Below, piece after piece: positions 1 to 61,259 of a stretch of DNA of 61,259 bases (positions are counted from its first letter, which is position 1; each line of letters begins with the position of its first letter). Made by a program: the position numbers and the translations under genes. Source of the DNA: Bryobacteraceae bacterium (GTDB taxonomy: Bacteria > Acidobacteriota > Terriglobia > Bryobacterales > Bryobacteraceae); assembly GCA_035561355.1 (NCBI GenBank), contig DATMXS010000269.1, positions 1 to 61,259 of the forward strand. The letters run 5' to 3'. The notes below the pieces were generated by a model. That model saw only the letters and a program-made list of their open reading frames with translations, was not told the DNA's origin and searched no databases.

Positions 1-140
1 AGATGGTGATGCCGGGCGACAACGTGGAGCTGGAAGTAGAGCTGATCACGCCGGTGGCGATGGACAAGGGGTTGCGCTTCGCGATTCGCGAAGGCGGCCG
101 CACCGTCGGGGCCGGAACCGTTACGGAGATTTTGGGATAA
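1..140 (+). CDS. tuf: elongation factor Tu, C-terminal fragment (5' end outside window)
   Basis: Frame starting at nt 3 translates ...[45 protein letters not shown], ending at TAA 138-140. This matches the conserved EF-Tu C-terminus and sits directly upstream of rpsJ as in the str/S10 junction. Confidence 0.9.
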
Positions 141-215
141 GGCCTGTGGCATGTGGTCCGCGGCCCGACAAAACGGGCCGCGGGCGACGCGCTGCAAGCG
201 GTGAGCTACAAGCCA

Positions 216-542
216 ATGTTAAGAGAGCGCATTCGCATTCGCCTGAAGGCATACGACCACCGGGTCCTGGACCAATCGACGACTGAGATCGTCGAGACCG
301 CCAAGAGGACCGGAGCGCAGGTGGCGGGCCCGATTCCGCTGCCGACAGTGCTGAACCGCTACACCGTGAACCGTTCGCCGCACGTAGATAAAAAATCTCG
401 TGAGCAGTTCGAGATCCGGACGCACAAGCGCCTGCTGGACATCCTGGAACCGACCCAGGACACCGTGGATGCGCTCATGAAGCTGGACCTCCCTGCGGGT
501 GTAGACGTGGAGATCAAGGCGTTCGGGAAGGACAAGAGATAG
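216..542 (+). CDS. rpsJ: 30S ribosomal protein S10
   Basis: ORF track 153..542. Internal Met at 216 gives [19 protein letters not shown]..., the canonical S10 N-terminus. Position is upstream of rplC. Confidence 0.93.
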
Positions 543-570
543 GAGAGGAGATAGGAGAGGAGATAGGAAA
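539..570 (+). repeat. tandem 12-mer purine-rich repeat (ATAGGAGAGGAG x ~2.7) spanning the rpsJ stop and the rpsJ-rplC spacer
   Basis: Direct reading: ataggagaggag ataggagaggag ataggaaa. The repeat contains several AGGAG Shine-Dalgarno-like motifs. Confidence 0.7.
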
Positions 571-595
571 GCGGAGAAGCCCGACCGGCATGCTC

Positions 596-628
596 CTGAC
601 TTCTGACTTCTCGTTCCTGACTCCTGAA
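596..628 (+). repeat. degenerate pyrimidine-rich heptamer repeat (GACTTCT-like x4) with CTCCT anti-SD-like motifs, immediately upstream of rplC
   Basis: Direct reading: ctgacttct gacttct cgttcct gactcct ga. rplC has no canonical SD adjacent to its ATG at 634. Confidence 0.6.
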
Positions 629-633
629 GTTCT

Positions 634-1266
634 ATGATCCCAGGAATTCTAGGCAGAAAGATCGGCATGACGCAGGTCTTCCGGCCGGACGGGCAGGTCG
701 TCCCGGTCACCCTGCTCAAGGCGGGTCCCTGCGTCGTGGTGCAGAGGAAAACGCCGACATCCGACGGCTACAATGCGGTTCAGCTTGGCTTGATGGAGTT
801 TATCAAACCCCAGCGGATTAACAAGCCGGAGACCGCCCATCTTAAGAAGGCCAACGTCGATGGCGTGAAGTTCCTGCGCGAACTGACGCTGAATCCCGGT
901 GACGATGACTTCAAACCGGGTGATCAGGTCCTGGTGGACCAGTTCCACCTGATGGAGAAAGTGGACGTCATCGGCATTAGCAAAGGCCGCGGGTTCGCGG
1001 GCGTCGTGAAGCGCCACAATTTCCGTGGCGGCGAGGGTTCGCACGGCTCGATGTTCCACCGGGCTCCCGGTTCGATCGGTGCGTCCAGCTATCCCTCGCG
1101 GGTGTTGCCTGGAACGCGCATGGGCGGCCACATGGGTACCCAGCGGGTGACTGTTCGCAACCTCGAGATCATCGACGTGAACCTTGAGGACAACGTGCTG
1201 GTGGTGAAGGGCGCAGTGCCGGGCCCCAACGGCGGTTATGTCGTCGTCCGGCGCGCCAAGAGGTGA
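634..1266 (+). CDS. rplC: 50S ribosomal protein L3
   Basis: [16 protein letters not shown]... is a typical L3 N-terminus. 210 aa. Operon position. Confidence 0.95.
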
Positions 1267-1269
1267 ACT

Positions 1270-1896
1270 ATGCCCAAGGTTGACGTTGTCGATTTGAATA
1301 ACAATAAGGTCGGTGAGCTGGAGCTTGCCGACCACGTCTTCGGCGCCGAAGTCAATGATGCGCTGATTTACGAAAGCGTTCGCCATTACATGGCGGGACA
1401 GCGCAGCGGCACGGCGAAGACGAAGACCCGCCATGAGGTATCCGGTTCGGGCAAGAAGCTGTGGCGGCAGAAGGGCACGGGCCGCGCGCGCTCGGGCTCG
1501 ATCCGCTCGCCCCTGTGGCGACACGGCGGCACTGTGCACGGACCCGTTCCCCGCGACTATAGCTATCGGCTCCCGCGGAAGATGCTGTTGGGCGCACTGC
1601 GCTCGGCGCTCTCCGGCAAACTGCGCGACGGCGAGTTGAAGGTGGTCCAGGCGCTCACGTTCGGCGATCATAAGACGAAGACGGTCGCGGCCGCGCTGAA
1701 GACCTTGAGCGGCGCCGCGAAGGTGCTCGTCGTCGAGTCCGGCGAGAACCGCAATCTTGAACTCGGGACGCGCAACATCGATGGTGTGACGCTGGTTCCG
1801 ACGCGCGAAGTGACGACGTACCATCTGCTCGGTCACAAGCAGGTTGTGTTGAGCGAGGCCGCCGCCCGGAAGCTTTCGGAGGCACTGGCGAAATGA
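1270..1896 (+). CDS. rplD: 50S ribosomal protein L4
   Basis: 208 aa. The KLWRQKGTGRARSGSIRSPLWRHGG motif is L4-specific. Confidence 0.95.
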   Translation: MPKVDVVDLNNNKVGELELADHVFGAEVNDALIYESVRHYMAGQRSGTAKTKTRHEVSGSGKKLWRQKGTGRARSGSIRSPLWRHGGTVHGPVPRDYSYRLPRKMLLGALRSALSGKLRDGELKVVQALTFGDHKTKTVAAALKTLSGAAKVLVVESGENRNLELGTRNIDGVTLVPTREVTTYHLLGHKQVVLSEAAARKLSEALAK

Positions 1897-2183
1897 ACCA
1901 CTACCAAGTCATCCGGCGGCCGTTGATCACTGAGAAGGGAACCGCGAAGAAGGAAAGCGAACGCACGCTCTGCTTCGAGGTGGCACCTGCGGCCAACAAG
2001 ATCCAGATCCGCGCCGCGGTCGAAAAGCTCTTCAAGGTGAAGGTTGAAGACGTTCGGACCGTCAACATCGCGGGCAAGCGCCGTGGACGCGGCATGTATC
2101 TCGGGTATCTTCCAGACAGCAAAAAGGCCTACGTGAAGTTGAAGGAAGGCCAGAAGGTCCCCGAGTACGAGGAGATGATGTAA
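1893..2183 (+). CDS. rplW: 50S ribosomal protein L23
   Basis: 96 aa, [12 protein letters not shown]...[16 protein letters not shown]. 4-nt overlap with rplD. Confidence 0.95.
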
Positions 2184-3011
<828 letters not shown>

Positions 3012-3014
3012 ACC

Positions 3015-3302
3015 ATGGGCCGTTCGATTGCAAAAGGGCCGTTTGTCGATCAGCACCTTGCGGACAAGGTCGAGGCGATGAACGTCAAGAACGAAAAGAA
3101 GGTCGTGCGGACCTGGTCGCGGCGTTCCACTGTGCTTCCGGAGTTCGTCGGTCACACGCTCGCCGTACATAATGGCAAGAAGTTCATCCCGGTGTACGTG
3201 ACTGAGAACATGGTGGGCCACAAGCTGGGCGAGTTCTCGCCGACGCGCACGTTCAGGGGTCACGCCGCGAAGTCCTCCGAGAAGTCATCGAAGCCGGCGT
3301 AA
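3015..3302 (+). CDS. rpsS: 30S ribosomal protein S19
   Basis: [15 protein letters not shown]...[23 protein letters not shown]. Has a short Ser/Lys-rich C-terminal tail. Confidence 0.95.
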
Positions 3303-3360
3303 AGTTATGACCGCCGAGGGCGCGGACACCTGGCGCCGGGGCGGTAAAAGGATTTCAAAG

Positions 3361-3705
3361 ATGCAAGCGAGAGCAGAAGCAAGGAACATCGGGGTCTCGC
3401 CGCAGAAGGCGCGGCTGGTGGTGGACCTGATCCGCGGGCGCAACGCCGGCGAGGCGATCAATATACTCCGCGTGACCAACAAGCGGATCGCGCCGGCGGT
3501 GGAGAAGGTGCTGCGGTCGGCCATCGCGAACGCCGAAAACCGTTTCAGCGACGTGGATGTCGATACGCTCGTGGTGGTGGAAGCGTACGTGAACGAAGGG
3601 CCGCGGATGAAGCGCATCCGGCCGGCGCCGATGGGCCGTGCGTACCGTTATCAGCGCCGGATGGCGCACATCGCGGTCACGGTCGGGGACGGCAAAGAGG
3701 AATAA
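3361..3705 (+). CDS. rplV: 50S ribosomal protein L22
   Basis: ORF track 3307..3705. Internal ATG at 3361 gives MQARAEARNIGVSPQKARLVVDLIRG, the canonical L22 start. Confidence 0.9.
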   Translation: MQARAEARNIGVSPQKARLVVDLIRGRNAGEAINILRVTNKRIAPAVEKVLRSAIANAENRFSDVDVDTLVVVEAYVNEGPRMKRIRPAPMGRAYRYQRRMAHIAVTVGDGKEE

Positions 3706-3708
3706 CGC

Positions 3709-4632
3709 ATGGGTCAGAAAGTACATCCCTACGGTTTCCGGCTGGGCGTCAGCAAGACCTGGCGTTCGCGCTGGTTCGCCAAGCAGGACTACGCCAAGTT
3801 GCTGTGTGAGGACCTGGAGCTCAAGGACGCGCTGCGAAAGCGGCTGAAGGCGGCCGGTGTGAGCTCGGTCGAAGTGGATCGCCCCGGCAACAAGCTGAGG
3901 ATCACGATTCGCACATCGCGTCCGGGCATCGTCATCGGACGCAAGGGCGCCGAAATCGAGAAGCTGAAGCAGGACCTCGCGAAGAAGACCAAGCGCGACG
4001 TCTTCATCGACATCCAGGAAGTCCACAAACCGGAACTCGACGCTCAACTTGTGGCCGAGTCGATCGCGCTGCAACTCGAGAAGCGCGTGGCGTTCCGCCG
4101 CGCGATGCGCAAGGCCGTGGATTCGGCGCTGCGTTTCGGCTGCAAGGGCATCAAGGTGCGCGTGTCGGGCCGGTTGAACGGCGCCGAAATCGCGCGCAGC
4201 GAATGGTATCTGCAAGGGCAGCTTCCGCTGCACACGCTCCGCGCCGATATCGACTACGGTTTCGCACAGGCCTATACGACCTATGGCGTGATCGGTATCA
4301 AGTGCTGGGTTTATAAGGGTGACCTGCTCGACCAGCAAATCCGCAAGGGAATGCTCGGAACCGAGCCGGAGCCACGGCGCCGGGAACGTCGTGACCGCCC
4401 CGACCGCCGTGAACGCGGTGATCGTGGTGGTGACCGGGGCGAGCGCGCTCCGCACACGCCTCCTCCGCCTCCGATGACGGCCGAGCCCGCAGGTCCTGCC
4501 GTGCAGGGCACGCCGGGCGAAGCGCCGGCACAGCGGACTACGCCGATTCTGCCGCCGCTCACTCCGCCGCAGCAGCCATCCTGGAAACAGGAGCTGAAGC
4601 CGACGGAGCCGGGCGGAGACAAAAAGGAATAA
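3709..4632 (+). CDS. rpsC: 30S ribosomal protein S3 with an ~80-aa Pro/Arg/Glu-rich low-complexity C-terminal extension
   Basis: [24 protein letters not shown] is the S3 N-terminus and the KH domain is present. The tail reads ...[40 protein letters not shown]...PPLTPPQQP. Confidence 0.94.
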
Positions 4633-4647
4633 AGGAGTCAAACCGCC

Positions 4648-5064
4648 ATGTTGATGCCGAAAAAAGTCAAGTTCAGAAAGCAGCAGCGCGGCCGGCGCGC
4701 CGGTAAAGCCTGGCGCGGCTCCTCGCTGGCTTTCGGCGACTTCGGCCTCAAGGCGATGGAAGTCGCCTGGGTGACCGACCGGCAAATTGAGGCCGCGCGT
4801 ATCGCGATGACGCGATTCATCAAGCGCGGCGGTAAGGTCTGGATCCGCGTTTTCCCCGATAAGCCGATCACGAAGAAGCCGGCCGAAACCCGAATGGGTA
4901 AAGGCAAGGGCGCACCGGAAGGCTGGGTGGCGGTCGTGAAGCCGGGCCGGATACTTTTTGAGATGGAAGGCGTCAGCCGCGATATCGCCCGGCAGGCGAT
5001 GGCGCTGGCGGCGCACAAGCTGCCGATTCCGACCAAGCTGGTCGTGCGGCCGAACGTGGAGTAG
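4648..5064 (+). CDS. rplP: 50S ribosomal protein L16
   Basis: [16 protein letters not shown]... 138 aa. Confidence 0.95.
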
Positions 5065-5068
5065 CGAG

Positions 5069-5284
5069 ATGAAGGCGAACAAGATCCGCGACCTCGACAC
5101 CAAAGAGCTCGACAATCAGTTGCGAGAGATGGAAGAACAATTCTTCCATCTCCGGTTCCAGATGGGCATGGGGCAGATGGACGGTCTGAAAAAGTACCGG
5201 GCACTGCGCAAAGACCGCGCGCGCATCCTGACCATCTTGGGCCAGCGGGCCAGCCAGCAGGGCGAGGCAGCGCGGAAAGGATAG
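5069..5284 (+). CDS. rpmC: 50S ribosomal protein L29
   Basis: Internal ATG at 5069 of ORF 4958..5284 gives [31 protein letters not shown], which is L29. Confidence 0.9.
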
Positions 5285-5290
5285 CCGGCA

Positions 5291-5620
5291 ATGGCGGAAG
5301 AGCAGAAGACGCAGAGCCACAAAAACGAAAAGGTCGGGACCGTGAGCTCGACCAAGATGACCAAGACCATCGTGGTCGAGGTATCGCGCCGGGTACCGCA
5401 CCCGGTTTACAAGAAGATCGTCAAGAAGCGCAAGAAGTTCTATGCGCACGACGAACAGGAGACCGCGCGGGTCGGGGACGTGGTGCGGATCATTGAATCG
5501 CGCCCGTTGAGCCGGCTGAAGCGTTGGGAACTGGTGGAAGTCGTGCGGCGGGCCGCGCTGGTTGGCGTGGCGGACACGGTGACCTCGGCGACGACGGCGC
5601 CTGGAGAAGGATCGAAGTAG
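5291..5620 (+). CDS. rpsQ: 30S ribosomal protein S17 with a ~25-aa C-terminal extension
   Basis: [40 protein letters not shown]... is the S17 core. Extra tail reads ...[23 protein letters not shown]. Confidence 0.93.
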
Positions 5621-5684
5621 AGACGGGGAGCCCGGGGGCGTGGAGTGATCTACCGCCGGCGGGCCACGGTCGAGGAGAAAAGCC

Positions 5685-6053
5685 ATGATCGGAATGCGAA
5701 CCATCCTGGAGGTCGCTGACAACAGCGGCGCGCGCAGGCTGAGTACGATCCTCCCGCGCGGCGGCGACAAGGGCCTTCGCGCCGGGCTGGGCGACATTGT
5801 GACCGCCAGCGTGAAGGAAGCGACTCCGGACTCGGCCATCAAGAAGGGTAAGGTCGTCCGCTGCGTGATCGTGCGAATGCGCAAGGAAACGCGGCGCAAG
5901 GACGGCACCTACATCCGGTTTGACACGAACGCCGCCGTCCTGATCAACCCGGACGGCGAGCCGATCGGGACACGCGTTTTCGGCCCGGTTGCCCGCGAGT
6001 TGCGCGATAAGAAGTTCATGAAAATCGTGTCGCTCGCGCCGGAGGTAATTTAG
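5685..6053 (+). CDS. rplN: 50S ribosomal protein L14
   Basis: [18 protein letters not shown]... 122 aa. Confidence 0.95.
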
Positions 6054-6055
6054 CG

Positions 6056-6433
6056 ATGGCGATGTTCGGAAAGAACGAAAAGAAAAAAGCGGAGCCGCCG
6101 GCACGGGTCGAGATCAAGAAGAACGACACGGTGAAGGTCATCGCCGGCAAGGACAAAGGCAAGCAGGGGCGCGTGCTGAGTGTTGACCGCACGACGGGCC
6201 GTGCGCTCGTCGAGGGCGTTCAGATGCTGAAGCGGCACACGCGGCCGAACCCGCAACGGCAGATCAAGGGCGGCATCGCGGAGCGGGAAGGCCCGATCGC
6301 GGTCTCGAACCTGATGATCGTTTGCGGCCAGTGCGGCCCGACACGCGTCGGTCACAAGCTGGACACGGTTGGCGGCAAGACCCGGCGCACAAGAGTGTGC
6401 CGGAAATGCGGCACGGCGCTGGAGAAGAAGTGA
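6056..6433 (+). CDS. rplX: 50S ribosomal protein L24 (KOW) with a Lys-rich N-terminal extension and a C-terminal CxxC...CxxC zinc-ribbon-like module
   Basis: [21 protein letters not shown] is the KOW motif of L24. C-terminus reads [32 protein letters not shown], with four Cys. Confidence 0.92.
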
Positions 6434-6434
6434 T

Positions 6435-6977
6435 ATGGCAGCGAGGCTGAGAGAGCACTACAAGAACAACATCGTTCCCGCGCTGATGAAAGAGTTCGGC
6501 TACGACAACATCAACGCGGTCCCGACGGTTCAGAAGGTCACGGTCAACATTGGGCTGGGCGAGGCGTCCGCTAACCCCAAACTGATGGACGGCGCGGTTG
6601 CCGAGTTGGGCGCCGTGACGGGCCAGAAGCCGGTGATCACGAAGGCACGGAAGTCGATCGCCCAGTTCAAGCTGCGTACGGGCATGACCATCGGTTGCAT
6701 GGTGACCCTCCGCGGCGACCGCATGTTCGAATTTCTGGACAGGCTGGTGAACGTTTCGTTGCCGCGCGTCCGCGACTTCCGCGGCGTATCGACGAAGTCC
6801 TTCGACGGCCGCGGGAACTACACGCTGGGCGTCCGAGACCAGTTGATCTTCCCCGAGATCGACTACAACAAGGTCGAGAAGGTTAAGGGGATGAACATTT
6901 GCGTGACGACGACGGCCAAGAGTGATGCCGAAGGACTCGCGCTGTTGCGGCACCTCGGGATGCCGTTCCGTCAATAG
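6435..6977 (+). CDS. rplE: 50S ribosomal protein L5
   Basis: Internal ATG at 6435 of ORF 6369..6977 gives [30 protein letters not shown], which is L5. Confidence 0.93.
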
Positions 6978-6985
6978 GAGAACGA

Positions 6986-7195
6986 ATGGCGACCACTGCG
7001 AAAATCGCCAGGGACGAGAAGCTGCTGAAGCACAGGAAGGCCAAGACGGAAAAGCTTGGCGTTCGGCACCGGAACCGGTGCTGGCGCTGCGGCCGCCCGC
7101 GCGGCTACCTCCGCAAGTTCAATTTGTGCCGCATCTGCTTCCGCAACCTGGCGCTCTCGGGCGAAATCCCGGGTGTGATCAAGGCAAGCTGGTAA
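6986..7195 (+). CDS. rpsZ: 30S ribosomal protein S14 type Z (zinc-binding)
   Basis: 69 aa. The [22 protein letters not shown] Cys4 motif is typical of S14 type Z. Confidence 0.93.
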
Positions 7196-7320
7196 AGGAA
7201 GAACCGCTTGCGGGGGGGCCGGCGTTGCTGGATGGAAATCCACGACGCCAAGGCCGAACCGCGAGCCGCATCGGCCTGCGTGCCGGATAAAACCGACAGA
7301 CCTGGCCGGGAAGGTGAAAA

Positions 7321-7713
7321 ATGACGGATCCGATTGCAGACATGCTGACGCGCATCCGCAATGCGATCAAGGCGCGGCATGCCAAGGTGGATGTCCCAGC
7401 TTCGAATGTGAAGACGGAAATCGCTCGCATTCTGAAGGAAGAGGGCTACATCATCAACTTTAAGACGGCTGAGGAAGGCCCCAAGAAGGTCATCAAGATT
7501 TACCTGAAGTATCAGCCGAACACGAAGCCGGTGATATCGGAAATCACGCGCATTTCGCGGCCGGGTTGCCGCGTGTACGTGGGACACACCGAGATCCCGC
7601 CGGTTCTCGGTGGCCTCGGCATCAACATTCTGACGACGCCCAAGGGCGTTCTGACCGGACGCGACGCCCGCAAACAGAATGTCGGCGGCGAGTTGTTGTG
7701 CCAGGTCTGCTAA
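7321..7713 (+). CDS. rpsH: 30S ribosomal protein S8
   Basis: MTDPIADMLTRIRNA... 130 aa. Confidence 0.95.
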   Translation: MTDPIADMLTRIRNAIKARHAKVDVPASNVKTEIARILKEEGYIINFKTAEEGPKKVIKIYLKYQPNTKPVISEITRISRPGCRVYVGHTEIPPVLGGLGINILTTPKGVLTGRDARKQNVGGELLCQVC

Positions 7714-7725
7714 GGGAGTAAGACC

Positions 7726-8262
7726 ATGTCGAGAGTTGGGAAAAAGCCGATCCCGCTGCCGAAGGGCGTTAAGATCTCGATCGGCGAGCGGCTCGAAGTG
7801 GAAGGCCCCAAGGGCAAGCTGAGCGTGCCGATTCCGGAAGGGGTCGAATTGCACGAGACGGAAGGCCGGCTGGAACTGACGCGGACGTCCGAGAAGAAGG
7901 CGGCCCTGCACGGTCTCACACGGGCCCTTGCCGCCAATGCGGTGCAGGGCGTGTCAACCGGATTCACGCGCGAGCTCGATATTGTTGGAATTGGCTATCG
8001 CGCCGAGGTGAAGGGCCGGGTGGCGGTCTTCAATCTGGGCTATTCGCACCCCGTGGAGTTCCTGCTGCCGAGCGGCGTTGACGCCAAGATCGATAAGCAA
8101 ACGCACATCGTTCTGAGCGGATTCGATCGCCAGTTGCTCGGGCAGACGGCCGCGAATATGCGCTCATTGCGCCCGCCAGACCCCTATAAGAACAAGGGCG
8201 TCCGGTACACCGGCGAAGCGCTGCGCAAGAAGGTCGGCAAGACCGGGGCGGGTGGCAAATGA
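7726..8262 (+). CDS. rplF: 50S ribosomal protein L6
   Basis: [17 protein letters not shown]... 178 aa. Confidence 0.95.
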
Positions 8263-8621
8263 TCCATAGTATTTCGCGTGATGAGATTCGCGTCCGGATT
8301 CACAAGCGCATCCGGCGCAATGTGCAGGGTAATACGGTACGTCCCCGTCTGGCGGTGTTCCGCAGCCTGAAGCATATTTACGCGCAGGTGATCGACGATA
8401 CACAGGGCCGGACGATGGTGTCGGCCTCCTCGGCCGAGAAGAACTCGCCCGTGGCGAGCGGCGGGAACCTGGCCGGGGCGAAGGAAATCGGTAAGCTGAT
8501 TGCCGATCGCGCCAAAGCTAAAGGTATCGTGAAGGTCGTCTTCGATCGCGGTGGGTACCTCTATCACGGGCGCATCAAGGCGCTCGCAGACGCGGCCCGC
8601 GAGGCGGGACTGGAGTTCTGA
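8259..8621 (+). CDS. rplR: 50S ribosomal protein L18
   Basis: [35 protein letters not shown]... 4-nt overlap with rplF. Confidence 0.93.
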
Positions 8622-8624
8622 TTC

Positions 8625-9164
8625 ATGACGGCTACTCTGACTACTGTCAAACCGATCGACGCGCAGGGCCTGAACCTGAAGGAACACGTCGTTTCGATCA
8701 ACCGTGTGACCAAGGTGGTCAAGGGCGGTAAGAACCTGAGCTTCTCGGCGCTGGTTGTCGTAGGCGACCCGGACGCGAAGGTGGTCGGCCACGCGACGGG
8801 CAAAGCCAAGGAAGTGCCCTCGGCGATCAAGAAGGCGATCGAGGCTGCAAAGAAGAACCTGCGCCGCGTCAACGTGAAGGGTACAACGATTCCGCACGCC
8901 ATCATCGGGGTGTACGGCGGCGGCCGTGTGCTGCTCAAGCCGGCTCCGGAAGGCACCGGCGTGATCGCCGGCGGTCCGGTGCGAGCCGTCATCGAGGCGG
9001 TGGGAATCGGCAACGTGGCAACGAAGTCGATTGGATCGCACAATCCCCATAACGTTGTTAAAGCGACGATTCGGGCGCTCGAAGGGCTGCGCGACCGCAA
9101 CGCGATCGCCGACATGCGTGGGCTTTCGCTCGAAAAAGTACTCGGCCGCGAGCCGAAGTCCTAG
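8625..9164 (+). CDS. rpsE: 30S ribosomal protein S5
   Basis: [27 protein letters not shown]... 179 aa. Confidence 0.95.
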
Positions 9165-9174
9165 AGGGTGATCC

Positions 9175-9357
9175 ATGGCCGAAGGGAATATCAAGATTAA
9201 GCTGGTAAAAAGCCCGATCTGCACGCCGTTGAAACACAAGCGCGTGGTCCGGGGCCTGGGTCTCAAGAAGATGAACCAGGTGGTTGAGAAGCCCGACAAC
9301 CCGGGCATCCGGGGCATGGTGGCGATGGTGCCGCATCTGCTCCAGATCGTGGACTAG
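9175..9357 (+). CDS. rpmD: 50S ribosomal protein L30
   Basis: 60 aa. IKIKLVKSPICTPLKHKRVVRGLGLKKMNQ. Confidence 0.93.
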   Translation: MAEGNIKIKLVKSPICTPLKHKRVVRGLGLKKMNQVVEKPDNPGIRGMVAMVPHLLQIVD

Positions 9358-9367
9358 GGGGCGCACA

Positions 9368-9826
9368 ATGGATTTAAGTAATTTGAAACCGCCCGCCGGG
9401 CAGAAGCAGAAGCAGCGCCGCGTCGGCCGCGGTATGGGTTCGGGCCGGGGCAAGTACTCTGGACGCGGACAGAAGGGCCAGCGCTCGATTTCGGGTTTCA
9501 GCCTCATGCGCGGGTTTGAAGGCGGCCAGATGCCGCTGCACCGCCGGCTACCGAAGCGCGGCTTCTCGAATTATCCGTTCAAGAAGGATCTCGCGGTGAT
9601 CAACGTCGCGCGCCTGGCGAAGCTGGAAGGTGACGAGTTCTCGCCTGAAACGCTCACCAAGTCTGGGGTCATCAAAAAGCTCGGCGACGGGCTCAAGGTG
9701 CTCGGCATGGGCGAACTGACGCGCGCGATCACGGTGCACGCCCACCTGTTCAGCGAATCAGCGAAGCAGAAGATCGAAGCGGCAGGCGGCCGCGCCGAAG
9801 TCATCGGCAGTAACAAGCAGGCGTAG
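9368..9826 (+). CDS. rplO: 50S ribosomal protein L15
   Basis: Internal ATG at 9368 of ORF 9284..9826 gives MDLSNLKPPAGQKQKQRRVGRGMGSGRGK, which is L15. Confidence 0.92.
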   Translation: MDLSNLKPPAGQKQKQRRVGRGMGSGRGKYSGRGQKGQRSISGFSLMRGFEGGQMPLHRRLPKRGFSNYPFKKDLAVINVARLAKLEGDEFSPETLTKSGVIKKLGDGLKVLGMGELTRAITVHAHLFSESAKQKIEAAGGRAEVIGSNKQA

Positions 9827-9827
9827 A

Positions 9828-11228
9828 ATGAACAAGTTTCTCGAAGCAGTCACAAACGTGTTTCGTATTCCGGACCTGCGAAGGCGGGTCCTGTTTACGC
9901 TGGGGCTGCTCGCCGTTTACCGGTTGGGGGCACATATCCCGACGCCGGGCATCGATGCGAACAAGCTGAGCGAATTTTTCGAGCAGAACCAGGGCACAGT
10001 TTTCGGGTTCATTGACCTGTTCAGCGGCGGCATGTTCCGCCGCTTGACCATCTTCGCCCTGGGCATCATGCCCTACATCACGGCGTCGATCATCCTCCAG
10101 TTGCTGACGGTGGTCGTTCCCACTCTCGAGAAACTCCAGAAGGAAGGTGAACTCGGGCGCCGGAAGATCACCCAATGGACCCGATACCTCACCATCGGCC
10201 TGGCGCTGATGCAGTCCTTCGGCATTTCTACCGCTCTCATGAATAGCGAGGGCGGATTCGTGATGAATCCCGGTTTCGGGTTCATCGCGATGACGATGTT
10301 GACCCTCACCACCGGCACCGCGTTCATCATGTGGTTGGGCGAACAGATCTCTGATCGCGGCATCGGCAACGGGATGTCACTGATCATCTTCGCCGGCATC
10401 GTGATCGGGCTCCCGCACGCAATGCGTGAGGTCTACGAGAACGTGTTCGTGACGCGGCAGTGGAATGCTCTGCACCTGATCATTCTGATCCTGATCATGA
10501 TCGCGGTGGTTGCGTTCATCGTACTCGTCGAACGCGGCGAGCGGCGAATCCCGGTACAGTACGCCAAGCGCGTCGTCGGCCGGCGGATGATGGGCGGCCA
10601 GTCCACCCACCTGCCGCTCAAGGTCAACGCGGGCGGCGTTATACCGGTGATCTTCGCAAGTTCGATCCTGGCATTCCCGCAGACGCTAATGCTCGTGCCT
10701 GCGGTCAAGAACAATGCGTGGTTGAGCTCACTGCTGGGGGCGATCGGGCACTCCGAACCGCTCTACGTGCTGCTGTACGTTGCGGGCATCATCTTCTTCT
10801 GCTTCTTCTACGTGTCGATCATCTTCAACCCGAACGAAGCCGCGGATAACATGCGCAAGTACGGTGGGTTCATTCCGGGTATTCGCCCGGGCCGGAACAC
10901 CGCCGAGTACATGAACAAGATCCTCACGCGGATTACGGTGGTCGGCGGCTTATACCTGTCGGTCCTTTCGTTGATCCCTGAGATCATGATCACGGGCATC
11001 AAACTCCAGCACCTTCCGCTCATTGGCGGCTGGATCGATACGTGGGCGCCGCGGTTCCTTCTGGACGGGCTTGGCGTTACGTTTTACTTCGGCGGCACAT
11101 CGCTGCTGATCGTCGTGGGCGTGGCGATGGACACCGTCAACCAGATCGAAGCCCAGTTGATCATGCGTCACTACGAAGGCTTTACGCCGCGTTCCGGTAG
11201 GATCCGCGGGCGGCGGTCGGTTTTTTAA
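9828..11228 (+). CDS. secY: preprotein translocase subunit SecY
   Basis: 466 aa, multi-TM. N-terminus LRRRVLFTLGLLAVYRLGAHIP. Located in the spc operon. Confidence 0.96.
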   Translation: MNKFLEAVTNVFRIPDLRRRVLFTLGLLAVYRLGAHIPTPGIDANKLSEFFEQNQGTVFGFIDLFSGGMFRRLTIFALGIMPYITASIILQLLTVVVPTLEKLQKEGELGRRKITQWTRYLTIGLALMQSFGISTALMNSEGGFVMNPGFGFIAMTMLTLTTGTAFIMWLGEQISDRGIGNGMSLIIFAGIVIGLPHAMREVYENVFVTRQWNALHLIILILIMIAVVAFIVLVERGERRIPVQYAKRVVGRRMMGGQSTHLPLKVNAGGVIPVIFASSILAFPQTLMLVPAVKNNAWLSSLLGAIGHSEPLYVLLYVAGIIFFCFFYVSIIFNPNEAADNMRKYGGFIPGIRPGRNTAEYMNKILTRITVVGGLYLSVLSLIPEIMITGIKLQHLPLIGGWIDTWAPRFLLDGLGVTFYFGGTSLLIVVGVAMDTVNQIEAQLIMRHYEGFTPRSGRIRGRRSVF

Positions 11229-11927
11229 ATGCAAACGATTTCTCAGCAATCATCCGAAACGCTCCCCGGGGTGGGGACGAAGAACCTCGCCCTCCTGCTG
11301 TTCGGGCCGCCGGGCTCGGGCAAGGGTACCCAGGCTGTGCTGCTCTCGGCCAGCCTGAAAGTTCCTCATATTTCGACGGGCGACATCTTCCGGCAGAACG
11401 TAAAGGAAGGCACCGAGCTCGGACGCGAGGTGCAGGCGATCATGGAATCAGGGCAGCTTGTGTCCGACGCCCTGGTGAACAGGATCGTCGAAGACCGGCT
11501 CGCCAAGCCCGATTGTGCAGGTGGATTCATCCTGGACGGGTATCCGAGGACGGTACCGCAGGCGGAAATGCTCGATGCGATGCTGGTCCGGCTCGGGAAG
11601 GACAAAGTGGTAATCAACTTGCAAGTTGATTACAATATCATTGTTGCCCGAATTGCCGCCCGCCGTTCGTGTCCCGCGTGTGGTGCAGTTTATAACCTGG
11701 CTTCGAATCCACCGAAGAACGAAGGCGTGTGTGATCGGGATGGGGTAGCGCTGATCCAGCGCGAGGACGACAAGGAAGATGTCATGCGGAAGCGGTTCGA
11801 CGCGTACGACGCGCAGACGCTGCCCGTGATCGGCTTTTTCCGTGCCCACGGTTATCGGGTTCTGGACGTGACCGGAGGCAATGGCGCGCCGGAGGATCTG
11901 ACGACGGAGATATTGAAGCGCCTCTAA
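11229..11927 (+). CDS. adk: adenylate kinase (with Cys4 lid)
   Basis: P-loop GPPGSGKGTQA. Lid reads RRSCPACGAVYN...GVCDRDG. The true start may be a few codons downstream of the ATG at 11229. Confidence 0.9.
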   Translation: MQTISQQSSETLPGVGTKNLALLLFGPPGSGKGTQAVLLSASLKVPHISTGDIFRQNVKEGTELGREVQAIMESGQLVSDALVNRIVEDRLAKPDCAGGFILDGYPRTVPQAEMLDAMLVRLGKDKVVINLQVDYNIIVARIAARRSCPACGAVYNLASNPPKNEGVCDRDGVALIQREDDKEDVMRKRFDAYDAQTLPVIGFFRAHGYRVLDVTGGNGAPEDLTTEILKRL

Positions 11928-11934
11928 AGCAATC

Positions 11935-12705
11935 GTGATCGTTCGGAAATCTGCGGCGGAACTCGAGAAGATGCGTCAGGCCGGCTTGCTGGTCTGGCGG
12001 ATTCTGAATGAGATGCGCGGCTTGGTCAAGGAAGGCGCGACGACGATGGACCTGGAAGTCGTGGCCGACCGGATGGTTTTGGATGCGGGCGCGAAGGCGG
12101 CATTCAAGGGATACTACGTTCCCGCGGTCGGGACGAAGTACCCGTATGTGCTGTGTACTTCCGTGAACAACGAGATCATCCACGGGATGCCCTCGGCGAA
12201 GCGGGTGCTGAAGAACGGCGACGTAGTTTCGATCGACATGGGCGTCGAGTTGAACGGTTATTACGGCGATTCGGCTGTAACGGTCCCGGTGGGCGAGATC
12301 GCTCCCGAGGTCGAAAAGCTGCTCCGGGTGACCCAGGAATCGCTGGAGCTGGCAATCGATAAGATGCGGCCGGGCAATCGGCTTTTCGATGTGTGCGGTA
12401 CGGTCCAGCGGCACGTCGAATCGAACGGGTTTTCGGTGGTTCGCGAGTTTGTCGGACACGGGATCGGGACCCGGCTTCATGAGGAGCCGCAGGTTCCCAA
12501 TTATGTGGATCGGAAGAACGAGAACCCGCGGCTTAAAGAAGGCATCGTGCTCGCGATCGAGCCGATGGTGAATGCGGGGAAGGCAGAGGCCCGGGTGCTT
12601 CCGGACCGCTGGACGGTCGTGACGAAGGATGGCGCCTACTCGGCTCACTTCGAGCACACGGTGGCGGTGACGCAAAACGGTCCATGGGTTCTGACGCGTC
12701 CGTAA
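11935..12705 (+). CDS. map: type I methionine aminopeptidase
   Basis: 256 aa. Follows adk in the spc operon. Typical MetAP metal ligands (D..D..H..E..E) are evident. Confidence 0.92.
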   Translation: MIVRKSAAELEKMRQAGLLVWRILNEMRGLVKEGATTMDLEVVADRMVLDAGAKAAFKGYYVPAVGTKYPYVLCTSVNNEIIHGMPSAKRVLKNGDVVSIDMGVELNGYYGDSAVTVPVGEIAPEVEKLLRVTQESLELAIDKMRPGNRLFDVCGTVQRHVESNGFSVVREFVGHGIGTRLHEEPQVPNYVDRKNENPRLKEGIVLAIEPMVNAGKAEARVLPDRWTVVTKDGAYSAHFEHTVAVTQNGPWVLTRP

Positions 12706-12905
12706 CGGGCACGGTGCTGGAGATCCTGCCGAGCGCGATCTACAGGGTGGAGCTCGAGACCCGGGCCCAGGTGCTGGCGCATGCGGCGGGCGCGAGGATA
12801 AAGAATTTCGTTCGGCTCCGGCCGGGCGACAGGGTTGAAGTTGTGATTTCAGCCCACGACCGGACACGCGGCCGGATCGTGAGGGTGTTTACGGAACGTT
12901 CGTAG
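12684..12905 (+). CDS. infA: translation initiation factor IF-1
   Basis: [60 protein letters not shown] aligns with the E. coli IF1 S1 fold. Overlaps the map 3' end by 22 nt. Confidence 0.88.
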
Positions 12906-12985
12906 GTAGTGGCGTGAGCCTTCGGCGATGCGGTGAGCGTGCCGGAGCTGCACGGCGGCACACTGCGGGCGAAAGCGAGCGAGAT

Positions 12986-13099
12986 ATGAAAGTACGGGCT
13001 TCAGTTAAGAAAATGTGCGACAAGTGCAAAGTGGTCCACCGCCACGGAGTGGTGCGGGTCATTTGCACGAACCCGAAGCACAAGCAGCGTCAAGGGTAG
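12986..13099 (+). CDS. rpmJ: 50S ribosomal protein L36
   Basis: Internal ATG at 12986 gives [37 protein letters not shown], 37 aa. This is the classic zinc-ribbon L36. Confidence 0.93.
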
Positions 13100-13112
13100 G
13101 AGGGCGAAGAAT

Positions 13113-13499
13113 ATGGCGCGTATTGCCGGCGTGGATTTGCCGCCGAAGAAGAGGGCCGAGATCGGGTTGACCTACATCTACGGCATTGGTCGCGCGCGCG
13201 CGAATTCGATCCTGCATCGGGCCGGGGTCGATAAGGACCGCAAGATTGCGGAACTGTCCGACGAAGATGTGAACCGGATCCGCGGCATCATCGAAGACGA
13301 AGGGGCCGTCGAGGGCGATCTCCGGAAGGAGATTTCGCTCAACATCAAGCGGCTCATGGAGATGGGCTCCTACCGTGGTCTGCGGCACCGTCGCGGCCTG
13401 CCGGTTCGGGGTCAGCGGACGCACACCAACGCGCGTACGCGCAAAGGTCCGCGGCGCGGAACTGTCGCGAACAAGAAGAAGAGCGCATCGAAGACGTAA
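13113..13499 (+). CDS. rpsM: 30S ribosomal protein S13
   Basis: [26 protein letters not shown]... 128 aa. Confidence 0.95.
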
Positions 13500-13517
13500 T
13501 CGGGACGGATTGAGTTA

Positions 13518-13928
13518 ATGGCGAAAGCACAGACCAAGGCGGGCGGCAAGAAGAAGTCCTTCAAGAAGAAGGAAAAGAAGAACATCCCGATCGGCGTCGT
13601 TCATATTCAGGCGACGTTCAACAACACGATCGTCACCGTAACCGACGCCGGCGGGAACACCGTCGCGTGGTCGAGTGCGGGTTCGCTCGGGTTTCGCGGT
13701 TCGCGTAAGGGCACTCCGTTTGCCGCGCAACAGGCGGCATTAACGGCGGCCAATAAGGCGAAAGACTCGGGCATGCGGACGGTGGATGTCGAAGTGGCGG
13801 GGCCGGGCGCCGGCCGCGAGTCGGCCATCCGTACGCTACAGACGGTCGGCCTGAACGTAAAGGCTATCAAGGACGTGACGCCGGTTCCGCACAACGGCTG
13901 CCGTCCCCCAAAGAAGCGGCGCGTGTAA
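13518..13928 (+). CDS. rpsK: 30S ribosomal protein S11
   Basis: [30 protein letters not shown]... 136 aa. Confidence 0.95.
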
Positions 13929-14065
13929 TAGTCTGGGCTTGTGGCTCGTGGCCTGTGGGTGTTGACAAGCCGTCAACAAAAGCCCCGAGCCGCCAGCACG
14001 GTCCGGTTGAAGCAGGATGAAGGTGGTTGCCACCGTAAACTGCACCTGGGAAAGGTAGGAAAGAT

Positions 14066-14698
14066 TTGGCAAGACATACAGACCCCGTATGCCGGCTGTG
14101 CCGGCGCGAGGGCATGAAGCTTTTTTTCAAAGGCGAGCGGTGCCATACGGACAAGTGCGCTATTGAGAAGCGCAACTTCATCCCTGGCCAGCACGGTAAG
14201 GATCGCAAGGCGAAGATCGTTGGTTACGGCCTTCAACTGCGTGAGAAACAGAAGTTGCGCCGTTATTACGGTCTTCTGGAGACGCAGTTCCGGAACTTGT
14301 TCGAGAAGGCGCAGGCGATGACCGGCGTCACTGGCGACAATCTGCTTGGAATGCTCGAGCGGCGCCTGGATAACGTGGTTTATCGGATGGGCTTCGGCAC
14401 TAGCCGCCCCCAATCCCGCCAGGTGGTCCGGCACGGCCATGTGACCGTGAACGGTCGCAAGGTCGATATCCCCTCCTTTACCGTTAGGGTCGGCGATATC
14501 GTAGAGATCGCCGAGAAGAGCCGAAAGAATACGTCCATCCTGGGAGCGCGGGACGCAACCGCGCACCAGCCTGTGCCGAACTGGATGGAAGTCGATCGCG
14601 ACAGCCTCCGGGGCCGCATTGTCAGCATACCCAAGCGCGACGACCTGGTTCAAATCCAGGTGAACGAGCGGCTGATCGTGGAGCTCTACTCCAAGTAA
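14066..14698 (+). CDS. rpsD: 30S ribosomal protein S4 (zinc-ribbon N-terminus)
   Basis: MARHTDPVCRLCRREGMKLFFKGERCHTDKC... 210 aa. Preceded by a 137-nt structured leader containing the palindrome TTGACAAGCCGTCAA. Confidence 0.95.
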   Translation: MARHTDPVCRLCRREGMKLFFKGERCHTDKCAIEKRNFIPGQHGKDRKAKIVGYGLQLREKQKLRRYYGLLETQFRNLFEKAQAMTGVTGDNLLGMLERRLDNVVYRMGFGTSRPQSRQVVRHGHVTVNGRKVDIPSFTVRVGDIVEIAEKSRKNTSILGARDATAHQPVPNWMEVDRDSLRGRIVSIPKRDDLVQIQVNERLIVELYSK

Positions 14699-14789
14699 GC
14701 AATCATGAGACTGCGGAGCGCGCACGGCGTCACGGATCACATCCGGAGATCAGGCGTGCGGACGCTCCGCAGGGTATAGGGAATCTTCT

Positions 14790-15938
14790 ATGTTTAAGGG
14801 CTTTCAGAAACCCAAGCGACTGGTTGCCAACACGGAATCGCTCACGGAACGCTACGGGCAGTTCACGGCGCAGCCGTTCGAGCGGGGCTTCGGCACAACT
14901 ATCGGCAACAGCCTACGGCGCGTGCTGCTGAGCTCAATCGAGGGCGCGGCAATAACGGCCGTGCGGATCGAAGGCGTTGCGCACGAGTTCAGCCCGATAC
15001 CGGGCGTGGTCGAGGACGCCACCGATATCATCCTCAACCTCAAGCAGATCCCGTTCAAAATGAGCGGCGAGGGCGTTCGAACCGTGCGTCTGCGGGTCGA
15101 TTCCCCCGGCGAGGTCCTCAGCAGCCAGATCGAAACGGACCACGACGTCGAAGTGCTGGATCGCACCATGCACATCGCGAGCGTCAGCGACGGCAAACTC
15201 GATATCGAGATGCGCCTGAAGCTGGGCCGCGGTTACGTGAGTGCCGACCGCAACTTCGACGAGGATCTGCCAATCGGCTACATCCCGATCGATTCCGTGC
15301 ACTCGCCTGTCCGCAAGGTCAACTTCGCGGTTGAGAGCGCACGCCTCGGCCAGATGACCGACTACGACAAGCTCACGCTGGACGTCTGGACCAATGGCGC
15401 GATCTCTCCGCAGGACGCCGTCGGCCAAGCGGCCAAGCTGATCAAGGACCACACCTCGATCTTTATCAACTTCGAGGAGTTACCCGAGATCGCCGAGGAG
15501 CCGGCTGAGCGCGGCCTGGACCAGATGAACGAGGTCCTGGACCGTTCGGTGGACGAGCTCGAACTGAGCGTTCGTTCCTACAACTGCCTCAAGAACGCCA
15601 ACATCCAGAGCATCCGCGACCTGGTGCAGAAGACCGAGGCCGAGATGCTCCGCACGAAAAACTTCGGGCGCAAGTCCCTCAACGAGATCAAGGAAATTCT
15701 TGGCGGGATGGGCTTGCAGTTCGGCATGAAGTTCGACGCTCAGGGACGGCTCGTCACCGGAACGGGCCAGCCCGTTACGCCGACCGCGCCGACAGGTGAG
15801 CGCGAGCGGTCGTACGACGAGGATGACGACGAAGAGGCCGACGAGGATGAGGACGAGGACGAGGACGCCGCGGCTGATACAACCGGCGAAGGCGAACTCG
15901 ACCACGAAAAGGAACACTACGAGAGTTTGAGCGAATAG
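14790..15938 (+). CDS. rpoA: DNA-directed RNA polymerase subunit alpha with an acidic Asp/Glu-rich C-terminal tail
   Basis: 382 aa. The alpha NTD and CTD ([21 protein letters not shown]) are recognisable. Tail reads [21 protein letters not shown]. Confidence 0.95.
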
Positions 15939-15947
15939 GAGGACACC

Positions 15948-16418
15948 GTGAGACACAAGCGCGGAACTACCAGACTCGGCCGGCCCGCCGATGCAAGACG
16001 GGCGCTGCTGCGTAACTTGGTGACCAATGTCATCGAGTACGAGCGCATCGTGACGACGGTGCCCAAGGCTAAGGCGGCCAGGCCGCTCGTTGAGAAGATG
16101 ATTACGCTGGCGAAGGCTGACACGCTCCATACACGGCGTCAGGCTGCGTCATTCCTGACCACGCCCGCCACAGTGAAGAAGCTGTTCGACACCCTGGGCG
16201 GACGATTTGCCCAGCGAACCGGCGGCTACACCCGCATCGTGCGGATCGGCCCCCGGAAGGGCGATGGCGCCGAGCAGTGCATGCTCGAGCTGGTCGGGTC
16301 GGAGTTGGTCAAGCGCGCCGCCGAACGTGCCCGCCGCAAGGAAGAACGGCTGAAGGCCGTGCGCGAAGGACGTGAAGCGGGCGAAGAGGAAGAAGAGGGC
16401 GGCGAGCAGAAGAAATAA
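15948..16418 (+). CDS. rplQ: 50S ribosomal protein L17 with a Lys/Glu-rich C-terminal extension
   Basis: MRHKRGTTRLGRPADARRALLRNLVTNVIEYERIVTTVPKAKA... Tail reads ...RKEERLKAVREGREAGEEEEEGGEQKK. Confidence 0.94.
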   Translation: MRHKRGTTRLGRPADARRALLRNLVTNVIEYERIVTTVPKAKAARPLVEKMITLAKADTLHTRRQAASFLTTPATVKKLFDTLGGRFAQRTGGYTRIVRIGPRKGDGAEQCMLELVGSELVKRAAERARRKEERLKAVREGREAGEEEEEGGEQKK

Positions 16419-16451
16419 GCCGCTCGTCAGCTATTCACAAGCGGAAACCGA

Positions 16452-16492
16452 AAAGGGCGCGAGGCTCAGGCCTTCGCGCCCTTTCGGTTTTG
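16452..16492 (+). terminator. intrinsic terminator of the alpha operon
   Basis: AAAGGGCGCGAGG-CTCAGG-CCTTCGCGCCCTTTCGGTTTT. A GC-rich stem followed by a T run, 35 nt after the rplQ stop. Confidence 0.75.
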
Positions 16493-16580
16493 CGGGGAAA
16501 GAAAGCAAGTGCCTCGAACGGAGTTCCGGAGCTTCGGCCCTTTTCTCCGTTCTATGAGAGTGTCCGTCGCACACGAAAAG

Positions 16581-16610
16581 AGCCCGGCAGCTTTGAAGGG
16601 CTGCCGGGCT
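16581..16610 (-). terminator. intrinsic terminator for the minus-strand TonB-receptor gene (convergent with the alpha-operon terminator)
   Basis: AGCCCGGCAG-N10-CTGCCGGGCT inverted repeat. On the minus strand it is followed by CTTTTCGTGT, 30 nt past the receptor stop. Confidence 0.65.
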
Positions 16611-16639
16611 TCTCAGTCAAACACCGATCGTTCGATTCG

Positions 16640-19600
16640 TTACCAGATGAACTTCAACGCAAGCTGAACCTGGCGAGGATACCGGTTCTGGTCGGACGCG
16701 TCCTTCGGGAAGTACGCGCCGAAGTTCTGGTTGTTGGGGTCGTTGATAAAGTTCTCGCGGCCCCAGAAGTAGGTATTCGTCAGGTTGAACGCTTCGGCGC
16801 GGAACTGAAGGTTCATGCCTTCCTTGATGCGGAAGCTCTTGTTGACCGAAGCATCGAGGTTCGGCGCGGTGTGCAGCCGGATCTGGCCGGAACGAAACGG
16901 CGTAATCCGCCCATCCGTGTAATCTGGAGCCTGATAGAATGTGGGCTCCGTACAGCCCGCGCTGATCGAGTAGCCCTGCATGACGAACGCACGCTGTGCG
17001 TTCTGGTAGCGCGCAACGCAAGGGCTGACGCCCTGGACCCTGTGGGCGAGCCAGTCGTCAATCCCTAGCTTCGGGTCTTTGACCATCAGCACGTTGCTCG
17101 GCAAGTCCCACGGACGGCCGCTCTGCAACTGCAGGAAGCTCGTCACTTCCCAGCCGCCGATGATGCGATCGAGAACAGGTCCAGCGCCCGAACCCCATTT
17201 CTGACCCTTGCCGATCGGCAGCTTCCAGATGCCCGCAAGCGTGAACCGGTGCGGACGGTCCTGGGTATAAAGCCCCTGCTGCGGGATCTCGTTGATCTGG
17301 TCGATGTAGCCCCAGCGCTCTATCTGCTTGGACAGCGTGTACGTGGTCAGCAGGTTGAGACCGCCTCGGAACCGGGTTTGATGCTGGATCTGCATCGAGT
17401 TGTACCAGATCGCGCCCGGGTTGATGCCACGCTGGCGAATGCGGTTGAACTGCGGGAACGGACGATTGGCCTGATAGCGGCTGATCGTGTTGGCCGTGAA
17501 CAGGTTCGTGCCGCGGAACGCCTCGATGCCCTTGAAGGGGTTCGCGACGGTCTGGTTGCAGTAGTTCGGATCACCGCCCTCGAACGGGTTGCACAGCTTG
17601 CGGAAGTCGGCGGTTGTGGAATTGTAGCCGTCCCACTCGCTTTGCAGATCCTTGGTGCGATTGCCGACGTACGAGATCTCCACCACTGAACTGTACGGAA
17701 GCTCGAACTGAAACCCCGCCGAGAACTGGTGGACGTATGGCACCACGAAGTTCGGATCGAAAAACGTGATGTCGCGGTTGAGGAACGTGTTCAATCCGCC
17801 AGCCGCACCCTTGGGCTGGAGCACGCTCGCGAACGGATTGGACAGCAGGTTCGCGACCGGCGTACGATCGCCGTCATTTGACCGGATAAACGGCGTCGTC
17901 AGATCGAAGCCCTGGCGCACGTCGTTGTTATGCCAGTTGTCGTTGGGGTTCACATAGAACACGCCCCACCCGGCCCGAGCCACGATCTTATTGCTGACCT
18001 GGTACGCCATGCCGACGCGCGGCTGCAAGTTGTTCCAGTCGGTCTTGGCGGCCCGGTTCGGATTGTTGCCGCCGAGAAACGTCAGGCCGCCCTTGATCTG
18101 CTTCGACGCCAGGTTCGTCGTGTCCACCTGGCCGGCCCAGTCCGGCGTAGCGTTCGGATCGAAGATGTAGTTGCCTCGCAGGAAGCGCTCCTGGGGAGGC
18201 GCGTTGATGTCCCATCGCAGCCCCAGGTTCAAGTTCAGGCGGCGGTTCACTTTCCAGTCATCCTGAATGTACGGCGCCCAGTAATGGTTGCCGTAGATCG
18301 GGAGCTGCCGCCAGTTCACTTCGCCCGAATCGATGAGGCCGAGGACGAAGTCCGCCACCGGATTGCCGCTGAGCGGGTCATCCTGGTCCCATCGTTCGCG
18401 AGTCCACCGGCGCGTCGATTGCAGCCGGAAGATATCGCCGACGTCCTGCGCGGAGTACTGCGTGAAGCGGTAATCGAGGCCGAACTTCACGGCATGTGCG
18501 CCGGGGATCCAGTTCGCACTCGGGTGAATAGCGTACGTGTTCGTTGTGTTGCCGCCCGGGTACCGGCCGAGGTCAGCATAATTGAAAGCTCCGCGTAGCT
18601 GTATCTTCGGGAAGTACATCACGCTTGCCGAGTTCGGTAGCTGGTCGATGACCGAAGGCGACCAGCCGAGCGAGGCCGGATCGAAAGCCTCGCCTTCGTG
18701 CGCACGGCCTTTCTCGATGAACCGGTTGTACGATCCGCGCACGTTGACAATGAGCCTGGGGGTCACTGTCCTCACCCAGTCTGCGGTGACGTGGTCGTTG
18801 ATGCGCTGGAAAGGCAACTGGCAGCACTCAGCGGGGCTGTCGATCGCGCCGTTTTCGTTGCGGTGTTCGGTACGGTCGTTCGACGCGTGTCGGAAGAAAA
18901 AGCGGTCCTTCTCGCCAAGGTTAGTGTCGAACTTGAACACGAGGTTGTAAAAATCGTCGGTCGCGAAGTTCTCACCGTTGACGTAATTTGTGTCGGAGTA
19001 ACTCTTTCCCGGATCCGAACTGTTCGGCTGCGCGTAGTAACCCAGGATCTTCTGAGCGATCGGGTTCAGGCGGCTGGCGGGGATCATGTTGCCGGGGAAC
19101 TGCGTTCGGGCCGGGTTGGATGTGGTGGCGGTCAGCGGATCGAAGATCCTGATCTGCTTGCCCTCTTTATCGACGAGTTTGCTGAAATCGCCCTGCGCGA
19201 ACTCGGGTGCCGGGACGGACAGGTTCAGCTTCTGCGGCCACTTCTCCTTATAGTCCTCATAGTTGACCATGAAGAACAGCTTGTTGCGGCCGTCAAACAC
19301 TTTCGGCACGAACACCGGGCCGGAGGCCTGGATCCCGAGCCAGTCCAGAGTGTCCTGGGGCCGGGGCTGATTCTTCGCATTGTTCTGGAACAGGTTCGCG
19401 TTCCAACTCGTGCGCTTGAAGAAACCGTAGGCGGAACCATGAAGGTCGTTCGCGCCGCCCTTCGTGGTCACGTTGATGATGCCGCCGTTCGTGTGCCCGT
19501 ACTGGGCATCGTACGTGTTCGTGTGGATCTTGAACTCCTGAACTGAATCGACCGGAGGCACGTACGCAATGTTGTTGCCGCCCATTTGGCCGTTGTTGGG

Positions 19601-20191
19601 AGCGCCGTCGAGTAGGAACTCCGTGCCGCGCTGCTGGCCGCCGTTGATGGTCCAGTCCGCGATGGCGCCGTTATCGAACGGCCGCTGCCAGATCGCCGCG
19701 CCATGGAAGTTGACACCGGCGATCATCGCGCCGAGAAGGAACGGGTTCCGCCCGTTGATGGGCAGTTCGTGGATGCGCTGCGTATCGATAACGGCGCCGC
19801 GATCCGCTTTCGCAGTGTCGAGCAGCGGAGCCTCAGCAGTTACGCTGACTGAATCAGTCACCGCACCGACTTCAAGGGTGAGGTTCACCGCTGCAGTCTG
19901 GCTCATCTGGAGAGTGATGCTCTCGACAACCGTCTTCTTGAAGCCCGGCGCTTCCGCGGAGATCGAGTAGCTGCCCGGCGGAAGCAGCGGAACCGTGTAG
20001 TTCCCCTGTCCATCCGTACTCGTATTGCGGGTGTCGTTTGTCGCCGTGTTCGCGATGGTTACGGCGGCGTTCGGAACACCGCCACCCGAGGCATCAACGA
20101 TGCGTCCTGTCAGGGTTGCCCGGAATTCCTGCGCCGTGAGAACTCCGAAGGCGAGGAAAAGGAATAGGGAAGTGAACAGCTTGAGTCTCAT
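16640..20191 (-). CDS. TonB-dependent outer-membrane receptor with an N-terminal carboxypeptidase-regulatory-like (CarbopepD_reg) domain
   Basis: ORF track 16640..20278. Start assigned at the internal Met (20191) that opens the signal peptide MRLKLFTSLFLFLAFGVLTAQE and is preceded by AAAAGGGGG. The CarbopepD_reg-like N-domain reads LTGRIVDASGGGVPNAAVTIANTATNDTRNTSTDGQGNYTVPLLPPGSYSISAEAPGF. A ~1100-aa beta-barrel body follows, ending ...LALKFIW (terminal aromatic). Confidence 0.85.
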   Translation of the reverse strand: MRLKLFTSLFLFLAFGVLTAQEFRATLTGRIVDASGGGVPNAAVTIANTATNDTRNTSTDGQGNYTVPLLPPGSYSISAEAPGFKKTVVESITLQMSQTAAVNLTLEVGAVTDSVSVTAEAPLLDTAKADRGAVIDTQRIHELPINGRNPFLLGAMIAGVNFHGAAIWQRPFDNGAIADWTINGGQQRGTEFLLDGAPNNGQMGGNNIAYVPPVDSVQEFKIHTNTYDAQYGHTNGGIINVTTKGGANDLHGSAYGFFKRTSWNANLFQNNAKNQPRPQDTLDWLGIQASGPVFVPKVFDGRNKLFFMVNYEDYKEKWPQKLNLSVPAPEFAQGDFSKLVDKEGKQIRIFDPLTATTSNPARTQFPGNMIPASRLNPIAQKILGYYAQPNSSDPGKSYSDTNYVNGENFATDDFYNLVFKFDTNLGEKDRFFFRHASNDRTEHRNENGAIDSPAECCQLPFQRINDHVTADWVRTVTPRLIVNVRGSYNRFIEKGRAHEGEAFDPASLGWSPSVIDQLPNSASVMYFPKIQLRGAFNYADLGRYPGGNTTNTYAIHPSANWIPGAHAVKFGLDYRFTQYSAQDVGDIFRLQSTRRWTRERWDQDDPLSGNPVADFVLGLIDSGEVNWRQLPIYGNHYWAPYIQDDWKVNRRLNLNLGLRWDINAPPQERFLRGNYIFDPNATPDWAGQVDTTNLASKQIKGGLTFLGGNNPNRAAKTDWNNLQPRVGMAYQVSNKIVARAGWGVFYVNPNDNWHNNDVRQGFDLTTPFIRSNDGDRTPVANLLSNPFASVLQPKGAAGGLNTFLNRDITFFDPNFVVPYVHQFSAGFQFELPYSSVVEISYVGNRTKDLQSEWDGYNSTTADFRKLCNPFEGGDPNYCNQTVANPFKGIEAFRGTNLFTANTISRYQANRPFPQFNRIRQRGINPGAIWYNSMQIQHQTRFRGGLNLLTTYTLSKQIERWGYIDQINEIPQQGLYTQDRPHRFTLAGIWKLPIGKGQKWGSGAGPVLDRIIGGWEVTSFLQLQSGRPWDLPSNVLMVKDPKLGIDDWLAHRVQGVSPCVARYQNAQRAFVMQGYSISAGCTEPTFYQAPDYTDGRITPFRSGQIRLHTAPNLDASVNKSFRIKEGMNLQFRAEAFNLTNTYFWGRENFINDPNNQNFGAYFPKDASDQNRYPRQVQLALKFIW

Positions 20192-20310
20192 CAAACCCCC
20201 TTTTGGAAAGCGCGCAGCGTGAGTCGCGCTGCGCCCGCGCAAGCGCTGGCGCAAGAGGCAGAATGAGCCCCATTTCACTGCCCCTCTTGACGCGAGTGAC
20301 GCTACATTGA

Positions 20311-20331
20311 AAACGTGCTACCCCCACGTTT
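20311..20331. promoter_or_regulatory. perfect 7-bp inverted repeat AAACGTG-N7-CACGTTT upstream of the TonB-receptor gene (candidate operator)
   Basis: aaacgtgctacccccacgttt read directly. It lies ~120 nt upstream of the receptor start codon, inside the 648-nt divergent intergenic region. Confidence 0.35.
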
Positions 20332-20790
20332 TGAGATGAACGTCTTTGCAGTTCGCCCCTGAAGCGAAACCGCGGTTCTACTGCAAGCGCTGCACCAGGT
20401 CCCTGAGCGAACCTGGACGGCACCACAAGGCAGAGCATCACCCGAGTGGCAGCCGAGCCCACCCTGCATCCGGTTTATGAGGTCTTGGTGACCCACAACC
20501 GGACAACGCCATCTTTTCAGCTTCGACTATCGGAATTGGCTGATTATATTTGTTAATGCGGGTCGTTGTCTACTCCGAAAATTGCGAAATCCGGTCAGGG
20601 AAACGTAGGACGCGGAGGAAAACAGACGCGCCTTTGGCTAAAGTGAGCGCGGGCTTGGACCCCAGCCTGCTGACGGAGCGTCAGGACAGCGGCTTCGACA
20701 GCCAATTGCATCGGACGCGGAATATCGGTTCTGGTCAATGGCGCCTCTGGGGAGAACGCAGCCTCTCAGACGCAGATTTTTGCGCATCAG

Positions 20791-20819
20791 TTGACTTAAG
20801 CTGGCTCACATAATATAAT
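20791..20819 (+). promoter_or_regulatory. consensus sigma70-type promoter for hsp20 (TTGACT-17 nt-TATAAT)
   Basis: ttgact at 20791-20796, a 17-nt spacer, then tataat at 20814-20819. This puts the TSS ~14 nt upstream of the hsp20 ATG, and a GGGAG SD sits at 20829-20833. Confidence 0.6.
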
Positions 20820-20839
20820 TCTATCGTAGGGAGATCACA

Positions 20840-21274
20840 ATGGCTACGAAGTTTGGATACGACGTGGATATGCCGACTGGTGTACGGTTGTTCCAGGATG
20901 CCGTGAATCGGCTTTTCAGCGAGCCGCCTGCAACTCGGCCCTGGGCTCCGAGCGTTGATATTTATGAGACTGAAAACGCGCTGGTCCTGAAAGCCGACTT
21001 GCCCGGCGTGAACCCAGCGGATGTTCAGCTTCAGATCGAAGAAGGCACGCTGATGATCAAGGGCGAGAGGAAGTTCGAGCGCGTTGAGGGCCAAGGCGCG
21101 GGCTACCACCGGATAGAGCGCAGCTTTGGCGAGTTCGCACGCTATTTCAGCCTGCCGGAGACCGTAGACCACGCGCAGGTAAAGGCCGAGTACAAGAACG
21201 GTGTGCTCACGGTAACTCTGCCGAAGAAGGAAGCGGCGAAACCGCGGACGATCAAAGTGGATGTGAACGAGTAG
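20840..21274 (+). CDS. Hsp20/alpha-crystallin family small heat-shock protein
   Basis: 144 aa. The ACD core reads VDIYETENALVLKADLPGVNPADVQLQIEEGTLMIKGERKFE...AEYKNGVLTVTLPK. Confidence 0.9.
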   Translation: MATKFGYDVDMPTGVRLFQDAVNRLFSEPPATRPWAPSVDIYETENALVLKADLPGVNPADVQLQIEEGTLMIKGERKFERVEGQGAGYHRIERSFGEFARYFSLPETVDHAQVKAEYKNGVLTVTLPKKEAAKPRTIKVDVNE

Positions 21275-21309
21275 CGAGCTGCTCTAGTCGGAGCACGCTG
21301 GTTTTCATT

Positions 21310-21348
21310 GGGGGCGGCGCGATTCGTTGCGCAGCCCCCGTTGTGTGT
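21310..21348 (+). terminator. intrinsic terminator after hsp20
   Basis: GGGGGCGGCGC-gattcgtt-GCGCAGCCCCC followed by GTTGTGTGT. Confidence 0.55.
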
Positions 21349-21405
21349 AAAGTGGAATCTTGGAGGCGCTAAAATGCGTCTCCCTTTGTAAGGAGAATAA
21401 TCTAG

Positions 21406-22272
21406 TTGAACAACGTGAAGACAGTGCTGCTGCTTGGCGCCTTGAGTGGCTTGCTACTTGCCGGCGGAGAGTTTGTCGGCGGGCGGAGCGGCCTCTACCT
21501 GGGCCTCGGTCTTGCGGTGGCGATGAACTTCGCGAGCTACTTCTTCTCGGATAAGATCGCCCTCAGGATGTACAGTGCCCAGCCGGTGTCGGAGACCCAG
21601 AATTGGGAGGTGTGGCGTCGGATCGGGCCGATGGTCCAGAGCCTTACGCAACGCGCGGGCCTGCCCATGCCGAAGCTCTGGGTGATCCCTGAGCAGAGCC
21701 CGAACGCATTCGCGACGGGCCGCGATCCGAACCATGCGTCGGTTGCAGTCACAGCGGGCATACTCGAGCTCATGAATGACCAGGAGCTCGAAGGCGTGCT
21801 CGCTCATGAGTTGGGGCACGTTCGCAATCGCGACATCCTGATCAGCTCGGTCGCCGCTACGGTGGCGGCTGCAATTACTTTTTTGGCGCGAATGGCCATG
21901 TTCTCAGGTCTTGGCGGCCGACGCGATGACGACGAGGAGGGTGGAGGAGCATTCGGGATGCTCTTCATGATGATCCTTGCGCCGATTGCTGCGATGATGA
22001 TCCAGATGGCGATCTCGCGCACCAGGGAGTACGCTGCGGACGCGGCCGCTGCGAAGTTCACCGGCAATCCGTTGAGCCTGGCGAATGGACTCCGGAAGCT
22101 GGAGGGCTGGTCAAAACGCATCCCGATGGACGCCTCGCCCGCTACTGCTCACATGTTCATCGTCAAGCCTGCTATCGGACACTTTCTCGGCAATCTATTC
22201 TCGACTCACCCGCCGACGGCGGAGAGAATCGCCCGCCTCGAGGCGCTTGCGGTTCCCAGGCCGATCCGTTGA
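21406..22272 (+). CDS. htpX: zinc metalloprotease HtpX (M48), TTG start
   Basis: HELGHVRNRD is the HEXXH motif. Two N-terminal TM helices plus later hydrophobic segments are present. AAGGAG SD 9 nt upstream of TTG 21406. Confidence 0.88.
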   Translation: MNNVKTVLLLGALSGLLLAGGEFVGGRSGLYLGLGLAVAMNFASYFFSDKIALRMYSAQPVSETQNWEVWRRIGPMVQSLTQRAGLPMPKLWVIPEQSPNAFATGRDPNHASVAVTAGILELMNDQELEGVLAHELGHVRNRDILISSVAATVAAAITFLARMAMFSGLGGRRDDDEEGGGAFGMLFMMILAPIAAMMIQMAISRTREYAADAAAAKFTGNPLSLANGLRKLEGWSKRIPMDASPATAHMFIVKPAIGHFLGNLFSTHPPTAERIARLEALAVPRPIR

Positions 22273-23441
22273 GCGATTTACCGGTCGTTCGCATCAGCCG
22301 GAAGGGAGCGGATCGCATCCTTTCCGGCCACCCCTGGATCTTCTCGTCCGACGTCATCGACCGTGGAAAGGCCACGCCGGGAGCCGCCGTGGCAGTGGTG
22401 GACCACCGCGGCAAGCCCCTCGGGACGGCACATTTCAGTTCAGCGTCCCAAATCTGCCTCCGGTTTCTGAGCCATAGCGTGGAGCCGGCCGGGCGTGAAT
22501 TCTTCCGCCGCCGAATCGAGGCCGCCGAGACGCACCGTAAGCGAGTCGTGAAGGAGTCGGACGCTTACCGCCTGGTTCACGGCGAGGGCGACCTGCTTCC
22601 AGCGCTCATCATCGACCGTTACGCCGATACCTTTGTCATCCAGACCCTCGATCAGGGCATGGACCGTGCCAAGGCGGACATCGCCGCCGTGCTGCAAGAG
22701 TCGTTTTCCCCTCGCGCGATCATCGAGCGCAACGACGCTGCCGTCCGGAAGCGGGAGGATCTGCCGCTGGTCAGCGGCGTTTTGGCAGGCCAGGATCCTG
22801 GAGCCGTTCCGATCCAGATGAACGGTTTGCGGCTCCAGGCCGACTTGCTGCATGGCCAGAAGACCGGTGTTTATCTGGATCAGCGAGAGAATTACCTGGC
22901 TGCCCGCAACCACGCCCGCGGGCGCGCCCTGGATTGCTTTACCTCCACTGGGGGGTTCGCCCTTCACATCGCCCGGTGCTGCGAACGCGTGGAAGGGATC
23001 GACAGTTCCGCAGTGGCGCTCGAGACGGCCGCACAGAACGCTTCGGAAAACAGCATCGCAAATGTCGAGTGGCGCGAGGCGAACGTGTTTGATTTTCTGA
23101 CGGGGTTACGGCTCGCCAGCGCCAGGCGGTTCTCGACGATCGTCCTTGACCCACCGGCTTTTGCCAAGTCGCGGTCCGCCATTGAGGATGCGGCGCGCGG
23201 CTACAAGGAACTCAACCTCAGGGCGATGCAGTTGCTCGAGCCAGGCGGCGTGCTCATTACCTGCTCCTGTTCGCACCACTTCAGCGAGCCGATGTTCGCG
23301 GACACGGTCGCGGCAGCCGCGGTTGACACGGGACGAACGGTACGAGTCCTGGAGCGCCGTACACAGGCGCAGGATCACCCGATTTTGTTGACAGTTCCCG
23401 AAACCATGTACCTGAAGTGCTTCATCCTTCAGGTGCTTTGA
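22269..23441 (+). CDS. class I SAM-dependent rRNA (m5C) methyltransferase, RlmI/RlmK-like (PUA + MTase)
   Basis: 390 aa. N-terminal PUA-like region reads VRISRKGADRILSGHPWIF. MTase core includes LDCFTSTGGFALHIAR and DPPAF. 4-nt overlap with htpX. Confidence 0.8.
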   Translation: MSDLPVVRISRKGADRILSGHPWIFSSDVIDRGKATPGAAVAVVDHRGKPLGTAHFSSASQICLRFLSHSVEPAGREFFRRRIEAAETHRKRVVKESDAYRLVHGEGDLLPALIIDRYADTFVIQTLDQGMDRAKADIAAVLQESFSPRAIIERNDAAVRKREDLPLVSGVLAGQDPGAVPIQMNGLRLQADLLHGQKTGVYLDQRENYLAARNHARGRALDCFTSTGGFALHIARCCERVEGIDSSAVALETAAQNASENSIANVEWREANVFDFLTGLRLASARRFSTIVLDPPAFAKSRSAIEDAARGYKELNLRAMQLLEPGGVLITCSCSHHFSEPMFADTVAAAAVDTGRTVRVLERRTQAQDHPILLTVPETMYLKCFILQVL

Positions 23442-23773
23442 GATAGCCGATCGATCTTCGCGGCCAGAATAAAGTCGCTCTCGCTGAGGCCGTTGATCTT
23501 GTGGGTGAAGAGCTTTACCCTGACCTCACCCCAAGTGAGGAAAAGATCGGGGTGGTGTCCCTGCTCCTCGGCGACTTCACCGATCCGGTTGACAAAGGCG
23601 AGCGCTTTCGCGAAGTCCGGGAACTCGTAACGGCGCTCGATGTGATGTCCGTCGATCACCTGCCAACCGGGCACCTGGCGGGCGAACCCGGCAAGCTTCT
23701 CACCTTCCAGGGGCGGTACGCCGCCCCTGCATGGAACACACTGGCGATCGGCCAGCTCACACATTTCGTTCAT
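23429..23773 (-). CDS. phhB: pterin-4a-carbinolamine dehydratase (PCD/DCoH)
   Basis: Internal Met of ORF 23429..24049. The GEVAEEQGHHPDLFLTWGEVRVKLFTHKINGLSESDFILAAKID motif is diagnostic for PCD. Confidence 0.85.
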   Translation of the reverse strand: MNEMCELADRQCVPCRGGVPPLEGEKLAGFARQVPGWQVIDGHHIERRYEFPDFAKALAFVNRIGEVAEEQGHHPDLFLTWGEVRVKLFTHKINGLSESDFILAAKIDRLSQST

Positions 23774-23777
23774 TACG

Positions 23778-25823
23778 TTATCTCCGCTGGGCCGGTTTGG
23801 GGGACTCGTGCGCCAGCCGGACGCGCGCGCCCTCGAGTTTCTTGTTGACCTTGGCCACCTCGGTAGCGTCGTAATCGGCTTTCGGGGAAGCCTCCCATTC
23901 CTTGAGCGAACGCTCCCACTGGGCGATTGCATCCTTGAGCTTTCCCTGTTTCGCGTACACGTCTGCGAGGTGATCATAGACCACTGGGTCGCGCGAACTG
24001 CGGGAGATCGCAGCCAGGAGATTTTCTTCGGCCTCGGCATACCGGCCAAGGCGGAAGTTCGCCCATCCGAGGCTGTCGAGAAAGGCGCCGTTAGTCGGAT
24101 CCAACTCGAGCGCCCGGCTGATCAGCTTGTGCGCTTCGTCCAGCCGCCGGTTCTGGTCCGCCAACATGTAGCCCAGGTAGTTCAACGCGGAGGCGTTCTC
24201 CGGATTGATCTTCAGCACCTTGCGGAATTCCGTTTCCGACTTCTCGAACTGCTTCTGCTTCTCGTACATTGCCCCGCGCATGAACAGCACGGTTTCCTTC
24301 TCGTCGTCGGAAGCGGAGAGCTTTTCCGCGGCGTCGAGCGAGGCCGCCATTTCGTTGTACCGCTTGGCCTTGTCGTAAACCTGGGCGAGCGCGAGGTGCG
24401 TCTCGCGGTCATCCTTGCCGCCCAAAACTTTCCGCAGAGACTCGATCGCGTCATCTGTGCGGCCCACATCCGCCAGGAGTTGGGCGCGAACCAAACGGAC
24501 CGTCCGGTTGTCAGGATACTTTTGAATCGCCGCGTCGGCCACCTGCTGCGCCTTCGTCAACTCCTTGGCTTGGCGCCATGTGTCGATAATTTGCGCGGCC
24601 GAGCGAGCGCCCGAGTCCGGATCCAACTGCGGCATCTGCTCGAAAATCTGCACGGCTTCACCGTACTGTTCGTTTGCGCGGTACAGGAGACCCAGCCGCT
24701 CGACCAGAATCAGGCGGTTTGCCTGCTCCGGCGTAGCGTACGTCTTCCTCTCCGTGCTGCTGAGGATGTTCTTGAGCGCCGTGATCGCTTCGGCGTACTT
24801 GCCCTCCGCCTCGAGCAGGTTCACGTCGTTGTACCGGATCTCGAGGTTGTCTGGGGCCAACTCGAGCGCGCGCCTCTGGGCGTCGCGAGCCTTCACGAAA
24901 TCGCGCTTCTGGCGATAGATCTGCGAAAGCCTCACCCAGAGCTGCGCGTCTTTCGGGTCGGTGGCCGCCAACTCCGTATAGAGCTTCAGGGCGCCTTCGG
25001 CGTCGTCAGAAAGCAACAGGTCCTCGGCAAGGTTCTTCTTGATTTCGGGATTCTTCGGGTCGAGTTCCATGGCCCGCTTGAGCGCATTCGCGGCATTCCG
25101 GTAATCCCGGGCCTGTTCGTAGGCGTTTGCGAGCGCACGCAGTTTGCGCGGATCGGGATTCGAGTCCGAGAGACGGCGCCACATCTCAAGGGCGCGCGTG
25201 TTATCTCCCAAGTCGGAATACACGAGAGCCAAACCCGTAAGCGCGAACTCATTGTTGGGTTCGATCTCGAGCGCCTTCTTGTACGCCTTCTCGGATTCCA
25301 CGGAGTCCTGGCCGATCTTGCTCAGGCGGCCGATCATGAGCCAGGAATCGAGGTCCTTCTCGTCCTTGGCGACGATCTTCTGGTATTGCTCGATCGCGCT
25401 CCGGAGCATGTTTTCGTCGATGCGGCCCTGCTGCTGATTGCCGATCATGCGCGAGTAGATCCGGCCGAGCATGCGGCGTGCGTCGAGATTTTCAGGGTCG
25501 CGCTTCAGCATGTCTTCGGCCTCGAGGACGGCGTCACGGAGCTTGCCGGCCTGCATGTAGAGGTCGGTCAGTTCCTCGCTGAGGAAGCCCGCGCTCGGGT
25601 CGGCCTGCATCGCGGCTTTGTAGTGCTGAATGGCCTTATCGACGTACTCGGAACGGTAGCCGTACGAGGCCGCCAGTTCAGCGTACATGTGCCCCATGGC
25701 GAAGTTGTAGTAAGCCGTCGCCCTGGGATCCTGAGGCTCAGCCGGTTTTGCGGCCGGCTGTTGGGCGAGGAGCGCCGCTGACAAACTTAGGGAAATGAGA
25801 GCGGAATAGAAGCAGCGTCTCAT
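23778..25823 (-). CDS. secreted tetratricopeptide-repeat protein (~680 aa, >12 TPR units)
   Basis: Start at the internal Met giving signal peptide MRRCFYSALISLSLSAALLAQQP. Repeated A..Y..A...(D)P.N TPR signatures run through the protein. Confidence 0.8.
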   Translation of the reverse strand: MRRCFYSALISLSLSAALLAQQPAAKPAEPQDPRATAYYNFAMGHMYAELAASYGYRSEYVDKAIQHYKAAMQADPSAGFLSEELTDLYMQAGKLRDAVLEAEDMLKRDPENLDARRMLGRIYSRMIGNQQQGRIDENMLRSAIEQYQKIVAKDEKDLDSWLMIGRLSKIGQDSVESEKAYKKALEIEPNNEFALTGLALVYSDLGDNTRALEMWRRLSDSNPDPRKLRALANAYEQARDYRNAANALKRAMELDPKNPEIKKNLAEDLLLSDDAEGALKLYTELAATDPKDAQLWVRLSQIYRQKRDFVKARDAQRRALELAPDNLEIRYNDVNLLEAEGKYAEAITALKNILSSTERKTYATPEQANRLILVERLGLLYRANEQYGEAVQIFEQMPQLDPDSGARSAAQIIDTWRQAKELTKAQQVADAAIQKYPDNRTVRLVRAQLLADVGRTDDAIESLRKVLGGKDDRETHLALAQVYDKAKRYNEMAASLDAAEKLSASDDEKETVLFMRGAMYEKQKQFEKSETEFRKVLKINPENASALNYLGYMLADQNRRLDEAHKLISRALELDPTNGAFLDSLGWANFRLGRYAEAEENLLAAISRSSRDPVVYDHLADVYAKQGKLKDAIAQWERSLKEWEASPKADYDATEVAKVNKKLEGARVRLAHESPKPAQRR

Positions 25824-25894
25824 CGCGATTCTGAACCCTCCATGGGATGCACTACCCCTGCGCGGCTCGTGCGGCTCTTCATACAGTATAGAAG

Positions 25895-26848
25895 ATGACG
25901 TTTGAAGCGGATCCGATCGTTGCAATTGTCGGCCCTACCGGCTCGGGAAAGAGCGACCTCGCGTTGCGTATCGCACGCGAGTTCTCGGGTGAGGTCGTCA
26001 ACTGCGACTCCCTTCAGGTCTACCGTTCCTTCAATATCGGCACGGCGAAACTGCCGCCCGCCGAGCGCCAAGGTGTACCCCATCACTTAATAGACGTGCT
26101 CGACCCGCAGGAGGTGTTTACCGCAGGCGAATACGCCCGGTGGGCGCGGATCGCGATTGCCGGAATCGCCGGCCGCGGGCACCTCCCGGTGGTGGCAGGC
26201 GGCACGGGGTTCTATCTCCGCGCGCTTCTCGAAGGGCTTTTCCCGGGACCGAAGCGGAATGAGCGCCTACGCGCCAGCCTCGCGCGCCGCGAATCGCGCT
26301 ATCCCGGCTGGCTGCACCGGTTTCTCGCGCGGTATGACCCTGCCTCCGCGGTTCGCATCCACACCTCCGATGTCCAGAAGCTCATCCGGGCATGCGAAAT
26401 CCTACTGATCGAGCGCCGTCCCCTCACCGAGTTGTTCAATCAGGGTAGGGATAGGCTCGAGGGCTACCGGACACTCAAGCTCGGAATCGACCCGCCACGC
26501 GAGGCTCTGTATGGCCGAATCAATGCCCGCTGTGAACGCATGTTCGGTTCCGGACTCATTGAAGAAGTGCAAGGTATTCTTTCCGCAGGCCATCCCCCTA
26601 CATCAAAGCCATTCGGCTCAGTCGGTTACAAAGAGGCGCTCGCGCTCGTGCGTGGAGAACTCGACTTGGCTGCAGCGGTCGAACTGGCGCAGCGCAGCAC
26701 CCGCCGTTACTCGAAACGCCAGCAGACCTGGTTCCGCAGAGATCCGGAGATCGTGTGGCTAAAGGGCTTTGGCGGCGATCCTGCTGTCGAGCGAGCCGCT
26801 TTGGAGCTCGTCCACGCGTTCCTTAAAGGGGTTCAACGAATCGCATAA
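25895..26848 (+). CDS. miaA: tRNA dimethylallyltransferase
   Basis: P-loop GPTGSGKS and the NCDSLQVYRSFNIGTAKLPPAE motif. 317 aa. Confidence 0.92.
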   Translation: MTFEADPIVAIVGPTGSGKSDLALRIAREFSGEVVNCDSLQVYRSFNIGTAKLPPAERQGVPHHLIDVLDPQEVFTAGEYARWARIAIAGIAGRGHLPVVAGGTGFYLRALLEGLFPGPKRNERLRASLARRESRYPGWLHRFLARYDPASAVRIHTSDVQKLIRACEILLIERRPLTELFNQGRDRLEGYRTLKLGIDPPREALYGRINARCERMFGSGLIEEVQGILSAGHPPTSKPFGSVGYKEALALVRGELDLAAAVELAQRSTRRYSKRQQTWFRRDPEIVWLKGFGGDPAVERAALELVHAFLKGVQRIA

Positions 26849-27141
26849 CGGGACGAAGGGTGCCAGGGGCGAGCAGCCCGGGATCCGTGGCGCGCCCGCA
26901 ACCGATTCGCAAAGTGCAGAACCGCGTTTGGCGAGGCTCGTGCATGATATAAATCGCCTTCACGATGCGGGTAGCACCACCGCTTAGAGGGGGTGCCCAG
27001 AAAATCTTATCTAAAACTCTGAAAATTGGGGTGGCGGCGGAACATTTTCGTCCCGGCGTCGTCTGTACATTTCGGGCCTACCAGCCTGAAATTGACGTAC
27101 CACAACAAATTGAGAACCAACCGGTTCAGGAGCTAAATAAA

Positions 27142-27456
27142 ATGAAGAGATTCGCATTCGTTTTCGTTGTACTCGCGCTAGCTGTTGCGAGTGCGAAGAC
27201 GTACTCCGTGACGCTGTTCCAGCCCTCCATGGTGGGCGGAACCGAACTCCAGCCGGGCGACTATAAGGTCGACGTGCAGGACGCAAAAGTCGTCATTAAG
27301 AGCGGGAAGACGTCCGTGGAGAGCGCCGTGACGGTTGAGACGGGCGATCAGAAGTTCAACGCCACCTCCGTGCGCTACACCAACGGTGACGGCAAGTACC
27401 GCGTCCAGGAGATCCGGTTGGGCGGCACGAACACCAAGCTGGTGTTTGAGAAGTAG
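27142..27456 (+). CDS. small secreted hypothetical protein (104 aa, beta-rich)
   Basis: AGGAG SD at 27129-27133. Signal peptide MKRFAFVFVVLALAVASA. Start is internal to ORF 26965..27456. Confidence 0.65.
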   Translation: MKRFAFVFVVLALAVASAKTYSVTLFQPSMVGGTELQPGDYKVDVQDAKVVIKSGKTSVESAVTVETGDQKFNATSVRYTNGDGKYRVQEIRLGGTNTKLVFEK

Positions 27457-27482
27457 CTGCTGAGGATCCAGAGATTCAAAGT

Positions 27483-27517
27483 GGGCCGCCCGGGAACCAC
27501 GAGCCCCGGGCGGCCCC
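27483..27517 (+). terminator. GC-rich hairpin after the small secreted protein gene (terminator-like, no U tract)
   Basis: GGGCCGCCCGGG-aaccacgag-CCCCGGGCGGCCCC. Confidence 0.35.
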
Positions 27518-27554
27518 GGTAATGGCCTTACACTCCAACCAAAGCGAAGAAGGT

Positions 27555-27584
27555 GGTCCCTCAGACCCCTAACCCGGAGGGACC
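27555..27584 (+). promoter_or_regulatory. 5'-leader hairpin GGTCCCTC-N13-GAGGGACC whose 3' arm can pair with a second GGTCCCTCC copy in the first codons of the downstream gene
   Basis: ggtggtccctc occurs at 27552-27562 and ggtggtccctcc at 27613-27624 (codons 2-5). ggagggacc at 27576-27584 is the reverse complement. The downstream start 27609 has no adjacent SD. Confidence 0.35.
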
Positions 27585-27608
27585 CTGTTAGACTGGATAG
27601 TTCAGTCC

Positions 27609-28784
27609 ATGCGGTGGTCCCTCCTTCTACTTTTCTCCCTATATAGCGCGCTCCCCATATCAGCCGAACCGGTGCTGATTCTGCCGTTCTTCGGCCAATC
27701 TCCCGGCGCCAACGTCGATTGGATCTCGGAGAGCTTCGCGCACACCATCCAGGAGGCGCTCGTTGCACGCGGCATGCTGGTCCTGGACCGTGACGAGCGC
27801 GAGACGGTCTACCGGCGAATGTCGATCCGCCCGAATGCCCAGCTCACGCACGCGTCGGTAATCAAGATCGGGGAGGCGCTCGATGCATCCGAGGTCGTTT
27901 TCGGCACTTACGAGTTGGTCCCCGCCGAAGGAACCCGAGGGACGCTTCGAATTACCGCCGACGTATTGGACATGAAGCGGATGCGCCGCGCCGTGCAGTT
28001 GGTGGATTCCGGTCCCCTGGAGGATTTGGCCTCCATCCAGAACCGCATGGCCTGGAAGGTTCTGAAAGAGCTGGCCCCCGATAGAGCTCCATCGCAGGCG
28101 GAGTTTCTCCGGGAGCAGCCTCTTGTCCGCCTGGACGCAATGGAGAATTACACGCGTGGACTTCTGGCCGCGAATGACGAGCAGAAGCACCGCTATCTAA
28201 CGCAAGCCGCGCGCCTTGACGAGCGTTTCTCCGAGCCGAGCTACGAACTCGGGCGGATGCACTGGCAGAAAAAGGACTACCGGCTTGCTGCCACGTGGCT
28301 CGCGCGCGTGAAGCCGAACGCGCCGCGTTACCTTGAAGCCAGCTTCCTGCTCGGCCTATGCCGGTACTACACGTCGGACTTCGCGGGCGCCCAGGCCTCG
28401 TTCGAAGTGGTGGTAGCGTCCGTGCCGTTAAACGAGGTGTTCAACAACCTGGGCGCCGCCCAATCCCGGCGTAACCGGCCCGAGGCGCTCGAGAACTTCA
28501 GCAAGGCGCTCGAAGGGGACACGGCGGATCCCGACTACCACTTCAACGTCGGCGTGGCCCAGTGGAAGCAGTCCCGGTTCGAACAGGCTGCCGCCAGTTT
28601 TCGAGCGGTGTTGGACCGCGATCCCGAGGACGCTCAGGCCACGCTCCTGCTGGGGCTGTGCCTGAGCCGCAGCACCCCCACCGCCGCCGATGTCTCCGCC
28701 GGTTTCGAGCGCGTGAAAGTGAACTACGAGGAAGGCGCGTACCGCCAACTGAAGGCTGCACTCGAAGGGCTCAAGAAGCGCTAG
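27609..28784 (+). CDS. secreted TolB_N-like domain + TPR protein
   Basis: Signal peptide present. The N-domain PVLILPFFGQSPGANVDWISESFAHTIQEAL...IGEALDASEVVFGTYELV...LRITADVLD matches the TolB amino-terminal-like fold pattern. The C-terminal half has TPR-like repeats. Confidence 0.7.
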   Translation: MRWSLLLLFSLYSALPISAEPVLILPFFGQSPGANVDWISESFAHTIQEALVARGMLVLDRDERETVYRRMSIRPNAQLTHASVIKIGEALDASEVVFGTYELVPAEGTRGTLRITADVLDMKRMRRAVQLVDSGPLEDLASIQNRMAWKVLKELAPDRAPSQAEFLREQPLVRLDAMENYTRGLLAANDEQKHRYLTQAARLDERFSEPSYELGRMHWQKKDYRLAATWLARVKPNAPRYLEASFLLGLCRYYTSDFAGAQASFEVVVASVPLNEVFNNLGAAQSRRNRPEALENFSKALEGDTADPDYHFNVGVAQWKQSRFEQAAASFRAVLDRDPEDAQATLLLGLCLSRSTPTAADVSAGFERVKVNYEEGAYRQLKAALEGLKKR

Positions 28785-28912
28785 CCTCCCGAACAACCTG
28801 GGAAGAAGAGGGTTTTCTTTACCCGCTTACCGGCGTGCGCGGCTCGGATCGCCTCACGGCGTGCGCCTTTTCTATGAGAAATCCCGGGTGTAGTACGCAC
28901 TATCACCATGGG

Positions 28913-29485
28913 ATGATACTCACCTTGGGCATGGCGCTTCTGCTCGCCGCGCCGGTTTCGCTCATCCAGATTGAAGTCGTGTCGGGCGAGGGCGCTGTGC
29001 ATCCGGCGGGTGCGAAGACTTCAACAGGCCTTGCGGTCCGGGTGGTGGACAATACAGGCTCACCCGTTGCCGGCGCGTTGGTCAGTTTTCGCTTGCCGGA
29101 CGACGGTCCGGGCGGCGCCTTCGTGAGCGGTCTCGCCACCGAACTCGTCACTACCCGCGCCGACGGGCGCGCCGTCGCCCCGGCCGCACGCTGGAACGCC
29201 CTGCAAGGTCCGGTGGAGATCCGAGTTCTGGCTGCGAAGGACGATTTGCGCGCGGGCGCGGTGGTGCTGCAGCACCTTGCCGAACGGCCCGCAGGCACTG
29301 CTCCAGCGGTGGGCCGCAGCCGTTTCCGCAGCAAGTGGGCTTATCTGGCCGGCATTGCGGCCGCAGGCGCCGCCATCGGTTTTGTCGGCGGACGTGCATC
29401 CGGACCGCCTGCCGCAGCGGCACCCGGCGCGAGCGACACCGACCTCGACATCGGCGCCCCGACAGTGGTGATCGGCAAACCATGA
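28913..29485 (+). CDS. hypothetical membrane-anchored protein with Ig-like/CarbopepD_reg-like domain
   Basis: Start uncertain (ATG 28874 or 28913) within ORF 28562..29485. N-terminal hydrophobic segment, LAVRVVDNTGSPVAGALVSF beta-sandwich-like motif, C-terminal TM WAYLAGIAAAGAAIGFVGG. Confidence 0.5.
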   Translation: MILTLGMALLLAAPVSLIQIEVVSGEGAVHPAGAKTSTGLAVRVVDNTGSPVAGALVSFRLPDDGPGGAFVSGLATELVTTRADGRAVAPAARWNALQGPVEIRVLAAKDDLRAGAVVLQHLAERPAGTAPAVGRSRFRSKWAYLAGIAAAGAAIGFVGGRASGPPAAAAPGASDTDLDIGAPTVVIGKP

Positions 29486-30030
29486 AGACCAGAGTCACCC
29501 TCCTCTTTTTCGCTCTCTCCATCTGCGCCTTCGCCCAGATCCATGCACCGAGAATCGGTTGTTTCGTCGATCCGCAGCAGCGGTTGCGCACCGTCTACGG
29601 AGTGGCGGGGAGTTTTGTCGTCGGCGAACCCGAACGCGAGCACGTGCTTGCGGCTCTGTGCACTGCTACGCTCACGATCGTGAAAACCGCCGCCTCACTC
29701 GAAGTCAACGGCACGGTGTACGCGGCTCCAGAAGGCACGGCACTGATCCGCCGCGATGGTTACGTCTACTATTCCGCCAAGGATGAATGGGTGCTCGTTA
29801 CGGCGCGGTCAATTGAGGCCGTAGGCCCGCCCAAACCGCTCGAAGCGGAGGCGGCACTCGACGGCACGTTCGTCGTGATCGGGGGCAAGCGTATCGCACT
29901 GCCTGGGCTTGCGGCGTCGATGCAGGAGATCGGTTCGGGCTGGTACCGTGTCGTGCTTGAAGACGGTGCGCATGTTGTTGCCTCGATTACGCGAGGCTGC
30001 GTTTATCATCTGCCGGAGGTGGCCGAATGA
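29482..30030 (+). CDS. secreted hypothetical protein (182 aa)
   Basis: Signal peptide MKTRVTLLFFALSICAFAQ. ATGA overlap with the upstream gene stop. Internal start within ORF 29335..30030. Confidence 0.6.
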   Translation: MKTRVTLLFFALSICAFAQIHAPRIGCFVDPQQRLRTVYGVAGSFVVGEPEREHVLAALCTATLTIVKTAASLEVNGTVYAAPEGTALIRRDGYVYYSAKDEWVLVTARSIEAVGPPKPLEAEAALDGTFVVIGGKRIALPGLAASMQEIGSGWYRVVLEDGAHVVASITRGCVYHLPEVAE

Positions 30031-31370
30031 TCGTCCGGCTGATTGCGGCTGCCGCGTTCGCCCTCCCTGCGCTTGCCGGTCTGCGAATCACGCTCGTGGA
30101 GCGTTTCGATGAGCGCATTCTCAACACCTCCGTCACGCTTCCCACGGTTGAAGCCGGCACCGTGACGGAGTTCAAGTTCCGTGTGCGCGCCACCGGCACT
30201 TCGCCCGTCAGACTAGACGGCTTCACGCTAAACGGCGCCGATTTCATCACAACGTCACCGCCGATGCCGACAGTGTCTCTCGCGCCCGGCGCTTACGTCG
30301 ATCTGGACGTCGAGTTCCGGCCGGCGGTGGCCGGCAGTTCGAGCGCGGTTCTCAGGGCCAACGATCAGACCGTCCTGGTCGTGGCGCAGGCCACTCCAGC
30401 TCCGTTCGTACGACTCGAAAACGGGGCGGCCCTGCGCGTGGGAGAGTCCGTTGATTTTGGAAAGGTCGAACTGGGCGCTCCCGCCGTAAGGCGCTTTGTG
30501 ATTGAGAACCCCACCGTGCAGGCGGTGACGATCACGCGCCTGAAGGTGGTCGGGACGGCCTTCCTTTCCCAATTGCCACCCGCGCCGTTCGACGTCGCCG
30601 CCGGGGCGTTGCAGCCCTTCGAGGTCGCTTTCGAGCCGCAGACGGAGGGCCGCCATGGGGCGACCCTTTACCTCAATTCCCGCGAGTTCGCATTTGAGGG
30701 CTCCGCGGCAATGCCGGAGGTCACCAAACCGCACATCGTGATCGAGCCGGCGGCCGTCCGATCCGGCCAGCAGGCGAAGGTCGCGGTGAAGCTCGGTGCG
30801 GCGGCGCGCTGGCCGGTGGAAGGTGTGCTCCGGATGGAGTTCTCGGGGCAGGCCGACCCCGCGGTCCGGTTCCTGTCCGGCGACGGAAAGGCGCTTGCGT
30901 TCCGGATCGCAGCGGGTGAGGACACAGCGCGATTCGGAACGTTCGCCGCGGCCGATTTTCAGGCCGGAACCACTGCGGGGCGCGTGACGTTCGCGGTGGA
31001 ACTGCAGTCCCATCGCGAGCAGGTTACGGTGGAGCTCGCTCCCGCGCCGGTCGAGTTCGATTCGGTCGCGGCCGTTCGAGCCACCTACAGCGTTGAATTG
31101 GGGTTCAGCGGCTTCGATAACACTCGTACGGCGTCCGCCCTGGCCTTCACGTTCCTGGATCGCAGCGGTCGTACCATCGGCCGGGGCGCCGTCAAGGTGG
31201 ACGCCGCGCAGGATTTTCGGCGGTATTTCGATGCCGCGACGCTCGGCGGCATCTTCTCGCTCCGTGCGGTCTTTCCGGTGCGCGGCAACGTTGCGGAGAT
31301 CGGTTCGGTTGACGTGGAGGTGGTCAACTCGCAGGGCGCGGCGCGCAGAAGTGTGACAATGTCTCAGTGA
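30027..31370 (+). CDS. secreted hypothetical protein with repeated Ig-like/ASH-like beta domains (447 aa)
   Basis: Signal peptide MIVRLIAAAAFALPALAG. ATGA overlap with the upstream gene. Repeated V..F.V.N....V.I....V.G motifs. Confidence 0.65.
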   Translation: MIVRLIAAAAFALPALAGLRITLVERFDERILNTSVTLPTVEAGTVTEFKFRVRATGTSPVRLDGFTLNGADFITTSPPMPTVSLAPGAYVDLDVEFRPAVAGSSSAVLRANDQTVLVVAQATPAPFVRLENGAALRVGESVDFGKVELGAPAVRRFVIENPTVQAVTITRLKVVGTAFLSQLPPAPFDVAAGALQPFEVAFEPQTEGRHGATLYLNSREFAFEGSAAMPEVTKPHIVIEPAAVRSGQQAKVAVKLGAAARWPVEGVLRMEFSGQADPAVRFLSGDGKALAFRIAAGEDTARFGTFAAADFQAGTTAGRVTFAVELQSHREQVTVELAPAPVEFDSVAAVRATYSVELGFSGFDNTRTASALAFTFLDRSGRTIGRGAVKVDAAQDFRRYFDAATLGGIFSLRAVFPVRGNVAEIGSVDVEVVNSQGAARRSVTMSQ

Positions 31371-32146
31371 TTCCCGTTGCCCTGACCATTGCCGGCTCTG
31401 ACCCCAGCGGGGGCGCCGGCATACAGGCCGATCTGAAGACGTTCCACCAGTTCCGCGTTTACGGTGAAGCCGTCATCACGCTGCTGACGGTCCAGAACAC
31501 GACGCGCGTTGATCGCGTCGAGACGTTATCCCCGGACCTCGTCATCGCGCAATTGCTGGCCGTCATCGAGGACATTCCTCCCGCTGCCGCGAAGACGGGA
31601 GCGCTCGGGAACCAGGCCCTTGTGGAAGCTGTGGCCGAAGAAGCCGCACGATTCGCGTTCCCGCTGGTCGTTGATCCAGTCATGATCAGCAAGCATGGCG
31701 CAGCGCTCGTTTCGGCGGAAGCCCGGCGCGCCATCGCCGAGCGGCTGATCCCGCGCGCGTACCTGGTGACTCCCAACTTGGAGGAAGCCGAGGCGCTGAC
31801 CGGGACGCCCGTCCGGACGGTTGCGGACATGCGCCGCGCGGCAGAGGCAATCGTGACGCTCGGGGCACGCGCCGCGCTCGTCAAGGGCGGTCACCTGGCG
31901 GGCATTCCTATCGACGTGCTCTTCGACGGCAGCGGGTGGCACGAGTTTTCGGGCGATCGCATCGACACCCCGAACACGCACGGTACCGGTTGCACGTATT
32001 CCGCCGCCATCGTGGCGGGCTTGGCACACGGCCTGGAGCTGAGGGCAGCCGTGGCACAGGCTAAGCGCTTTATTGATGAAGCGATCCGGACAAATCCCGG
32101 CCTGGGCCACGGCAGCGGGCCAGTGAACCATTTCGCGAGCACGTGA
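31367..32146 (+). CDS. thiD: hydroxymethylpyrimidine/phosphomethylpyrimidine kinase
   Basis: ALTIAGSDPSGGAGIQADLKTF is the N-terminus and KGGH...GTGCTYSAAI the C-terminal motif. GTG start overlapping the upstream TGA (GTGA). Confidence 0.88.
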   Translation: MIPVALTIAGSDPSGGAGIQADLKTFHQFRVYGEAVITLLTVQNTTRVDRVETLSPDLVIAQLLAVIEDIPPAAAKTGALGNQALVEAVAEEAARFAFPLVVDPVMISKHGAALVSAEARRAIAERLIPRAYLVTPNLEEAEALTGTPVRTVADMRRAAEAIVTLGARAALVKGGHLAGIPIDVLFDGSGWHEFSGDRIDTPNTHGTGCTYSAAIVAGLAHGLELRAAVAQAKRFIDEAIRTNPGLGHGSGPVNHFAST

Positions 32147-32170
32147 CAGGCTCGGCTGAGAGTAGCCGCG

Positions 32171-32950
32171 TTACGCGTTTGGCTCGAACGGCCAGTTCGC
32201 CGTGGTGCTGTACCCGCCATCTACGGCTAGAATCTGCCCTGTAATGTAGTCCGCGCCCGGGCTGGCCAGGAATACGGCGGAGGGACCGATGTCCTCGCCG
32301 CTCCCCATCTTCGGGTTCGCCTGCGCACCGTTCAGCCAGTTCTTGAGGACCGGCTGCTGCCACATGTCGCGGTTCAGGTCGGTCAGGATGAAGCCGGGGG
32401 CGATGCAGTTCACCTGGATGTTGTGCCGGCCCCACTCAGCGGCCAGAATCCGCGTGAGCCCCCACAGGGCGCTCTTGGTGATGCCGTACACCGAGAGGTA
32501 AGGCAGCCCGAGGACCGACATCATGCTTCCGATGAAGATGACTTTGCCACCTTTGCCCCGCTCGATCATTTTCTTTCCGACCAACTGTGTCAGTTCGAAA
32601 ATGCCGTGGAGGTTGGTCTGGAGCACACGGTCGTACTCCTCTCTCGTATACGTCTCGAACTTCTTGCGGAGGTTGATGCCGGCGCAGTTCAGAAGAATAT
32701 CCACGTCGGGCAGCGCCGCCGCACACTCCTGAATCGATGCCGAATTGGCGACATCGAGCTTCGCCGCCTCGGCCTGGAAGCCCTCATCCCGCAGCTTCGC
32801 GGCTTCGCCTTCGAGCGCTTTCATATCGCGCGAGGCGAGAATCGTCCGTGCGCCGGCCTGCGCGAATGAACGTGCGCACGCGAGGCCGATGCCGCGGCTC
32901 GCGCCCGCAACCAGGGCCGTCTTGCCGTCGAGAGAAAACGGATTCTTCAC
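32171..32950 (-). CDS. SDR-family oxidoreductase (gluconate 5-dehydrogenase-like)
   Basis: TGASRGIG Rossmann motif, NAG, and the YxxxK catalytic dyad (YGITKSAL). 259 aa. Confidence 0.88.
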   Translation of the reverse strand: MKNPFSLDGKTALVAGASRGIGLACARSFAQAGARTILASRDMKALEGEAAKLRDEGFQAEAAKLDVANSASIQECAAALPDVDILLNCAGINLRKKFETYTREEYDRVLQTNLHGIFELTQLVGKKMIERGKGGKVIFIGSMMSVLGLPYLSVYGITKSALWGLTRILAAEWGRHNIQVNCIAPGFILTDLNRDMWQQPVLKNWLNGAQANPKMGSGEDIGPSAVFLASPGADYITGQILAVDGGYSTTANWPFEPNA

Positions 32951-33729
32951 GCCAGCACCCCAGCGGGAACGCCTTGCATTATGTGTGTCATTGCCTTTAG
33001 AAGATCGCGCGGTGTTACGGCAGCGTCCGTCACTTCATTGCCATAACGGTCTGTTGCGCCGATGACGCGCCCTCCGGCGAGCCCGGCTCCGGCCACCACG
33101 GCCGACCACGCACCGGAGTGGTGATCGCGCCCTCCGGCTTCGTTCACCGCCGGCGTGCGTCCGAACTCGCCCGTCATCACCACGAGTGTCGTCGCGAGCA
33201 GCCCGCTTGCGTCGAGGTCGTCGATGAGCGCCGAGAATGCACGGTCGAGCTCCGGGAGCAGTTCGTCCCGCAGTCGCGGGAAGTTATCCCGGTGCGTGTC
33301 CCAGCGAAGGCGACCCCCCGAGACCGTCACCTGGCTTGCGCCTGCGGCGATCATGCGCCGGGCCTTCAGAAATTCGCGGCCCATCGGCGTTGCGCCATAG
33401 CGCGAATCCGCCAGGCCGGCTACCGCCACCATCGCCGTTGCGGTTGGCCTCAGGATAGCGCTGGCGCGTTCGTGGTTTGTATCGCCCGAGCACATCGAGC
33501 GAACGATGGTGTATTTGTGGGCAAGCCGCGCCGTCAGGGGCAGATGCTCGCAGATGTGGATGCCGGGCACGCTGGTCCGGATCGCGCGGAAGGGGGAGGA
33601 AGCGGCCTTGGGGTCGAAGCTATCGACATGGCTCGCGCCCCCGTCCAGCCGGATCAAGATCGACGACCGTGCCGCGCGCGCACCTACCACGGCCGCCCCG
33701 GCTACGGACAGAAAATCACGCCTCAGCAT
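32947..33729 (-). CDS. DUF1501-family protein with twin-arginine signal (compact form)
   Basis: MLRRDFLSVAGAAVVGA is the Tat motif. The DGGASHVDSFDPK and DHHSGAWSAVVAGAGLAGGRVIGATD motifs are characteristic of DUF1501. ATGA coupling with the SDR gene. Start chosen at the Met preceding RRDFL. Confidence 0.65.
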   Translation of the reverse strand: MLRRDFLSVAGAAVVGARAARSSILIRLDGGASHVDSFDPKAASSPFRAIRTSVPGIHICEHLPLTARLAHKYTIVRSMCSGDTNHERASAILRPTATAMVAVAGLADSRYGATPMGREFLKARRMIAAGASQVTVSGGRLRWDTHRDNFPRLRDELLPELDRAFSALIDDLDASGLLATTLVVMTGEFGRTPAVNEAGGRDHHSGAWSAVVAGAGLAGGRVIGATDRYGNEVTDAAVTPRDLLKAMTHIMQGVPAGVLA

Positions 33730-33757
33730 CACATCGGAATTGTATAAGATTTGGACC

Positions 33758-34441
33758 ATGGGCACGTGCGGGATTAGTAGGGGGTGCGGGTTCGGGCTTG
33801 TGTGTGCGGTTATTGCCGGCTTGCTGATCGCGGGACCGGCGGCCGGGCAGAGAAGGGACGAGCCGCGCGGGAAGGCGGGCGAGTTTGATTTCTACGTCCT
33901 CGCGCTTTCGTGGTCGCCCGAGTTCTGCTCGGATGCTCGCAGCCGCAATAACCAGGAACAGTGCGGTGAAGCACGCCGTTTCGCGTTCGTCGTGCACGGG
34001 CTCTGGCCGCAGTATCAGAAGGGCTGGCCGCAGTTCTGCCCGACCGGCGCGCATGTGCAGGCCGCTACGATAGACCGCACGCTTCCGATCATGCCGAGCA
34101 AGAGTCTCATTCGCCATGCGTGGGAGAAGCACGGCTCGTGCTCCGGCCTGGCCCCTGACCGGTACTTCTCCGCGACTCTCAGAGCCTTCAACGCCGTTCG
34201 CATACCCGCAATCTTCCGTCAGCCTTTGGCCCAGATCACTCACCGGCCCGCGGGAATCTATGAGGCGTTTGCGAAAGCAAACCCGGATCCAGGTGAGGCC
34301 GCCTTCCGACTTCAGTGCCGGGGCCGGTTTCTCACCGAGATGTGGGTCTGCATGGACAAGGACCTTAAACCGATCGCTTGCCCCCGGTCGCTCCGCGATA
34401 ACTGCCGTGCTCCGGAGATCATCGCCCGCCCGGTTCGCTGA
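33758..34441 (+). CDS. ribonuclease T2 family protein (secreted)
   Basis: CAS I FVVHGLWPQ and CAS II WEKHGSCS active-site motifs. N-terminal signal/TM present. Internal start within ORF 33506..34441. Confidence 0.85.
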   Translation: MGTCGISRGCGFGLVCAVIAGLLIAGPAAGQRRDEPRGKAGEFDFYVLALSWSPEFCSDARSRNNQEQCGEARRFAFVVHGLWPQYQKGWPQFCPTGAHVQAATIDRTLPIMPSKSLIRHAWEKHGSCSGLAPDRYFSATLRAFNAVRIPAIFRQPLAQITHRPAGIYEAFAKANPDPGEAAFRLQCRGRFLTEMWVCMDKDLKPIACPRSLRDNCRAPEIIARPVR

Positions 34442-34518
34442 GGTGGCATCGAAGAACCAGCGGTGACATTGACTTGGCCTCATCGAGTGGCATAGACTCA
34501 CGCCACGAGGTGACGCTT

Positions 34519-35097
34519 ATGCCTGGTTGGCTGGCTGAGCTGTCTGCGTTTACGGCTTTTCTCGGGATCGCCGGGGTTGGGTTCTGCTTCCTGCTGATCT
34601 CGCTGATTTTCGGCGAGATCTTCGAGCATTTCGACGGCGCCGATGGCGGCATGGATCACGACCTCGGGCACGGCGGCCCGGGCTTTCTCAGCACCCGCGT
34701 CATCGCTGTCTTTGTGACCGCGTTCGGGGGCTTCGGGGCGGTCGCGACCAACTACGGGCTTGGCCCGCTTCCCGCTTCCGGCGTAGGCTTCGCAAGCGGC
34801 GTTTTCTTTGCCAGCCTCATCTATGCATTCGCGCGCTTCCTCTGGTCGCAGCAGGCCACCTCGGAGACCCGTACGGCGGATCTGGTAGGGCAGACGGCGC
34901 GGGTTATCATCGGCATACCGGCCGGCGGAGTCGGTCAGGTGCGCTGCCAGCTCGGCGAGCAGCTCGTGGACAAGATTGCACGCGCAAGTGGTGACGAGGC
35001 GATCCCAGAAAACGCCGTCGTCCGCATTGAACAGGTTCTTGGCGAAACCGTGCTCGTGACGCGCGCCGGACGCGCGCAAGCAACGGCACGCGAGTAG
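34519..35097 (+). CDS. nfeD: NfeD-family membrane protein (flotillin-associated, OB-fold C-terminus)
   Basis: Three N-terminal TM helices, then a beta-rich C-terminus (GQTARVIIGIPAGGVGQVRCQLGEQLV). Immediately upstream of a flotillin gene. Start within ORF 34474..35097. Confidence 0.75.
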   Translation: MPGWLAELSAFTAFLGIAGVGFCFLLISLIFGEIFEHFDGADGGMDHDLGHGGPGFLSTRVIAVFVTAFGGFGAVATNYGLGPLPASGVGFASGVFFASLIYAFARFLWSQQATSETRTADLVGQTARVIIGIPAGGVGQVRCQLGEQLVDKIARASGDEAIPENAVVRIEQVLGETVLVTRAGRAQATARE

Positions 35098-35117
35098 TCC
35101 TCATTCGGAGGTCTGTC

Positions 35118-36764
35118 ATGGATCCACTCGTATCTGAAAGCTCACGGCTGATGTTGCCGTTGATTGTGCTTGCGGTTGGCCTGGCGCTGCTCATCGCCGC
35201 CTGGCTGTTCAGCCGCAATTACCTCAAAGTCGCGCCCAATGTCGTCGCCGTCCTGAGCGGCCGCAAGCGCAAGCTGTCCGACGGACGCGTCGTCGGGTAC
35301 CGCATGGTGAAAGGCGGCGCGGCGCTGAAGTTCCCGCTACTCGAAAAGGTGGATTACCTCTCGCTGAACGTGATGACTATCCCGCTCGAGATCAAGCGCG
35401 CCTATACCGGAAAGGGCGTGCCGGTCTGCGTGAAGGCAGTCGCGAACGTGAAGATCCGCAGCGACGATATGTCGCTCCAGGCCGCGGCGGAGCGCTTCCT
35501 GGGCATGACGCACGACCAGATGCAGCGCGTGATCTTCCAGACACTCGAAGGCCACCTGCGGTCTATCCTCGGAACGCTCACAGTCGAAGAGATCAACTGC
35601 GACCGCCAGAGCTTCGCGCAGAAGCTTACCAGCGAAGCCGCGGCGGATCTCGAAAAGATGGGCCTGGGGGTGGACGTCCTGACGATTCAGGAGATCAGCG
35701 ACGAGGAGGGCTACCTCGACGCGCTCGGCAAGCGCCGCACCGCCGAAGTGAAGCGCGATGCAACCATCGGCGAGGCCGAGGCCACGCGCGACGCGAAGAT
35801 CAAGTCCTCGGTAGCGCTTCAGGAAGGCGAGCAGGCCAAGTTCGCGGCCGACGCGGAGATTGCGCTCGCCCGCCGCGACTTCTCCATCCGGCAGGCGCAG
35901 TACGAAGCCGAGGTCGAGACGCAGCACGCTCGCGCCAAGCAAGCCGGACCGCTCGCCGAAGCGCAGGCGCGGCAGGCGGTCATCGCCGAGGAAGTGAAGG
36001 TGGAGCGCACGCGCGTCCAGGAGAACATCTCGGTCCAGGAGCAGGAGGTGCTCCGAAGGCAGAAGGAACTCGACGCGACTGTCATCAAGCCCGCCGTTGC
36101 GGAACGGGAGGCGCAGGTAACCCGTGCAGAAGCGTCCCAACGGGCGGCCATTCTGAAGGCCGACGGCGAACGTGCCGCGATGATCGCAATGGCGCAGGCG
36201 CAGCAGCAGAAGCTCACGCAGGAAGGTCTCGGGCGCGCAGCCGCGGTTGAGGCCGAAGGTAAAGCCGAAGCTTTCAGAATCGAGGTCCAAGGTAAGGCCG
36301 AGGCGTCCAAGGTCGAGGCGATCGGTCTTGCGCAGGCCAAAGCCATCGAAGCCCAGGGTGTCGCCGAAGCCGCGGCGATTCTGCGGAAAGCGGAAGCGTG
36401 GAAGGAGTTCAACGAGGCCGCGCGGCTCCAGACCATCCTTGAAAAGCTGCCCGCGATTATTCAGGCGTCCACGGGGGTGTTCGGTGCGGTTGCGGCGCCG
36501 ATGGGCAACATCGACAAGATTGTCGTGATCGACCAGGGCGGCGGCGACGGCTCCTCGAGCGGCGTGACGCGCCTTGCGAAAGCCGGGCCTTCGGTTGTCT
36601 TCGGGCTCTTGCAGCAACTCGAGGCCCTCGGGTTGAATGTGCCGGCGATGGTGGCGCAGCTCGGGCTGGGGCAATCAGGACAGAAGATTGAGGTTGAGGA
36701 AGTCGCGAAGGCGGCGGCGAACGCGGCGGCTAATGCTGCCGCGGCCCACAGGGCTGGTTCATGA
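35118..36764 (+). CDS. floT: flotillin-family SPFH/band-7 protein (FloT/YuaG-like)
   Basis: 548 aa. N-terminal TM, SPFH domain, and a long Ala/Glu/Gln-rich coiled-coil region (EAEVETQHARAKQAGPLAEAQARQAVIAEE...). Confidence 0.88.
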   Translation: MDPLVSESSRLMLPLIVLAVGLALLIAAWLFSRNYLKVAPNVVAVLSGRKRKLSDGRVVGYRMVKGGAALKFPLLEKVDYLSLNVMTIPLEIKRAYTGKGVPVCVKAVANVKIRSDDMSLQAAAERFLGMTHDQMQRVIFQTLEGHLRSILGTLTVEEINCDRQSFAQKLTSEAAADLEKMGLGVDVLTIQEISDEEGYLDALGKRRTAEVKRDATIGEAEATRDAKIKSSVALQEGEQAKFAADAEIALARRDFSIRQAQYEAEVETQHARAKQAGPLAEAQARQAVIAEEVKVERTRVQENISVQEQEVLRRQKELDATVIKPAVAEREAQVTRAEASQRAAILKADGERAAMIAMAQAQQQKLTQEGLGRAAAVEAEGKAEAFRIEVQGKAEASKVEAIGLAQAKAIEAQGVAEAAAILRKAEAWKEFNEAARLQTILEKLPAIIQASTGVFGAVAAPMGNIDKIVVIDQGGGDGSSSGVTRLAKAGPSVVFGLLQQLEALGLNVPAMVAQLGLGQSGQKIEVEEVAKAAANAAANAAAAHRAGS

Positions 36765-37177
36765 CGATCGAGGGTGGTGTCCTGGTCATCCACTGCGCCG
36801 ACCCTCGTTATCAGGGCGCGTTCCACGATTTTCTCCGCCGGGACTTGAACCTGGAGCATTACGCCCTGGTCGCGGTTCCCGGTGGACCGCAGTTCCTGAC
36901 CACCGCGGAATACCTGCCGAAATTCGCATGGACAGGTTGGCGGTGGATGAAGTTTCTTGGCAAGCTGAGTCCGGTGAGCAGAGTGGTCCTCATCGCGCAT
37001 GACGATTGCCGCTGGTATTACGAGATGAGACTGTTCCAAGGCGCCGTCCCGAAGCAGAAGCAGGTAGAGGACCTCCATCAGGTCGCGTCGGCGTGCAAGG
37101 AGCGGTTTGAATCGGCCAAGGTGGAGTGCTGGTTCGCGCGGCTCGAAGGCGGGCGCGCGACCTTCGAATCCGTATGA
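36761..37177 (+). CDS. hypothetical Cys/His-rich protein (138 aa), translationally coupled to flotillin
   Basis: ATGA overlap with the floT stop. VLVIHCADPRY...LIAHDDCRWYYE...ACKERF...VECWF. No family recognised. Confidence 0.5.
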   Translation: MTIEGGVLVIHCADPRYQGAFHDFLRRDLNLEHYALVAVPGGPQFLTTAEYLPKFAWTGWRWMKFLGKLSPVSRVVLIAHDDCRWYYEMRLFQGAVPKQKQVEDLHQVASACKERFESAKVECWFARLEGGRATFESV

Positions 37178-38082
37178 CGACTCGACGTGAGTTCCTGTTT
37201 GCCGCCGCGGCGGCTGCGTCTGTGAAGCTATCGAATAGCTGGCTGGTGCACGAGCACGTGCTCGTGGATTTCGGCGGCGTCGTGGCGCCCGGGTCGTACG
37301 ACCCCGGAGAGGTGTTCCGGCTGGCGCTTCCGAAGCTTCAGGACGCTAAGGCGCTAGGCTGCCGCCGCTTCCTGGATTGCACGCCCGCGCACCTCGGCCG
37401 CAATCCGGGGCTGTTACAGCGGCTGGAGGATGCGTCCGGGGTCGAGATCTGGACGAATACCGGTATATACGGGGCGGCCGATCGCAAGGGAGTGCCGCCC
37501 TACGCCCGAACCTCCGGCCACGACGTGCTTGCAGGCATGTTCATTTCCGAATGGACCAAAGGCGTCAGCGGCGCGAAGCCGCGTTTCATCAAGACCGCGG
37601 TCGCCAATGCCAAGCTCGACGAGTTGGACCGCAAGCTGGTGCGCGCCGCCGCCATCGCATCGCGCGAGACCGGATTGACCATCGCGTCCCACACCGGCGC
37701 GGGCACGGCCGCGATCGAGGAACTCGAGATTCTGGATGCGGAGAAGGTGCGCCCTGAGAAGTTTGTCTGGGTGCACGCGAACAGCGAGAAGGACCACGCG
37801 TATCACGAGAAGGTCGCGCGCGCCGGTGCATGGGTGGAGTTCGACGGTTTCAGGGAAGGGAAGTCCGACTGGCAGCTTGAATGCGTCCGATGGATGGCGT
37901 CTAACGACTTACTCGAGAAGACGCTCATCGCGACCGACTCAGGCTGGTACAACGTAGGCCAACCGAACGGCGGCAACTTCGAAGGCTACACCTACATTTA
38001 CACCGGCTTCCTGCCGCAGCTAGATGCGAAGTGGCACAAGAAGCTGATGGTGGACAATCCGGAGAGGGCGTTCGGGAAATAG
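37174..38082 (+). CDS. phosphotriesterase-family (PTE/Php) metal-dependent hydrolase with Tat signal
   Basis: MTTRREFLFAAAAAAS is the Tat signal. PTE metal ligands are present: HEHVLVDF (HxH), FIKTAVA (Lys), ASHTGAG (His), VWVHAN (His) and IATDSGW (Asp). ATGA overlap with the upstream gene. Confidence 0.8.
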   Translation: MTTRREFLFAAAAAASVKLSNSWLVHEHVLVDFGGVVAPGSYDPGEVFRLALPKLQDAKALGCRRFLDCTPAHLGRNPGLLQRLEDASGVEIWTNTGIYGAADRKGVPPYARTSGHDVLAGMFISEWTKGVSGAKPRFIKTAVANAKLDELDRKLVRAAAIASRETGLTIASHTGAGTAAIEELEILDAEKVRPEKFVWVHANSEKDHAYHEKVARAGAWVEFDGFREGKSDWQLECVRWMASNDLLEKTLIATDSGWYNVGQPNGGNFEGYTYIYTGFLPQLDAKWHKKLMVDNPERAFGK

Positions 38083-38087
38083 GGCAG

Positions 38088-38972
38088 CTAGCTTTTCAGA
38101 TCTTTGAACGCCGCCTCAATCTCCTGTTTCGCGGCCGGCGACGGCACGGTCAGCGGCAGGCGCGGCGGGCCGCCGTAATAACCGTTGAGGTCCATCGCGT
38201 ACTTCAGGCCTGGGATGCCGTGCTTTGTGGTGACGAGCACCGCGGCTTGGGCTATGCGGTTCTGCCAGTCGCGGGCGGCTTCGTATTCGCGGGTCCGGAC
38301 GGCTTCATAGAGCGCGATCGTCGAATACGGCGCTGCGTTGGCGTAGGCGAGCACCGCTCCCACCGCTCCCACCATGAATGACGGCCACAGCGTCGGGGCC
38401 GAGCCCACCAGAACGTTGAAGCCGGCCTTCGACTCGCGGACGATCTTCATCGTCTTCTCGATGTTTCCCGAGCTTTCCTTGATGCCGGTGATGTTCGGGT
38501 GATGGGAGAGTTCGATGACCGCCTCCGCCGAAATGTCGAGCGCCGTCGCCTGCGGCCAGTTGTAGATGATCAGCGGGATCTTCGCCTGATCCGCTACCGC
38601 GCGGTAGTAGAGCATCTGGGCCGCGGGGTTGTTCAGGAGGTTTTTGTAGTAGTGCGGCGTGCGCACCATCGCGGCCTTGTAGCCCATGTCTGCGGCGGCA
38701 TTCGTCAGGCACACCGTTTCACGCACGCTCTCAACGCCAGTCCCGGCGATAAGCAGTTTCTCGGGCGCGGCGCACTCGGCGATCAGCGCCCACAGTTCCA
38801 GCTTTTCCTGGGCCGTGAGCATGACGCTCTCGCCAGTGGAGCCGCCGACCACGTATCCGGAAAGGCCGGTCAGGTTCCACTTGTCGATGTTGTGGCGGAC
38901 TTTCGCCTTATAGACGTTTCCTTCGTGGTCGAACGGGGTGGTGATGGGAGGGTAGATGCCGTGAAGTTTCAT
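38088..38972 (-). CDS. dihydrodipicolinate synthase/N-acetylneuraminate lyase family protein
   Basis: GIYPPITTPF...GYVVGGSTGE...ITGIKESSG (Schiff-base Lys). ~294 aa. Confidence 0.82.
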   Translation of the reverse strand: MKLHGIYPPITTPFDHEGNVYKAKVRHNIDKWNLTGLSGYVVGGSTGESVMLTAQEKLELWALIAECAAPEKLLIAGTGVESVRETVCLTNAAADMGYKAAMVRTPHYYKNLLNNPAAQMLYYRAVADQAKIPLIIYNWPQATALDISAEAVIELSHHPNITGIKESSGNIEKTMKIVRESKAGFNVLVGSAPTLWPSFMVGAVGAVLAYANAAPYSTIALYEAVRTREYEAARDWQNRIAQAAVLVTTKHGIPGLKYAMDLNGYYGGPPRLPLTVPSPAAKQEIEAAFKDLKS

Positions 38973-39033
38973 TTGAAAACGCAAAAGAGGGGCAGCGCCC
39001 TGAAGCGCCGCCCCTCCGGTTGAACTGCGAGTA

Positions 39034-39342
39034 TTACGCGACCTTCAAGATGATGATCACCAGCGTGTAGAGCGCCAGCGACTCGATCAGCACGAGGCCG
39101 AGAATGAGTGCGAACCGGATGGAAGCGGCAGCGCCGGGGTTCCGGCCCATGCCCTCGCAGGCGGCAGCGATCGCCCTCGCCTGAGCCAGGCCACAGAGGC
39201 CGGAGGCGATTGCCATCGAGAAACCGGACGAAATCCAGATCCAGTGATTGTTGGGCGCCGCAGCGGGGGATGCCCCCTGGGCGAACATCGGGCTCGCGAA
39301 CACCATCAGCGCGAGCATCAGAAGGAACAGCCGAGCCTTCAT
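39034..39342 (-). CDS. atpE: ATP synthase F0 subunit c with an N-terminal signal-peptide-like extension
   Basis: MKARLFLLMLALMVFASPMFAQG, then a c-subunit hairpin ...GLCGLAQARAIAAACEGMGRNP...LILGLVLIESLALYTLVIIIL with the conserved Glu. Confidence 0.8.
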   Translation of the reverse strand: MKARLFLLMLALMVFASPMFAQGASPAAAPNNHWIWISSGFSMAIASGLCGLAQARAIAAACEGMGRNPGAAASIRFALILGLVLIESLALYTLVIIILKVA

Positions 39343-39443
39343 ATTGCTTTTTCTCCTTGCCGTATGAAAAGGCCCTCGGGAGGTGGTTCCCGTCATCCTC
39401 TTACAGCCGGTCTCACACCGAGGGCACGAAAATGCCGTTATAA

Positions 39444-40208
39444 CTACGCTGGAACGGGCATCGCCTTCTCATCCGCCTGCTCGTGGTGCGGCAGCACATC
39501 GCCCAGATACACCATAGTGAGCAGCGCGAAGACGTACGCCTGAAGAAACGCGACGAAAATGTGCAGCCCCATGAAGGGCAGCGGCACCAGCAGCGGTATC
39601 AGACTCATGAAGGCCAGCGTCACCTGCTCGCCGGCGTAAATGTTCGCATAAAGACGAATGGTAAGCGAGAGCGGCCGCGCCAGGTTGCTGATCACTTCGA
39701 TCGGGAACATCAACGGCGCCATCGCAGGAATCGGTCCGGCAAAATGCTTCAGATAATGACCGGCGCCCTGCTCCTTCACACCCACGAAGTTGTAGAAGAA
39801 AAACGTGGCCAGGGCGCATCCGAGAGGCACCGGCGCGAACATAGTCGGCGATTCGAAGCTCGGAATCGCCCCGAGCAGATTGCAGAACAGGACGAAGATG
39901 AAGATCGTCCCGATGAATGGCAGGTAAGGGTGGGCGGCGCGTCCCGCGATTTCGTCAGTTTGCCCGTTCAGGAAGTTGTAGACCATCTCAAAGATGTGCT
40001 GAAACTTGCCGGGACGGTCCATCGAAAGCCGCGGTTTGAGCATCGCGAAGATGACGATAATCGCGAGTACGACAAAGAGTTCCATGGCCATGAAGTTCGA
40101 CCATGGGTGCGCGGGGTCATGCTTGAGCCCCACCAGGTTCAAAAGATAGTTTGCAGGCGCCGCCAGATACTGATTAAAAAGGGCGGTGAGCCAGAGTTCA
40201 TGTTCCAT
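39444..40208 (-). CDS. atpB: ATP synthase F0 subunit a
   Basis: The LSLTIRLYANIYAGE motif (conserved Arg) and a multi-TM profile. Start at internal Met (MEHELWLTALFNQY). Confidence 0.88.
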   Translation of the reverse strand: MEHELWLTALFNQYLAAPANYLLNLVGLKHDPAHPWSNFMAMELFVVLAIIVIFAMLKPRLSMDRPGKFQHIFEMVYNFLNGQTDEIAGRAAHPYLPFIGTIFIFVLFCNLLGAIPSFESPTMFAPVPLGCALATFFFYNFVGVKEQGAGHYLKHFAGPIPAMAPLMFPIEVISNLARPLSLTIRLYANIYAGEQVTLAFMSLIPLLVPLPFMGLHIFVAFLQAYVFALLTMVYLGDVLPHHEQADEKAMPVPA

Positions 40209-40575
40209 TCGCCAGCTCGAAGATGATTTCTGCGATGACTGCGACAACCGCGACAAAAAGGCCCATAACGGCTGCTAGGCCACTCATCCCAAAGACCTTC
40301 ACTATAACATAGGCCCCGAGTCCGATCAGCGCATAGCGCAAGCCCGCCAGCACGAAGACGCGTTTCCCGGGGCGCGCGTCCGGCCCCAGGGCATCGACCA
40401 CCTCATGCAACCACTTGAAGCTGAAGTAGGAAGCCATCGCGGCGAGCGCAAACGGGACTGCGGTTTCCCATCCCCGCCAAGCCAGCGCCGCGATTGTTCC
40501 AACCGCCGCGGCGATAATGATCCACCGGTACACGCGTGCAATGGCGCGCTCATAGAACGCCGTTTCAGCTTCCAT
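40198..40575 (-). CDS. atpI: ATP synthase protein I (AtpI)
   Basis: 125 aa with 4 TM. Immediately upstream of atpB, overlapping it by 11 nt. Confidence 0.7.
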   Translation of the reverse strand: MEAETAFYERAIARVYRWIIIAAAVGTIAALAWRGWETAVPFALAAMASYFSFKWLHEVVDALGPDARPGKRVFVLAGLRYALIGLGAYVIVKVFGMSGLAAVMGLFVAVVAVIAEIIFELANGT

Positions 40576-40789
40576 CGCGCTTCATCTCGCGGTTGAGTTG
40601 CCGGAACAGCGAAACGAACCCGGCGATGATGCCGACGATCAGAAAAATGACGTCGAGGAAGTTGGTGCCGAACAGCTTGTCGAGTCCGTACCCGATGACG
40701 TACCCAATCATCGTCGCGACCGGCAGAACCAATGCGAGGCCGCTGTAACGGCCGACTGCAACCAGCGGGTTGTCATCGCGTTCAGGCAT
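40565..40789 (-). CDS. AtpZ/AtpR-like small membrane protein of the F0F1 ATPase operon
   Basis: 74 aa with 2 TM (LALVLPVATMIGYVIGYGLDKLFGT...). Overlaps the atpI start. Typical leader gene of atp operons. Confidence 0.65.
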   Translation of the reverse strand: MPERDDNPLVAVGRYSGLALVLPVATMIGYVIGYGLDKLFGTNFLDVIFLIVGIIAGFVSLFRQLNREMKRDGS

Positions 40790-40855
40790 CGCAACACCGT
40801 TATAACACCCGTCCCGCAGGCAACACGCCGCTTGTCGTGATACGTTGGGGGCAAT

Positions 40856-42043
40856 ATGGCAACGGTTGCGTGGTTTAACGGGATATTGGTCAGCGAAACG
40901 GGACTCGTCAAAGATGGGCTTCTGGTCGCCCGAGAGGGACGGATTGCCTATGCCGGAGCGCGCCGCGATGAGCTGATTCCCCCCGGAGCGGAGCGCATCG
41001 ATGCAGGGGGGAAGTACATTGCGCCTGGTTTCCTAGACATTCACGTCCATGGCGGCGGCGGCGCGGATTTCATGGATGCCGATCCGGAGCCGGTCTTCCG
41101 CTACCACTCCATGCACGGCACCACGGCCCTTTGTCCGACCACCTGCGCGGCGCCGCTCGATGAGATTCTCTCCGCAGTGGACGCTGTCGAGCATTACCGT
41201 TCCGGCGGCGAGCAGTTCGGGCGCGCGCTCGGCGTGCACCTCGAAGGACCGTACTTCGCAGCGACGAAGAAAGGCTGCCATCTTCCCGAGCAGGTCCGGC
41301 CGCCCGAGGAGCGCGAATGGCGGTTACTGCTCGAACGCGGCGGCGTCGCGCGCATGACGCTCGCTCCCGAACTGCCCGGTGCCCAACCGCTCATCGAAGC
41401 GCTGTGCCGCGCCGGAGCCGTGGCAAGCGCGGGCCACTCGGAAGCCCTCTATCCGGAAATGATGGACGCGGCGGACTGGGGCGTTACTCACACTACACAC
41501 ATCTACTGCGTCATGACCGACGCGCTGAACAACCGCTGCCGCGGAACCGCCGCAGCGCGCCACGGCGGCATCGTCGAGGCCATCTACCTGGATGACCGGC
41601 TCACCACCGAGGTGATCGCCGACGGTATTCACTTGACCGCCGAACTCCTTCGGATGCCTTTGAAGATCAAGGGCTGCGAGAATGTTGCCATTGTTACCGA
41701 CGCCTTGCGCGGTGCGGGCATGCCGGAGGGCGACTACACCTTCGGCCCTCGCCACGGCTTGATGGCGACGGTGAAGAACCGCGAAGCCCGTGTGAAGGGC
41801 GGAGTCGGCCTCGCTTCATCGGTGTGCCCCATGGACGAGATGGTCCGCATCACGCGTGATCTCACCGGATGCCCTCTGTGGCAGGCGGTCCGTATGGCTT
41901 CGCTGACGCCGGCGGAGATCATCGGCTGCGCCGATGAACTGGGGAGTCTCGCCGCCGGCAAGCGCGCAGACGTGCTCATCTTCGACGAGGATGTGCGAAT
42001 TGCGGGCGTGTACCTCGGCGGGCGGCGTTTAGAAGGAGCGTAG
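40856..42043 (+). CDS. nagA: N-acetylglucosamine-6-phosphate deacetylase
   Basis: FLDIHVHGGGGADFMD...HLEGPYF...AGHSEA...DGIHL... is the amidohydrolase metal-binding pattern typical of NagA. 395 aa. Confidence 0.85.
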   Translation: MATVAWFNGILVSETGLVKDGLLVAREGRIAYAGARRDELIPPGAERIDAGGKYIAPGFLDIHVHGGGGADFMDADPEPVFRYHSMHGTTALCPTTCAAPLDEILSAVDAVEHYRSGGEQFGRALGVHLEGPYFAATKKGCHLPEQVRPPEEREWRLLLERGGVARMTLAPELPGAQPLIEALCRAGAVASAGHSEALYPEMMDAADWGVTHTTHIYCVMTDALNNRCRGTAAARHGGIVEAIYLDDRLTTEVIADGIHLTAELLRMPLKIKGCENVAIVTDALRGAGMPEGDYTFGPRHGLMATVKNREARVKGGVGLASSVCPMDEMVRITRDLTGCPLWQAVRMASLTPAEIIGCADELGSLAAGKRADVLIFDEDVRIAGVYLGGRRLEGA

Positions 42044-42245
42044 GGGACGTCGTCCGCTGCCTGGAGTTTTTACATTTTTCACGCCGCCGCGGCGCCAGTG
42101 AGGCCGCGGTCTGGCGGGCATGCACTCGCGCCGCTTTGTATCAGAACACAACTTCAGTCGTGCCGATCGTTTCAGTCAAATCACTCGAGCAAGACCCTGG
42201 CGACTGTGGTACGAGGCCCTGGCAGCCGCCATAAGCTGTTTGGCG

Positions 42246-43025
42246 CTACAGTTTCAGCAGCGTCCGAAGCCTCTTCGTCTGCACCCGGCTCACCGGTATT
42301 TCCGTCTGTTTCTTGTCGTCCATGCGCAGCATGTAGCTCGACTTGAACCAGGGGATCACTTCCTTGATCCGGTTGATATTGACGAGATACGAACGGTGGA
42401 CGCGCCAGAACGTGTCCGGGTCCAGACTGGACTGAAGCTCTTCGATGGTCCTGTAGTTTGATTGACCCTCGAAGTGCAGGGTGGCGACTGTAATCAACCC
42501 GTCGTCGATGGTCGCGTAGATCACCTCATTCGCATCGACGATGAGGTTCCGGTTCGCACTCTTGACCAGCAGTTTGGTCCGGACCGGTCCTGGCCGGGGC
42601 GCGAGCGGCGCTTCCGCCGGCTGCGGTTTCGCGAGCTTTTCCTGGACGATCCGCCGGGCGCGATCGACCGTTAGAGCCAGGCGATCTTTATCGACCGGTT
42701 TGAGTAGATAGTCCAACGCCTCGAGGCGAAAGGCCTCGATGGCGTATTGCTCGTAGGCGGTAGCAAGGATGAAATAGGGAAGGGGTAGCTTCTTTTCCTG
42801 AAGCTTACGGATAACCCCCAGCCCATCCAGCCCCGGCATCTGAACGTCCAGAAACACCACGTCCGGCTCCAGATCCTCCACTTGCCGGATAGCTTCCAGA
42901 CCATTTCGGGCTGTGCCGATCACCTCAATGTCGGGGAATTCCCGGAGGAGATAAGCCAGCTCGTCGGATGCCAACTGCTCGTCGTCTACGATCAGCGCAC
43001 TCAATGATGTCGCGCGATCCGACAT
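42246..43025 (-). CDS. LytTR-family two-component response regulator (no cognate kinase adjacent)
   Basis: REC domain LIVDDE...VVFLDVQMPGLDGLGV plus a C-terminal LytTR DNA-binding domain (...FWRVHRSYLVNINRIKEV...). Internal start within ORF 42246..43274. Confidence 0.85.
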   Translation of the reverse strand: MSDRATSLSALIVDDEQLASDELAYLLREFPDIEVIGTARNGLEAIRQVEDLEPDVVFLDVQMPGLDGLGVIRKLQEKKLPLPYFILATAYEQYAIEAFRLEALDYLLKPVDKDRLALTVDRARRIVQEKLAKPQPAEAPLAPRPGPVRTKLLVKSANRNLIVDANEVIYATIDDGLITVATLHFEGQSNYRTIEELQSSLDPDTFWRVHRSYLVNINRIKEVIPWFKSSYMLRMDDKKQTEIPVSRVQTKRLRTLLKL

Positions 43026-43077
43026 GAGAGTGATAGTATAACATTTCGGTTTTACGGACTTTTCTAAGGAGGTAAGC

Positions 43078-44391
43078 TTGCCCGAAAATGTAAAAATCGC
43101 GCCCGCCGAGGGCAAGCTCGGGGTGCTAACCCCGGGCGTCGGCGCCGTTACGACGACCTTTATCGCGGGGGTAGAAGCCGTGAAGCGTGGCCTGGGATTG
43201 CCGATCGGCTCCCTTACGCAAATGGCCACCGTGCGGCTCGGAAAGCGTACCGACGCCCGGACCCCGAAGATCAAGGATTTCGTTCCGCTCGCCGATGTGA
43301 ACGACCTCGTATTTGGCGGCTGGGATATTTTCGAAGATAACGCTTACGAAGCCGCCACCAATGCCGGCGTGCTCGAGCCCTCGCTCCTCACCCAGCTCAA
43401 GGAGCCCCTGTCGGCCATCCAGCCGATGAAGGGTGTTTTCTATCCCGAGTTCGTCAAGCGCCTGCACGGGACCCACGTGAAGCAGGGCGGGTCCAAGATG
43501 GACCATGCCGAAGCCGTGATGGCCGACATCGAAGACTTCCGCAAGAAGAACAACTGCTCCCGCATGGTGATGGTGTGGTGCGGATCCACTGAGGTTTATC
43601 ATCTGCCCGCCGCCTGCCACCAGTCGCTGAAGGACTTCGAGTGCGGACTGCAGAAGAGTGACCCGGAGATCTCGGCCAGCCAGATCTACGCGTACGCGGC
43701 GCTCAAGTGCGGCGTCCCGCACGCGAACGGCGCCCCGCACCTCACCACCGATAACCCCGCCTTCCTCGAGCTTGCGAGGGAGCGCGCCATGCCTATCGGG
43801 GGCAAGGATTTCAAGACCGGCCAGACGTTCATGAAGACGCTGATCGCGCCCGGCCTCAAGGCCCGCATGCTCGGCCTCGAGGGTTGGTTCTCCACCAACA
43901 TTCTCGGGAACCGCGATGGCGAGGTGCTGGACGATCCCGGCTCTTTCAAGTCCAAGGAAGAAACCAAGCTCTCCGTGCTTCACCAGATTCTTCAGCCGGA
44001 ACTCTACCCCGAGCTGTACAAGGATTTCTACCACGCTGTCCGCATCAACTATTACCCGCCTCGCGGCGACGCCAAGGAAGGCTGGGATAACATCGACATC
44101 CGTGGGTGGCTTGGCTACCCGATGCAGATCAAGATCGATTTCCTCTGCCGGGACTCGATCCTTGCGGCCCCGCTGGTGCTTGACCTCGTGCTGTTCCTCG
44201 ACCTGGCCCAGCGCTCCGGCATGAAGGGCATTCAGGAGTGGCTCTCGTTCTACTTTAAGGGCCCGATGCACGCTCCGGGATTGTACCCCGAGCACGACAT
44301 TTTCATCCAGCTCATGAAGCTGAAAAATACGCTGCGTTGGATGCGCGGCGAGGACCTGATTACACACCTTGGACTTGAATATTACGACTAG
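43078..44391 (+). CDS. ino1: myo-inositol-1-phosphate synthase (archaeal/bacterial type)
   Basis: TTG start preceded by AAGGAGG. KLGVLTPGVGAVTTTFIAGV aligns with the MIPS Rossmann N-terminus. 437 aa. Confidence 0.85.
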   Translation: MPENVKIAPAEGKLGVLTPGVGAVTTTFIAGVEAVKRGLGLPIGSLTQMATVRLGKRTDARTPKIKDFVPLADVNDLVFGGWDIFEDNAYEAATNAGVLEPSLLTQLKEPLSAIQPMKGVFYPEFVKRLHGTHVKQGGSKMDHAEAVMADIEDFRKKNNCSRMVMVWCGSTEVYHLPAACHQSLKDFECGLQKSDPEISASQIYAYAALKCGVPHANGAPHLTTDNPAFLELARERAMPIGGKDFKTGQTFMKTLIAPGLKARMLGLEGWFSTNILGNRDGEVLDDPGSFKSKEETKLSVLHQILQPELYPELYKDFYHAVRINYYPPRGDAKEGWDNIDIRGWLGYPMQIKIDFLCRDSILAAPLVLDLVLFLDLAQRSGMKGIQEWLSFYFKGPMHAPGLYPEHDIFIQLMKLKNTLRWMRGEDLITHLGLEYYD

Positions 44392-44399
44392 ACGCTGAC

Positions 44400-45452
44400 A
44401 TGACGAACGGCCAGCGCAGGGCCGCACCATCCAGGAAGGTGCTGGTTATCGGTGGAACGTTGTTTATCGGGCGAAACCTGGTCGCCGAGTTAGTGAAGGC
44501 CGGACACGAAGTGTGGGTCCTTCACCGTAAGCCCGAGCACGATCTGGGCAAGAAGGTGAACAGCCTCGTGGCCGACCGCAACGACGTTGAGGCTATCAAG
44601 CGCGTCCTCGTCGAGGGTCGCTTCGACGTCGTTTTCGATAACGTTTACGACTGGGAGCGGGGCACCACCGCCGTTCATGTGGAAGCCGCCGCGCGCGCGT
44701 GCAGTTCTCAATTACAGCGCTACGTCTTCATGTCGAGCGTGGCCGCCTACGGAGACGGCCTCAATCACCATGAGGGCGATGCCCTTGCTCCGGACGATCA
44801 TCCCGACCCTTACGTCCGCAACAAGGCCCAGAGCGAACGCGCGCTGTTCCGCCTGCACCAGCGGAACGGGTTCCCGGTTGTCACCATCCGTCCTCCGTTT
44901 ATCTACGGTCCGGGTAACCCGTTCTATCGGGAAGCCTTCTTCTGGGACCGGATGCGCGAGGGCCGGCCGGTAGTGCTGCCGGGTGACGGGCGCCGCTTGA
45001 TGCAATTCGTGTTCATCAAGGATCTTGTCGCCGCCTGCCTTCGGGTAATGGAAGAGCCCAACGCCGTCGGCCACGCGTTCAACATCGCGAACTCGCGCTC
45101 CGTGACGCAACTCGAGGCGGTACAGGCGCTGGCCGAAGCCGCCGCTAAGAAGCCGAACATCGTGCGCATCCCGCGCGAACGGATTTATCAGCTCGGCGGG
45201 CACCCGATGGGTCCGAATCTCTACTTCGGCATGTACTTCGATATTCCGCCGATCACGATGATTGTAACTAAGGCCCAGCGAGTAATCGGATTCAAGGCGA
45301 CTCCGCTCCCGGAGGGTTTCAAGGACACCTACCGGTGGTACCTGCGGCACCAAGCGAAGCGGACCATCGATTACGCATTCGAGGACAAGCTGCTCGCGAT
45401 CGCGCAGGCCCATGCGGCCGCAGCAGCCGCTGCCGCCGCTGCGCACGCGTGA
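44400..45452 (+). CDS. NAD-dependent epimerase/dehydratase family protein with poly-Ala C-terminus
   Basis: VLVIGGTLFIGRNLV and YxxxK (YVRNK). C-terminus reads ...AQAHAAAAAAAAAAHA. Confidence 0.82.
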   Translation: MTNGQRRAAPSRKVLVIGGTLFIGRNLVAELVKAGHEVWVLHRKPEHDLGKKVNSLVADRNDVEAIKRVLVEGRFDVVFDNVYDWERGTTAVHVEAAARACSSQLQRYVFMSSVAAYGDGLNHHEGDALAPDDHPDPYVRNKAQSERALFRLHQRNGFPVVTIRPPFIYGPGNPFYREAFFWDRMREGRPVVLPGDGRRLMQFVFIKDLVAACLRVMEEPNAVGHAFNIANSRSVTQLEAVQALAEAAAKKPNIVRIPRERIYQLGGHPMGPNLYFGMYFDIPPITMIVTKAQRVIGFKATPLPEGFKDTYRWYLRHQAKRTIDYAFEDKLLAIAQAHAAAAAAAAAAHA

Positions 45453-46291
45453 CGCGGCTGGCGCTTCTGATCGTTGCCACCGGGCTGTGTTGCGCGTCAG
45501 CCGCGCAGCAGCCCGGTGAAGACCGGATCTGGCAGGACTTCGTCGAGTGGTACCGCAAGCAGCCAGCCGGCGACTCCGGGATTCGCAAAGGTCTCCTCGA
45601 GCACCTGAAGCGGTCCGGACTGTCCGTGGCGGAGGCCGAGCGCCGCGCCACCCTGATCGACCGCCTCCGCGTGGAGCGCCGTGATGAACTCCATCCGCTG
45701 TTCTTCGACCGCACCTACGCCGACCCTGCGCCGCGCTTCAACACCGGCCCCAACGCTACGCTCGTCGATGCTGTGAGGGATATTCCGCCCGGCCGCGCAC
45801 TCGACATACATATGGGGCAAGGGCGGAACGCACTGTATCTCGCCTCCAAGGGGTGGGATGCCTTTGGATTCGATTTCTCCGCCGAAGGCGTCCGCGTTGC
45901 CCGCGCTGCCTCGGCAAAGGCCGGTGTGAAACTCACGGCCACCGTCGCCCGCCACGAAGACTTCGACTTCGGTGTGGAGCGCTGGGACCTGATCGTCATG
46001 AGCTACACATGGGTGCCGCTGCGTGGTGGGGACATGGAGCGCATCATTGGGTCGCTGAAGCCGGGCGGCCGGGTCGTTTTCGAGCACCTGATGGACGAAT
46101 CCGGTGGAAGCGGCGCTGGGCCGTGGCTGCCAAAGCCGAACGAGCTGCTGGAGGTCTTCCGCAGCCTGCGGATTCTCTTCTACGAGGACGTGCGCGACCG
46201 CGCCGATTGGTCCTGGCGCCCGGAACGCATCGCCCGGTTGATCGCCGAAAAGCCCAGGGCCGGCGCTGGCGCCTCGGGTAACGCGCGATAG
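45449..46291 (+). CDS. class I SAM-dependent methyltransferase with N-terminal signal/anchor (GTG start)
   Basis: GTGA overlap with the upstream stop. Opens VTRLALLIVATGLCCASAAQQ. MTase core ALDIHMGQGRNALYLASKGWDAFGFDFS...DLIVM. Upstream part of ORF 45335..46291 rejected. Confidence 0.65.
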   Translation: MTRLALLIVATGLCCASAAQQPGEDRIWQDFVEWYRKQPAGDSGIRKGLLEHLKRSGLSVAEAERRATLIDRLRVERRDELHPLFFDRTYADPAPRFNTGPNATLVDAVRDIPPGRALDIHMGQGRNALYLASKGWDAFGFDFSAEGVRVARAASAKAGVKLTATVARHEDFDFGVERWDLIVMSYTWVPLRGGDMERIIGSLKPGGRVVFEHLMDESGGSGAGPWLPKPNELLEVFRSLRILFYEDVRDRADWSWRPERIARLIAEKPRAGAGASGNAR

Positions 46292-46352
46292 TGTCCGCGC
46301 CGCAATTTCACCCGCTGAAATCGACCCGTCCGGTGATATCATTCGAGCCGGT

Positions 46353-47177
46353 ATGAAACCCTTTACACTTATTCTTCTCACCGCCTCGCTTGCTCTCTGC
46401 CAGAATCCGGCTCCCGATGCTAAAGGGTGCCAGGACAGCAAAGTCCTCACCCGGCTGCCAGGCTGCCGCATCATGCGCTGCCGCACGGCCCAGTACGACC
46501 TGTTCGAGATGCCGGTCGCCAAGCCCGCCGGCAAGCCGATCGAGAAGAAGGCCCTCGAAGGCGAATTCGAGCAGATTGCGTACGAGTGCGGCGCGGGTAC
46601 GTCCCCACTCGAGATTGCCCGGAACGCCGAGAACGCTTTCCGCCAGGCGGGCTTCAATATTCCGTATTCAGACAGGTACTTCACCACCCGCTTCTACGTC
46701 ACCGCGCAAAAGGGGTCGCAGTGGGCCTACGTCGCGGCCGACGGCAGGCAATACTTGCTGACTACGGTCAAGACCAAAGAGATGGAGCAGGCCATGAAGG
46801 CCGGTGCCGAGGGGTGGATCGAACAGATCAATCAGACCGGCAGGGCCTCGATTTACGGCATCAACTTCGATACCGCCAAGGCTACCATCCGGCCGGATTC
46901 CGAGAAGGTCTTGAGCGAATTGGTCAGCCTGCTTCAGAAACAGCCGGAGTGGTCGATGGTCATTGCCGGCCACACCGATAACGTCGGATCCGACGCGGTG
47001 AACGTCCCGCTCTCACGGCAGCGGGCAGAGGCTGTCATTGCGTGGCTCGCAGCGAAGGGAATCGACAAGTCTCGCCTGGTTCCGGCCGGCTTCGGCTCCA
47101 AAAAGCCGGTTGCGGACAACGGGACCGATGACGGCAAGGCCAAGAATCGGCGCGTAGACCTCGTAAAGCTCTATTAG
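46353..47177 (+). CDS. OmpA-family protein (secreted, C-terminal OmpA/MotB peptidoglycan-binding domain)
   Basis: Signal peptide MKPFTLILLTASLALCQNP. C-terminus reads ...FDTAKATIRPDS...IAGHTDNVGSDAVNVPLSRQRAEAV...NRRVDL. Confidence 0.85.
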   Translation: MKPFTLILLTASLALCQNPAPDAKGCQDSKVLTRLPGCRIMRCRTAQYDLFEMPVAKPAGKPIEKKALEGEFEQIAYECGAGTSPLEIARNAENAFRQAGFNIPYSDRYFTTRFYVTAQKGSQWAYVAADGRQYLLTTVKTKEMEQAMKAGAEGWIEQINQTGRASIYGINFDTAKATIRPDSEKVLSELVSLLQKQPEWSMVIAGHTDNVGSDAVNVPLSRQRAEAVIAWLAAKGIDKSRLVPAGFGSKKPVADNGTDDGKAKNRRVDLVKLY

Positions 47178-47238
47178 CCGCGCGACGGAACCGCAGAACT
47201 GATTCACTCGACGGGCAGGCCGCGCGCGACGGATGGTT

Positions 47239-48168
47239 CTACGCCCGCGGCCTCCATGCTACGCGGTCCAGCACTTCCTTCGCTGAGCGTGCCGTGTTCG
47301 CATGGATCGTGACCGTCTCCTTCACCTCGACTGCGTAACCGCCGGCCAGCACCACAAACACCGGGATGCGCTGCATCAGCGCGGACGCAAAGATCATCCG
47401 GTCGCGTGCGCGCAGGCCATCGACAGTGAGTGCGAGCCCGCCGAGTTGGTCGCGATAGTACGGGTCAGCGCCGGCCACGAAAGCGATAAGCTGCGGGCGG
47501 TGCATCGTAATGGCCGGCACCACGGCCTCGCGCAGCCGGTCGATGTACTCCTCATCGCCCGCTTCGTCAGGCAGGTTGATGTCGATGTCCGAGGGCGGCT
47601 TCTCCGCAGGATAATTGTTGGCCTGCTGGATCGAGATGGTGAAGACCTTCTTATCGCCCGCGAACACCGCCGCCGTCCCGTTGCCCTGGTGGACATCGCA
47701 ATCGACCACCATGGCGCGGTCAATCCGGCCTTCCCGCTGGAGCCGCCGGATCGCCACCGCGATGTCGTTCACGGCGCAGAAGCCCTCACCGTGGCCGGGG
47801 AACGCGTGATGCCAGCCGCCGCCGATGTTGAAGCCGACGCCGTCCCGAAGGGCGAGCCGCGCGGCAAGCGTGGTGCCGCCCGTCGAGAGCCAGAATGCGC
47901 GCACGGTCTGGCGCGAGTACGGAATTTCGAGCTTCAGAATGTCGAAGTAGGTCAGGGTGCCGTTCCGGAGTTTGGTCACCCACTCGGCGGTGTGGACCAG
48001 CAGCATGTCCTCGTCCGGCGCGGGCTCGGGCTGAACGAAATCGCTGGGGCACGCGAAGCCGTCGTTGAGCAGCCGGTCGCGGATCAGGCGGTACTTGTTC
48101 GAGGGGAAAACGTGGTCCCCGAAGTTCAGATCGTAGCCGGGATGCCAGACCAGTTTGAAAGGCAGCAT
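47239..48168 (-). CDS. histone deacetylase-family protein (AcuC/HDAC-like)
   Basis: GGGWHHAFPGHGEGFCAVNDIAVA and VVDCDVHQGNGT zinc/active-site motifs. Start at internal Met (MLPFKLVWHPGYD). Confidence 0.85.
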   Translation of the reverse strand: MLPFKLVWHPGYDLNFGDHVFPSNKYRLIRDRLLNDGFACPSDFVQPEPAPDEDMLLVHTAEWVTKLRNGTLTYFDILKLEIPYSRQTVRAFWLSTGGTTLAARLALRDGVGFNIGGGWHHAFPGHGEGFCAVNDIAVAIRRLQREGRIDRAMVVDCDVHQGNGTAAVFAGDKKVFTISIQQANNYPAEKPPSDIDINLPDEAGDEEYIDRLREAVVPAITMHRPQLIAFVAGADPYYRDQLGGLALTVDGLRARDRMIFASALMQRIPVFVVLAGGYAVEVKETVTIHANTARSAKEVLDRVAWRPRA

Positions 48169-48261
48169 CGTTCGATCGTGAGCCCGGGCCCGCAGCGGCG
48201 GCAAACTCGCCTGCCGGGCGGAATCGAGCGCCCCGCGCGCATCCGGTACGCCGGTCGCCGC

Positions 48262-49248
48262 TCAGCGCGCCTGGGCTTGCACTGCCGTGATTATAGCCGT
48301 ATTGTAGGCGTCCTCGGCCGTGCAGCCGCGTGAAATTATGCTCGCCGGTCTTGCGTTCCCTTGCAACAACACGGCGAGGAGCGCACCCTCGCCCAAGCGC
48401 TCCACCAGTTTATAGCCCATGTTGGCGGCGTCCAGATCCGGGAAGATGAGCGTGTTCGCGTAACCGGCGACGGGCGATCCCGGCGACTTGGTCTGGCCCA
48501 CGGAAGGGTCCAGCGCGGCATCGGCCTGCAACTCGCCGTCTACCTGCAACTCCGGGGCGCGTTCGCGCACGTATCGGAGCGCGTCCACGACTTTGTCAAC
48601 GTCGGGATGCGTTGCGCTGCTCTTCGTAGAGAAGGAGAGCATCGCGACCAGCGGCTCGGTGTTGAACACCGCGCGTGCGGTAGCTGCTGTCGCGATCGCG
48701 ATTTCGGCTAGTTCCACAGCGTTCGGCTGGGCTAGGATGGCGGCATCGGAAAACGCGAGCAGACCCTTGTGGCCGTATTGGCGAGGCCGCACGGCGAGGA
48801 TGTGCGCGCTCGAAAGCCTCCGGAACCCGATCTTCAAATCGATGCACTGAAGGACGGCGCGTACGTAGTCCGCGGTGGTATGGACGCAGCTTCCCACCAT
48901 CGCGTCCGCATCGCCGGCCGTCACCATGAGCGCGGCAAAATTCAAACGGTGCGAAGCGGCGTTGGCGGCCTCCACCTGCGTGGCGCCTTTGGCGCGGCGG
49001 CGCTCGTAGTAGAGGGCGGCGTACTTGCCGGCAAGCGTCGATGCCGCAGGATCGACGAACCGGACACCGGGCGTGGAGCCCTTGCCGATCAGGATCGGTT
49101 CCAGCAATCCATCCGAGGCGAGGCGCCCCGCCGCCTCGAGCACGCGGGGGTCATCGCCCTCCGGGAAAACGATGCGGGCCTTCGGAAGCGCGCGCAGCCG
49201 CGCCTGTTGCGCGGCGATATACTCTACCGCCGATTCGGGCAATGCCAT
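48262..49248 (-). CDS. pta: phosphate acetyltransferase (short form)
   Basis: Internal start MALPESAVEYIAAQQA. ...SCVHTTADYVRA...GYANTLIFPDLDAANMGYK is the Pta/PtaB signature. ~329 aa. Confidence 0.85.
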   Translation of the reverse strand: MALPESAVEYIAAQQARLRALPKARIVFPEGDDPRVLEAAGRLASDGLLEPILIGKGSTPGVRFVDPAASTLAGKYAALYYERRRAKGATQVEAANAASHRLNFAALMVTAGDADAMVGSCVHTTADYVRAVLQCIDLKIGFRRLSSAHILAVRPRQYGHKGLLAFSDAAILAQPNAVELAEIAIATAATARAVFNTEPLVAMLSFSTKSSATHPDVDKVVDALRYVRERAPELQVDGELQADAALDPSVGQTKSPGSPVAGYANTLIFPDLDAANMGYKLVERLGEGALLAVLLQGNARPASIISRGCTAEDAYNTAIITAVQAQAR

Positions 49249-49258
49249 AGGAAGTCTT

Positions 49259-50860
<1,602 letters not shown>

Positions 50861-50869
50861 GGCTTCCCG

Positions 50870-50906
50870 TTATTACAATGAAGGGTTGGCGCGTACAGTA
50901 CGCGCC
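50870..50906 (+). terminator. long near-perfect GC-rich hairpin between mdh and the SET gene (terminator-like, no U tract)
   Basis: GAAGGGTTGGCGCGTAC-ag-GTACGCGCCGGCCCTTC. Confidence 0.4.
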
Positions 50907-50917
50907 GGCCCTTCCCC

Positions 50918-51364
50918 ATGTCCCGAACCGTCGCTCCTGAAATCGACTCCCGCTATGCATGTTTCCGCATGGAGGTCCGCAGCTCGCGGATCCATCGCTG
51001 GGGCGTATTCGCGCTCGAACGGATTCCCGCCCGCCGCAAGGTGATCGAGTACACCGGCGAGAAGATCAGCCGCAAGGAGACCAAGCGCCGCGGCGAGGGC
51101 GCACTGATCTACCTCTTTGAGCTGAACCCATATTGGTGCATCGACGGCTCCGTGGGCGGCAGCGGCGCGGAGCTCATCAATCACAGTTGCGAGCCGAACC
51201 TTCGAGCGATCGTCCTCAAGAACCACATTCTCTACTACGCCAAGCGCGACATCGAGCCCGGCGAAGAGCTGACGATCGACTACCATTTCGAAAAGAAAAT
51301 GGAGAGAGTCGAGTGCCAATGCGGAGCCGGGAAGTGCCGCGGCACGATCAACCTGAAAGAGTAG
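50918..51364 (+). CDS. SET-domain protein (putative protein-lysine methyltransferase)
   Basis: The NHSCEPN, ELTIDY and post-SET CQCGAGKCRG motifs are all present. 148 aa. Confidence 0.85.
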   Translation: MSRTVAPEIDSRYACFRMEVRSSRIHRWGVFALERIPARRKVIEYTGEKISRKETKRRGEGALIYLFELNPYWCIDGSVGGSGAELINHSCEPNLRAIVLKNHILYYAKRDIEPGEELTIDYHFEKKMERVECQCGAGKCRGTINLKE

Positions 51365-51371
51365 CGACCGG

Positions 51372-52700
51372 CTATTCGCTCCGGGCGGCTCGCAGCATGC
51401 GCACAGCGGCTTCGACCAGTCGCTCTCCCGACCCTTCCGCGATGCGCGTGCTGACCGGTTCGTAATTGCCCTCGGCATATGCCTTGCGGTCCGGAACATA
51501 GCCGATGGATCCGTTCGCCAGTTCGACAACGATCGTATTCGGGTAGGGCGAGGCCTTCTTGATCGCCATGCCGAGTTCGACGAAGATTTCGCCGGGCAGT
51601 CCGACGAAGGCAAGCTCCCGGCCCAATGTGATCACCTGCACCTCGGCATCGATCGGCTTTCCTTCGCGCTTCGCAACGTCCAGGATCTTACCGGCACGCA
51701 CCAGATCCAGAAACGGCGCGGCTCCGGGCTTGCCGAACTTGGCCCAGGTTTCGCGTGCCCACGGGACATCTTCCTGGCGGATGGGCGCGAGCGCGAGCGG
51801 CACAGCCTCGCGAGTGGCGCGAAGCGGCGCGGGAGAAACCGGTGCAAGGCGCGTGTAAGTCTTGAGGACTTCGCCGGCCAGGACCGTGCCGATGCGCTCG
51901 GCCTCGGAGTGCCCGCCCTGCGGCCTCCCGCTCTTCACGTCGATGTGGTTCACCTGCCCGGCGGTCCCGATGGTGAAGACGGTTAGGGGCTGCCCCGGTT
52001 GGACGGCTGCCAGTAATCGTCCGAGAGTGGCAGGGTAATCGGCCGAGAACTCCTGGCCGCCCACAGTATCGAGGTGGAGTGCGTAATTGACGTAGGTTGC
52101 GAGGCGCTCACCGGTGGCACGATCGAAGGAGACTACGGCGACAGCCGGATCGACCGGACCCGCGGGACGAACAATCTTCGGGTTCAACTTGCCCGGGTTC
52201 CAGCCGGTGGAGCCGTCCGTCATCACGAATCGGCGGTTGAAGACGAGAGATGGTTCGCTGCCCGTGGCCGCCGACACCTGCGCCGGCACGAGCGCGGCAG
52301 CAGCGCGGCTGACCGCTTCGGCGATCTTCTCCGGGAGCGCAGCTGCGTACTCGGGCGCGTTTTTCAGGTCGGGGCCGGTGTGGGCGTGTGTCGCGCTGAT
52401 CATGACGTTCGCGACCGGGATCCCGCTGACGCGCTCGATGCGGCTGCGGGCGTCGCTGACGATGTCCGCGGGCACGCCGATCATGTCGCAGGAAACGAGC
52501 GCGGCCCTGGTCCCGGCGGATTCGATGACGATAGCGCGAGCGTACAGGTCGTCGTGGACCCCCGTCGCCAGACGCACATGGTAATAGCCCGACATAGGCG
52601 TTCCCTGCGGCGGCGTGATGCGGTTTGATGCGGCGCCAACACGCAGTTCAGCGGCGGCGCCGAGAGAAGCCAGTATGGCGAGCAGGCCGAGTACGCGCAT
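51372..52700 (-). CDS. neutral/alkaline ceramidase N-terminal-domain-like secreted hydrolase
   Basis: Start at the internal Met giving signal peptide MRVLGLLAILASLGAAAE. ...SGYYHVRLATGVHDDLYARAIVIES...VSCDMIGVP...SATHAHTGPD. The upstream 600 nt of ORF 51372..53309 is antisense to tonB and was rejected. Confidence 0.6.
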   Translation of the reverse strand: MRVLGLLAILASLGAAAELRVGAASNRITPPQGTPMSGYYHVRLATGVHDDLYARAIVIESAGTRAALVSCDMIGVPADIVSDARSRIERVSGIPVANVMISATHAHTGPDLKNAPEYAAALPEKIAEAVSRAAAALVPAQVSAATGSEPSLVFNRRFVMTDGSTGWNPGKLNPKIVRPAGPVDPAVAVVSFDRATGERLATYVNYALHLDTVGGQEFSADYPATLGRLLAAVQPGQPLTVFTIGTAGQVNHIDVKSGRPQGGHSEAERIGTVLAGEVLKTYTRLAPVSPAPLRATREAVPLALAPIRQEDVPWARETWAKFGKPGAAPFLDLVRAGKILDVAKREGKPIDAEVQVITLGRELAFVGLPGEIFVELGMAIKKASPYPNTIVVELANGSIGYVPDRKAYAEGNYEPVSTRIAEGSGERLVEAAVRMLRAARSE

Positions 52701-52773
52701 GAGGGAAGTATAGTGCGAGCCGGAACAGTATGCCGGATCCCGGTGTCCAATGCGGCAGTAAAGGAGGTCAGCA

Positions 52774-53544
52774 ATGTTCGAGCAGAGCTTCCTCCCGGTT
52801 CCAGCCAGGACGCACAGAGCCTGGACGGTAGCGTTTTCGTTCCTCAGCCAGGTGCTCGGGATCGGGTTCCTGGTCCTCGTGCCACTCATCATTACCGACA
52901 GCCTGCCGAAGGGACGGCTGCAGGACCTGCTGTTCGCGCCGCCTCCGCCGCCCGCCCGGCCCGCGCCGCCGGCGATCAGTGCGATGCAGGTAGTCAGTGC
53001 GGAGCGCATTCCGGTGCGGACTACGAAGGCGCTCATCCAACCGGCTTTCGTGCCGAAGCAGGCGCAGATGATCGTGGATCCTCCGGATGTGGCGGGTCCG
53101 GTTGGGGCGCAAGGGCCGGTCGGCAGCGTCGTGGGCGGCATGCCCGGCGGCGAGACCTCCGCCGTCCTACGCGGCATCGTCGAAGCGGCGAACGTCGCGA
53201 CTGCGCCTGTTAAGGCGCCGGTCCGTGTGGAGCGAACCGCCGAACTCGCGCCGCAGCGGGTGGTGATAGGCGGCAACCTGCTCGAAGGCAAGCTGATCCA
53301 CAGGGTCATGCCTGTCTACCCGAGAATCGCAGTTCAGGTGCGCGCGGCGGGTGTTGTACACATTGCCGCCGTCATCGGCACGGACGGCCGCATTCGCGAG
53401 ATGCGTGCTGTGAGCGGGCATCCGCTGCTCGTGCGGGCGGCGCTGGATGCAGTCCGGCAGTGGGTGTATCAGCCGACGCTGTTGAACGGCGAACCCGTCG
53501 AGGTGGACTCGACGATCGACGTCACCTTCATTTTGCAGCAGTAA
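52774..53544 (+). CDS. tonB: energy transducer TonB
   Basis: N-terminal TM, Pro-rich spacer (PPPPPARPAPPA), and a C-terminal TonB domain (...VYPRIAVQVRAAGVVHIAAVIGTDGRIREMRAVSGHPLLVRAALDAVRQWVYQP). Confidence 0.85.
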   Translation: MFEQSFLPVPARTHRAWTVAFSFLSQVLGIGFLVLVPLIITDSLPKGRLQDLLFAPPPPPARPAPPAISAMQVVSAERIPVRTTKALIQPAFVPKQAQMIVDPPDVAGPVGAQGPVGSVVGGMPGGETSAVLRGIVEAANVATAPVKAPVRVERTAELAPQRVVIGGNLLEGKLIHRVMPVYPRIAVQVRAAGVVHIAAVIGTDGRIREMRAVSGHPLLVRAALDAVRQWVYQPTLLNGEPVEVDSTIDVTFILQQ

Positions 53545-55015
53545 GCTTTGCGCCCAGTGCGCCGAGCGCGGCGACGATGACGGGATCGGTCTGGGCCTCG
53601 ATTTCGTCGCCGCGCTCCACGCCGAACGCCTGATTGAAAATCTCAGTCTTGAGACGGGTGCTCACCCATGGCCGCTCGCGCAGCCATTCGGCGAGGCTGG
53701 GCCGTATGTTGCGTTCGGAGAGGTACACCTGAAACGTGTCGAGCACCGGGCCGGTTACCTCGAAGTCCTCCGTGATGCCCGGGTTGCGCCGCGCGTACTC
53801 GATGGCGAACTGCGGGAACACACCGCTGGCCTCCATCACGATGCGGAAGCGGCTGAGCGCATCGGGATAAACCTCGCGATCCGGCTGGATACCGCCGCCG
53901 CCACGCACGTTCCGTCCCGAAGCGGTGCGGTATTCACGCGGCTCGCCGCCGCGGCCGGCGATGTCCTGCTGCTGGATCTGTCCGGTCTGAAGCGGGCGCT
54001 GGATTGAGCGGCCGCTGGGCGTGTAGTAATAAGACGTGGTCAGGGCGACGGCCGTATTCTCCGAAAGCGGATACACGCTCTCCACCAGGCCCTTGCCGAA
54101 AGTCGGCTCGCCGAGGATTACCGCGCGGTCGTGATCCTGGAGTGCGCCGGCCACGATCTCGGCCGCACTCGCGCTCTTGCCGTTAACGAGCACGGCGACA
54201 GGGAACTTGTAGGGGACGGCGCTATCGGGAACGACCTCGCTCTTCGGCGCGGTCGCACGGCCGCGAACGGTGACCAGCGTCTGCTTTGGCTGGAGGAATA
54301 ACGATGCCGTCTCGAGCGCCGCGCCCATGATGCCGCCGGGGTTGTTGCGGAGATCGAGCAGCAGGCCGTTCAGCTTCGTGCCGCCGAGTTTCTCGATTGC
54401 GTCCCGGACCTGCTTACCGGTTTCAACGTCGAAGCTCGTGACGCGCAGGTATGCGACGCCGGGGCGGACCAGGAAGGCGCGCTCGACGCTGGGCGCCTGC
54501 ATCTCTTCGGGCGTCAAGATGAACTGGAGAATGCCGGCGCGGCCCGGACGACGCACGTCAAGGCGTGCCTGCTGCTGCCGCGACTGGGTCAGCAACTGAA
54601 TAAGCTGATCCAACTCGAGCATTGCCAGCGCGTACCCGTTGATGCCGATGATCTCGTCGCCTGCGGAGATGCCCGATTTCGCCGCGGGGGTGCCCGGCAG
54701 CGCCTGCAACACGATCACGCGCCCCGGCAACACCGATACAACGCTGCCGAATCCCTTGCGTGTGGAGCGCTCGAGTTCCTTGAGCTGATCGAACTGCTGC
54801 GGGTCGAAGAACACGGAGTGCGGATCGAGGCGGCGCAGCATGCCGGGGATCGCGCCCTCGTACATCGCTTTTTCGGGCGGCACCGGGTCCGCGGCGCGCC
54901 GCTCGACGATCGCGTAAACGTCGATAAAGCGCTTCAGTTCCGTTTCGACGTCCGGCTTTTCCTGGGGTGGCGCGAGTAGCAGCGCGAGCGCCGGCAGCAG
55001 TGATAACAGCATCAA
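53528..55015 (-). CDS. ctpA: S41-family carboxy-terminal processing protease with PDZ domain (periplasmic)
   Basis: Signal peptide MMLLSLLPALALLLAPP. PDZ motif GISAGDEIIGING. Catalytic Ser in GKSASAAEI and Lys in TFGKG. Confidence 0.85.
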   Translation of the reverse strand: MMLLSLLPALALLLAPPQEKPDVETELKRFIDVYAIVERRAADPVPPEKAMYEGAIPGMLRRLDPHSVFFDPQQFDQLKELERSTRKGFGSVVSVLPGRVIVLQALPGTPAAKSGISAGDEIIGINGYALAMLELDQLIQLLTQSRQQQARLDVRRPGRAGILQFILTPEEMQAPSVERAFLVRPGVAYLRVTSFDVETGKQVRDAIEKLGGTKLNGLLLDLRNNPGGIMGAALETASLFLQPKQTLVTVRGRATAPKSEVVPDSAVPYKFPVAVLVNGKSASAAEIVAGALQDHDRAVILGEPTFGKGLVESVYPLSENTAVALTTSYYYTPSGRSIQRPLQTGQIQQQDIAGRGGEPREYRTASGRNVRGGGGIQPDREVYPDALSRFRIVMEASGVFPQFAIEYARRNPGITEDFEVTGPVLDTFQVYLSERNIRPSLAEWLRERPWVSTRLKTEIFNQAFGVERGDEIEAQTDPVIVAALGALGAKLTAAK

Positions 55016-55124
55016 AGTACTAGTGTAATGGACGCGGGAGGCCAGGCAGAGTTACGGAAAGAAGCAGCGAGGAGCGAGGAGCAACGAGCTGATCGCTGAT
55101 GGCGATTGCTGCTTTCTGCGCCTG

Positions 55125-56255
55125 CTATTCGAGTCTCAGTTCCGCCCAACCCGGCAGGGCCGCTGGCTCGCCATTGAGGAACACGATCCGGCGGGTCTTC
55201 GGGAACGGCAGGCCGGACTCGATAGCGCGTGTGAAGAACGGGATGTTCCGAAGCACCTGACGCTGTGCTTCGCTATCCGTCTCCAGCCAGCCTGTTTTCG
55301 CCAGGAGCCCGCTGCCCCAGCCCATCGACACGATGCAGCCGGCGCCGCGTACGGCCTCGAGGCGTGCGGATACTTCATCCAGGCTGCGCCGTAGCACAGC
55401 CAATCCCGCCTGCTCCGCATAGCGCTGATGGATCGCGATCAGACGGGCCGCGTACGCGTTCGCTGCTTCAAAGATGCTCGCCGAGTTCACTGGTCCGCGC
55501 CATCGCAGCGCGCGCACCACCTCGGGATTCGCGAGGAATGCGTTCTCCTTCCAAGCTCCTTCGAACACCGTTCCCGGCGCGGCCATTTCGGCGAACATCG
55601 GAGTGCCATCCTCGGCTCGCTGCACGGTGCCTTTGGGCGCCTGCTTCCAGCCGAGGTCGAAACGCCCGCCGCCGCGCGGGACGAGTGCAGACGTGCGCAG
55701 CAGGTAGAGGCGCATCGTGTCGTTGGCGCGCGGGCCGGAGTCGCCGACTTTGATCGCACGCATCACACTGGCGCCGCCAGTGCCGAGCGCGTTGTCCTCT
55801 GCAGCCTCACCGGAACGGCTGGATGGGCGCTCGCTCTGAACCTCGACGTGCGGCGGGGAGTCGCTCCAGCGCGCGAACAGCATGCCGGTTCGAAGCGCGC
55901 CTTTGAGGGCGCTGCCGGGCAGATACGGTCCCCCGGTGGCACTGGCGAAGGTCGGGATCGAGAGCGTTTCACCTCGCGCCTGCTCCCAGGCCTTGGCAAT
56001 GGACGGGTGCTCGAAGCTGACGCGCCGGTCGGCGTAATTCTGCGCGAAGCCGCCCCATGAAGCGAAATCAAGCTTTTCGGCCTTACGGATCTGTACGAGA
56101 TAGCCGTCGAGGCGCGGCCCTTTCGAGAGCAGCTTGAAGATGCGCTTCTGGTCCAGGACGTTCACCTGGTCCTTCCACACCATGTAATCGATCGGCGAGA
56201 GTTTGTTGCCATCGCCGACCAGCACGGGAGTCAGACAGGTCAGCCGATATCTCAT
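55125..56255 (-). CDS. csm5: type III CRISPR-associated RAMP protein Csm5 (Cas7 group)
   Basis: Internal start MRYRLTCLTPVLVGDG. G-rich loop GGPYLPGSALKGALRTG. C-terminal SMGWGSGLLAKTGW motif. 4-nt overlap with csm4. Upstream part of ORF 55125..56504 rejected. Confidence 0.8.
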   Translation of the reverse strand: MRYRLTCLTPVLVGDGNKLSPIDYMVWKDQVNVLDQKRIFKLLSKGPRLDGYLVQIRKAEKLDFASWGGFAQNYADRRVSFEHPSIAKAWEQARGETLSIPTFASATGGPYLPGSALKGALRTGMLFARWSDSPPHVEVQSERPSSRSGEAAEDNALGTGGASVMRAIKVGDSGPRANDTMRLYLLRTSALVPRGGGRFDLGWKQAPKGTVQRAEDGTPMFAEMAAPGTVFEGAWKENAFLANPEVVRALRWRGPVNSASIFEAANAYAARLIAIHQRYAEQAGLAVLRRSLDEVSARLEAVRGAGCIVSMGWGSGLLAKTGWLETDSEAQRQVLRNIPFFTRAIESGLPFPKTRRIVFLNGEPAALPGWAELRLE

Positions 56256-57307
56256 AGGACGTTGCCTGCCGCGCGCTCCGGCGCGCGGAGCGGTATGGGG
56301 ATGGCGACGGCAAAGCCGGCGCGATAAACTGGGTGCGGGAAGCCTTCGGGCGCAACGTCCCGCGCGGAGCCGCGCGGATCGCGAGCCGCCGCCAGCACCG
56401 ACCCTTCCTCCACCATCCGGACGAGTTTTTTCGAGTCGCCCGAGCCCGCCGGTGATTCCACGCGGCCTCCGCGGGTAACCAGAGAATAACCGCCGCGCCG
56501 CCAATCGACTGCATCTTCGGGAGACGGGTTGAACAGGGAAAGCAGCCAGTAGGCCGTCTCGACGGGCTCTTCCCCGTTGACGGCCTTTGGCTGTGAGGAA
56601 CCGAGAATCAAGCCAGGCAAATCGCCCTCAAGGAACTCCGGCTCATCGGAGCGGCCCCATCCGAGCGAACGCTCTCCCCCAAGGCCAGTATCGGCCAGCA
56701 GACGGAGCGCGCCCTGGACCGGCTTCGACCACTCGTCGCGGGCTGCCTCGTCCGAGAACCGCACCACGGCCCATAACCCCGAGTACGGTGCGAACTCCAG
56801 GCAGGCGGTGCGGTGTATCTCGATGGCGCCTGTCCTGATGCGATCCACCGCGGCGTGCGAACGCGTCACCGTCCGGAACGGACCGGAATGAAAATGGGCG
56901 TCTTCCGGCAGCAGGCAGCCGCTGGGGCCGTCCACATACCAGGAGTCCTCACTCAGGCTGCGGCCTGCGACCAAATCCTGGGCCGCGGCGAGCGGCACGA
57001 ACCGGGCGTTGCTCCATCGCACTTTCGGTGATGCGGGCGGTGGCCACATCGTGCGCGGCGGAGGCACGAAATGGGTCTCTTCGATGTAGGGAAAGCACGA
57101 ACTGAGCGCAACGCACGGGCCTTCGGGATGGCGGACGGTCGCATCGAGCCATTGTTCGAGCCGGCCCAGCCGCAGCATGGCGGTGGAGAGCGCAGAGAAC
57201 AGGGCGTCGCTGTGAAAGACGCGATCGACGCGGTCGCGCGCGCCCGCATGCAGCCCGATGCGCCACGGCCCGAGCGGACGGAACCGTACCACGAAGGCGG
57301 GATTCAT
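56252..57307 (-). CDS. csm4: type III CRISPR-associated RAMP protein Csm4 (Cas5 group)
   Basis: N-terminus FRPLGPWRIG...VFHSDALFSAL. G-rich loop GLGGERSLGWGRS. Confidence 0.8.
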   Translation of the reverse strand: MNPAFVVRFRPLGPWRIGLHAGARDRVDRVFHSDALFSALSTAMLRLGRLEQWLDATVRHPEGPCVALSSCFPYIEETHFVPPPRTMWPPPASPKVRWSNARFVPLAAAQDLVAGRSLSEDSWYVDGPSGCLLPEDAHFHSGPFRTVTRSHAAVDRIRTGAIEIHRTACLEFAPYSGLWAVVRFSDEAARDEWSKPVQGALRLLADTGLGGERSLGWGRSDEPEFLEGDLPGLILGSSQPKAVNGEEPVETAYWLLSLFNPSPEDAVDWRRGGYSLVTRGGRVESPAGSGDSKKLVRMVEEGSVLAAARDPRGSARDVAPEGFPHPVYRAGFAVAIPIPLRAPERAAGNVL

Positions 57308-57310
57308 TGC

Positions 57311-58144
57311 TTACGCTTCGAGACGGCCGCGGATCTCGTTGAGTGCCGTGCGCAACGCGGCAGTATCCGCCCCGGTCAGCAATTCGGCCTCACCGCCCTG
57401 GCCCGAGTAATAGTTGCGGTCGCGCCACATGACGTTCAGGTTAGCGAATCGAACGCGGCCGCTTCCGCGCGAACCGCCGCCGCCCAGCGCATCGTCTTCG
57501 AGTAACGAGAGCCCTTCCACGACTAGGGGCAGCAGGTCCTTGTCGGCATCGCACAGGATGTCCAGAACGAACCGCACGCGGAAGCGCGCGCCGGCCGGGA
57601 CCCGCTCCAGCGTCCGCGGATTGGCCTGCGATGTGATGCGGTCGATCGCGTTCTCGCTCTTCACCTCAGTGAGCTCGTCATCGAGGTTCTCGCGCATCTG
57701 CGGAGTGATGCTTTCGGCTACCAGGGGCGCGTCGTACACGGCGAGGCGCGCTGGCGTGGAGTGCGATGTTTCGAGCGGCTCACCGCCGCCCACGCGTTCC
57801 ATCCGCCCGGGATTGCGGCCGAACAGCAGGCAGACCTCGTCGTCCGGACGGTCGCTCTGGTGAATACGGACCTCCTGGCCCTTGCGGCGCGAGAGGTAAA
57901 CGAGTTCGCCGGTCACCGTCGCGCCGAGGCTCTGCTCCACAAGAGAGCGCAGCTTCCCGCGCAAGGAGCTTCCGGGCACGTAGGGCCGGCCGAAAGCATC
58001 CTTCACTACGGGATTGTCGGCGCCCCCGATTTCGAGCGAGCCTTTCCCCGCGCCGATGTGCAGCCCGGTCTCGCAAATCAGCTCTCCATCCAGGATGAGC
58101 TTCCCGATGAGTTTCAGTTCGGTGTCGGCAGTGTGCGCGCTCAT
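57311..58144 (-). CDS. csm3: type III CRISPR-associated RAMP protein Csm3 (Cas7 backbone subunit, catalytic Asp retained)
   Basis: GLHIGAGKGSLEIGGADNPVVKD with the Asp of the RNA-cleavage site. G-rich loop GRPYVPGSSLRGKLRSL. Confidence 0.85.
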   Translation of the reverse strand: MSAHTADTELKLIGKLILDGELICETGLHIGAGKGSLEIGGADNPVVKDAFGRPYVPGSSLRGKLRSLVEQSLGATVTGELVYLSRRKGQEVRIHQSDRPDDEVCLLFGRNPGRMERVGGGEPLETSHSTPARLAVYDAPLVAESITPQMRENLDDELTEVKSENAIDRITSQANPRTLERVPAGARFRVRFVLDILCDADKDLLPLVVEGLSLLEDDALGGGGSRGSGRVRFANLNVMWRDRNYYSGQGGEAELLTGADTAALRTALNEIRGRLEA

Positions 58145-58147
58145 GAG

Positions 58148-58621
58148 TTACTCGTTGTAGGCGACGATAGCCTCGAATAGGTCGCGGAACCGCTCGTAGC
58201 CGCGAAGGTCATTCTTTCTGGTTACCTGGAGCAGTAACTTCTCGAGAGCATCCAGGCTGCGGAGTTGGTGCCGCGCAATCGTATAGGCAAGCCGGGCCCG
58301 CAGCATGACGAACTGGTGCTGGCGATCGGCTTCGGGCGCGAGGCAGGCGCGCCGAACCGCATTGTAGAAGCGGCGAAGCTGGCTTTTGGTGCCGGAGTCC
58401 ATGTCGCGCATCCGGCTCACCACACTGTGCGCCTGGTTGTCCAGGTACAGCGGGTCGGTGATCAGCTTCTCGAGTTCGATTTCAGGCGGACCTTCGGGAC
58501 GCCGGTCCCCTCCGCGGAAACCACCCTCGCGCGGCGGACCTCCGTAGCTGCGCCCTTCGGCTCTGCCTTCGCGGCCCTGCCCGGGCGGCCGCCCTTCGCG
58601 TCTATTCTGCACATCCGCCAT
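58148..58621 (-). CDS. csm2: type III small subunit Csm2 (Cas11) with an Arg/Gly-rich N-terminal extension
   Basis: Helical core ...KSQLRRFYNAVRRA...VMLRARLAYTIARH. N-terminal ~50 aa reads RREGRPPGQGREGRAEGRSYGGPPREGGFRGGDRRPEGPPE. The start could alternatively be Met 58654. Confidence 0.7.
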   Translation of the reverse strand: MADVQNRREGRPPGQGREGRAEGRSYGGPPREGGFRGGDRRPEGPPEIELEKLITDPLYLDNQAHSVVSRMRDMDSGTKSQLRRFYNAVRRACLAPEADRQHQFVMLRARLAYTIARHQLRSLDALEKLLLQVTRKNDLRGYERFRDLFEAIVAYNE

Positions 58622-58626
58622 GATGT

Positions 58627-60072
58627 TCAGACCTCGGTAGAAAGTCTCGCCCATTCAAGGGCCACCAGCCCTGCGGGCCGGAGTTTTACTTGTGCAGCCC
58701 CCCGGCTCATCATCTCACTCGCCAGATGCGCGCGGAGCTTCTGCACTTCGCGCTCGCGCGCGCCGGTTACGATCCGGTTCAAACGCTGAGTAAACCGCCA
58801 CGGCCGCTGAATCCGTTGCTCTGCACCGTGTGCCGACCATAGCGACGCACCCTTTCGATACAGAGCGCCGAGTTCGGCCAGAAAATGCGGCGCCGCGCCG
58901 GCTTCGGCCGACATGCGCGAGAGCGTATCTTTGAGGTCGGCCGCGTCGGCCAGGCGCCGCCACTCCAGCACGCGACCGAACAGCGCCATGCAGTCCTTGT
59001 CGGTGTTTTTCGCCTGATCGAGTTGCCGCCCCGCCTCGGTATGAATGCCCGCCAGGGTAGAACTGGCATCAGGCGCGAGCGCGACCGCCATTGTGATCGT
59101 CTTGCCCTCGGCCCCGGGGAAGTCCTTCAACATCTCCTCTGTGAACCGATGGAAAACCCGCTGCATCTCGCGGGCGAACGGGATCAGCGCATCCCATGAG
59201 CCGTAGACCGCGAAGTCATCGCCTCCGGAATAGAGGACGCTCACTTTCCGCCAGAACTCGGGCTGCGAACAAAGCACGCTGAGTTCACCGGCGAACAACT
59301 GTTTATAGACGACCGACAGCCGGACGTGATCCTCAATTGTGTGGACGCGGCGGATGCGGACCCGCATGCTGTCCACATCGCCTCTCAAAACTCCCCACGT
59401 CTTACGGCCTTGCGCCCGGGCCGCGAGTTCTTCGAGGGTTGCGGGGGCTGTGCCGTTGCGCCCGGGCGCGGCGTGCCGGGCGAGCGGGATCGCATCTTCG
59501 CCACGGTCCGGCAGCAGACTCCAGGTGTACTTGCCGCCGCCAATCGCAATGTGGGCGGGCCGTTCGGGCGACCATCCGGCTGTTTCGGTCTGCCATAGCG
59601 CGCCGGCGAGTTCGCGGAAGTAACCGTCGTTAGGCGAGGAGGAGGCAGGTGGCTCGAAGGGCACGAAGTCCACGGCTTCGGGCGCCGCGGCCAGCTTGCG
59701 CTGCATCTCTTCCCCGAGCCGCCGGCGGACCACGGACCAATCACCGAGGTTTTCCGTGATGGCCCAGACCAGCCTGAGCAGCCCGCCGCTCATGGCGTCG
59801 ATTTCCCCGCCGGCCCTGAGCAAAAATTCGTCCGCGGCCTCGCGCGATTCGCCCGGGAGCACCAGCAGGAACTGGCCTCCGCCGCTCGATCCAAGCAGTA
59901 CGCGGGCGAGGCGGAATTCCGCCAGGAGCGCGCGCGGCAGCGCCTCGCTCAACAGCATTACCCAATGGGAACGGCCGATCAGGGCGGATGTCGAATCACC
60001 CGTGGCGGGACAGGCGAGGAGGAGATCTTCTATACCCAGCAGCTTGCCGTACAGAAGGATCTGAACAGACAT
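58627..60072 (-). CDS. cas10: Cas10/Csm1 large subunit, minimal 481-aa form lacking the HD domain and zinc finger, with an intact GGDD cyclase palm
   Basis: WGVLRGDVDSM (D-x-D metal site) and VSVLYSGGDDFAVYGSWDALIPFA (the GGDD...GxWD Palm2 signature of Cas10). A degenerate Palm1 remnant (LLGSSGGGQFLLVLPGE) and a C-terminal helical D4-like region. No His/Asp HD motifs and no CxxC pairs. Confidence 0.75.
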   Translation of the reverse strand: MSVQILLYGKLLGIEDLLLACPATGDSTSALIGRSHWVMLLSEALPRALLAEFRLARVLLGSSGGGQFLLVLPGESREAADEFLLRAGGEIDAMSGGLLRLVWAITENLGDWSVVRRRLGEEMQRKLAAAPEAVDFVPFEPPASSSPNDGYFRELAGALWQTETAGWSPERPAHIAIGGGKYTWSLLPDRGEDAIPLARHAAPGRNGTAPATLEELAARAQGRKTWGVLRGDVDSMRVRIRRVHTIEDHVRLSVVYKQLFAGELSVLCSQPEFWRKVSVLYSGGDDFAVYGSWDALIPFAREMQRVFHRFTEEMLKDFPGAEGKTITMAVALAPDASSTLAGIHTEAGRQLDQAKNTDKDCMALFGRVLEWRRLADAADLKDTLSRMSAEAGAAPHFLAELGALYRKGASLWSAHGAEQRIQRPWRFTQRLNRIVTGAREREVQKLRAHLASEMMSRGAAQVKLRPAGLVALEWARLSTEV

Positions 60073-60234
60073 GGAAGGTCTACTCTAACACAGCAAGGGG
60101 AGATCGAAGCGCTCGAACTGAAGACCAGCGCCGGTGCGCACTGCTCGCCGGAGTCATACCGGCCGCGGGCGGTTTCGCCAGCGAAATGGTGACCGCCGTG
60201 TCATTCGGCACCGGCGAGCGGCGCATAATGAATC

Positions 60235-60478
60235 GTGATGACGCGAATCTGGCGAGAGAAGCTCGGCCGTCGCGATGACGCCGATCGGGATTTCGACATC
60301 GACTTCTGGCAGCAACTGGGGCCCGCCAGGATCGTCGAGGCAGCCTGGGATCTTGTGGTCACGGCGGCCTCCGCAAAGGGCATCGATGAAAGCCAACTCC
60401 GACTTCAGAGATCTGTTGAAAAGCTTAAACGCATTCGACGTCCGGTATCTGGTCATCGGCGTACGCGGTGATGACTGA
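60235..60478 (+). pseudogene. frameshifted fragment resembling the N-terminus of a nucleotidyltransferase/DUF6036-type protein
   Basis: Two overlapping reading frames. One reads SDFRDLLKSLNAFDVRYLVIGVRGDD, then stops. No intact ORF of normal length. Confidence 0.25.
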
Positions 60479-60521
60479 CCGGCGATTACTCTCTCATTTG
60501 CCGGCGCGTTTTGGGGTGGTC

Positions 60522-61138
60522 CTATCGGGCGGCAGAACGATGAAACATCATCGAGCCGTTCATGCTCTGCGCGTGAAGATCGGTGGAGATAACGCCCGGC
60601 CAGAAGCCTGCGGTGACAGCCGGCGCCGCGTTGCGAAACACGAAGCTGCCGCCGCCGTGGCCCACATCGAACTTTACACCGCGGTCACGAGCGGTCTTAA
60701 GATATGCGTATAAGTGACCCTGTTTGTCGACCCAGGGCACCGACGCGCGGTAACAGTGTGTCGAGATGTCTCCGGGGCGCAGTCGTTCCGTAACAAGCTG
60801 CCAGTAAGGACGTCGTACTGCTGCGCCGATGCAGACACTGCAAGGAGAAACATTGCAAGACCTTTCATCCTCAGGACTCCGAAATGACGGTGCAGGGGCA
60901 CGTGAGTACAAGCTGTCGCTCGCGCGGCTGTGTGTTTGGAACGCTGCATGCATGCACATTGCGTACCGTACCGGGCTGAGCTCCTAAGCGCATGTAACAA
61001 AGGTGTAATAGATAACAGCATCCTGATCCATGCCTTTGATCGCCCACATAGAGATTTTTGGAGGAATGCGCCAGCTTCTTTGATAGAATAGACAGCAACC
61101 CAACTCGGGAAAAGAGGGATGTAACGAAAAGATGGCAA
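60522..61138 (-). pseudogene. disrupted secreted hydrolase-like gene (signal peptide in one frame, amidohydrolase-like fragment in another)
   Basis: Frame A reads MKGLAMFLLAVSASAQQYDVLTGS... (signal peptide), stopping at 60674. Frame B reads ...GVKFDVGHGGGSFVF...VISTDLHAQ and continues to 60522. Confidence 0.25.
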
Positions 61139-61259
61139 GAAGATCGAACGACGCCAGGTCTACCCAAAAAGCAGAGAGCGGCCTAAGCCAGCACCCGCGC
61201 CGGAGAACCGCGCGACCCAAGGCAGCCGTTGCTCCAACCGAAGCGCCTGTCCCCACCAT
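61132..61259 (+). CDS. 5' end of an unidentified gene running off the window (low-complexity basic N-terminus)
   Basis: ATG 61132 is preceded by AGAGGGA. It translates MARRSNDARSTQKAESGLSQHPRRRTARPKAAVAPTEAPVPT... with no stop before the window end. Confidence 0.3.
   Translation, partial: MARRSNDARSTQKAESGLSQHPRRRTARPKAAVAPTEAPVPT

Follow-up and report, generated by a model that had tools for sequence, protein, structure and literature searches.

The cas10-csm2-csm3-csm4-csm5 module described here may represent a lineage-fixed Csm complex of the Bryobacterales that works independently of CRISPR arrays, a reading to which we give slightly less than an even chance. With a confidence that likewise stops just short of even, the module would on this reading be a functional, self-contained operon encoding a reduced, type III-A-derived Csm ribonucleoprotein, and not the remnant of a CRISPR locus. 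The interest of the locus rests on features that go beyond what a first-pass annotation of the same DNA recorded: a bare operon that is conserved, a Cas10 without an HD domain, strong selection, and housekeeping neighbourhoods.

The module consists of five intact open reading frames at 55125-60072 on the minus strand of the window (the whole 61,259-nt stretch analysed). The order is cas10/csm1 in a short form of 481 aa (58627..60072), csm2 for the Cas11 small subunit (58148..58621), csm3 for the Cas7 backbone RNase subunit (57311..58144), csm4 for the Cas5-type subunit that pairs with Cas10 (56252..57307), and csm5 for the Cas7-like cap subunit (55125..56255), all on the minus strand. The genes are separated by gaps of 5, 3 and 3 nt and then by a 4-nt overlap of the csm4 stop with the csm5 start (MRYRLTCL). 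The csm2 frame is open to 58654; its probable true start is Met12 at 58621, corresponding to a conserved MAD/MAE start. These are the coordinates and spacings that the first-pass annotation had given for five packed genes, and every Csm signature motif it named can be read directly in the translations: YSGGDDFAVYGSWD; GGADNPVV (with the Csm3 catalytic Asp43) and then GSSLRGKLRS; GLGGERSLGWG; GSALKGALRTG; and GWGSGLLAKTG. Its identification of the proteins as a type III-A effector is shared by Pfam, NCBIfam and PADLOC. Pfam matches Cas10 palm2 (1.5e-15), Csm2_III-A (PF03750, 6.7e-11), RAMPs and Csm4_C. The NCBIfam models score above their cut-offs for Csm3 (TIGR02582, 201 bits vs 90), Csm4 (TIGR01903, 138 vs 55), Csm5 (TIGR01899, 77 vs 38) and Csm2 (TIGR01870, 42.9 vs 30.6). 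In PADLOC, each of the five proteins has type III-A matches, among them Csm3 (3e-62), Csm5 (1e-26) and Csm2 (six models). The locus thus has a Csm2-family Cas11, a Cas10 with two Palm domains and GGDD, and a Csm3 with its catalytic Asp alongside Csm4 and Csm5; missing from the III-A feature set are the Cas10 N-terminal HD domain, an adjacent CRISPR array, and a cas6 and cOA-responsive effector in the locus. A promoter-like extended -10 element, TGTGTTAGAGT, lies 9 nt upstream of the cas10 ATG (60082..60092, minus strand). A generic sigma-70 scan does not call it; because an extended -10-like TGTGnTAnAnT recurs at the equivalent site upstream of cas10 in most of 31 aligned loci, we infer that it is a candidate operon promoter.

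Cas10 begins at Palm1 and the HD nuclease domain is missing, a feature that the first-pass annotation overlooked. Pfam finds no HD match in the 481-aa protein, only a weak Csm1_B match besides palm2, and the TIGR02578 score of 142.6 lies below the cut-off of 170, its best-scoring stretch spanning only model positions 490-750. The layout is Palm1 (~1-130), a reduced middle region, Palm2 with GGDD (~221-365), and a C-terminal helical D4; in a profile search against PDB, residues 5-98 correspond to ~270-355 of canonical Csm1 (Palm1) and 221-417 to Palm2. When an AF2 model (pLDDT 66) is compared by Foldseek, the top matches are without exception Csm1 structures of type III-A (E 3e-15). The GGDD cyclase site is intact, with D232, D285 and D286 invariant in 24 family members, and no conserved Zn-finger Cys pairs are evident in the family alignment. 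The short form is a large and distinct family in which every member has 450-530 aa; canonical Cas10 proteins of 758-795 aa are reached only at E ~1e-28, or at 31% identity over the C-terminal half. The small subunit is conserved to an unusual degree. Csm2 carries a ~40-aa low-complexity N-terminal tail rich in Arg, Gly, Glu and Pro, followed by a 115-aa helical core; the Arg/Gly-rich tail, at lengths of 40-200 aa, occurs in 80 of 80 loci examined, and judged from its sequence it is probably disordered and specific to this lineage. Median identity to the window is 87% for the Csm2 core and 54% for Cas10, and the core is still 74-85% identical in members whose Cas10 is only 36-39% identical. Csm3 Asp43 is kept in 77 of 79 loci.

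A bare operon of these five genes, its Cas10 again HD-less, recurs in more than 160 related loci, nearly all from Bryobacterales. The gene order is identical in 80 GTDB species genome loci, in all 40 of the metagenome loci long enough to hold the entire module, and on other contigs as well; it is retained even in the divergent members (Cas10 36-39% identical), and Csm2/Cas11 is present in all loci examined. For each of the five genes, dN/dS lies between 0.005 and 0.24 (8 locus pairs), indicating purifying selection. Searches of plasmids, phages and viral contigs found no relatives of the module. Its neighbours are housekeeping genes that differ by lineage, including rpsB-tsf-pyrH-frr, dnaG-rpoD and ffh-queA, with partial synteny in the form of a PEP-CTERM ATPase directly downstream in 28 loci. 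Because the divergence of the module correlates only weakly with that of its conserved neighbour (Spearman ~0.2), synteny is the sole argument for vertical inheritance. In the window the flanks are an S41/PDZ protease on one side and, upstream of cas10, a truncated amidohydrolase fragment (60522-60959), so the earlier description of a module placed between an S41 protease and decayed gene fragments holds. A stand-alone operon conserved and strongly selected in well over 100 soil Acidobacteria is probably something beyond an ordinary orphaned defence locus.

No CRISPR array is found in the 61-kb window by TRF, a repeat search, or a k-mer scan with a positive control, and Rfam and tRNA searches of the window give zero matches. 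No PADLOC model for Cas6, Cas1, CARF, Csm6, Csx1, SAVED, Can or NucC matches any of 92 window ORFs, a set limited to nearly all those of at least 150 aa (longer than, e.g., Cas2) and four shorter ones at 60.1-61.1 kb. The reported lack of array, cas6, adaptation and cOA-effector genes is thus confirmed by the repeat and PADLOC scans. The claim that the absence of an array is in itself exceptional was overstated, since array-less loci and Cas6 supplied in trans are common in type III: roughly 28% of cas loci of type III lie more than 10 kb from any array (PMC5294841), and in the current classification Cas6 is supplied in trans for most type III systems and arrays are missing from many III-B, III-C, III-E and III-F loci (PMC12669027). 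Among relatives, over ~2.5 Mb of module flanks (as opposed to whole carrier genomes), there is no array beside the module in 84 genome loci, and 2 of 80 metagenome loci, both from one species, have one 7 kb from the module. In this species (loci L109, L110 and L111) the array comprises 35-41 repeats, lies upstream on the same strand as the module with non-cas genes in between, and has spacers that vary from sample to sample; at its end the repeat carries a stem together with the 8-nt ACTGAAAC, resembling a Cas6-type handle. Sister species share the intervening synteny but have no array at that site. Cas6, Cas1 and CARF Pfam families are absent from the annotated neighbourhoods of four loci (L001, L002, L089 and L091). 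The only conserved non-coding element around the module is the promoter-like one, with no linked guide RNA gene found, and no receptor for a putative cOA was found near the module. Within the order, the complete 9.9-Mb genome of Ca. Solibacter usitatus Ellin6076 was reported to have cas genes and no CRISPR (PMC3174227), and those cas genes may be the counterpart of the Csm module; CRISPRs are also absent from Bryobacteraceae strain F-183 (PMC8759368).

The same operon could be an ordinary type III defence effector that receives crRNAs in trans from distant arrays, processed by an unlinked Cas6 or by host RNases, so that the module is an "isolated" cas locus whose complex cuts the transcripts of invaders and supplies cOA to a CARF/SAVED effector encoded elsewhere. 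This is the main rival reading, if distinctly below an even chance. All canonical catalytic residues are kept, a large, spacer-variable array with a Cas6-like repeat lies 7 kb away in at least one of the carrier species, and arrays are frequently lost in MAG assemblies. Isolated type III loci are common (PMC5294841), trans Cas6 is the type III rule (PMC12669027), and experiments in Marinomonas, cited in PMC7145637, have shown a type III-B system to use type I crRNAs in trans. Against it, more than 160 loci have no nearby array, cas6 or ancillary effector, the one array-bearing species excepted; even there the lone array is missing at the same site in the syntenic sister species, and Ellin6076 is reported with cas genes, putatively this module, and no CRISPR. 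For defence genes, which are patchy and fast-evolving, it is atypical to find conservation across an order, a housekeeping setting, dN/dS as low as this and so strongly conserved a Cas11, and the module was not found on plasmids, phages or viral contigs.

Two further explanations fare worse. The Csm scaffold might serve only as a regulatory platform for the Cas10 cyclase, which would make a nucleotide messenger in answer to a cue other than RNA base-pairing after guiding was lost; the invariant GGDD, the want of any guide source in cis, and the joint loss of HD domain, array and cas6 all fit such a guide-independent signalling enzyme. It is nonetheless unlikely: the most conserved parts of the module are the Csm3 RNase Asp and the RNA-binding backbone of Csm3, Csm2 and Csm5, which suggests that selection acts on the binding and cutting of RNA, and no receptor was found nearby. 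The idea that a CRISPR-Cas system was lost and left the module behind as a decaying relic draws on the lack of an array or partner genes in the window, on the pseudogene patch directly upstream, and on a 2011 reading of the orphan cas genes of Ellin6076 as just such a relic (PMC3174227). The five ORFs are intact, though, the catalytic residues are conserved, and the operon recurs at over 160 loci and has a promoter-like element that is conserved; the dN/dS values of 0.005-0.24 effectively refute decay, leaving it highly improbable.

On balance the comparative evidence tilts towards domestication over trans-guiding, without proving it. In its fuller form, which we hold tentatively and somewhat below even, the proposal is of a domesticated, catalytically active Csm complex, independent of arrays and of Cas6, that takes up host or heterogeneous non-CRISPR RNA by way of the Arg/Gly Cas11 tail and couples RNA surveillance or regulation to Cas10 signalling. 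The complex would be built on a Csm4-Cas10 base with two filaments, of Csm3 and of Csm2, and a Csm5 cap, and would assemble on RNA encoded elsewhere than in cis. The guide would be an RNA of non-array origin, host-encoded or heterogeneous, whose capture the Arg/Gly-rich tail may aid. A complementary RNA that paired with it would be cleaved by Csm3, and pairing would activate the Palm pocket of Cas10, whose product, a nucleotide second messenger, would act on an unlinked receptor; DNA cutting would be impossible with an HD-less Cas10. Such a complex would have been exapted for array-independent RNA surveillance or regulation. Several facts weigh against array independence. In every catalytic and structural feature the complex matches a canonical Csm guided by crRNAs, and the searches turned up no alternative guide; borrowing of Cas6 and crRNAs in trans is common among type III systems (PMC12669027; PMC5294841); one species has an array 7 kb off whose repeat end is Cas6-type-like; and cOA, if made at all, needs a receptor, which must then exist, and none was found.

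The usual view of type III CRISPR effectors is that of immune sensors guided by crRNAs. In the Bryobacterales, an abundant soil order, the module would be a clear natural case of long-term reliance on distant crRNAs, or else a signalling machine, RNA-guided or RNA-sensing, taken on for a cell function, in which case the RNA it carries, the messenger it makes and the sensor that responds become concrete questions. If an array-independent role is true, the list of CRISPR exaptations extends to type III, and if domestication is true, the module would be the first type III effector exapted with both enzymatic activities kept. Minimal Csm engineering is a further field in which the compact 481-aa Cas10 and the Arg/Gly-rich tail of Cas11 are of interest.

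In subunits and gene order the module matches the canonical III-A Csm systems of S. epidermidis, S. thermophilus, T. onnurineus, M. tuberculosis and E. italicus (PDB 6MUA, 6IFN, 7V00, 9G9A, 8WFX), sharing the Csm2 signature subunit, the Csm3 catalytic Asp and the Cas10 Palm1/Palm2 with GGDD, and canonical Csm1 structures give the best superposition for its Cas10 model. It differs from them in lacking the ~265-aa N-terminal HD region of Cas10, in having no adjacent array, cas6, csm6/CARF gene or cas1-cas2, and in a Cas11 that is Arg/Gly-tailed and the most conserved subunit instead of the least; the nearest canonical locus (L092) shows only 25-43% sequence identity. HD-less Cas10 proteins with active cyclase exist, and the III-B system of Vibrio metoecus is HD-less, with NucC. 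Type III loci that borrow crRNAs, such as that system and the Marinomonas III-B system with I-F crRNAs, are likewise effectors without array, cas6 or adaptation genes; those loci co-occur with a donor CRISPR-Cas system, keep a cOA effector, and are patchy and often on mobile elements, whereas the Bryobacterales module has no linked donor or effector and is lineage-conserved in housekeeping contexts.

[quoted passage not shown] With its invariant GGDD and conserved Csm3 Asp the module falls outside the published definitions of all three, which call for a Palm cyclase of Cas10 that is lost or inactivated and, for III-G and III-H, a Cas7 whose catalytic Asp is not conserved (PMC12669027). III-A2 has no identifiable Cas11, and NucC in some loci (PMC12669027), whereas the module has a hyper-conserved Cas11; with Csm2 in each locus examined and no NucC model matched in the window scan, it does not belong there either. 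Derivatives of class 1 systems that lack arrays form an accepted category, with type IV-B, haloarchaeal HRAMP and a Streptomyces I-E derivative with a STAND NTPase as members, which are also Cas5/Cas7 complexes without arrays or adaptation genes, each confined to one lineage and with non-canonical functions proposed; in type IV-B, heterogeneous small RNAs are bound along the Cas11 filament (PMC8730458). A type IV-B-like identity (Csf1, a CysH-like gene, a plasmid or MGE setting) does not fit a bona fide Cas10 in a chromosomal housekeeping context with no plasmid, phage or viral relatives. These derivatives have either lost Cas10 or their catalytic sites or are themselves highly diverged, and IV-B is plasmid-borne; set against them, the module would be, as far as its sequence indicates, a complete chromosomal type III effector with its catalytic sites intact.

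The csm module of the window is an undescribed variant of type III-A Csm, widespread and lineage-restricted. Its genes cas10 (58627-60072, an ORF of 481 aa), csm2 (ORF 58148-58654; the start conserved in relatives is Met12, at 58621), csm3 (57311-58144), csm4 (56252-57307), and csm5 (55125-56255) all lie on the minus strand, with gaps of 5, 3, and 3 nt and one 4-nt overlap between them. On translation, the placement of the ORFs in the first-pass annotation is exact and every diagnostic motif it quoted is found. Its call of type III-A Csm identity is borne out as well, since Pfam, NCBIfam, and PADLOC each place all five proteins in type III-A families (Cas10/Csm1, Csm2, Csm3, Csm4, and Csm5) and the signature gene csm2 is present. 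Judged by its sequence, then, this is a type III-A-type Csm module, one that has the signature csm2 and is missing the HD, array, cas6, and effector features of the type. The Cas10 and Csm3 proteins of the window have no exact match in the protein collection searched. A literature search finds no description of a short-Cas10 Csm variant from Bryobacterales, and the available portions of the 2025 classification (PMC12669027), text and supplements, contain no matching variant and no Acidobacteria.

The Cas10 is short. It scores below the cut-off of the NCBIfam Csm1 model, and its best-scoring stretch covers model positions 490-750 only. In a profile of 24 family members, residues 5-98 align to about 270-355 of solved Csm1 proteins, which is the start of Palm1 (RS and SGGG(Q/H) motifs included), while residues 221-417 align to Palm2 and beyond. 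This alignment, together with the partial coverage of the NCBIfam model, indicates a protein that starts at Palm1 and lacks the entire HD nuclease region. The 24 members share just two invariant Cys residues, so the usual Cas10 Zn finger is probably gone. D232 and both Asp residues of GGDD are invariant in the same set. An AlphaFold2 model of the protein is of moderate quality (pLDDT 66), with a poorly resolved C-terminal helical domain; the top Foldseek matches to this predicted fold are all type III-A Csm1 structures.

Relatives of this protein, 473-510 aa in length, number in the thousands in the protein database, where the JGI name is Csm1 and the NCBI names, where given, are Bryobacteraceae or Acidobacteriota. 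Full-length relatives, at 450-530 aa, reach down to 36% identity in a search of 1.84 billion cluster representatives, and canonical Cas10 proteins (758-795 aa) surface only at E ~1e-28. A scan of GTDB species genomes yields 80 loci, labeled nearly all as Bryobacterales, Bryobacteraceae, Terriglobia, or Acidobacteriota, and a metagenome scan yields 80 more. The five-gene order is kept in practically all loci of sufficient length (40/40 in the metagenome set), including divergent members whose Cas10 is only 36-39% identical. No relatives of the module occur in the plasmid, phage, and IMG/VR collections. Individual loci vary in detail. The tblastn matches to csm genes are broken or partial in nine loci from long-read MAGs (L029, L031, L043, L059, L070, L072, L077, L081, and L084), through either Nanopore frameshift error or occasional genuine decay of the module. 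In one divergent family member (L093:2983-4077), the N terminus of Csm3 is lengthened by about 100 residues that are acidic and rich in Ser, giving a backbone subunit a second disordered appendage. In one relative, csm3 and csm4 are separated by an inserted CAGGAAGGGCACAGT-like tandem repeat with a unit of about 15-16 nt (L014:13433-13600), which is not a CRISPR array.

The module genes are maintained, not decaying. For each of the five, dN/dS is 0.005-0.24 (Nei-Gojobori, eight locus pairs, dS 0.15-1.4), and Asp43 of Csm3 is kept in 77/79 loci; on these data the hypothesis of a decaying relic is rejected. Compared with the window, Cas10, Csm4, and Csm5 have a median identity of 54%, Csm3 of 75%, and the Csm2 core of 87%. 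No other part of the operon is as conserved as this helical core, which is 74-85% identical even where Cas10 is only 36-39% identical. Cas11 normally ranks near the bottom of the Cas proteins in conservation, so this inversion stands out. Csm2 also bears an N-terminal low-complexity tail of 40-200 aa in 80/80 loci examined (58463-58621, minus strand, in the window). Arg, Gly, Glu, Pro, and Asp abound in this tail, which includes REGG, GDR, and RGG-like repeats. A literature search finds no Cas11 described with an Arg/Gly-rich tail.

No CRISPR array is found in the 61-kb window by TRF, by a repeat finder, or by a spaced k-mer scan that recovers a synthetic control array, and Rfam and tRNA scans of the window are empty. 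PADLOC models for Cas6, Cas1, CARF, Csm6, Csx1, SAVED, Can, and NucC have no match among 92 window ORFs. The only matches are generic (MotB-like and similar); the Csm proteins of the module, which the same model library does recognize, are the positive control. The claim of the first-pass annotation that the window holds no array, cas6, adaptation, or cOA-effector gene stands for arrays over the whole window, and for Cas6, Cas1, and CARF/SAVED over the ORFs scanned, which are nearly all those of at least 150 aa plus four shorter ones at 60.1-61.1 kb.

The same holds for arrays across the relatives, with one exception. The 84 genome-derived loci and the window (1.57 Mb) contain none; six CRISPR-like matches are all coding tandem repeats (e.g. 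IPLPPPDPD) and were rejected, as were array candidates in two metagenome loci (L158 and L168). Among the 80 metagenome loci (0.83 Mb), a genuine array occurs in two, L109 (19-2960) and L111 (11-2517), both from one species. Its 35-41 copies of GTCGCGCGCGACACCCCGAAGAGAAGGGGACTGAAAC lie on the same strand as the module and are separated by spacers of 35-38 nt that differ between the two samples, and the repeat looks processable by Cas6. One end of the array lies about 7 kb upstream of cas10, with genes for a DUF3592 protein, an oxidoreductase, a TPR protein, and a VWA protein, but no cas genes, in between; the other end runs off the contig, and cas genes belonging to the array, if any, are beyond that point. 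A third contig of the species (L110) begins 540 nt past the array. Two sister species (L108 and L114) share the intervening synteny, and the array is missing at that site. The linkage of array and module is lineage-specific and may be due to chance.

Nor do the non-coding flanks offer a candidate guide. Near the module, non-coding conservation is confined to TGTGnTAnAnT upstream of cas10, interpretable as an extended -10 promoter together with the transcript start. A strongly conserved 20-nt block there was considered as a guide or ncRNA and rejected, since it aligns as the extended -10 and the start of the 5' UTR. In the window the element is TGTGTTAGAGT (60082-60092, minus strand), 9 nt from the cas10 ATG, versus 25-40 nt in most relatives, so the cas10 mRNA of the window is predicted to be leaderless or nearly so. 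Syntenic protein genes aside, blastn of the flanks (500 nt, binned) and of entire loci (all against all) reveals no other conserved non-coding element, and a generic sigma-70 and terminator scan does not pick out the -10 element.

Clustering of flank ORFs across 84 loci restricts universal conservation to the five module genes. The first-pass annotation had placed the module between an S41 protease and decayed gene fragments, and both are found. On one side are a PDZ-S41 protease, a TonB-like protein, and a ceramidase-like protein. On the other (60.1-61.26 kb) is a patch without intact genes, where GC falls to 0.625: a fragment of an amidohydrolase/deacetylase-family metallohydrolase (60522-60959, minus strand), a truncated pseudogene, covers only about 190-284 of a 383-residue model, and the small ORFs that overlap one another at 60154-60478 match no family. 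The protease adjoins the module in no relative and was rejected as a Craspase-like partner. Elsewhere in the window, a GAC/GAG-rich tandem repeat with a 12-nt period (15814-15874) probably codes for an Asp/Glu-rich stretch that has nothing to do with the module. Pfam-annotated neighborhoods of relatives consist of housekeeping genes (frr, pyrH, tsf, rpsB, rpsI, and rplM in L091; tsaD, queA, and ffh in L089; dnaG and rpoD in L111; sodA, ftsK, and uppP in L001), and no cas6, cas1, cas2, or CARF family is among them. In 28 loci a 290-aa AAA_22 ATPase follows csm5 by 70-150 nt on the same strand (e.g. L036:15242-16096, L089:15199-16074), and in about 20 it is followed in turn by a TPR lipoprotein and a LytS/LytTR pair. 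As this is the XrtA/PEP-CTERM-associated ATPase (TIGR03015) and is missing beside the module in the window (where a LytTR gene lies at 42246-43274), it was rejected as a partner, and we read the ATPase-LytS/LytTR neighborhood as ancestral synteny that has been kept, which would mean that the module is inherited stably in the chromosome while its surroundings are rearranged locally. In a co-inheritance test, pairwise divergences of the module and the neighboring ATPase give a weak Spearman correlation, 0.14-0.24.

We lean, tentatively and with somewhat less than even confidence, toward an exapted Csm complex that works independently of arrays. Conservation is broad and uniform, dN/dS is very low, the context is housekeeping and partly syntenic, and the module is absent from mobile elements. 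More than 160 loci with their flanks show no linked array, cas6, adaptation gene, or cOA effector, the array of the L109/L111 species aside, and the Cas11 is both hyper-conserved and Arg/Gly-tailed. The complete genome of Ca. Solibacter usitatus Ellin6076 (Bryobacterales) argues the same way, being reported to have no CRISPR (Challacombe et al. 2011, PMC3174227); the numbering of its cas genes would fit a cas10(0891)-csm2-csm3-csm4-csm5(0895) operon, and we find no mention of these locus tags in other papers. Neither a homologue search seeded from a Ca. Solibacter usitatus MAG nor cluster look-ups of ten Csm3 sequences yield the name of an isolate. The near-complete genome of Bryobacteraceae strain F-183 is likewise reported to have no CRISPRs (PMC8759368). 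Ordinary guiding in trans, by crRNAs from distant arrays, is a serious contender that we rank only slightly lower. The catalytic make-up of the module is fully canonical, one carrier species does have an array, and "isolated" type III loci are common: they make up about 28% of the total (PMC5294841), Cas6 is supplied in trans in most type III systems, and many III-B, III-C, III-E, and III-F loci are without arrays (PMC12669027).

Whether the complex is exapted or guided in trans, its mechanism would be the same, as homology to Csm complexes of known structure suggests. A double filament of Csm3 and Csm2, loaded with RNA, would be capped by Csm5 and based on Csm4-Cas10; Csm3 would cut complementary RNA, and the activated Palm pocket of Cas10 would make a nucleotide messenger. 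With the HD domain missing, no DNase activity is expected.

Known array-less derivatives of class 1 systems (type IV-B, HRAMP, and a Streptomyces I-E derivative) are each limited to one lineage or to MGEs (PMC8730458). The nearest canonical locus to the module is L092 (GC 38%). Its Cas10, 31% identical to the short Cas10 over the C-terminal half, has the HD domain, unlike that of the window, and its Csm2, at 138 aa, has no N-terminal tail, unlike that of the module; its Csm3 is 43% identical to the Csm3 of the module.

Follow-up and report, generated by a model that had tools for sequence, protein, structure and literature searches.

A compact, HD-less Cas10 with a remodelled Palm1 pocket in a stand-alone type III-A-like Csm cassette of Bryobacterales

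A minus-strand open reading frame at positions 58627..60072 of the stretch analysed here (61,259 nucleotides from a Bryobacteraceae bacterium, hereafter the window) encodes a Cas10/Csm1 protein of 481 amino acids whose N-terminus is Palm1, and which appears to be the large subunit of a streamlined, lineage-specific type III-A-like (Csm) effector complex of Bryobacterales. Reduction seems to have cost the protein its HD nuclease domain, its zinc finger and some 40-60 residues of linker, while Palm1, Palm2 and D4 were retained, and the cassette that carries it is a new, undescribed variant of type III-A-like Csm. The best explanation, to which we assign a probability of roughly 55%, is a streamlined Bryobacterales Csm complex that uses crRNAs supplied in trans and whose Palm2 generates a signal on a second substrate held in Palm1.

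The identity of the compact Cas10 is supported by a Pfam palm2 match, an AlphaFold (AF2) model and Foldseek hits to solved Csm1 structures. The Pfam family Cas10-Cmr2_palm2 (PF22335) covers residues 227-363 with E=1.5e-15 (profile positions 3-133 of 133), and Csm1_B gives a weak match to residues 29-77. Against the NCBIfam Csm1 profile TIGR02578 the protein scores 142.6 bits, which is below the equivalog cutoff of 170 bits, and the best stretch is confined to profile positions 490-750 of 753. In a sequence search of the PDB, residues 5-84 resemble the start of Palm1 in solved Csm1 proteins (chain residues ~234-347) and residues 219-376 resemble their Palm2. The AF2 model, built on a shallow alignment of at least 58% identity, has a pLDDT of 84.4 and a pTM of 0.85, and Foldseek relates it to solved Csm1 structures with TMq of 0.70-0.77 and E of 1e-18. 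An exact-sequence look-up of the Cas10 of the window gave no match, and the relatives P0007, P0043 and P0120 stood in for it. Together, Pfam, the PDB alignments, for both the Palm1 start and Palm2, and the structural comparison bear out the initial annotation, which had described a minimal Cas10 of 481 residues starting at Palm1 and had proposed the alignment to Cas10 structures as a check.

The protein opens with Palm1 (residues 1-128, 59689..60072, minus strand), delimited by alignment to Csm1 Palm1 and by AF2 secondary structure, with no HD domain in front of it. This is followed by a shortened linker (residues 129-212, 59437..59688, minus strand), in which AF2 places a small beta unit at residues 164-185, by Palm2 (residues 213-370, 58963..59436, minus strand), defined by PF22335 and residue conservation, and by D4, the C-terminal helical (Cas11-like) domain (residues 371-481, 58630..58962, minus strand), for which AF2 predicts helices at 371-479 and to which the alignment to the NCBIfam Csm1 profile extends, reaching position 750/753. 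The features that define Cas10, namely two palm domains followed by a helical D4 and DxD and GGDD in Palm2, are hence present, and the N-terminal HD domain and the treble-clef zinc finger between the palms are absent. The linker was further delimited by comparing the span between W112 and D232, which is 119-124 residues in the compact family versus 140-184 in canonical Csm1. As had been predicted, there is no zinc finger: the Cas10 of the window contains three cysteines in total and no CxxC, and this motif was found in 0/65 members of the compact family.

The catalytic set of Palm2 consists of D232-x-D234, GGDD at residues 283-286 and K355, all of which are intact. The metal-binding motif D232-V-D234 (59371..59379, minus strand) was identified by sequence and family conservation, and GGDD (59215..59226, minus strand) can be read directly and has its DD intact in 63/65 family members; the D-x-D, YSGGDD and GSWD motifs are thus present as claimed. 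D232 does not vary, at least 90% of the members keep D234 and K355, and Y281 and K355 are nearly invariant. [quoted passage not shown] GGDD has been lost in some distant short relatives (GLGE in P0142 and GIEG in P0143), so that the scaffold can persist without catalysis.

A gene that starts at Palm1 could in principle be what is left of a full-length csm1 after a deletion or frameshift removed the HD part in this genome, and the upstream interval 60154-61138, which holds ORF fragments without family matches, suggests some local decay. We nevertheless consider such a truncated or decaying cas10 highly improbable. An in-frame TAG lies five codons 5' of the Cas10 ATG, and a tblastn search of the window and 93 related loci with the N-terminal 270 residues of 13 canonical Csm1 proteins revealed no HD remnant, its matches being confined to the start of Palm1 inside the gene; nor did Pfam detect an HD domain in the ORFs upstream of cas10. 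The window ends 1.2 kb upstream of cas10, and the related loci cover that side. In 65/65 aligned relatives the N-terminus (MSVQILL.GK.LGIE) and the length are the same, and the Cas10 form of 473-510 residues comprises more than 120 protein clusters and occurs in 399 species genomes, almost all of them Bryobacterales, with a sharp gap between bit scores inside the short clade (327-691) and those for canonical Csm1 of 729-800 residues (at most 157). Among the carriers of the cassette are the complete or near-complete Bryobacterales chromosomes OY970385.1, OY969810.1, CAWJDO010000002.1 and CAWEAQ010000002.1. The dN/dS values, with a median of 0.09 in 40 pairs, reflect strong purifying selection, the operon is intact, and across loci the Cas10 proteins are 76-98% identical where the flanking PPIase reaches merely 37-78%. 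The pseudogene reading was rejected on these grounds: the upstream or frameshifted HD ORF that the initial annotation had named as a possible refutation was not found, the short form constitutes a conserved family, and the HD domain is absent as stated there.

The genes that follow cas10 make up a complete type III-A (Csm) effector module, in the order cas10-csm2-csm3-csm4-csm5 with tight or overlapping junctions; the same order was found in the related loci L001-L004, and csm2-5 all score above their NCBIfam cutoffs. All four lie on the minus strand. The csm2 (cas11) ORF at 58148..58654 (Pfam Csm2_III-A, 6.7e-11) has its likely start at 58621, giving 157 residues with an R/G/P-rich N-terminal tail, and csm2 homologues begin 4-5 nt past the cas10 stop. 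It is followed by csm3 (cas7; 57311..58144; NCBIfam TIGR02582, 200.9 bits, cutoff 90), in which the catalytic Asp lies within IGGADNPV. The loop IGG(S/A)DNPV is kept in 46/46 homologues, and conservation of this Asp predicts that Csm3 cleaves target RNA. Next are csm4 (cas5; 56252..57307; NCBIfam TIGR01903, 138 bits, cutoff 55; Pfam Csm4_C) and csm5 (55125..56255; NCBIfam TIGR01899, 75.7 bits, cutoff 38.3), the likely ATG of which, at 56255, overlaps the csm4 stop (ATGA). The listed csm5 ORF of 459 residues is likely over-extended, as the TIGR01899 match starts at residue 87 and the homologues are 378-383 residues long. The combination of an HD-less Cas10 with a III-A gene order and a single csm3 had been described as unusual, which overstates the case: an HD domain is recognisable in only 65% of III-A Cas10s, leaving 35% without one (PMC11229360), and one csm3 is the normal III-A arrangement.

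Upstream of cas10 there is a motif, TGTGnTAnAnT, represented in the window by TGTGTTAGAGT (60082..60092, minus strand), which resembles an extended -10 promoter element. It occurs within 80 nt of the cas10 start codon in 47/63 loci against a background of 0.003 matches per 80 nt. A scan with the sigma-70 consensus, which needs a -35 element, returned no promoter, the conserved upstream motif having no -35 match. We infer that TGTGnTAnAnT is the promoter of the cassette, from which cas10 would be co-transcribed with csm2-csm5. Apart from this motif, upstream conservation comprises a neighbouring BON gene in one subclade and nothing further; downstream of csm5 the sequence is not conserved, and a conserved element resembling a guide RNA was not seen beside the cassette.

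The most distinctive features, which the initial annotation was not in a position to see, are that the cassette stands alone, is widespread in Bryobacterales and is under strong purifying selection. The adjacent array, cas6, cas1/cas2 and linked cOA-sensing effector that characterise a complete type III-A locus are all missing locally. No CRISPR-like array was detected in 93 loci (1.47 Mb; 43 loci with both 10-kb flanks) by a scanner validated with a synthetic array, and TRF and Rfam found neither an array nor a known RNA in the window. In the 93 loci, cas6, cas1/2 and effector genes do not recur within about 10 kb of the cassette, and none of these loci has a linked CARF or SAVED gene. PADLOC detected no CARF, SAVED, Csm6 or other cas gene among the 62 other ORFs of the window, in agreement with the earlier statement that a cOA effector is not encoded nearby. 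Flanking genes are housekeeping genes both in the window, where the cassette adjoins a ribosomal protein/SecY region, and in the related loci, where they are the sole recurrent neighbours (RRF/EF-Ts in L004). The genomic context varies between subclades, and some intergenic gaps measure just 70-125 bp. A scan of viral contigs yielded no relatives, and a metagenome scan with the distant short relative P0152 yielded nine loci, which are stand-alone as well. Defence genes do not typically show conservation this strong, and seemingly vertical, within core-genome surroundings, which counts against the best explanation given above.

The compact Cas10 is also remodelled at the nucleotide site of Palm1. 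In solved Csm complexes, the motif D-x-S-G-I-Q together with a helix lysine and an aromatic residue binds the triphosphate, Mg and base of the second ATP (PMC11734703, PMC13294483). According to alignments to solved Csm1 proteins, on which this mapping of the active site rests, the compact family has K10-L-L12-G-I-E15 (60028..60045, minus strand) in place of this motif, with K10, L12, E15, M123 and S62 replacing D, S, Q, the helix K and the aromatic residue family-wide; position 123 is M or L in the main family. In E. italicus Csm1, four residues hold the triphosphate in the Palm1 site; three of them differ in the compact family, and so does the stacking aromatic, whereas D, S/T/A, Q and K are present in 13/13 canonical Csm1 representatives. 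Y281, S35 and a second basic residue of the helix (R125/K126) are retained. The compact family thus lacks the Palm1 ATP-site residues of cOA-synthesising Cas10 proteins. The claim of the initial annotation that the complex can still synthesise cOA was founded on Palm2 alone and is overstated, as the second-ATP residues in Palm1 are replaced. With the pocket rebuilt throughout the family, canonical cOA synthesis is not assured and the product is uncertain; the complex might make a different signal or none. The same Palm1 positions tell cOA synthases from SAM-AMP synthases, and in other systems Cas10 becomes a SAM-AMP synthase upon substitutions at the first and fourth positions (D and K) (PMC13294483). 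An assignment as a SAM-AMP synthase was rejected: K10 and M123 occupy the D253/K379 equivalents, and not E8/Q186 or D70/E151. CorA, NrN or a lyase did not occur as a recurrent neighbour in the related loci or, by PADLOC, in the window.

Taken together, we propose that the complex would be loaded with crRNAs for which other parts of the genome provide the CRISPR arrays and a Cas6, in keeping with the use of Cas6 in trans by most type III systems (PMC12669027). It would bind complementary transcripts and cut them through the conserved aspartate of Csm3. Target binding would trigger Palm2 (D232, D234, GGDD and K355) to transfer a nucleotide, probably AMP from ATP, to a substrate held in Palm1, and the diffusible product might signal to an unlinked effector. 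Since the Palm1 pocket is rebuilt family-wide, the second substrate, and hence the product, may not be canonical cyclic oligoadenylate. Without an HD domain, degradation of ssDNA by Cas10 is impossible, as had been anticipated. A further precedent for supply in trans is provided by 133 cyclase-positive, HD-negative and effector-less loci, which are enriched in genomes with other type III loci (Hoikkala et al., PMC11229360).

It is possible, if rather unlikely in our view, that, in line with the initial annotation, the HD-less Csm complex makes cA3-cA6 from two ATPs in the canonical way and activates a CARF or SAVED effector elsewhere in the genome. The catalytic residues of Palm2 are intact, Y281, S35 and R125/K126 are kept, K10 might stand in for the lost helix lysine in phosphate binding, and there are known loci with a cyclase but no effector, for which signalling from one locus to another is assumed (PMC11229360). 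However, at the Palm1 ATP site of the main Bryobacterales-type family, K, L, E, M/L and S are fixed in place of D, S, Q, K and the aromatic residue, changes at the first and fourth positions alter the product elsewhere (PMC13294483), and CARF and SAVED genes are unlinked in the 93 loci. We are somewhat more doubtful that the undescribed III-A variant either uses its rebuilt Palm1 pocket to join AMP to a non-canonical acceptor, yielding a new signalling molecule for a sensor other than CARF whose gene lies elsewhere, or works as an array-independent, vertically inherited RNA-guided regulator.

A domesticated, CRISPR-independent module with a host role, for example RNA-guided control or surveillance of endogenous transcripts with non-CRISPR or no adaptive guides, seems improbable to us, even though a number of observations are in line with it: its occurrence in 399 species genomes of a single order, the housekeeping surroundings in the window and in L004, a conserved promoter-like motif of its own, the dN/dS of 0.09 with conservation above that of a neighbouring housekeeping gene, the missing array, cas6 and cas1/2 within 10 kb, the absence from the viral contigs scanned, and the RG-rich tail acquired by Csm2. 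On the other hand, type III modules often have no arrays of their own and borrow them instead (PMC12669027), the contexts vary by subclade as expected of a mobile defence cassette, and no candidate guide RNA gene was seen, with gaps down to 70-125 bp and an unconserved region downstream of csm5. We favour the streamlined Csm complex with crRNAs in trans and a Palm2-derived signal.

Given these properties, the family shows that a Cas10 of 473-510 residues can be intact, abundant (~400 species) and under strong purifying selection, and as a naturally occurring minimal Cas10, built of Palm1, a short linker, Palm2 and D4, it helps to delimit the functions for which Cas10 can do without the HD domain, zinc finger and linker. 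The remodelled pocket and the lack of a linked effector represent a lead for a new pair of type III second messenger and effector or, alternatively, for a non-defence use of the Csm complex in a dominant soil phylum, the Acidobacteriota.

Among known systems, the canonical III-A Csm1 proteins (S. thermophilus, L. lactis, E. italicus, T. onnurineus and S. epidermidis; ~730-800 residues) have in common with the compact form the Palm1/Palm2/D4 fold, DxD, GGDD and the catalytic Lys, the csm1-csm5 order and the Csm3 Asp. The compact form is 208-274 N-terminal residues (HD) shorter, has no zinc finger and a linker shorter by about 40-60 residues, and carries K-L-L-G-I-E, M and S in Palm1 where canonical proteins carry D-x-S-G-I-Q, K and an aromatic residue; csm6, cas6 and a CRISPR array are unlinked in its cassette. 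The HD-less Cas10 proteins that make SAM-AMP (B. fragilis III-B Cmr2 and III-D2, the latter with a Palm1-Linker-Palm2-CTD layout) likewise start at Palm1, have an active Palm2 motif and are substituted at the acceptor residues equivalent to L. lactis D253/K379 (PMC13294483). They differ in having E8/Q186 or D70/E151 instead of K10 and M/L123, in the CorA, NrN or SAM-lyase that the compact cassette lacks as linked genes, and in their III-B or fused III-D2 subunit sets, in contrast to the III-A-like, separate csm2-5. For the effector-less, HD-negative loci of Hoikkala et al. 2024, signalling to effectors elsewhere was proposed (PMC11229360); the compact cassette is in addition without a local array and cas6, and its Palm1 site is remodelled. 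That survey left out Cas10 proteins below 500 residues, presumed to be non-functional, as well as incomplete genomes (PMC11229360), and the compact family therefore falls largely outside it. With the reduced type III variants the cassette shares the reductive trend and the missing adaptation modules, and III-G is also without arrays, its crRNAs being presumed to act in trans (PMC12669027). [quoted passage not shown]

The 481-aa open reading frame at 58627-60072 (-) encodes a protein that is Cas10 by fold, motifs and operon. Pfam recognises the second palm domain of Cas10/Cmr2 at full length on aa 227-363 (E=1.5e-15), and Csm1_B matches weakly on aa 29-77, while the NCBIfam Csm1 equivalog model gives 142.6 bits, below its 170-bit cutoff, with the best stretch covering only profile positions 490-750 of 753. 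Alignment to the PDB sequences of solved Csm1 proteins, a check proposed in the initial annotation, succeeded for both palms, with aa 5-84 matching the beginning of Palm1 (about residues 234-347 of those chains) and aa 219-376 matching Palm2. AlphaFold2, run on an alignment of 65 family sequences, gave a model (mean pLDDT 84.4, pTM 0.85) whose best PDB matches in Foldseek were the Csm1 chains of the E. italicus, L. lactis, S. thermophilus and T. onnurineus complexes, at E values from 1e-18 to 1e-13 and query TM scores of 0.64-0.77. The protein comprises Palm1 (residues 1-128), a short linker with a small beta unit (129-212), Palm2 (213-370) and a helical D4 (371-481), and it carries the D-x-D, YSGGDD and GSWD motifs that had been read by eye, with D232-V-D234 and GGDD at 283-286. 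Two domains common to many Cas10 proteins, HD and zinc finger, are absent, as first reported. The protein starts at Palm1, and compared with 13 canonical representatives its family lacks 208-274 N-terminal residues, i.e. the HD domain. Cysteine occurs three times in the window protein and never as CxxC, a motif missing from all 65 aligned members, and the span from the conserved Palm1 Trp (W112) to the Palm2 Asp (D232), where the canonical CxxC...CxxC finger is located, measures 119-124 residues in the family versus 140-184 in the 13 representatives. A basic Gly/Arg/Lys-rich C-terminal extension of about 27 aa after ...EWARLSTE marks the longer short-form representatives P0004 (509-510 aa) and P0053 (501 aa).

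An upstream HD-domain frame, named in the initial annotation as the sign of a truncated or pseudogenised gene, was found neither in the window nor in 93 related loci, where tblastn queries made of the first 270 aa of 13 canonical Csm1 proteins matched only at the Palm1 start inside each cas10. The 1.2 kb from cas10 to the window end holds only ORF fragments, none with a Pfam match; an in-frame TAG lies five codons 5' of the ATG, all 65 aligned members begin with MSVQILL.GK.LGIE, and the median dN/dS of cas10 is 0.09 (40 pairs). The upstream TAG, the lack of an HD remnant, the conserved short-form family and this dN/dS rule out a truncated gene, and we regard decay as extremely improbable. Within the subclade sharing a flanking PPIase gene, Cas10 identity is 76-98% versus 37-78% for the PPIase, the two being correlated (rho 0.58). 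The short form is a family: searching 5.8 billion proteins brought up more than 120 clusters (473-510 aa, 58-90% identity), whose annotation, where they are named, is Bryobacteraceae or Acidobacteriota, and a relative is encoded in 399 species-representative genomes, nearly all Bryobacterales MAGs. When 50%-identity representatives were searched exhaustively with a profile, short forms of full length scored 327-691 bits, whereas even the nearest canonical Csm1 proteins (729-800 aa) did not exceed 157 bits, which clearly separates the short-form clade. A scan of IMG/VR viral contigs yielded no relatives. Separately, short overlapping ORFs occupy both strands of 60154-61138, upstream of cas10, some of which look by eye like pieces of an amidohydrolase and a nucleotidyltransferase/antitoxin pair; the cassette thus seems to border on a variable region that has decayed.

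Downstream of cas10 follow csm2 (Pfam 6.7e-11), csm3 (NCBIfam 200.9 bits, cutoff 90), csm4 (138 bits, cutoff 55) and csm5 (75.7 bits, cutoff 38.3), separated by 3-nt gaps or overlapping stop/start codons. The catalytic Asp of the Csm3 loop IGG(S/A)DNPV is identical in 46/46 homologues, across which Csm3 identity is at least 73%. The five-subunit gene set is intact and under selection. Upstream, at 60082-60092 (-), lies the motif TGTGnTAnAnT, which occurs within 80 nt of the cas10 start in 47/63 loci (background 0.003 per 80 nt) at a distance of 3-50 nt (median 28). It resembles an extended -10 element, and a consensus promoter scan requiring a -35 element gave no match; the motif is probably an extended -10 promoter travelling with the cassette. 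In the window no more than about 9 nt separate it from the ATG, and the cas10 mRNA may therefore be nearly leaderless. The motif is present whatever gene stands upstream. Csm2 (Cas11) bears a disordered Arg/Gly/Pro-rich N-terminal tail in the window (58480-58654, -) and in 73 related loci (median 56 aa, R+G+P = 62%), followed by a conserved 'PEIELEKL' core; it looks like an RGG-type RNA-binding tail, not usual for Csm2.

The initial annotation held that the intact GGDD palm can still synthesise cyclic oligoadenylate (cOA), a view that stands for Palm2 and is weakened by Palm1. Palm2 has kept its ligands for the two metals and for the attacked ATP, with D232 invariant, D234, Y281 and K355 kept in at least 90% of members and the GGDD aspartates intact in 63/65. 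In E. italicus Csm1, D256, S258, K382 and K385 hold the triphosphate and ribose of the second ATP, Q261 and S280 contact its base and Y307 stacks on the other adenine (PMC11734703); the L. lactis equivalents are D253, S255 and K379, positions at which SAM-AMP-making Cas10s differ (E8/Q186 or D70/E151; PMC13294483). Aligned to solved and canonical Csm1 proteins, the family has K10 for the Asp, L12 for the Ser, an invariant E15 for the Gln, M/L123 for the first helix Lys and S62 for the stacking aromatic, while the second basic residue (R125/K126) and S280 (S35) are retained; the first four positions are D, S/T/A, Q and K in 13/13 canonical representatives. By this alignment the Palm1 pocket is remodelled family-wide, and the intact GGDD alone therefore does not predict canonical cOA synthesis; the acceptor could bind in another mode or be another molecule. 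In two distant short relatives GGDD is wholly lost (P0142, GLGE; P0143, GIEG), and their full length shows that some lineages maintain the scaffold after losing the cyclase. Both have also lost the first Palm2 Asp.

The cassette stands alone. The 55 kb on its csm5 side hold housekeeping genes (among them S41 peptidase, TonB, malate dehydrogenase, phosphate acetyltransferase, inositol-phosphate synthase, SecY, adenylate kinase and ribosomal proteins), PADLOC found no further cas, CARF or SAVED gene among 62 window ORFs, and TRF, Rfam and a custom scanner found no CRISPR array in the window. That scanner, which detected a synthetic 5-repeat array, found no CRISPR-like array in the 93 related loci at two seed settings (1.47 Mb; 43 with both 10-kb flanks). 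In three Pfam-annotated relatives the five genes are flanked by differing sets of housekeeping genes: LexA and DapD, SodA and FtsK, or BON/PPIase with RRF/EF-Ts. Clustering of all flanking ORFs left csm2-5 as the only universal neighbours, a BON-domain gene and PPIase adjoining the cassette in 22 loci, and no recurrent cas6, cas1/2 or effector cluster, in keeping with the earlier remark that no cOA-sensing effector is nearby. Nine loci of a distant clade typified by the short form P0152, from mat and freshwater metagenomes, are also stand-alone. Two loci of this clade have an AAA_22 ATPase gene (302 aa) immediately downstream of csm5, at 15190-16095 in L086 and 15268-16176 in L087; a third, L092, lacks it. 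The gene may be accessory to the cassette or there by coincidence. Elsewhere in the window, a 148-aa bacterial SET-domain protein (50918-51364, +; Pfam 2e-24) is encoded with the malate dehydrogenase gene on one side and a ceramidase-like gene on the other, PADLOC matches 'mad2' (3.7e-22) and PDC-M71B (6.4e-14) are candidates only, and an imperfect GAC/GAG-type tandem repeat (15814-15867, period 6-24, TRF) presumably encodes an Asp/Glu-rich acidic stretch of a protein.

Here we propose, with a probability of about 0.55, that the cassette encodes a Csm complex guided in trans. Without an HD domain it has no Cas10 DNase, and crRNAs and Cas6 would be supplied from other loci, a common arrangement among type III systems (PMC12669027). 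The complex would cut complementary RNA, consistent with the conserved Csm3 Asp, and Palm2, activated once the target is bound, would produce a nucleotide-derived signal read by an effector encoded at another locus; the like has been proposed for 133 loci that have an active cyclase motif and no effector (PMC11229360). That probability leaves the product open; the strictly canonical cOA version, which forms a part of it, has the conserved Palm2 on its side and the replaced Palm1 residues against it, and we consider it doubtful. No array, Cas6, adaptation genes or effector is linked to the cassette in the window or related loci. A domesticated, CRISPR-independent role seems improbable to us.

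The observation of a minimal Cas10 is thereby confirmed and its interpretation was partly right. An HD-less Cas10 in a III-A gene order, described at first as unusual, is not, as only 65% of III-A Cas10s have a recognisable HD domain (PMC11229360), and the single csm3 is standard in III-A. Full-text literature searches on Cas10 in Bryobacter or Solibacter and on short or truncated Cas10 yielded no account of this family, and the main survey explicitly left out Cas10 proteins below 500 aa (PMC11229360). The compact cassette represents a solid, testable lead, not a demonstrated new mechanism. [quoted passage not shown]
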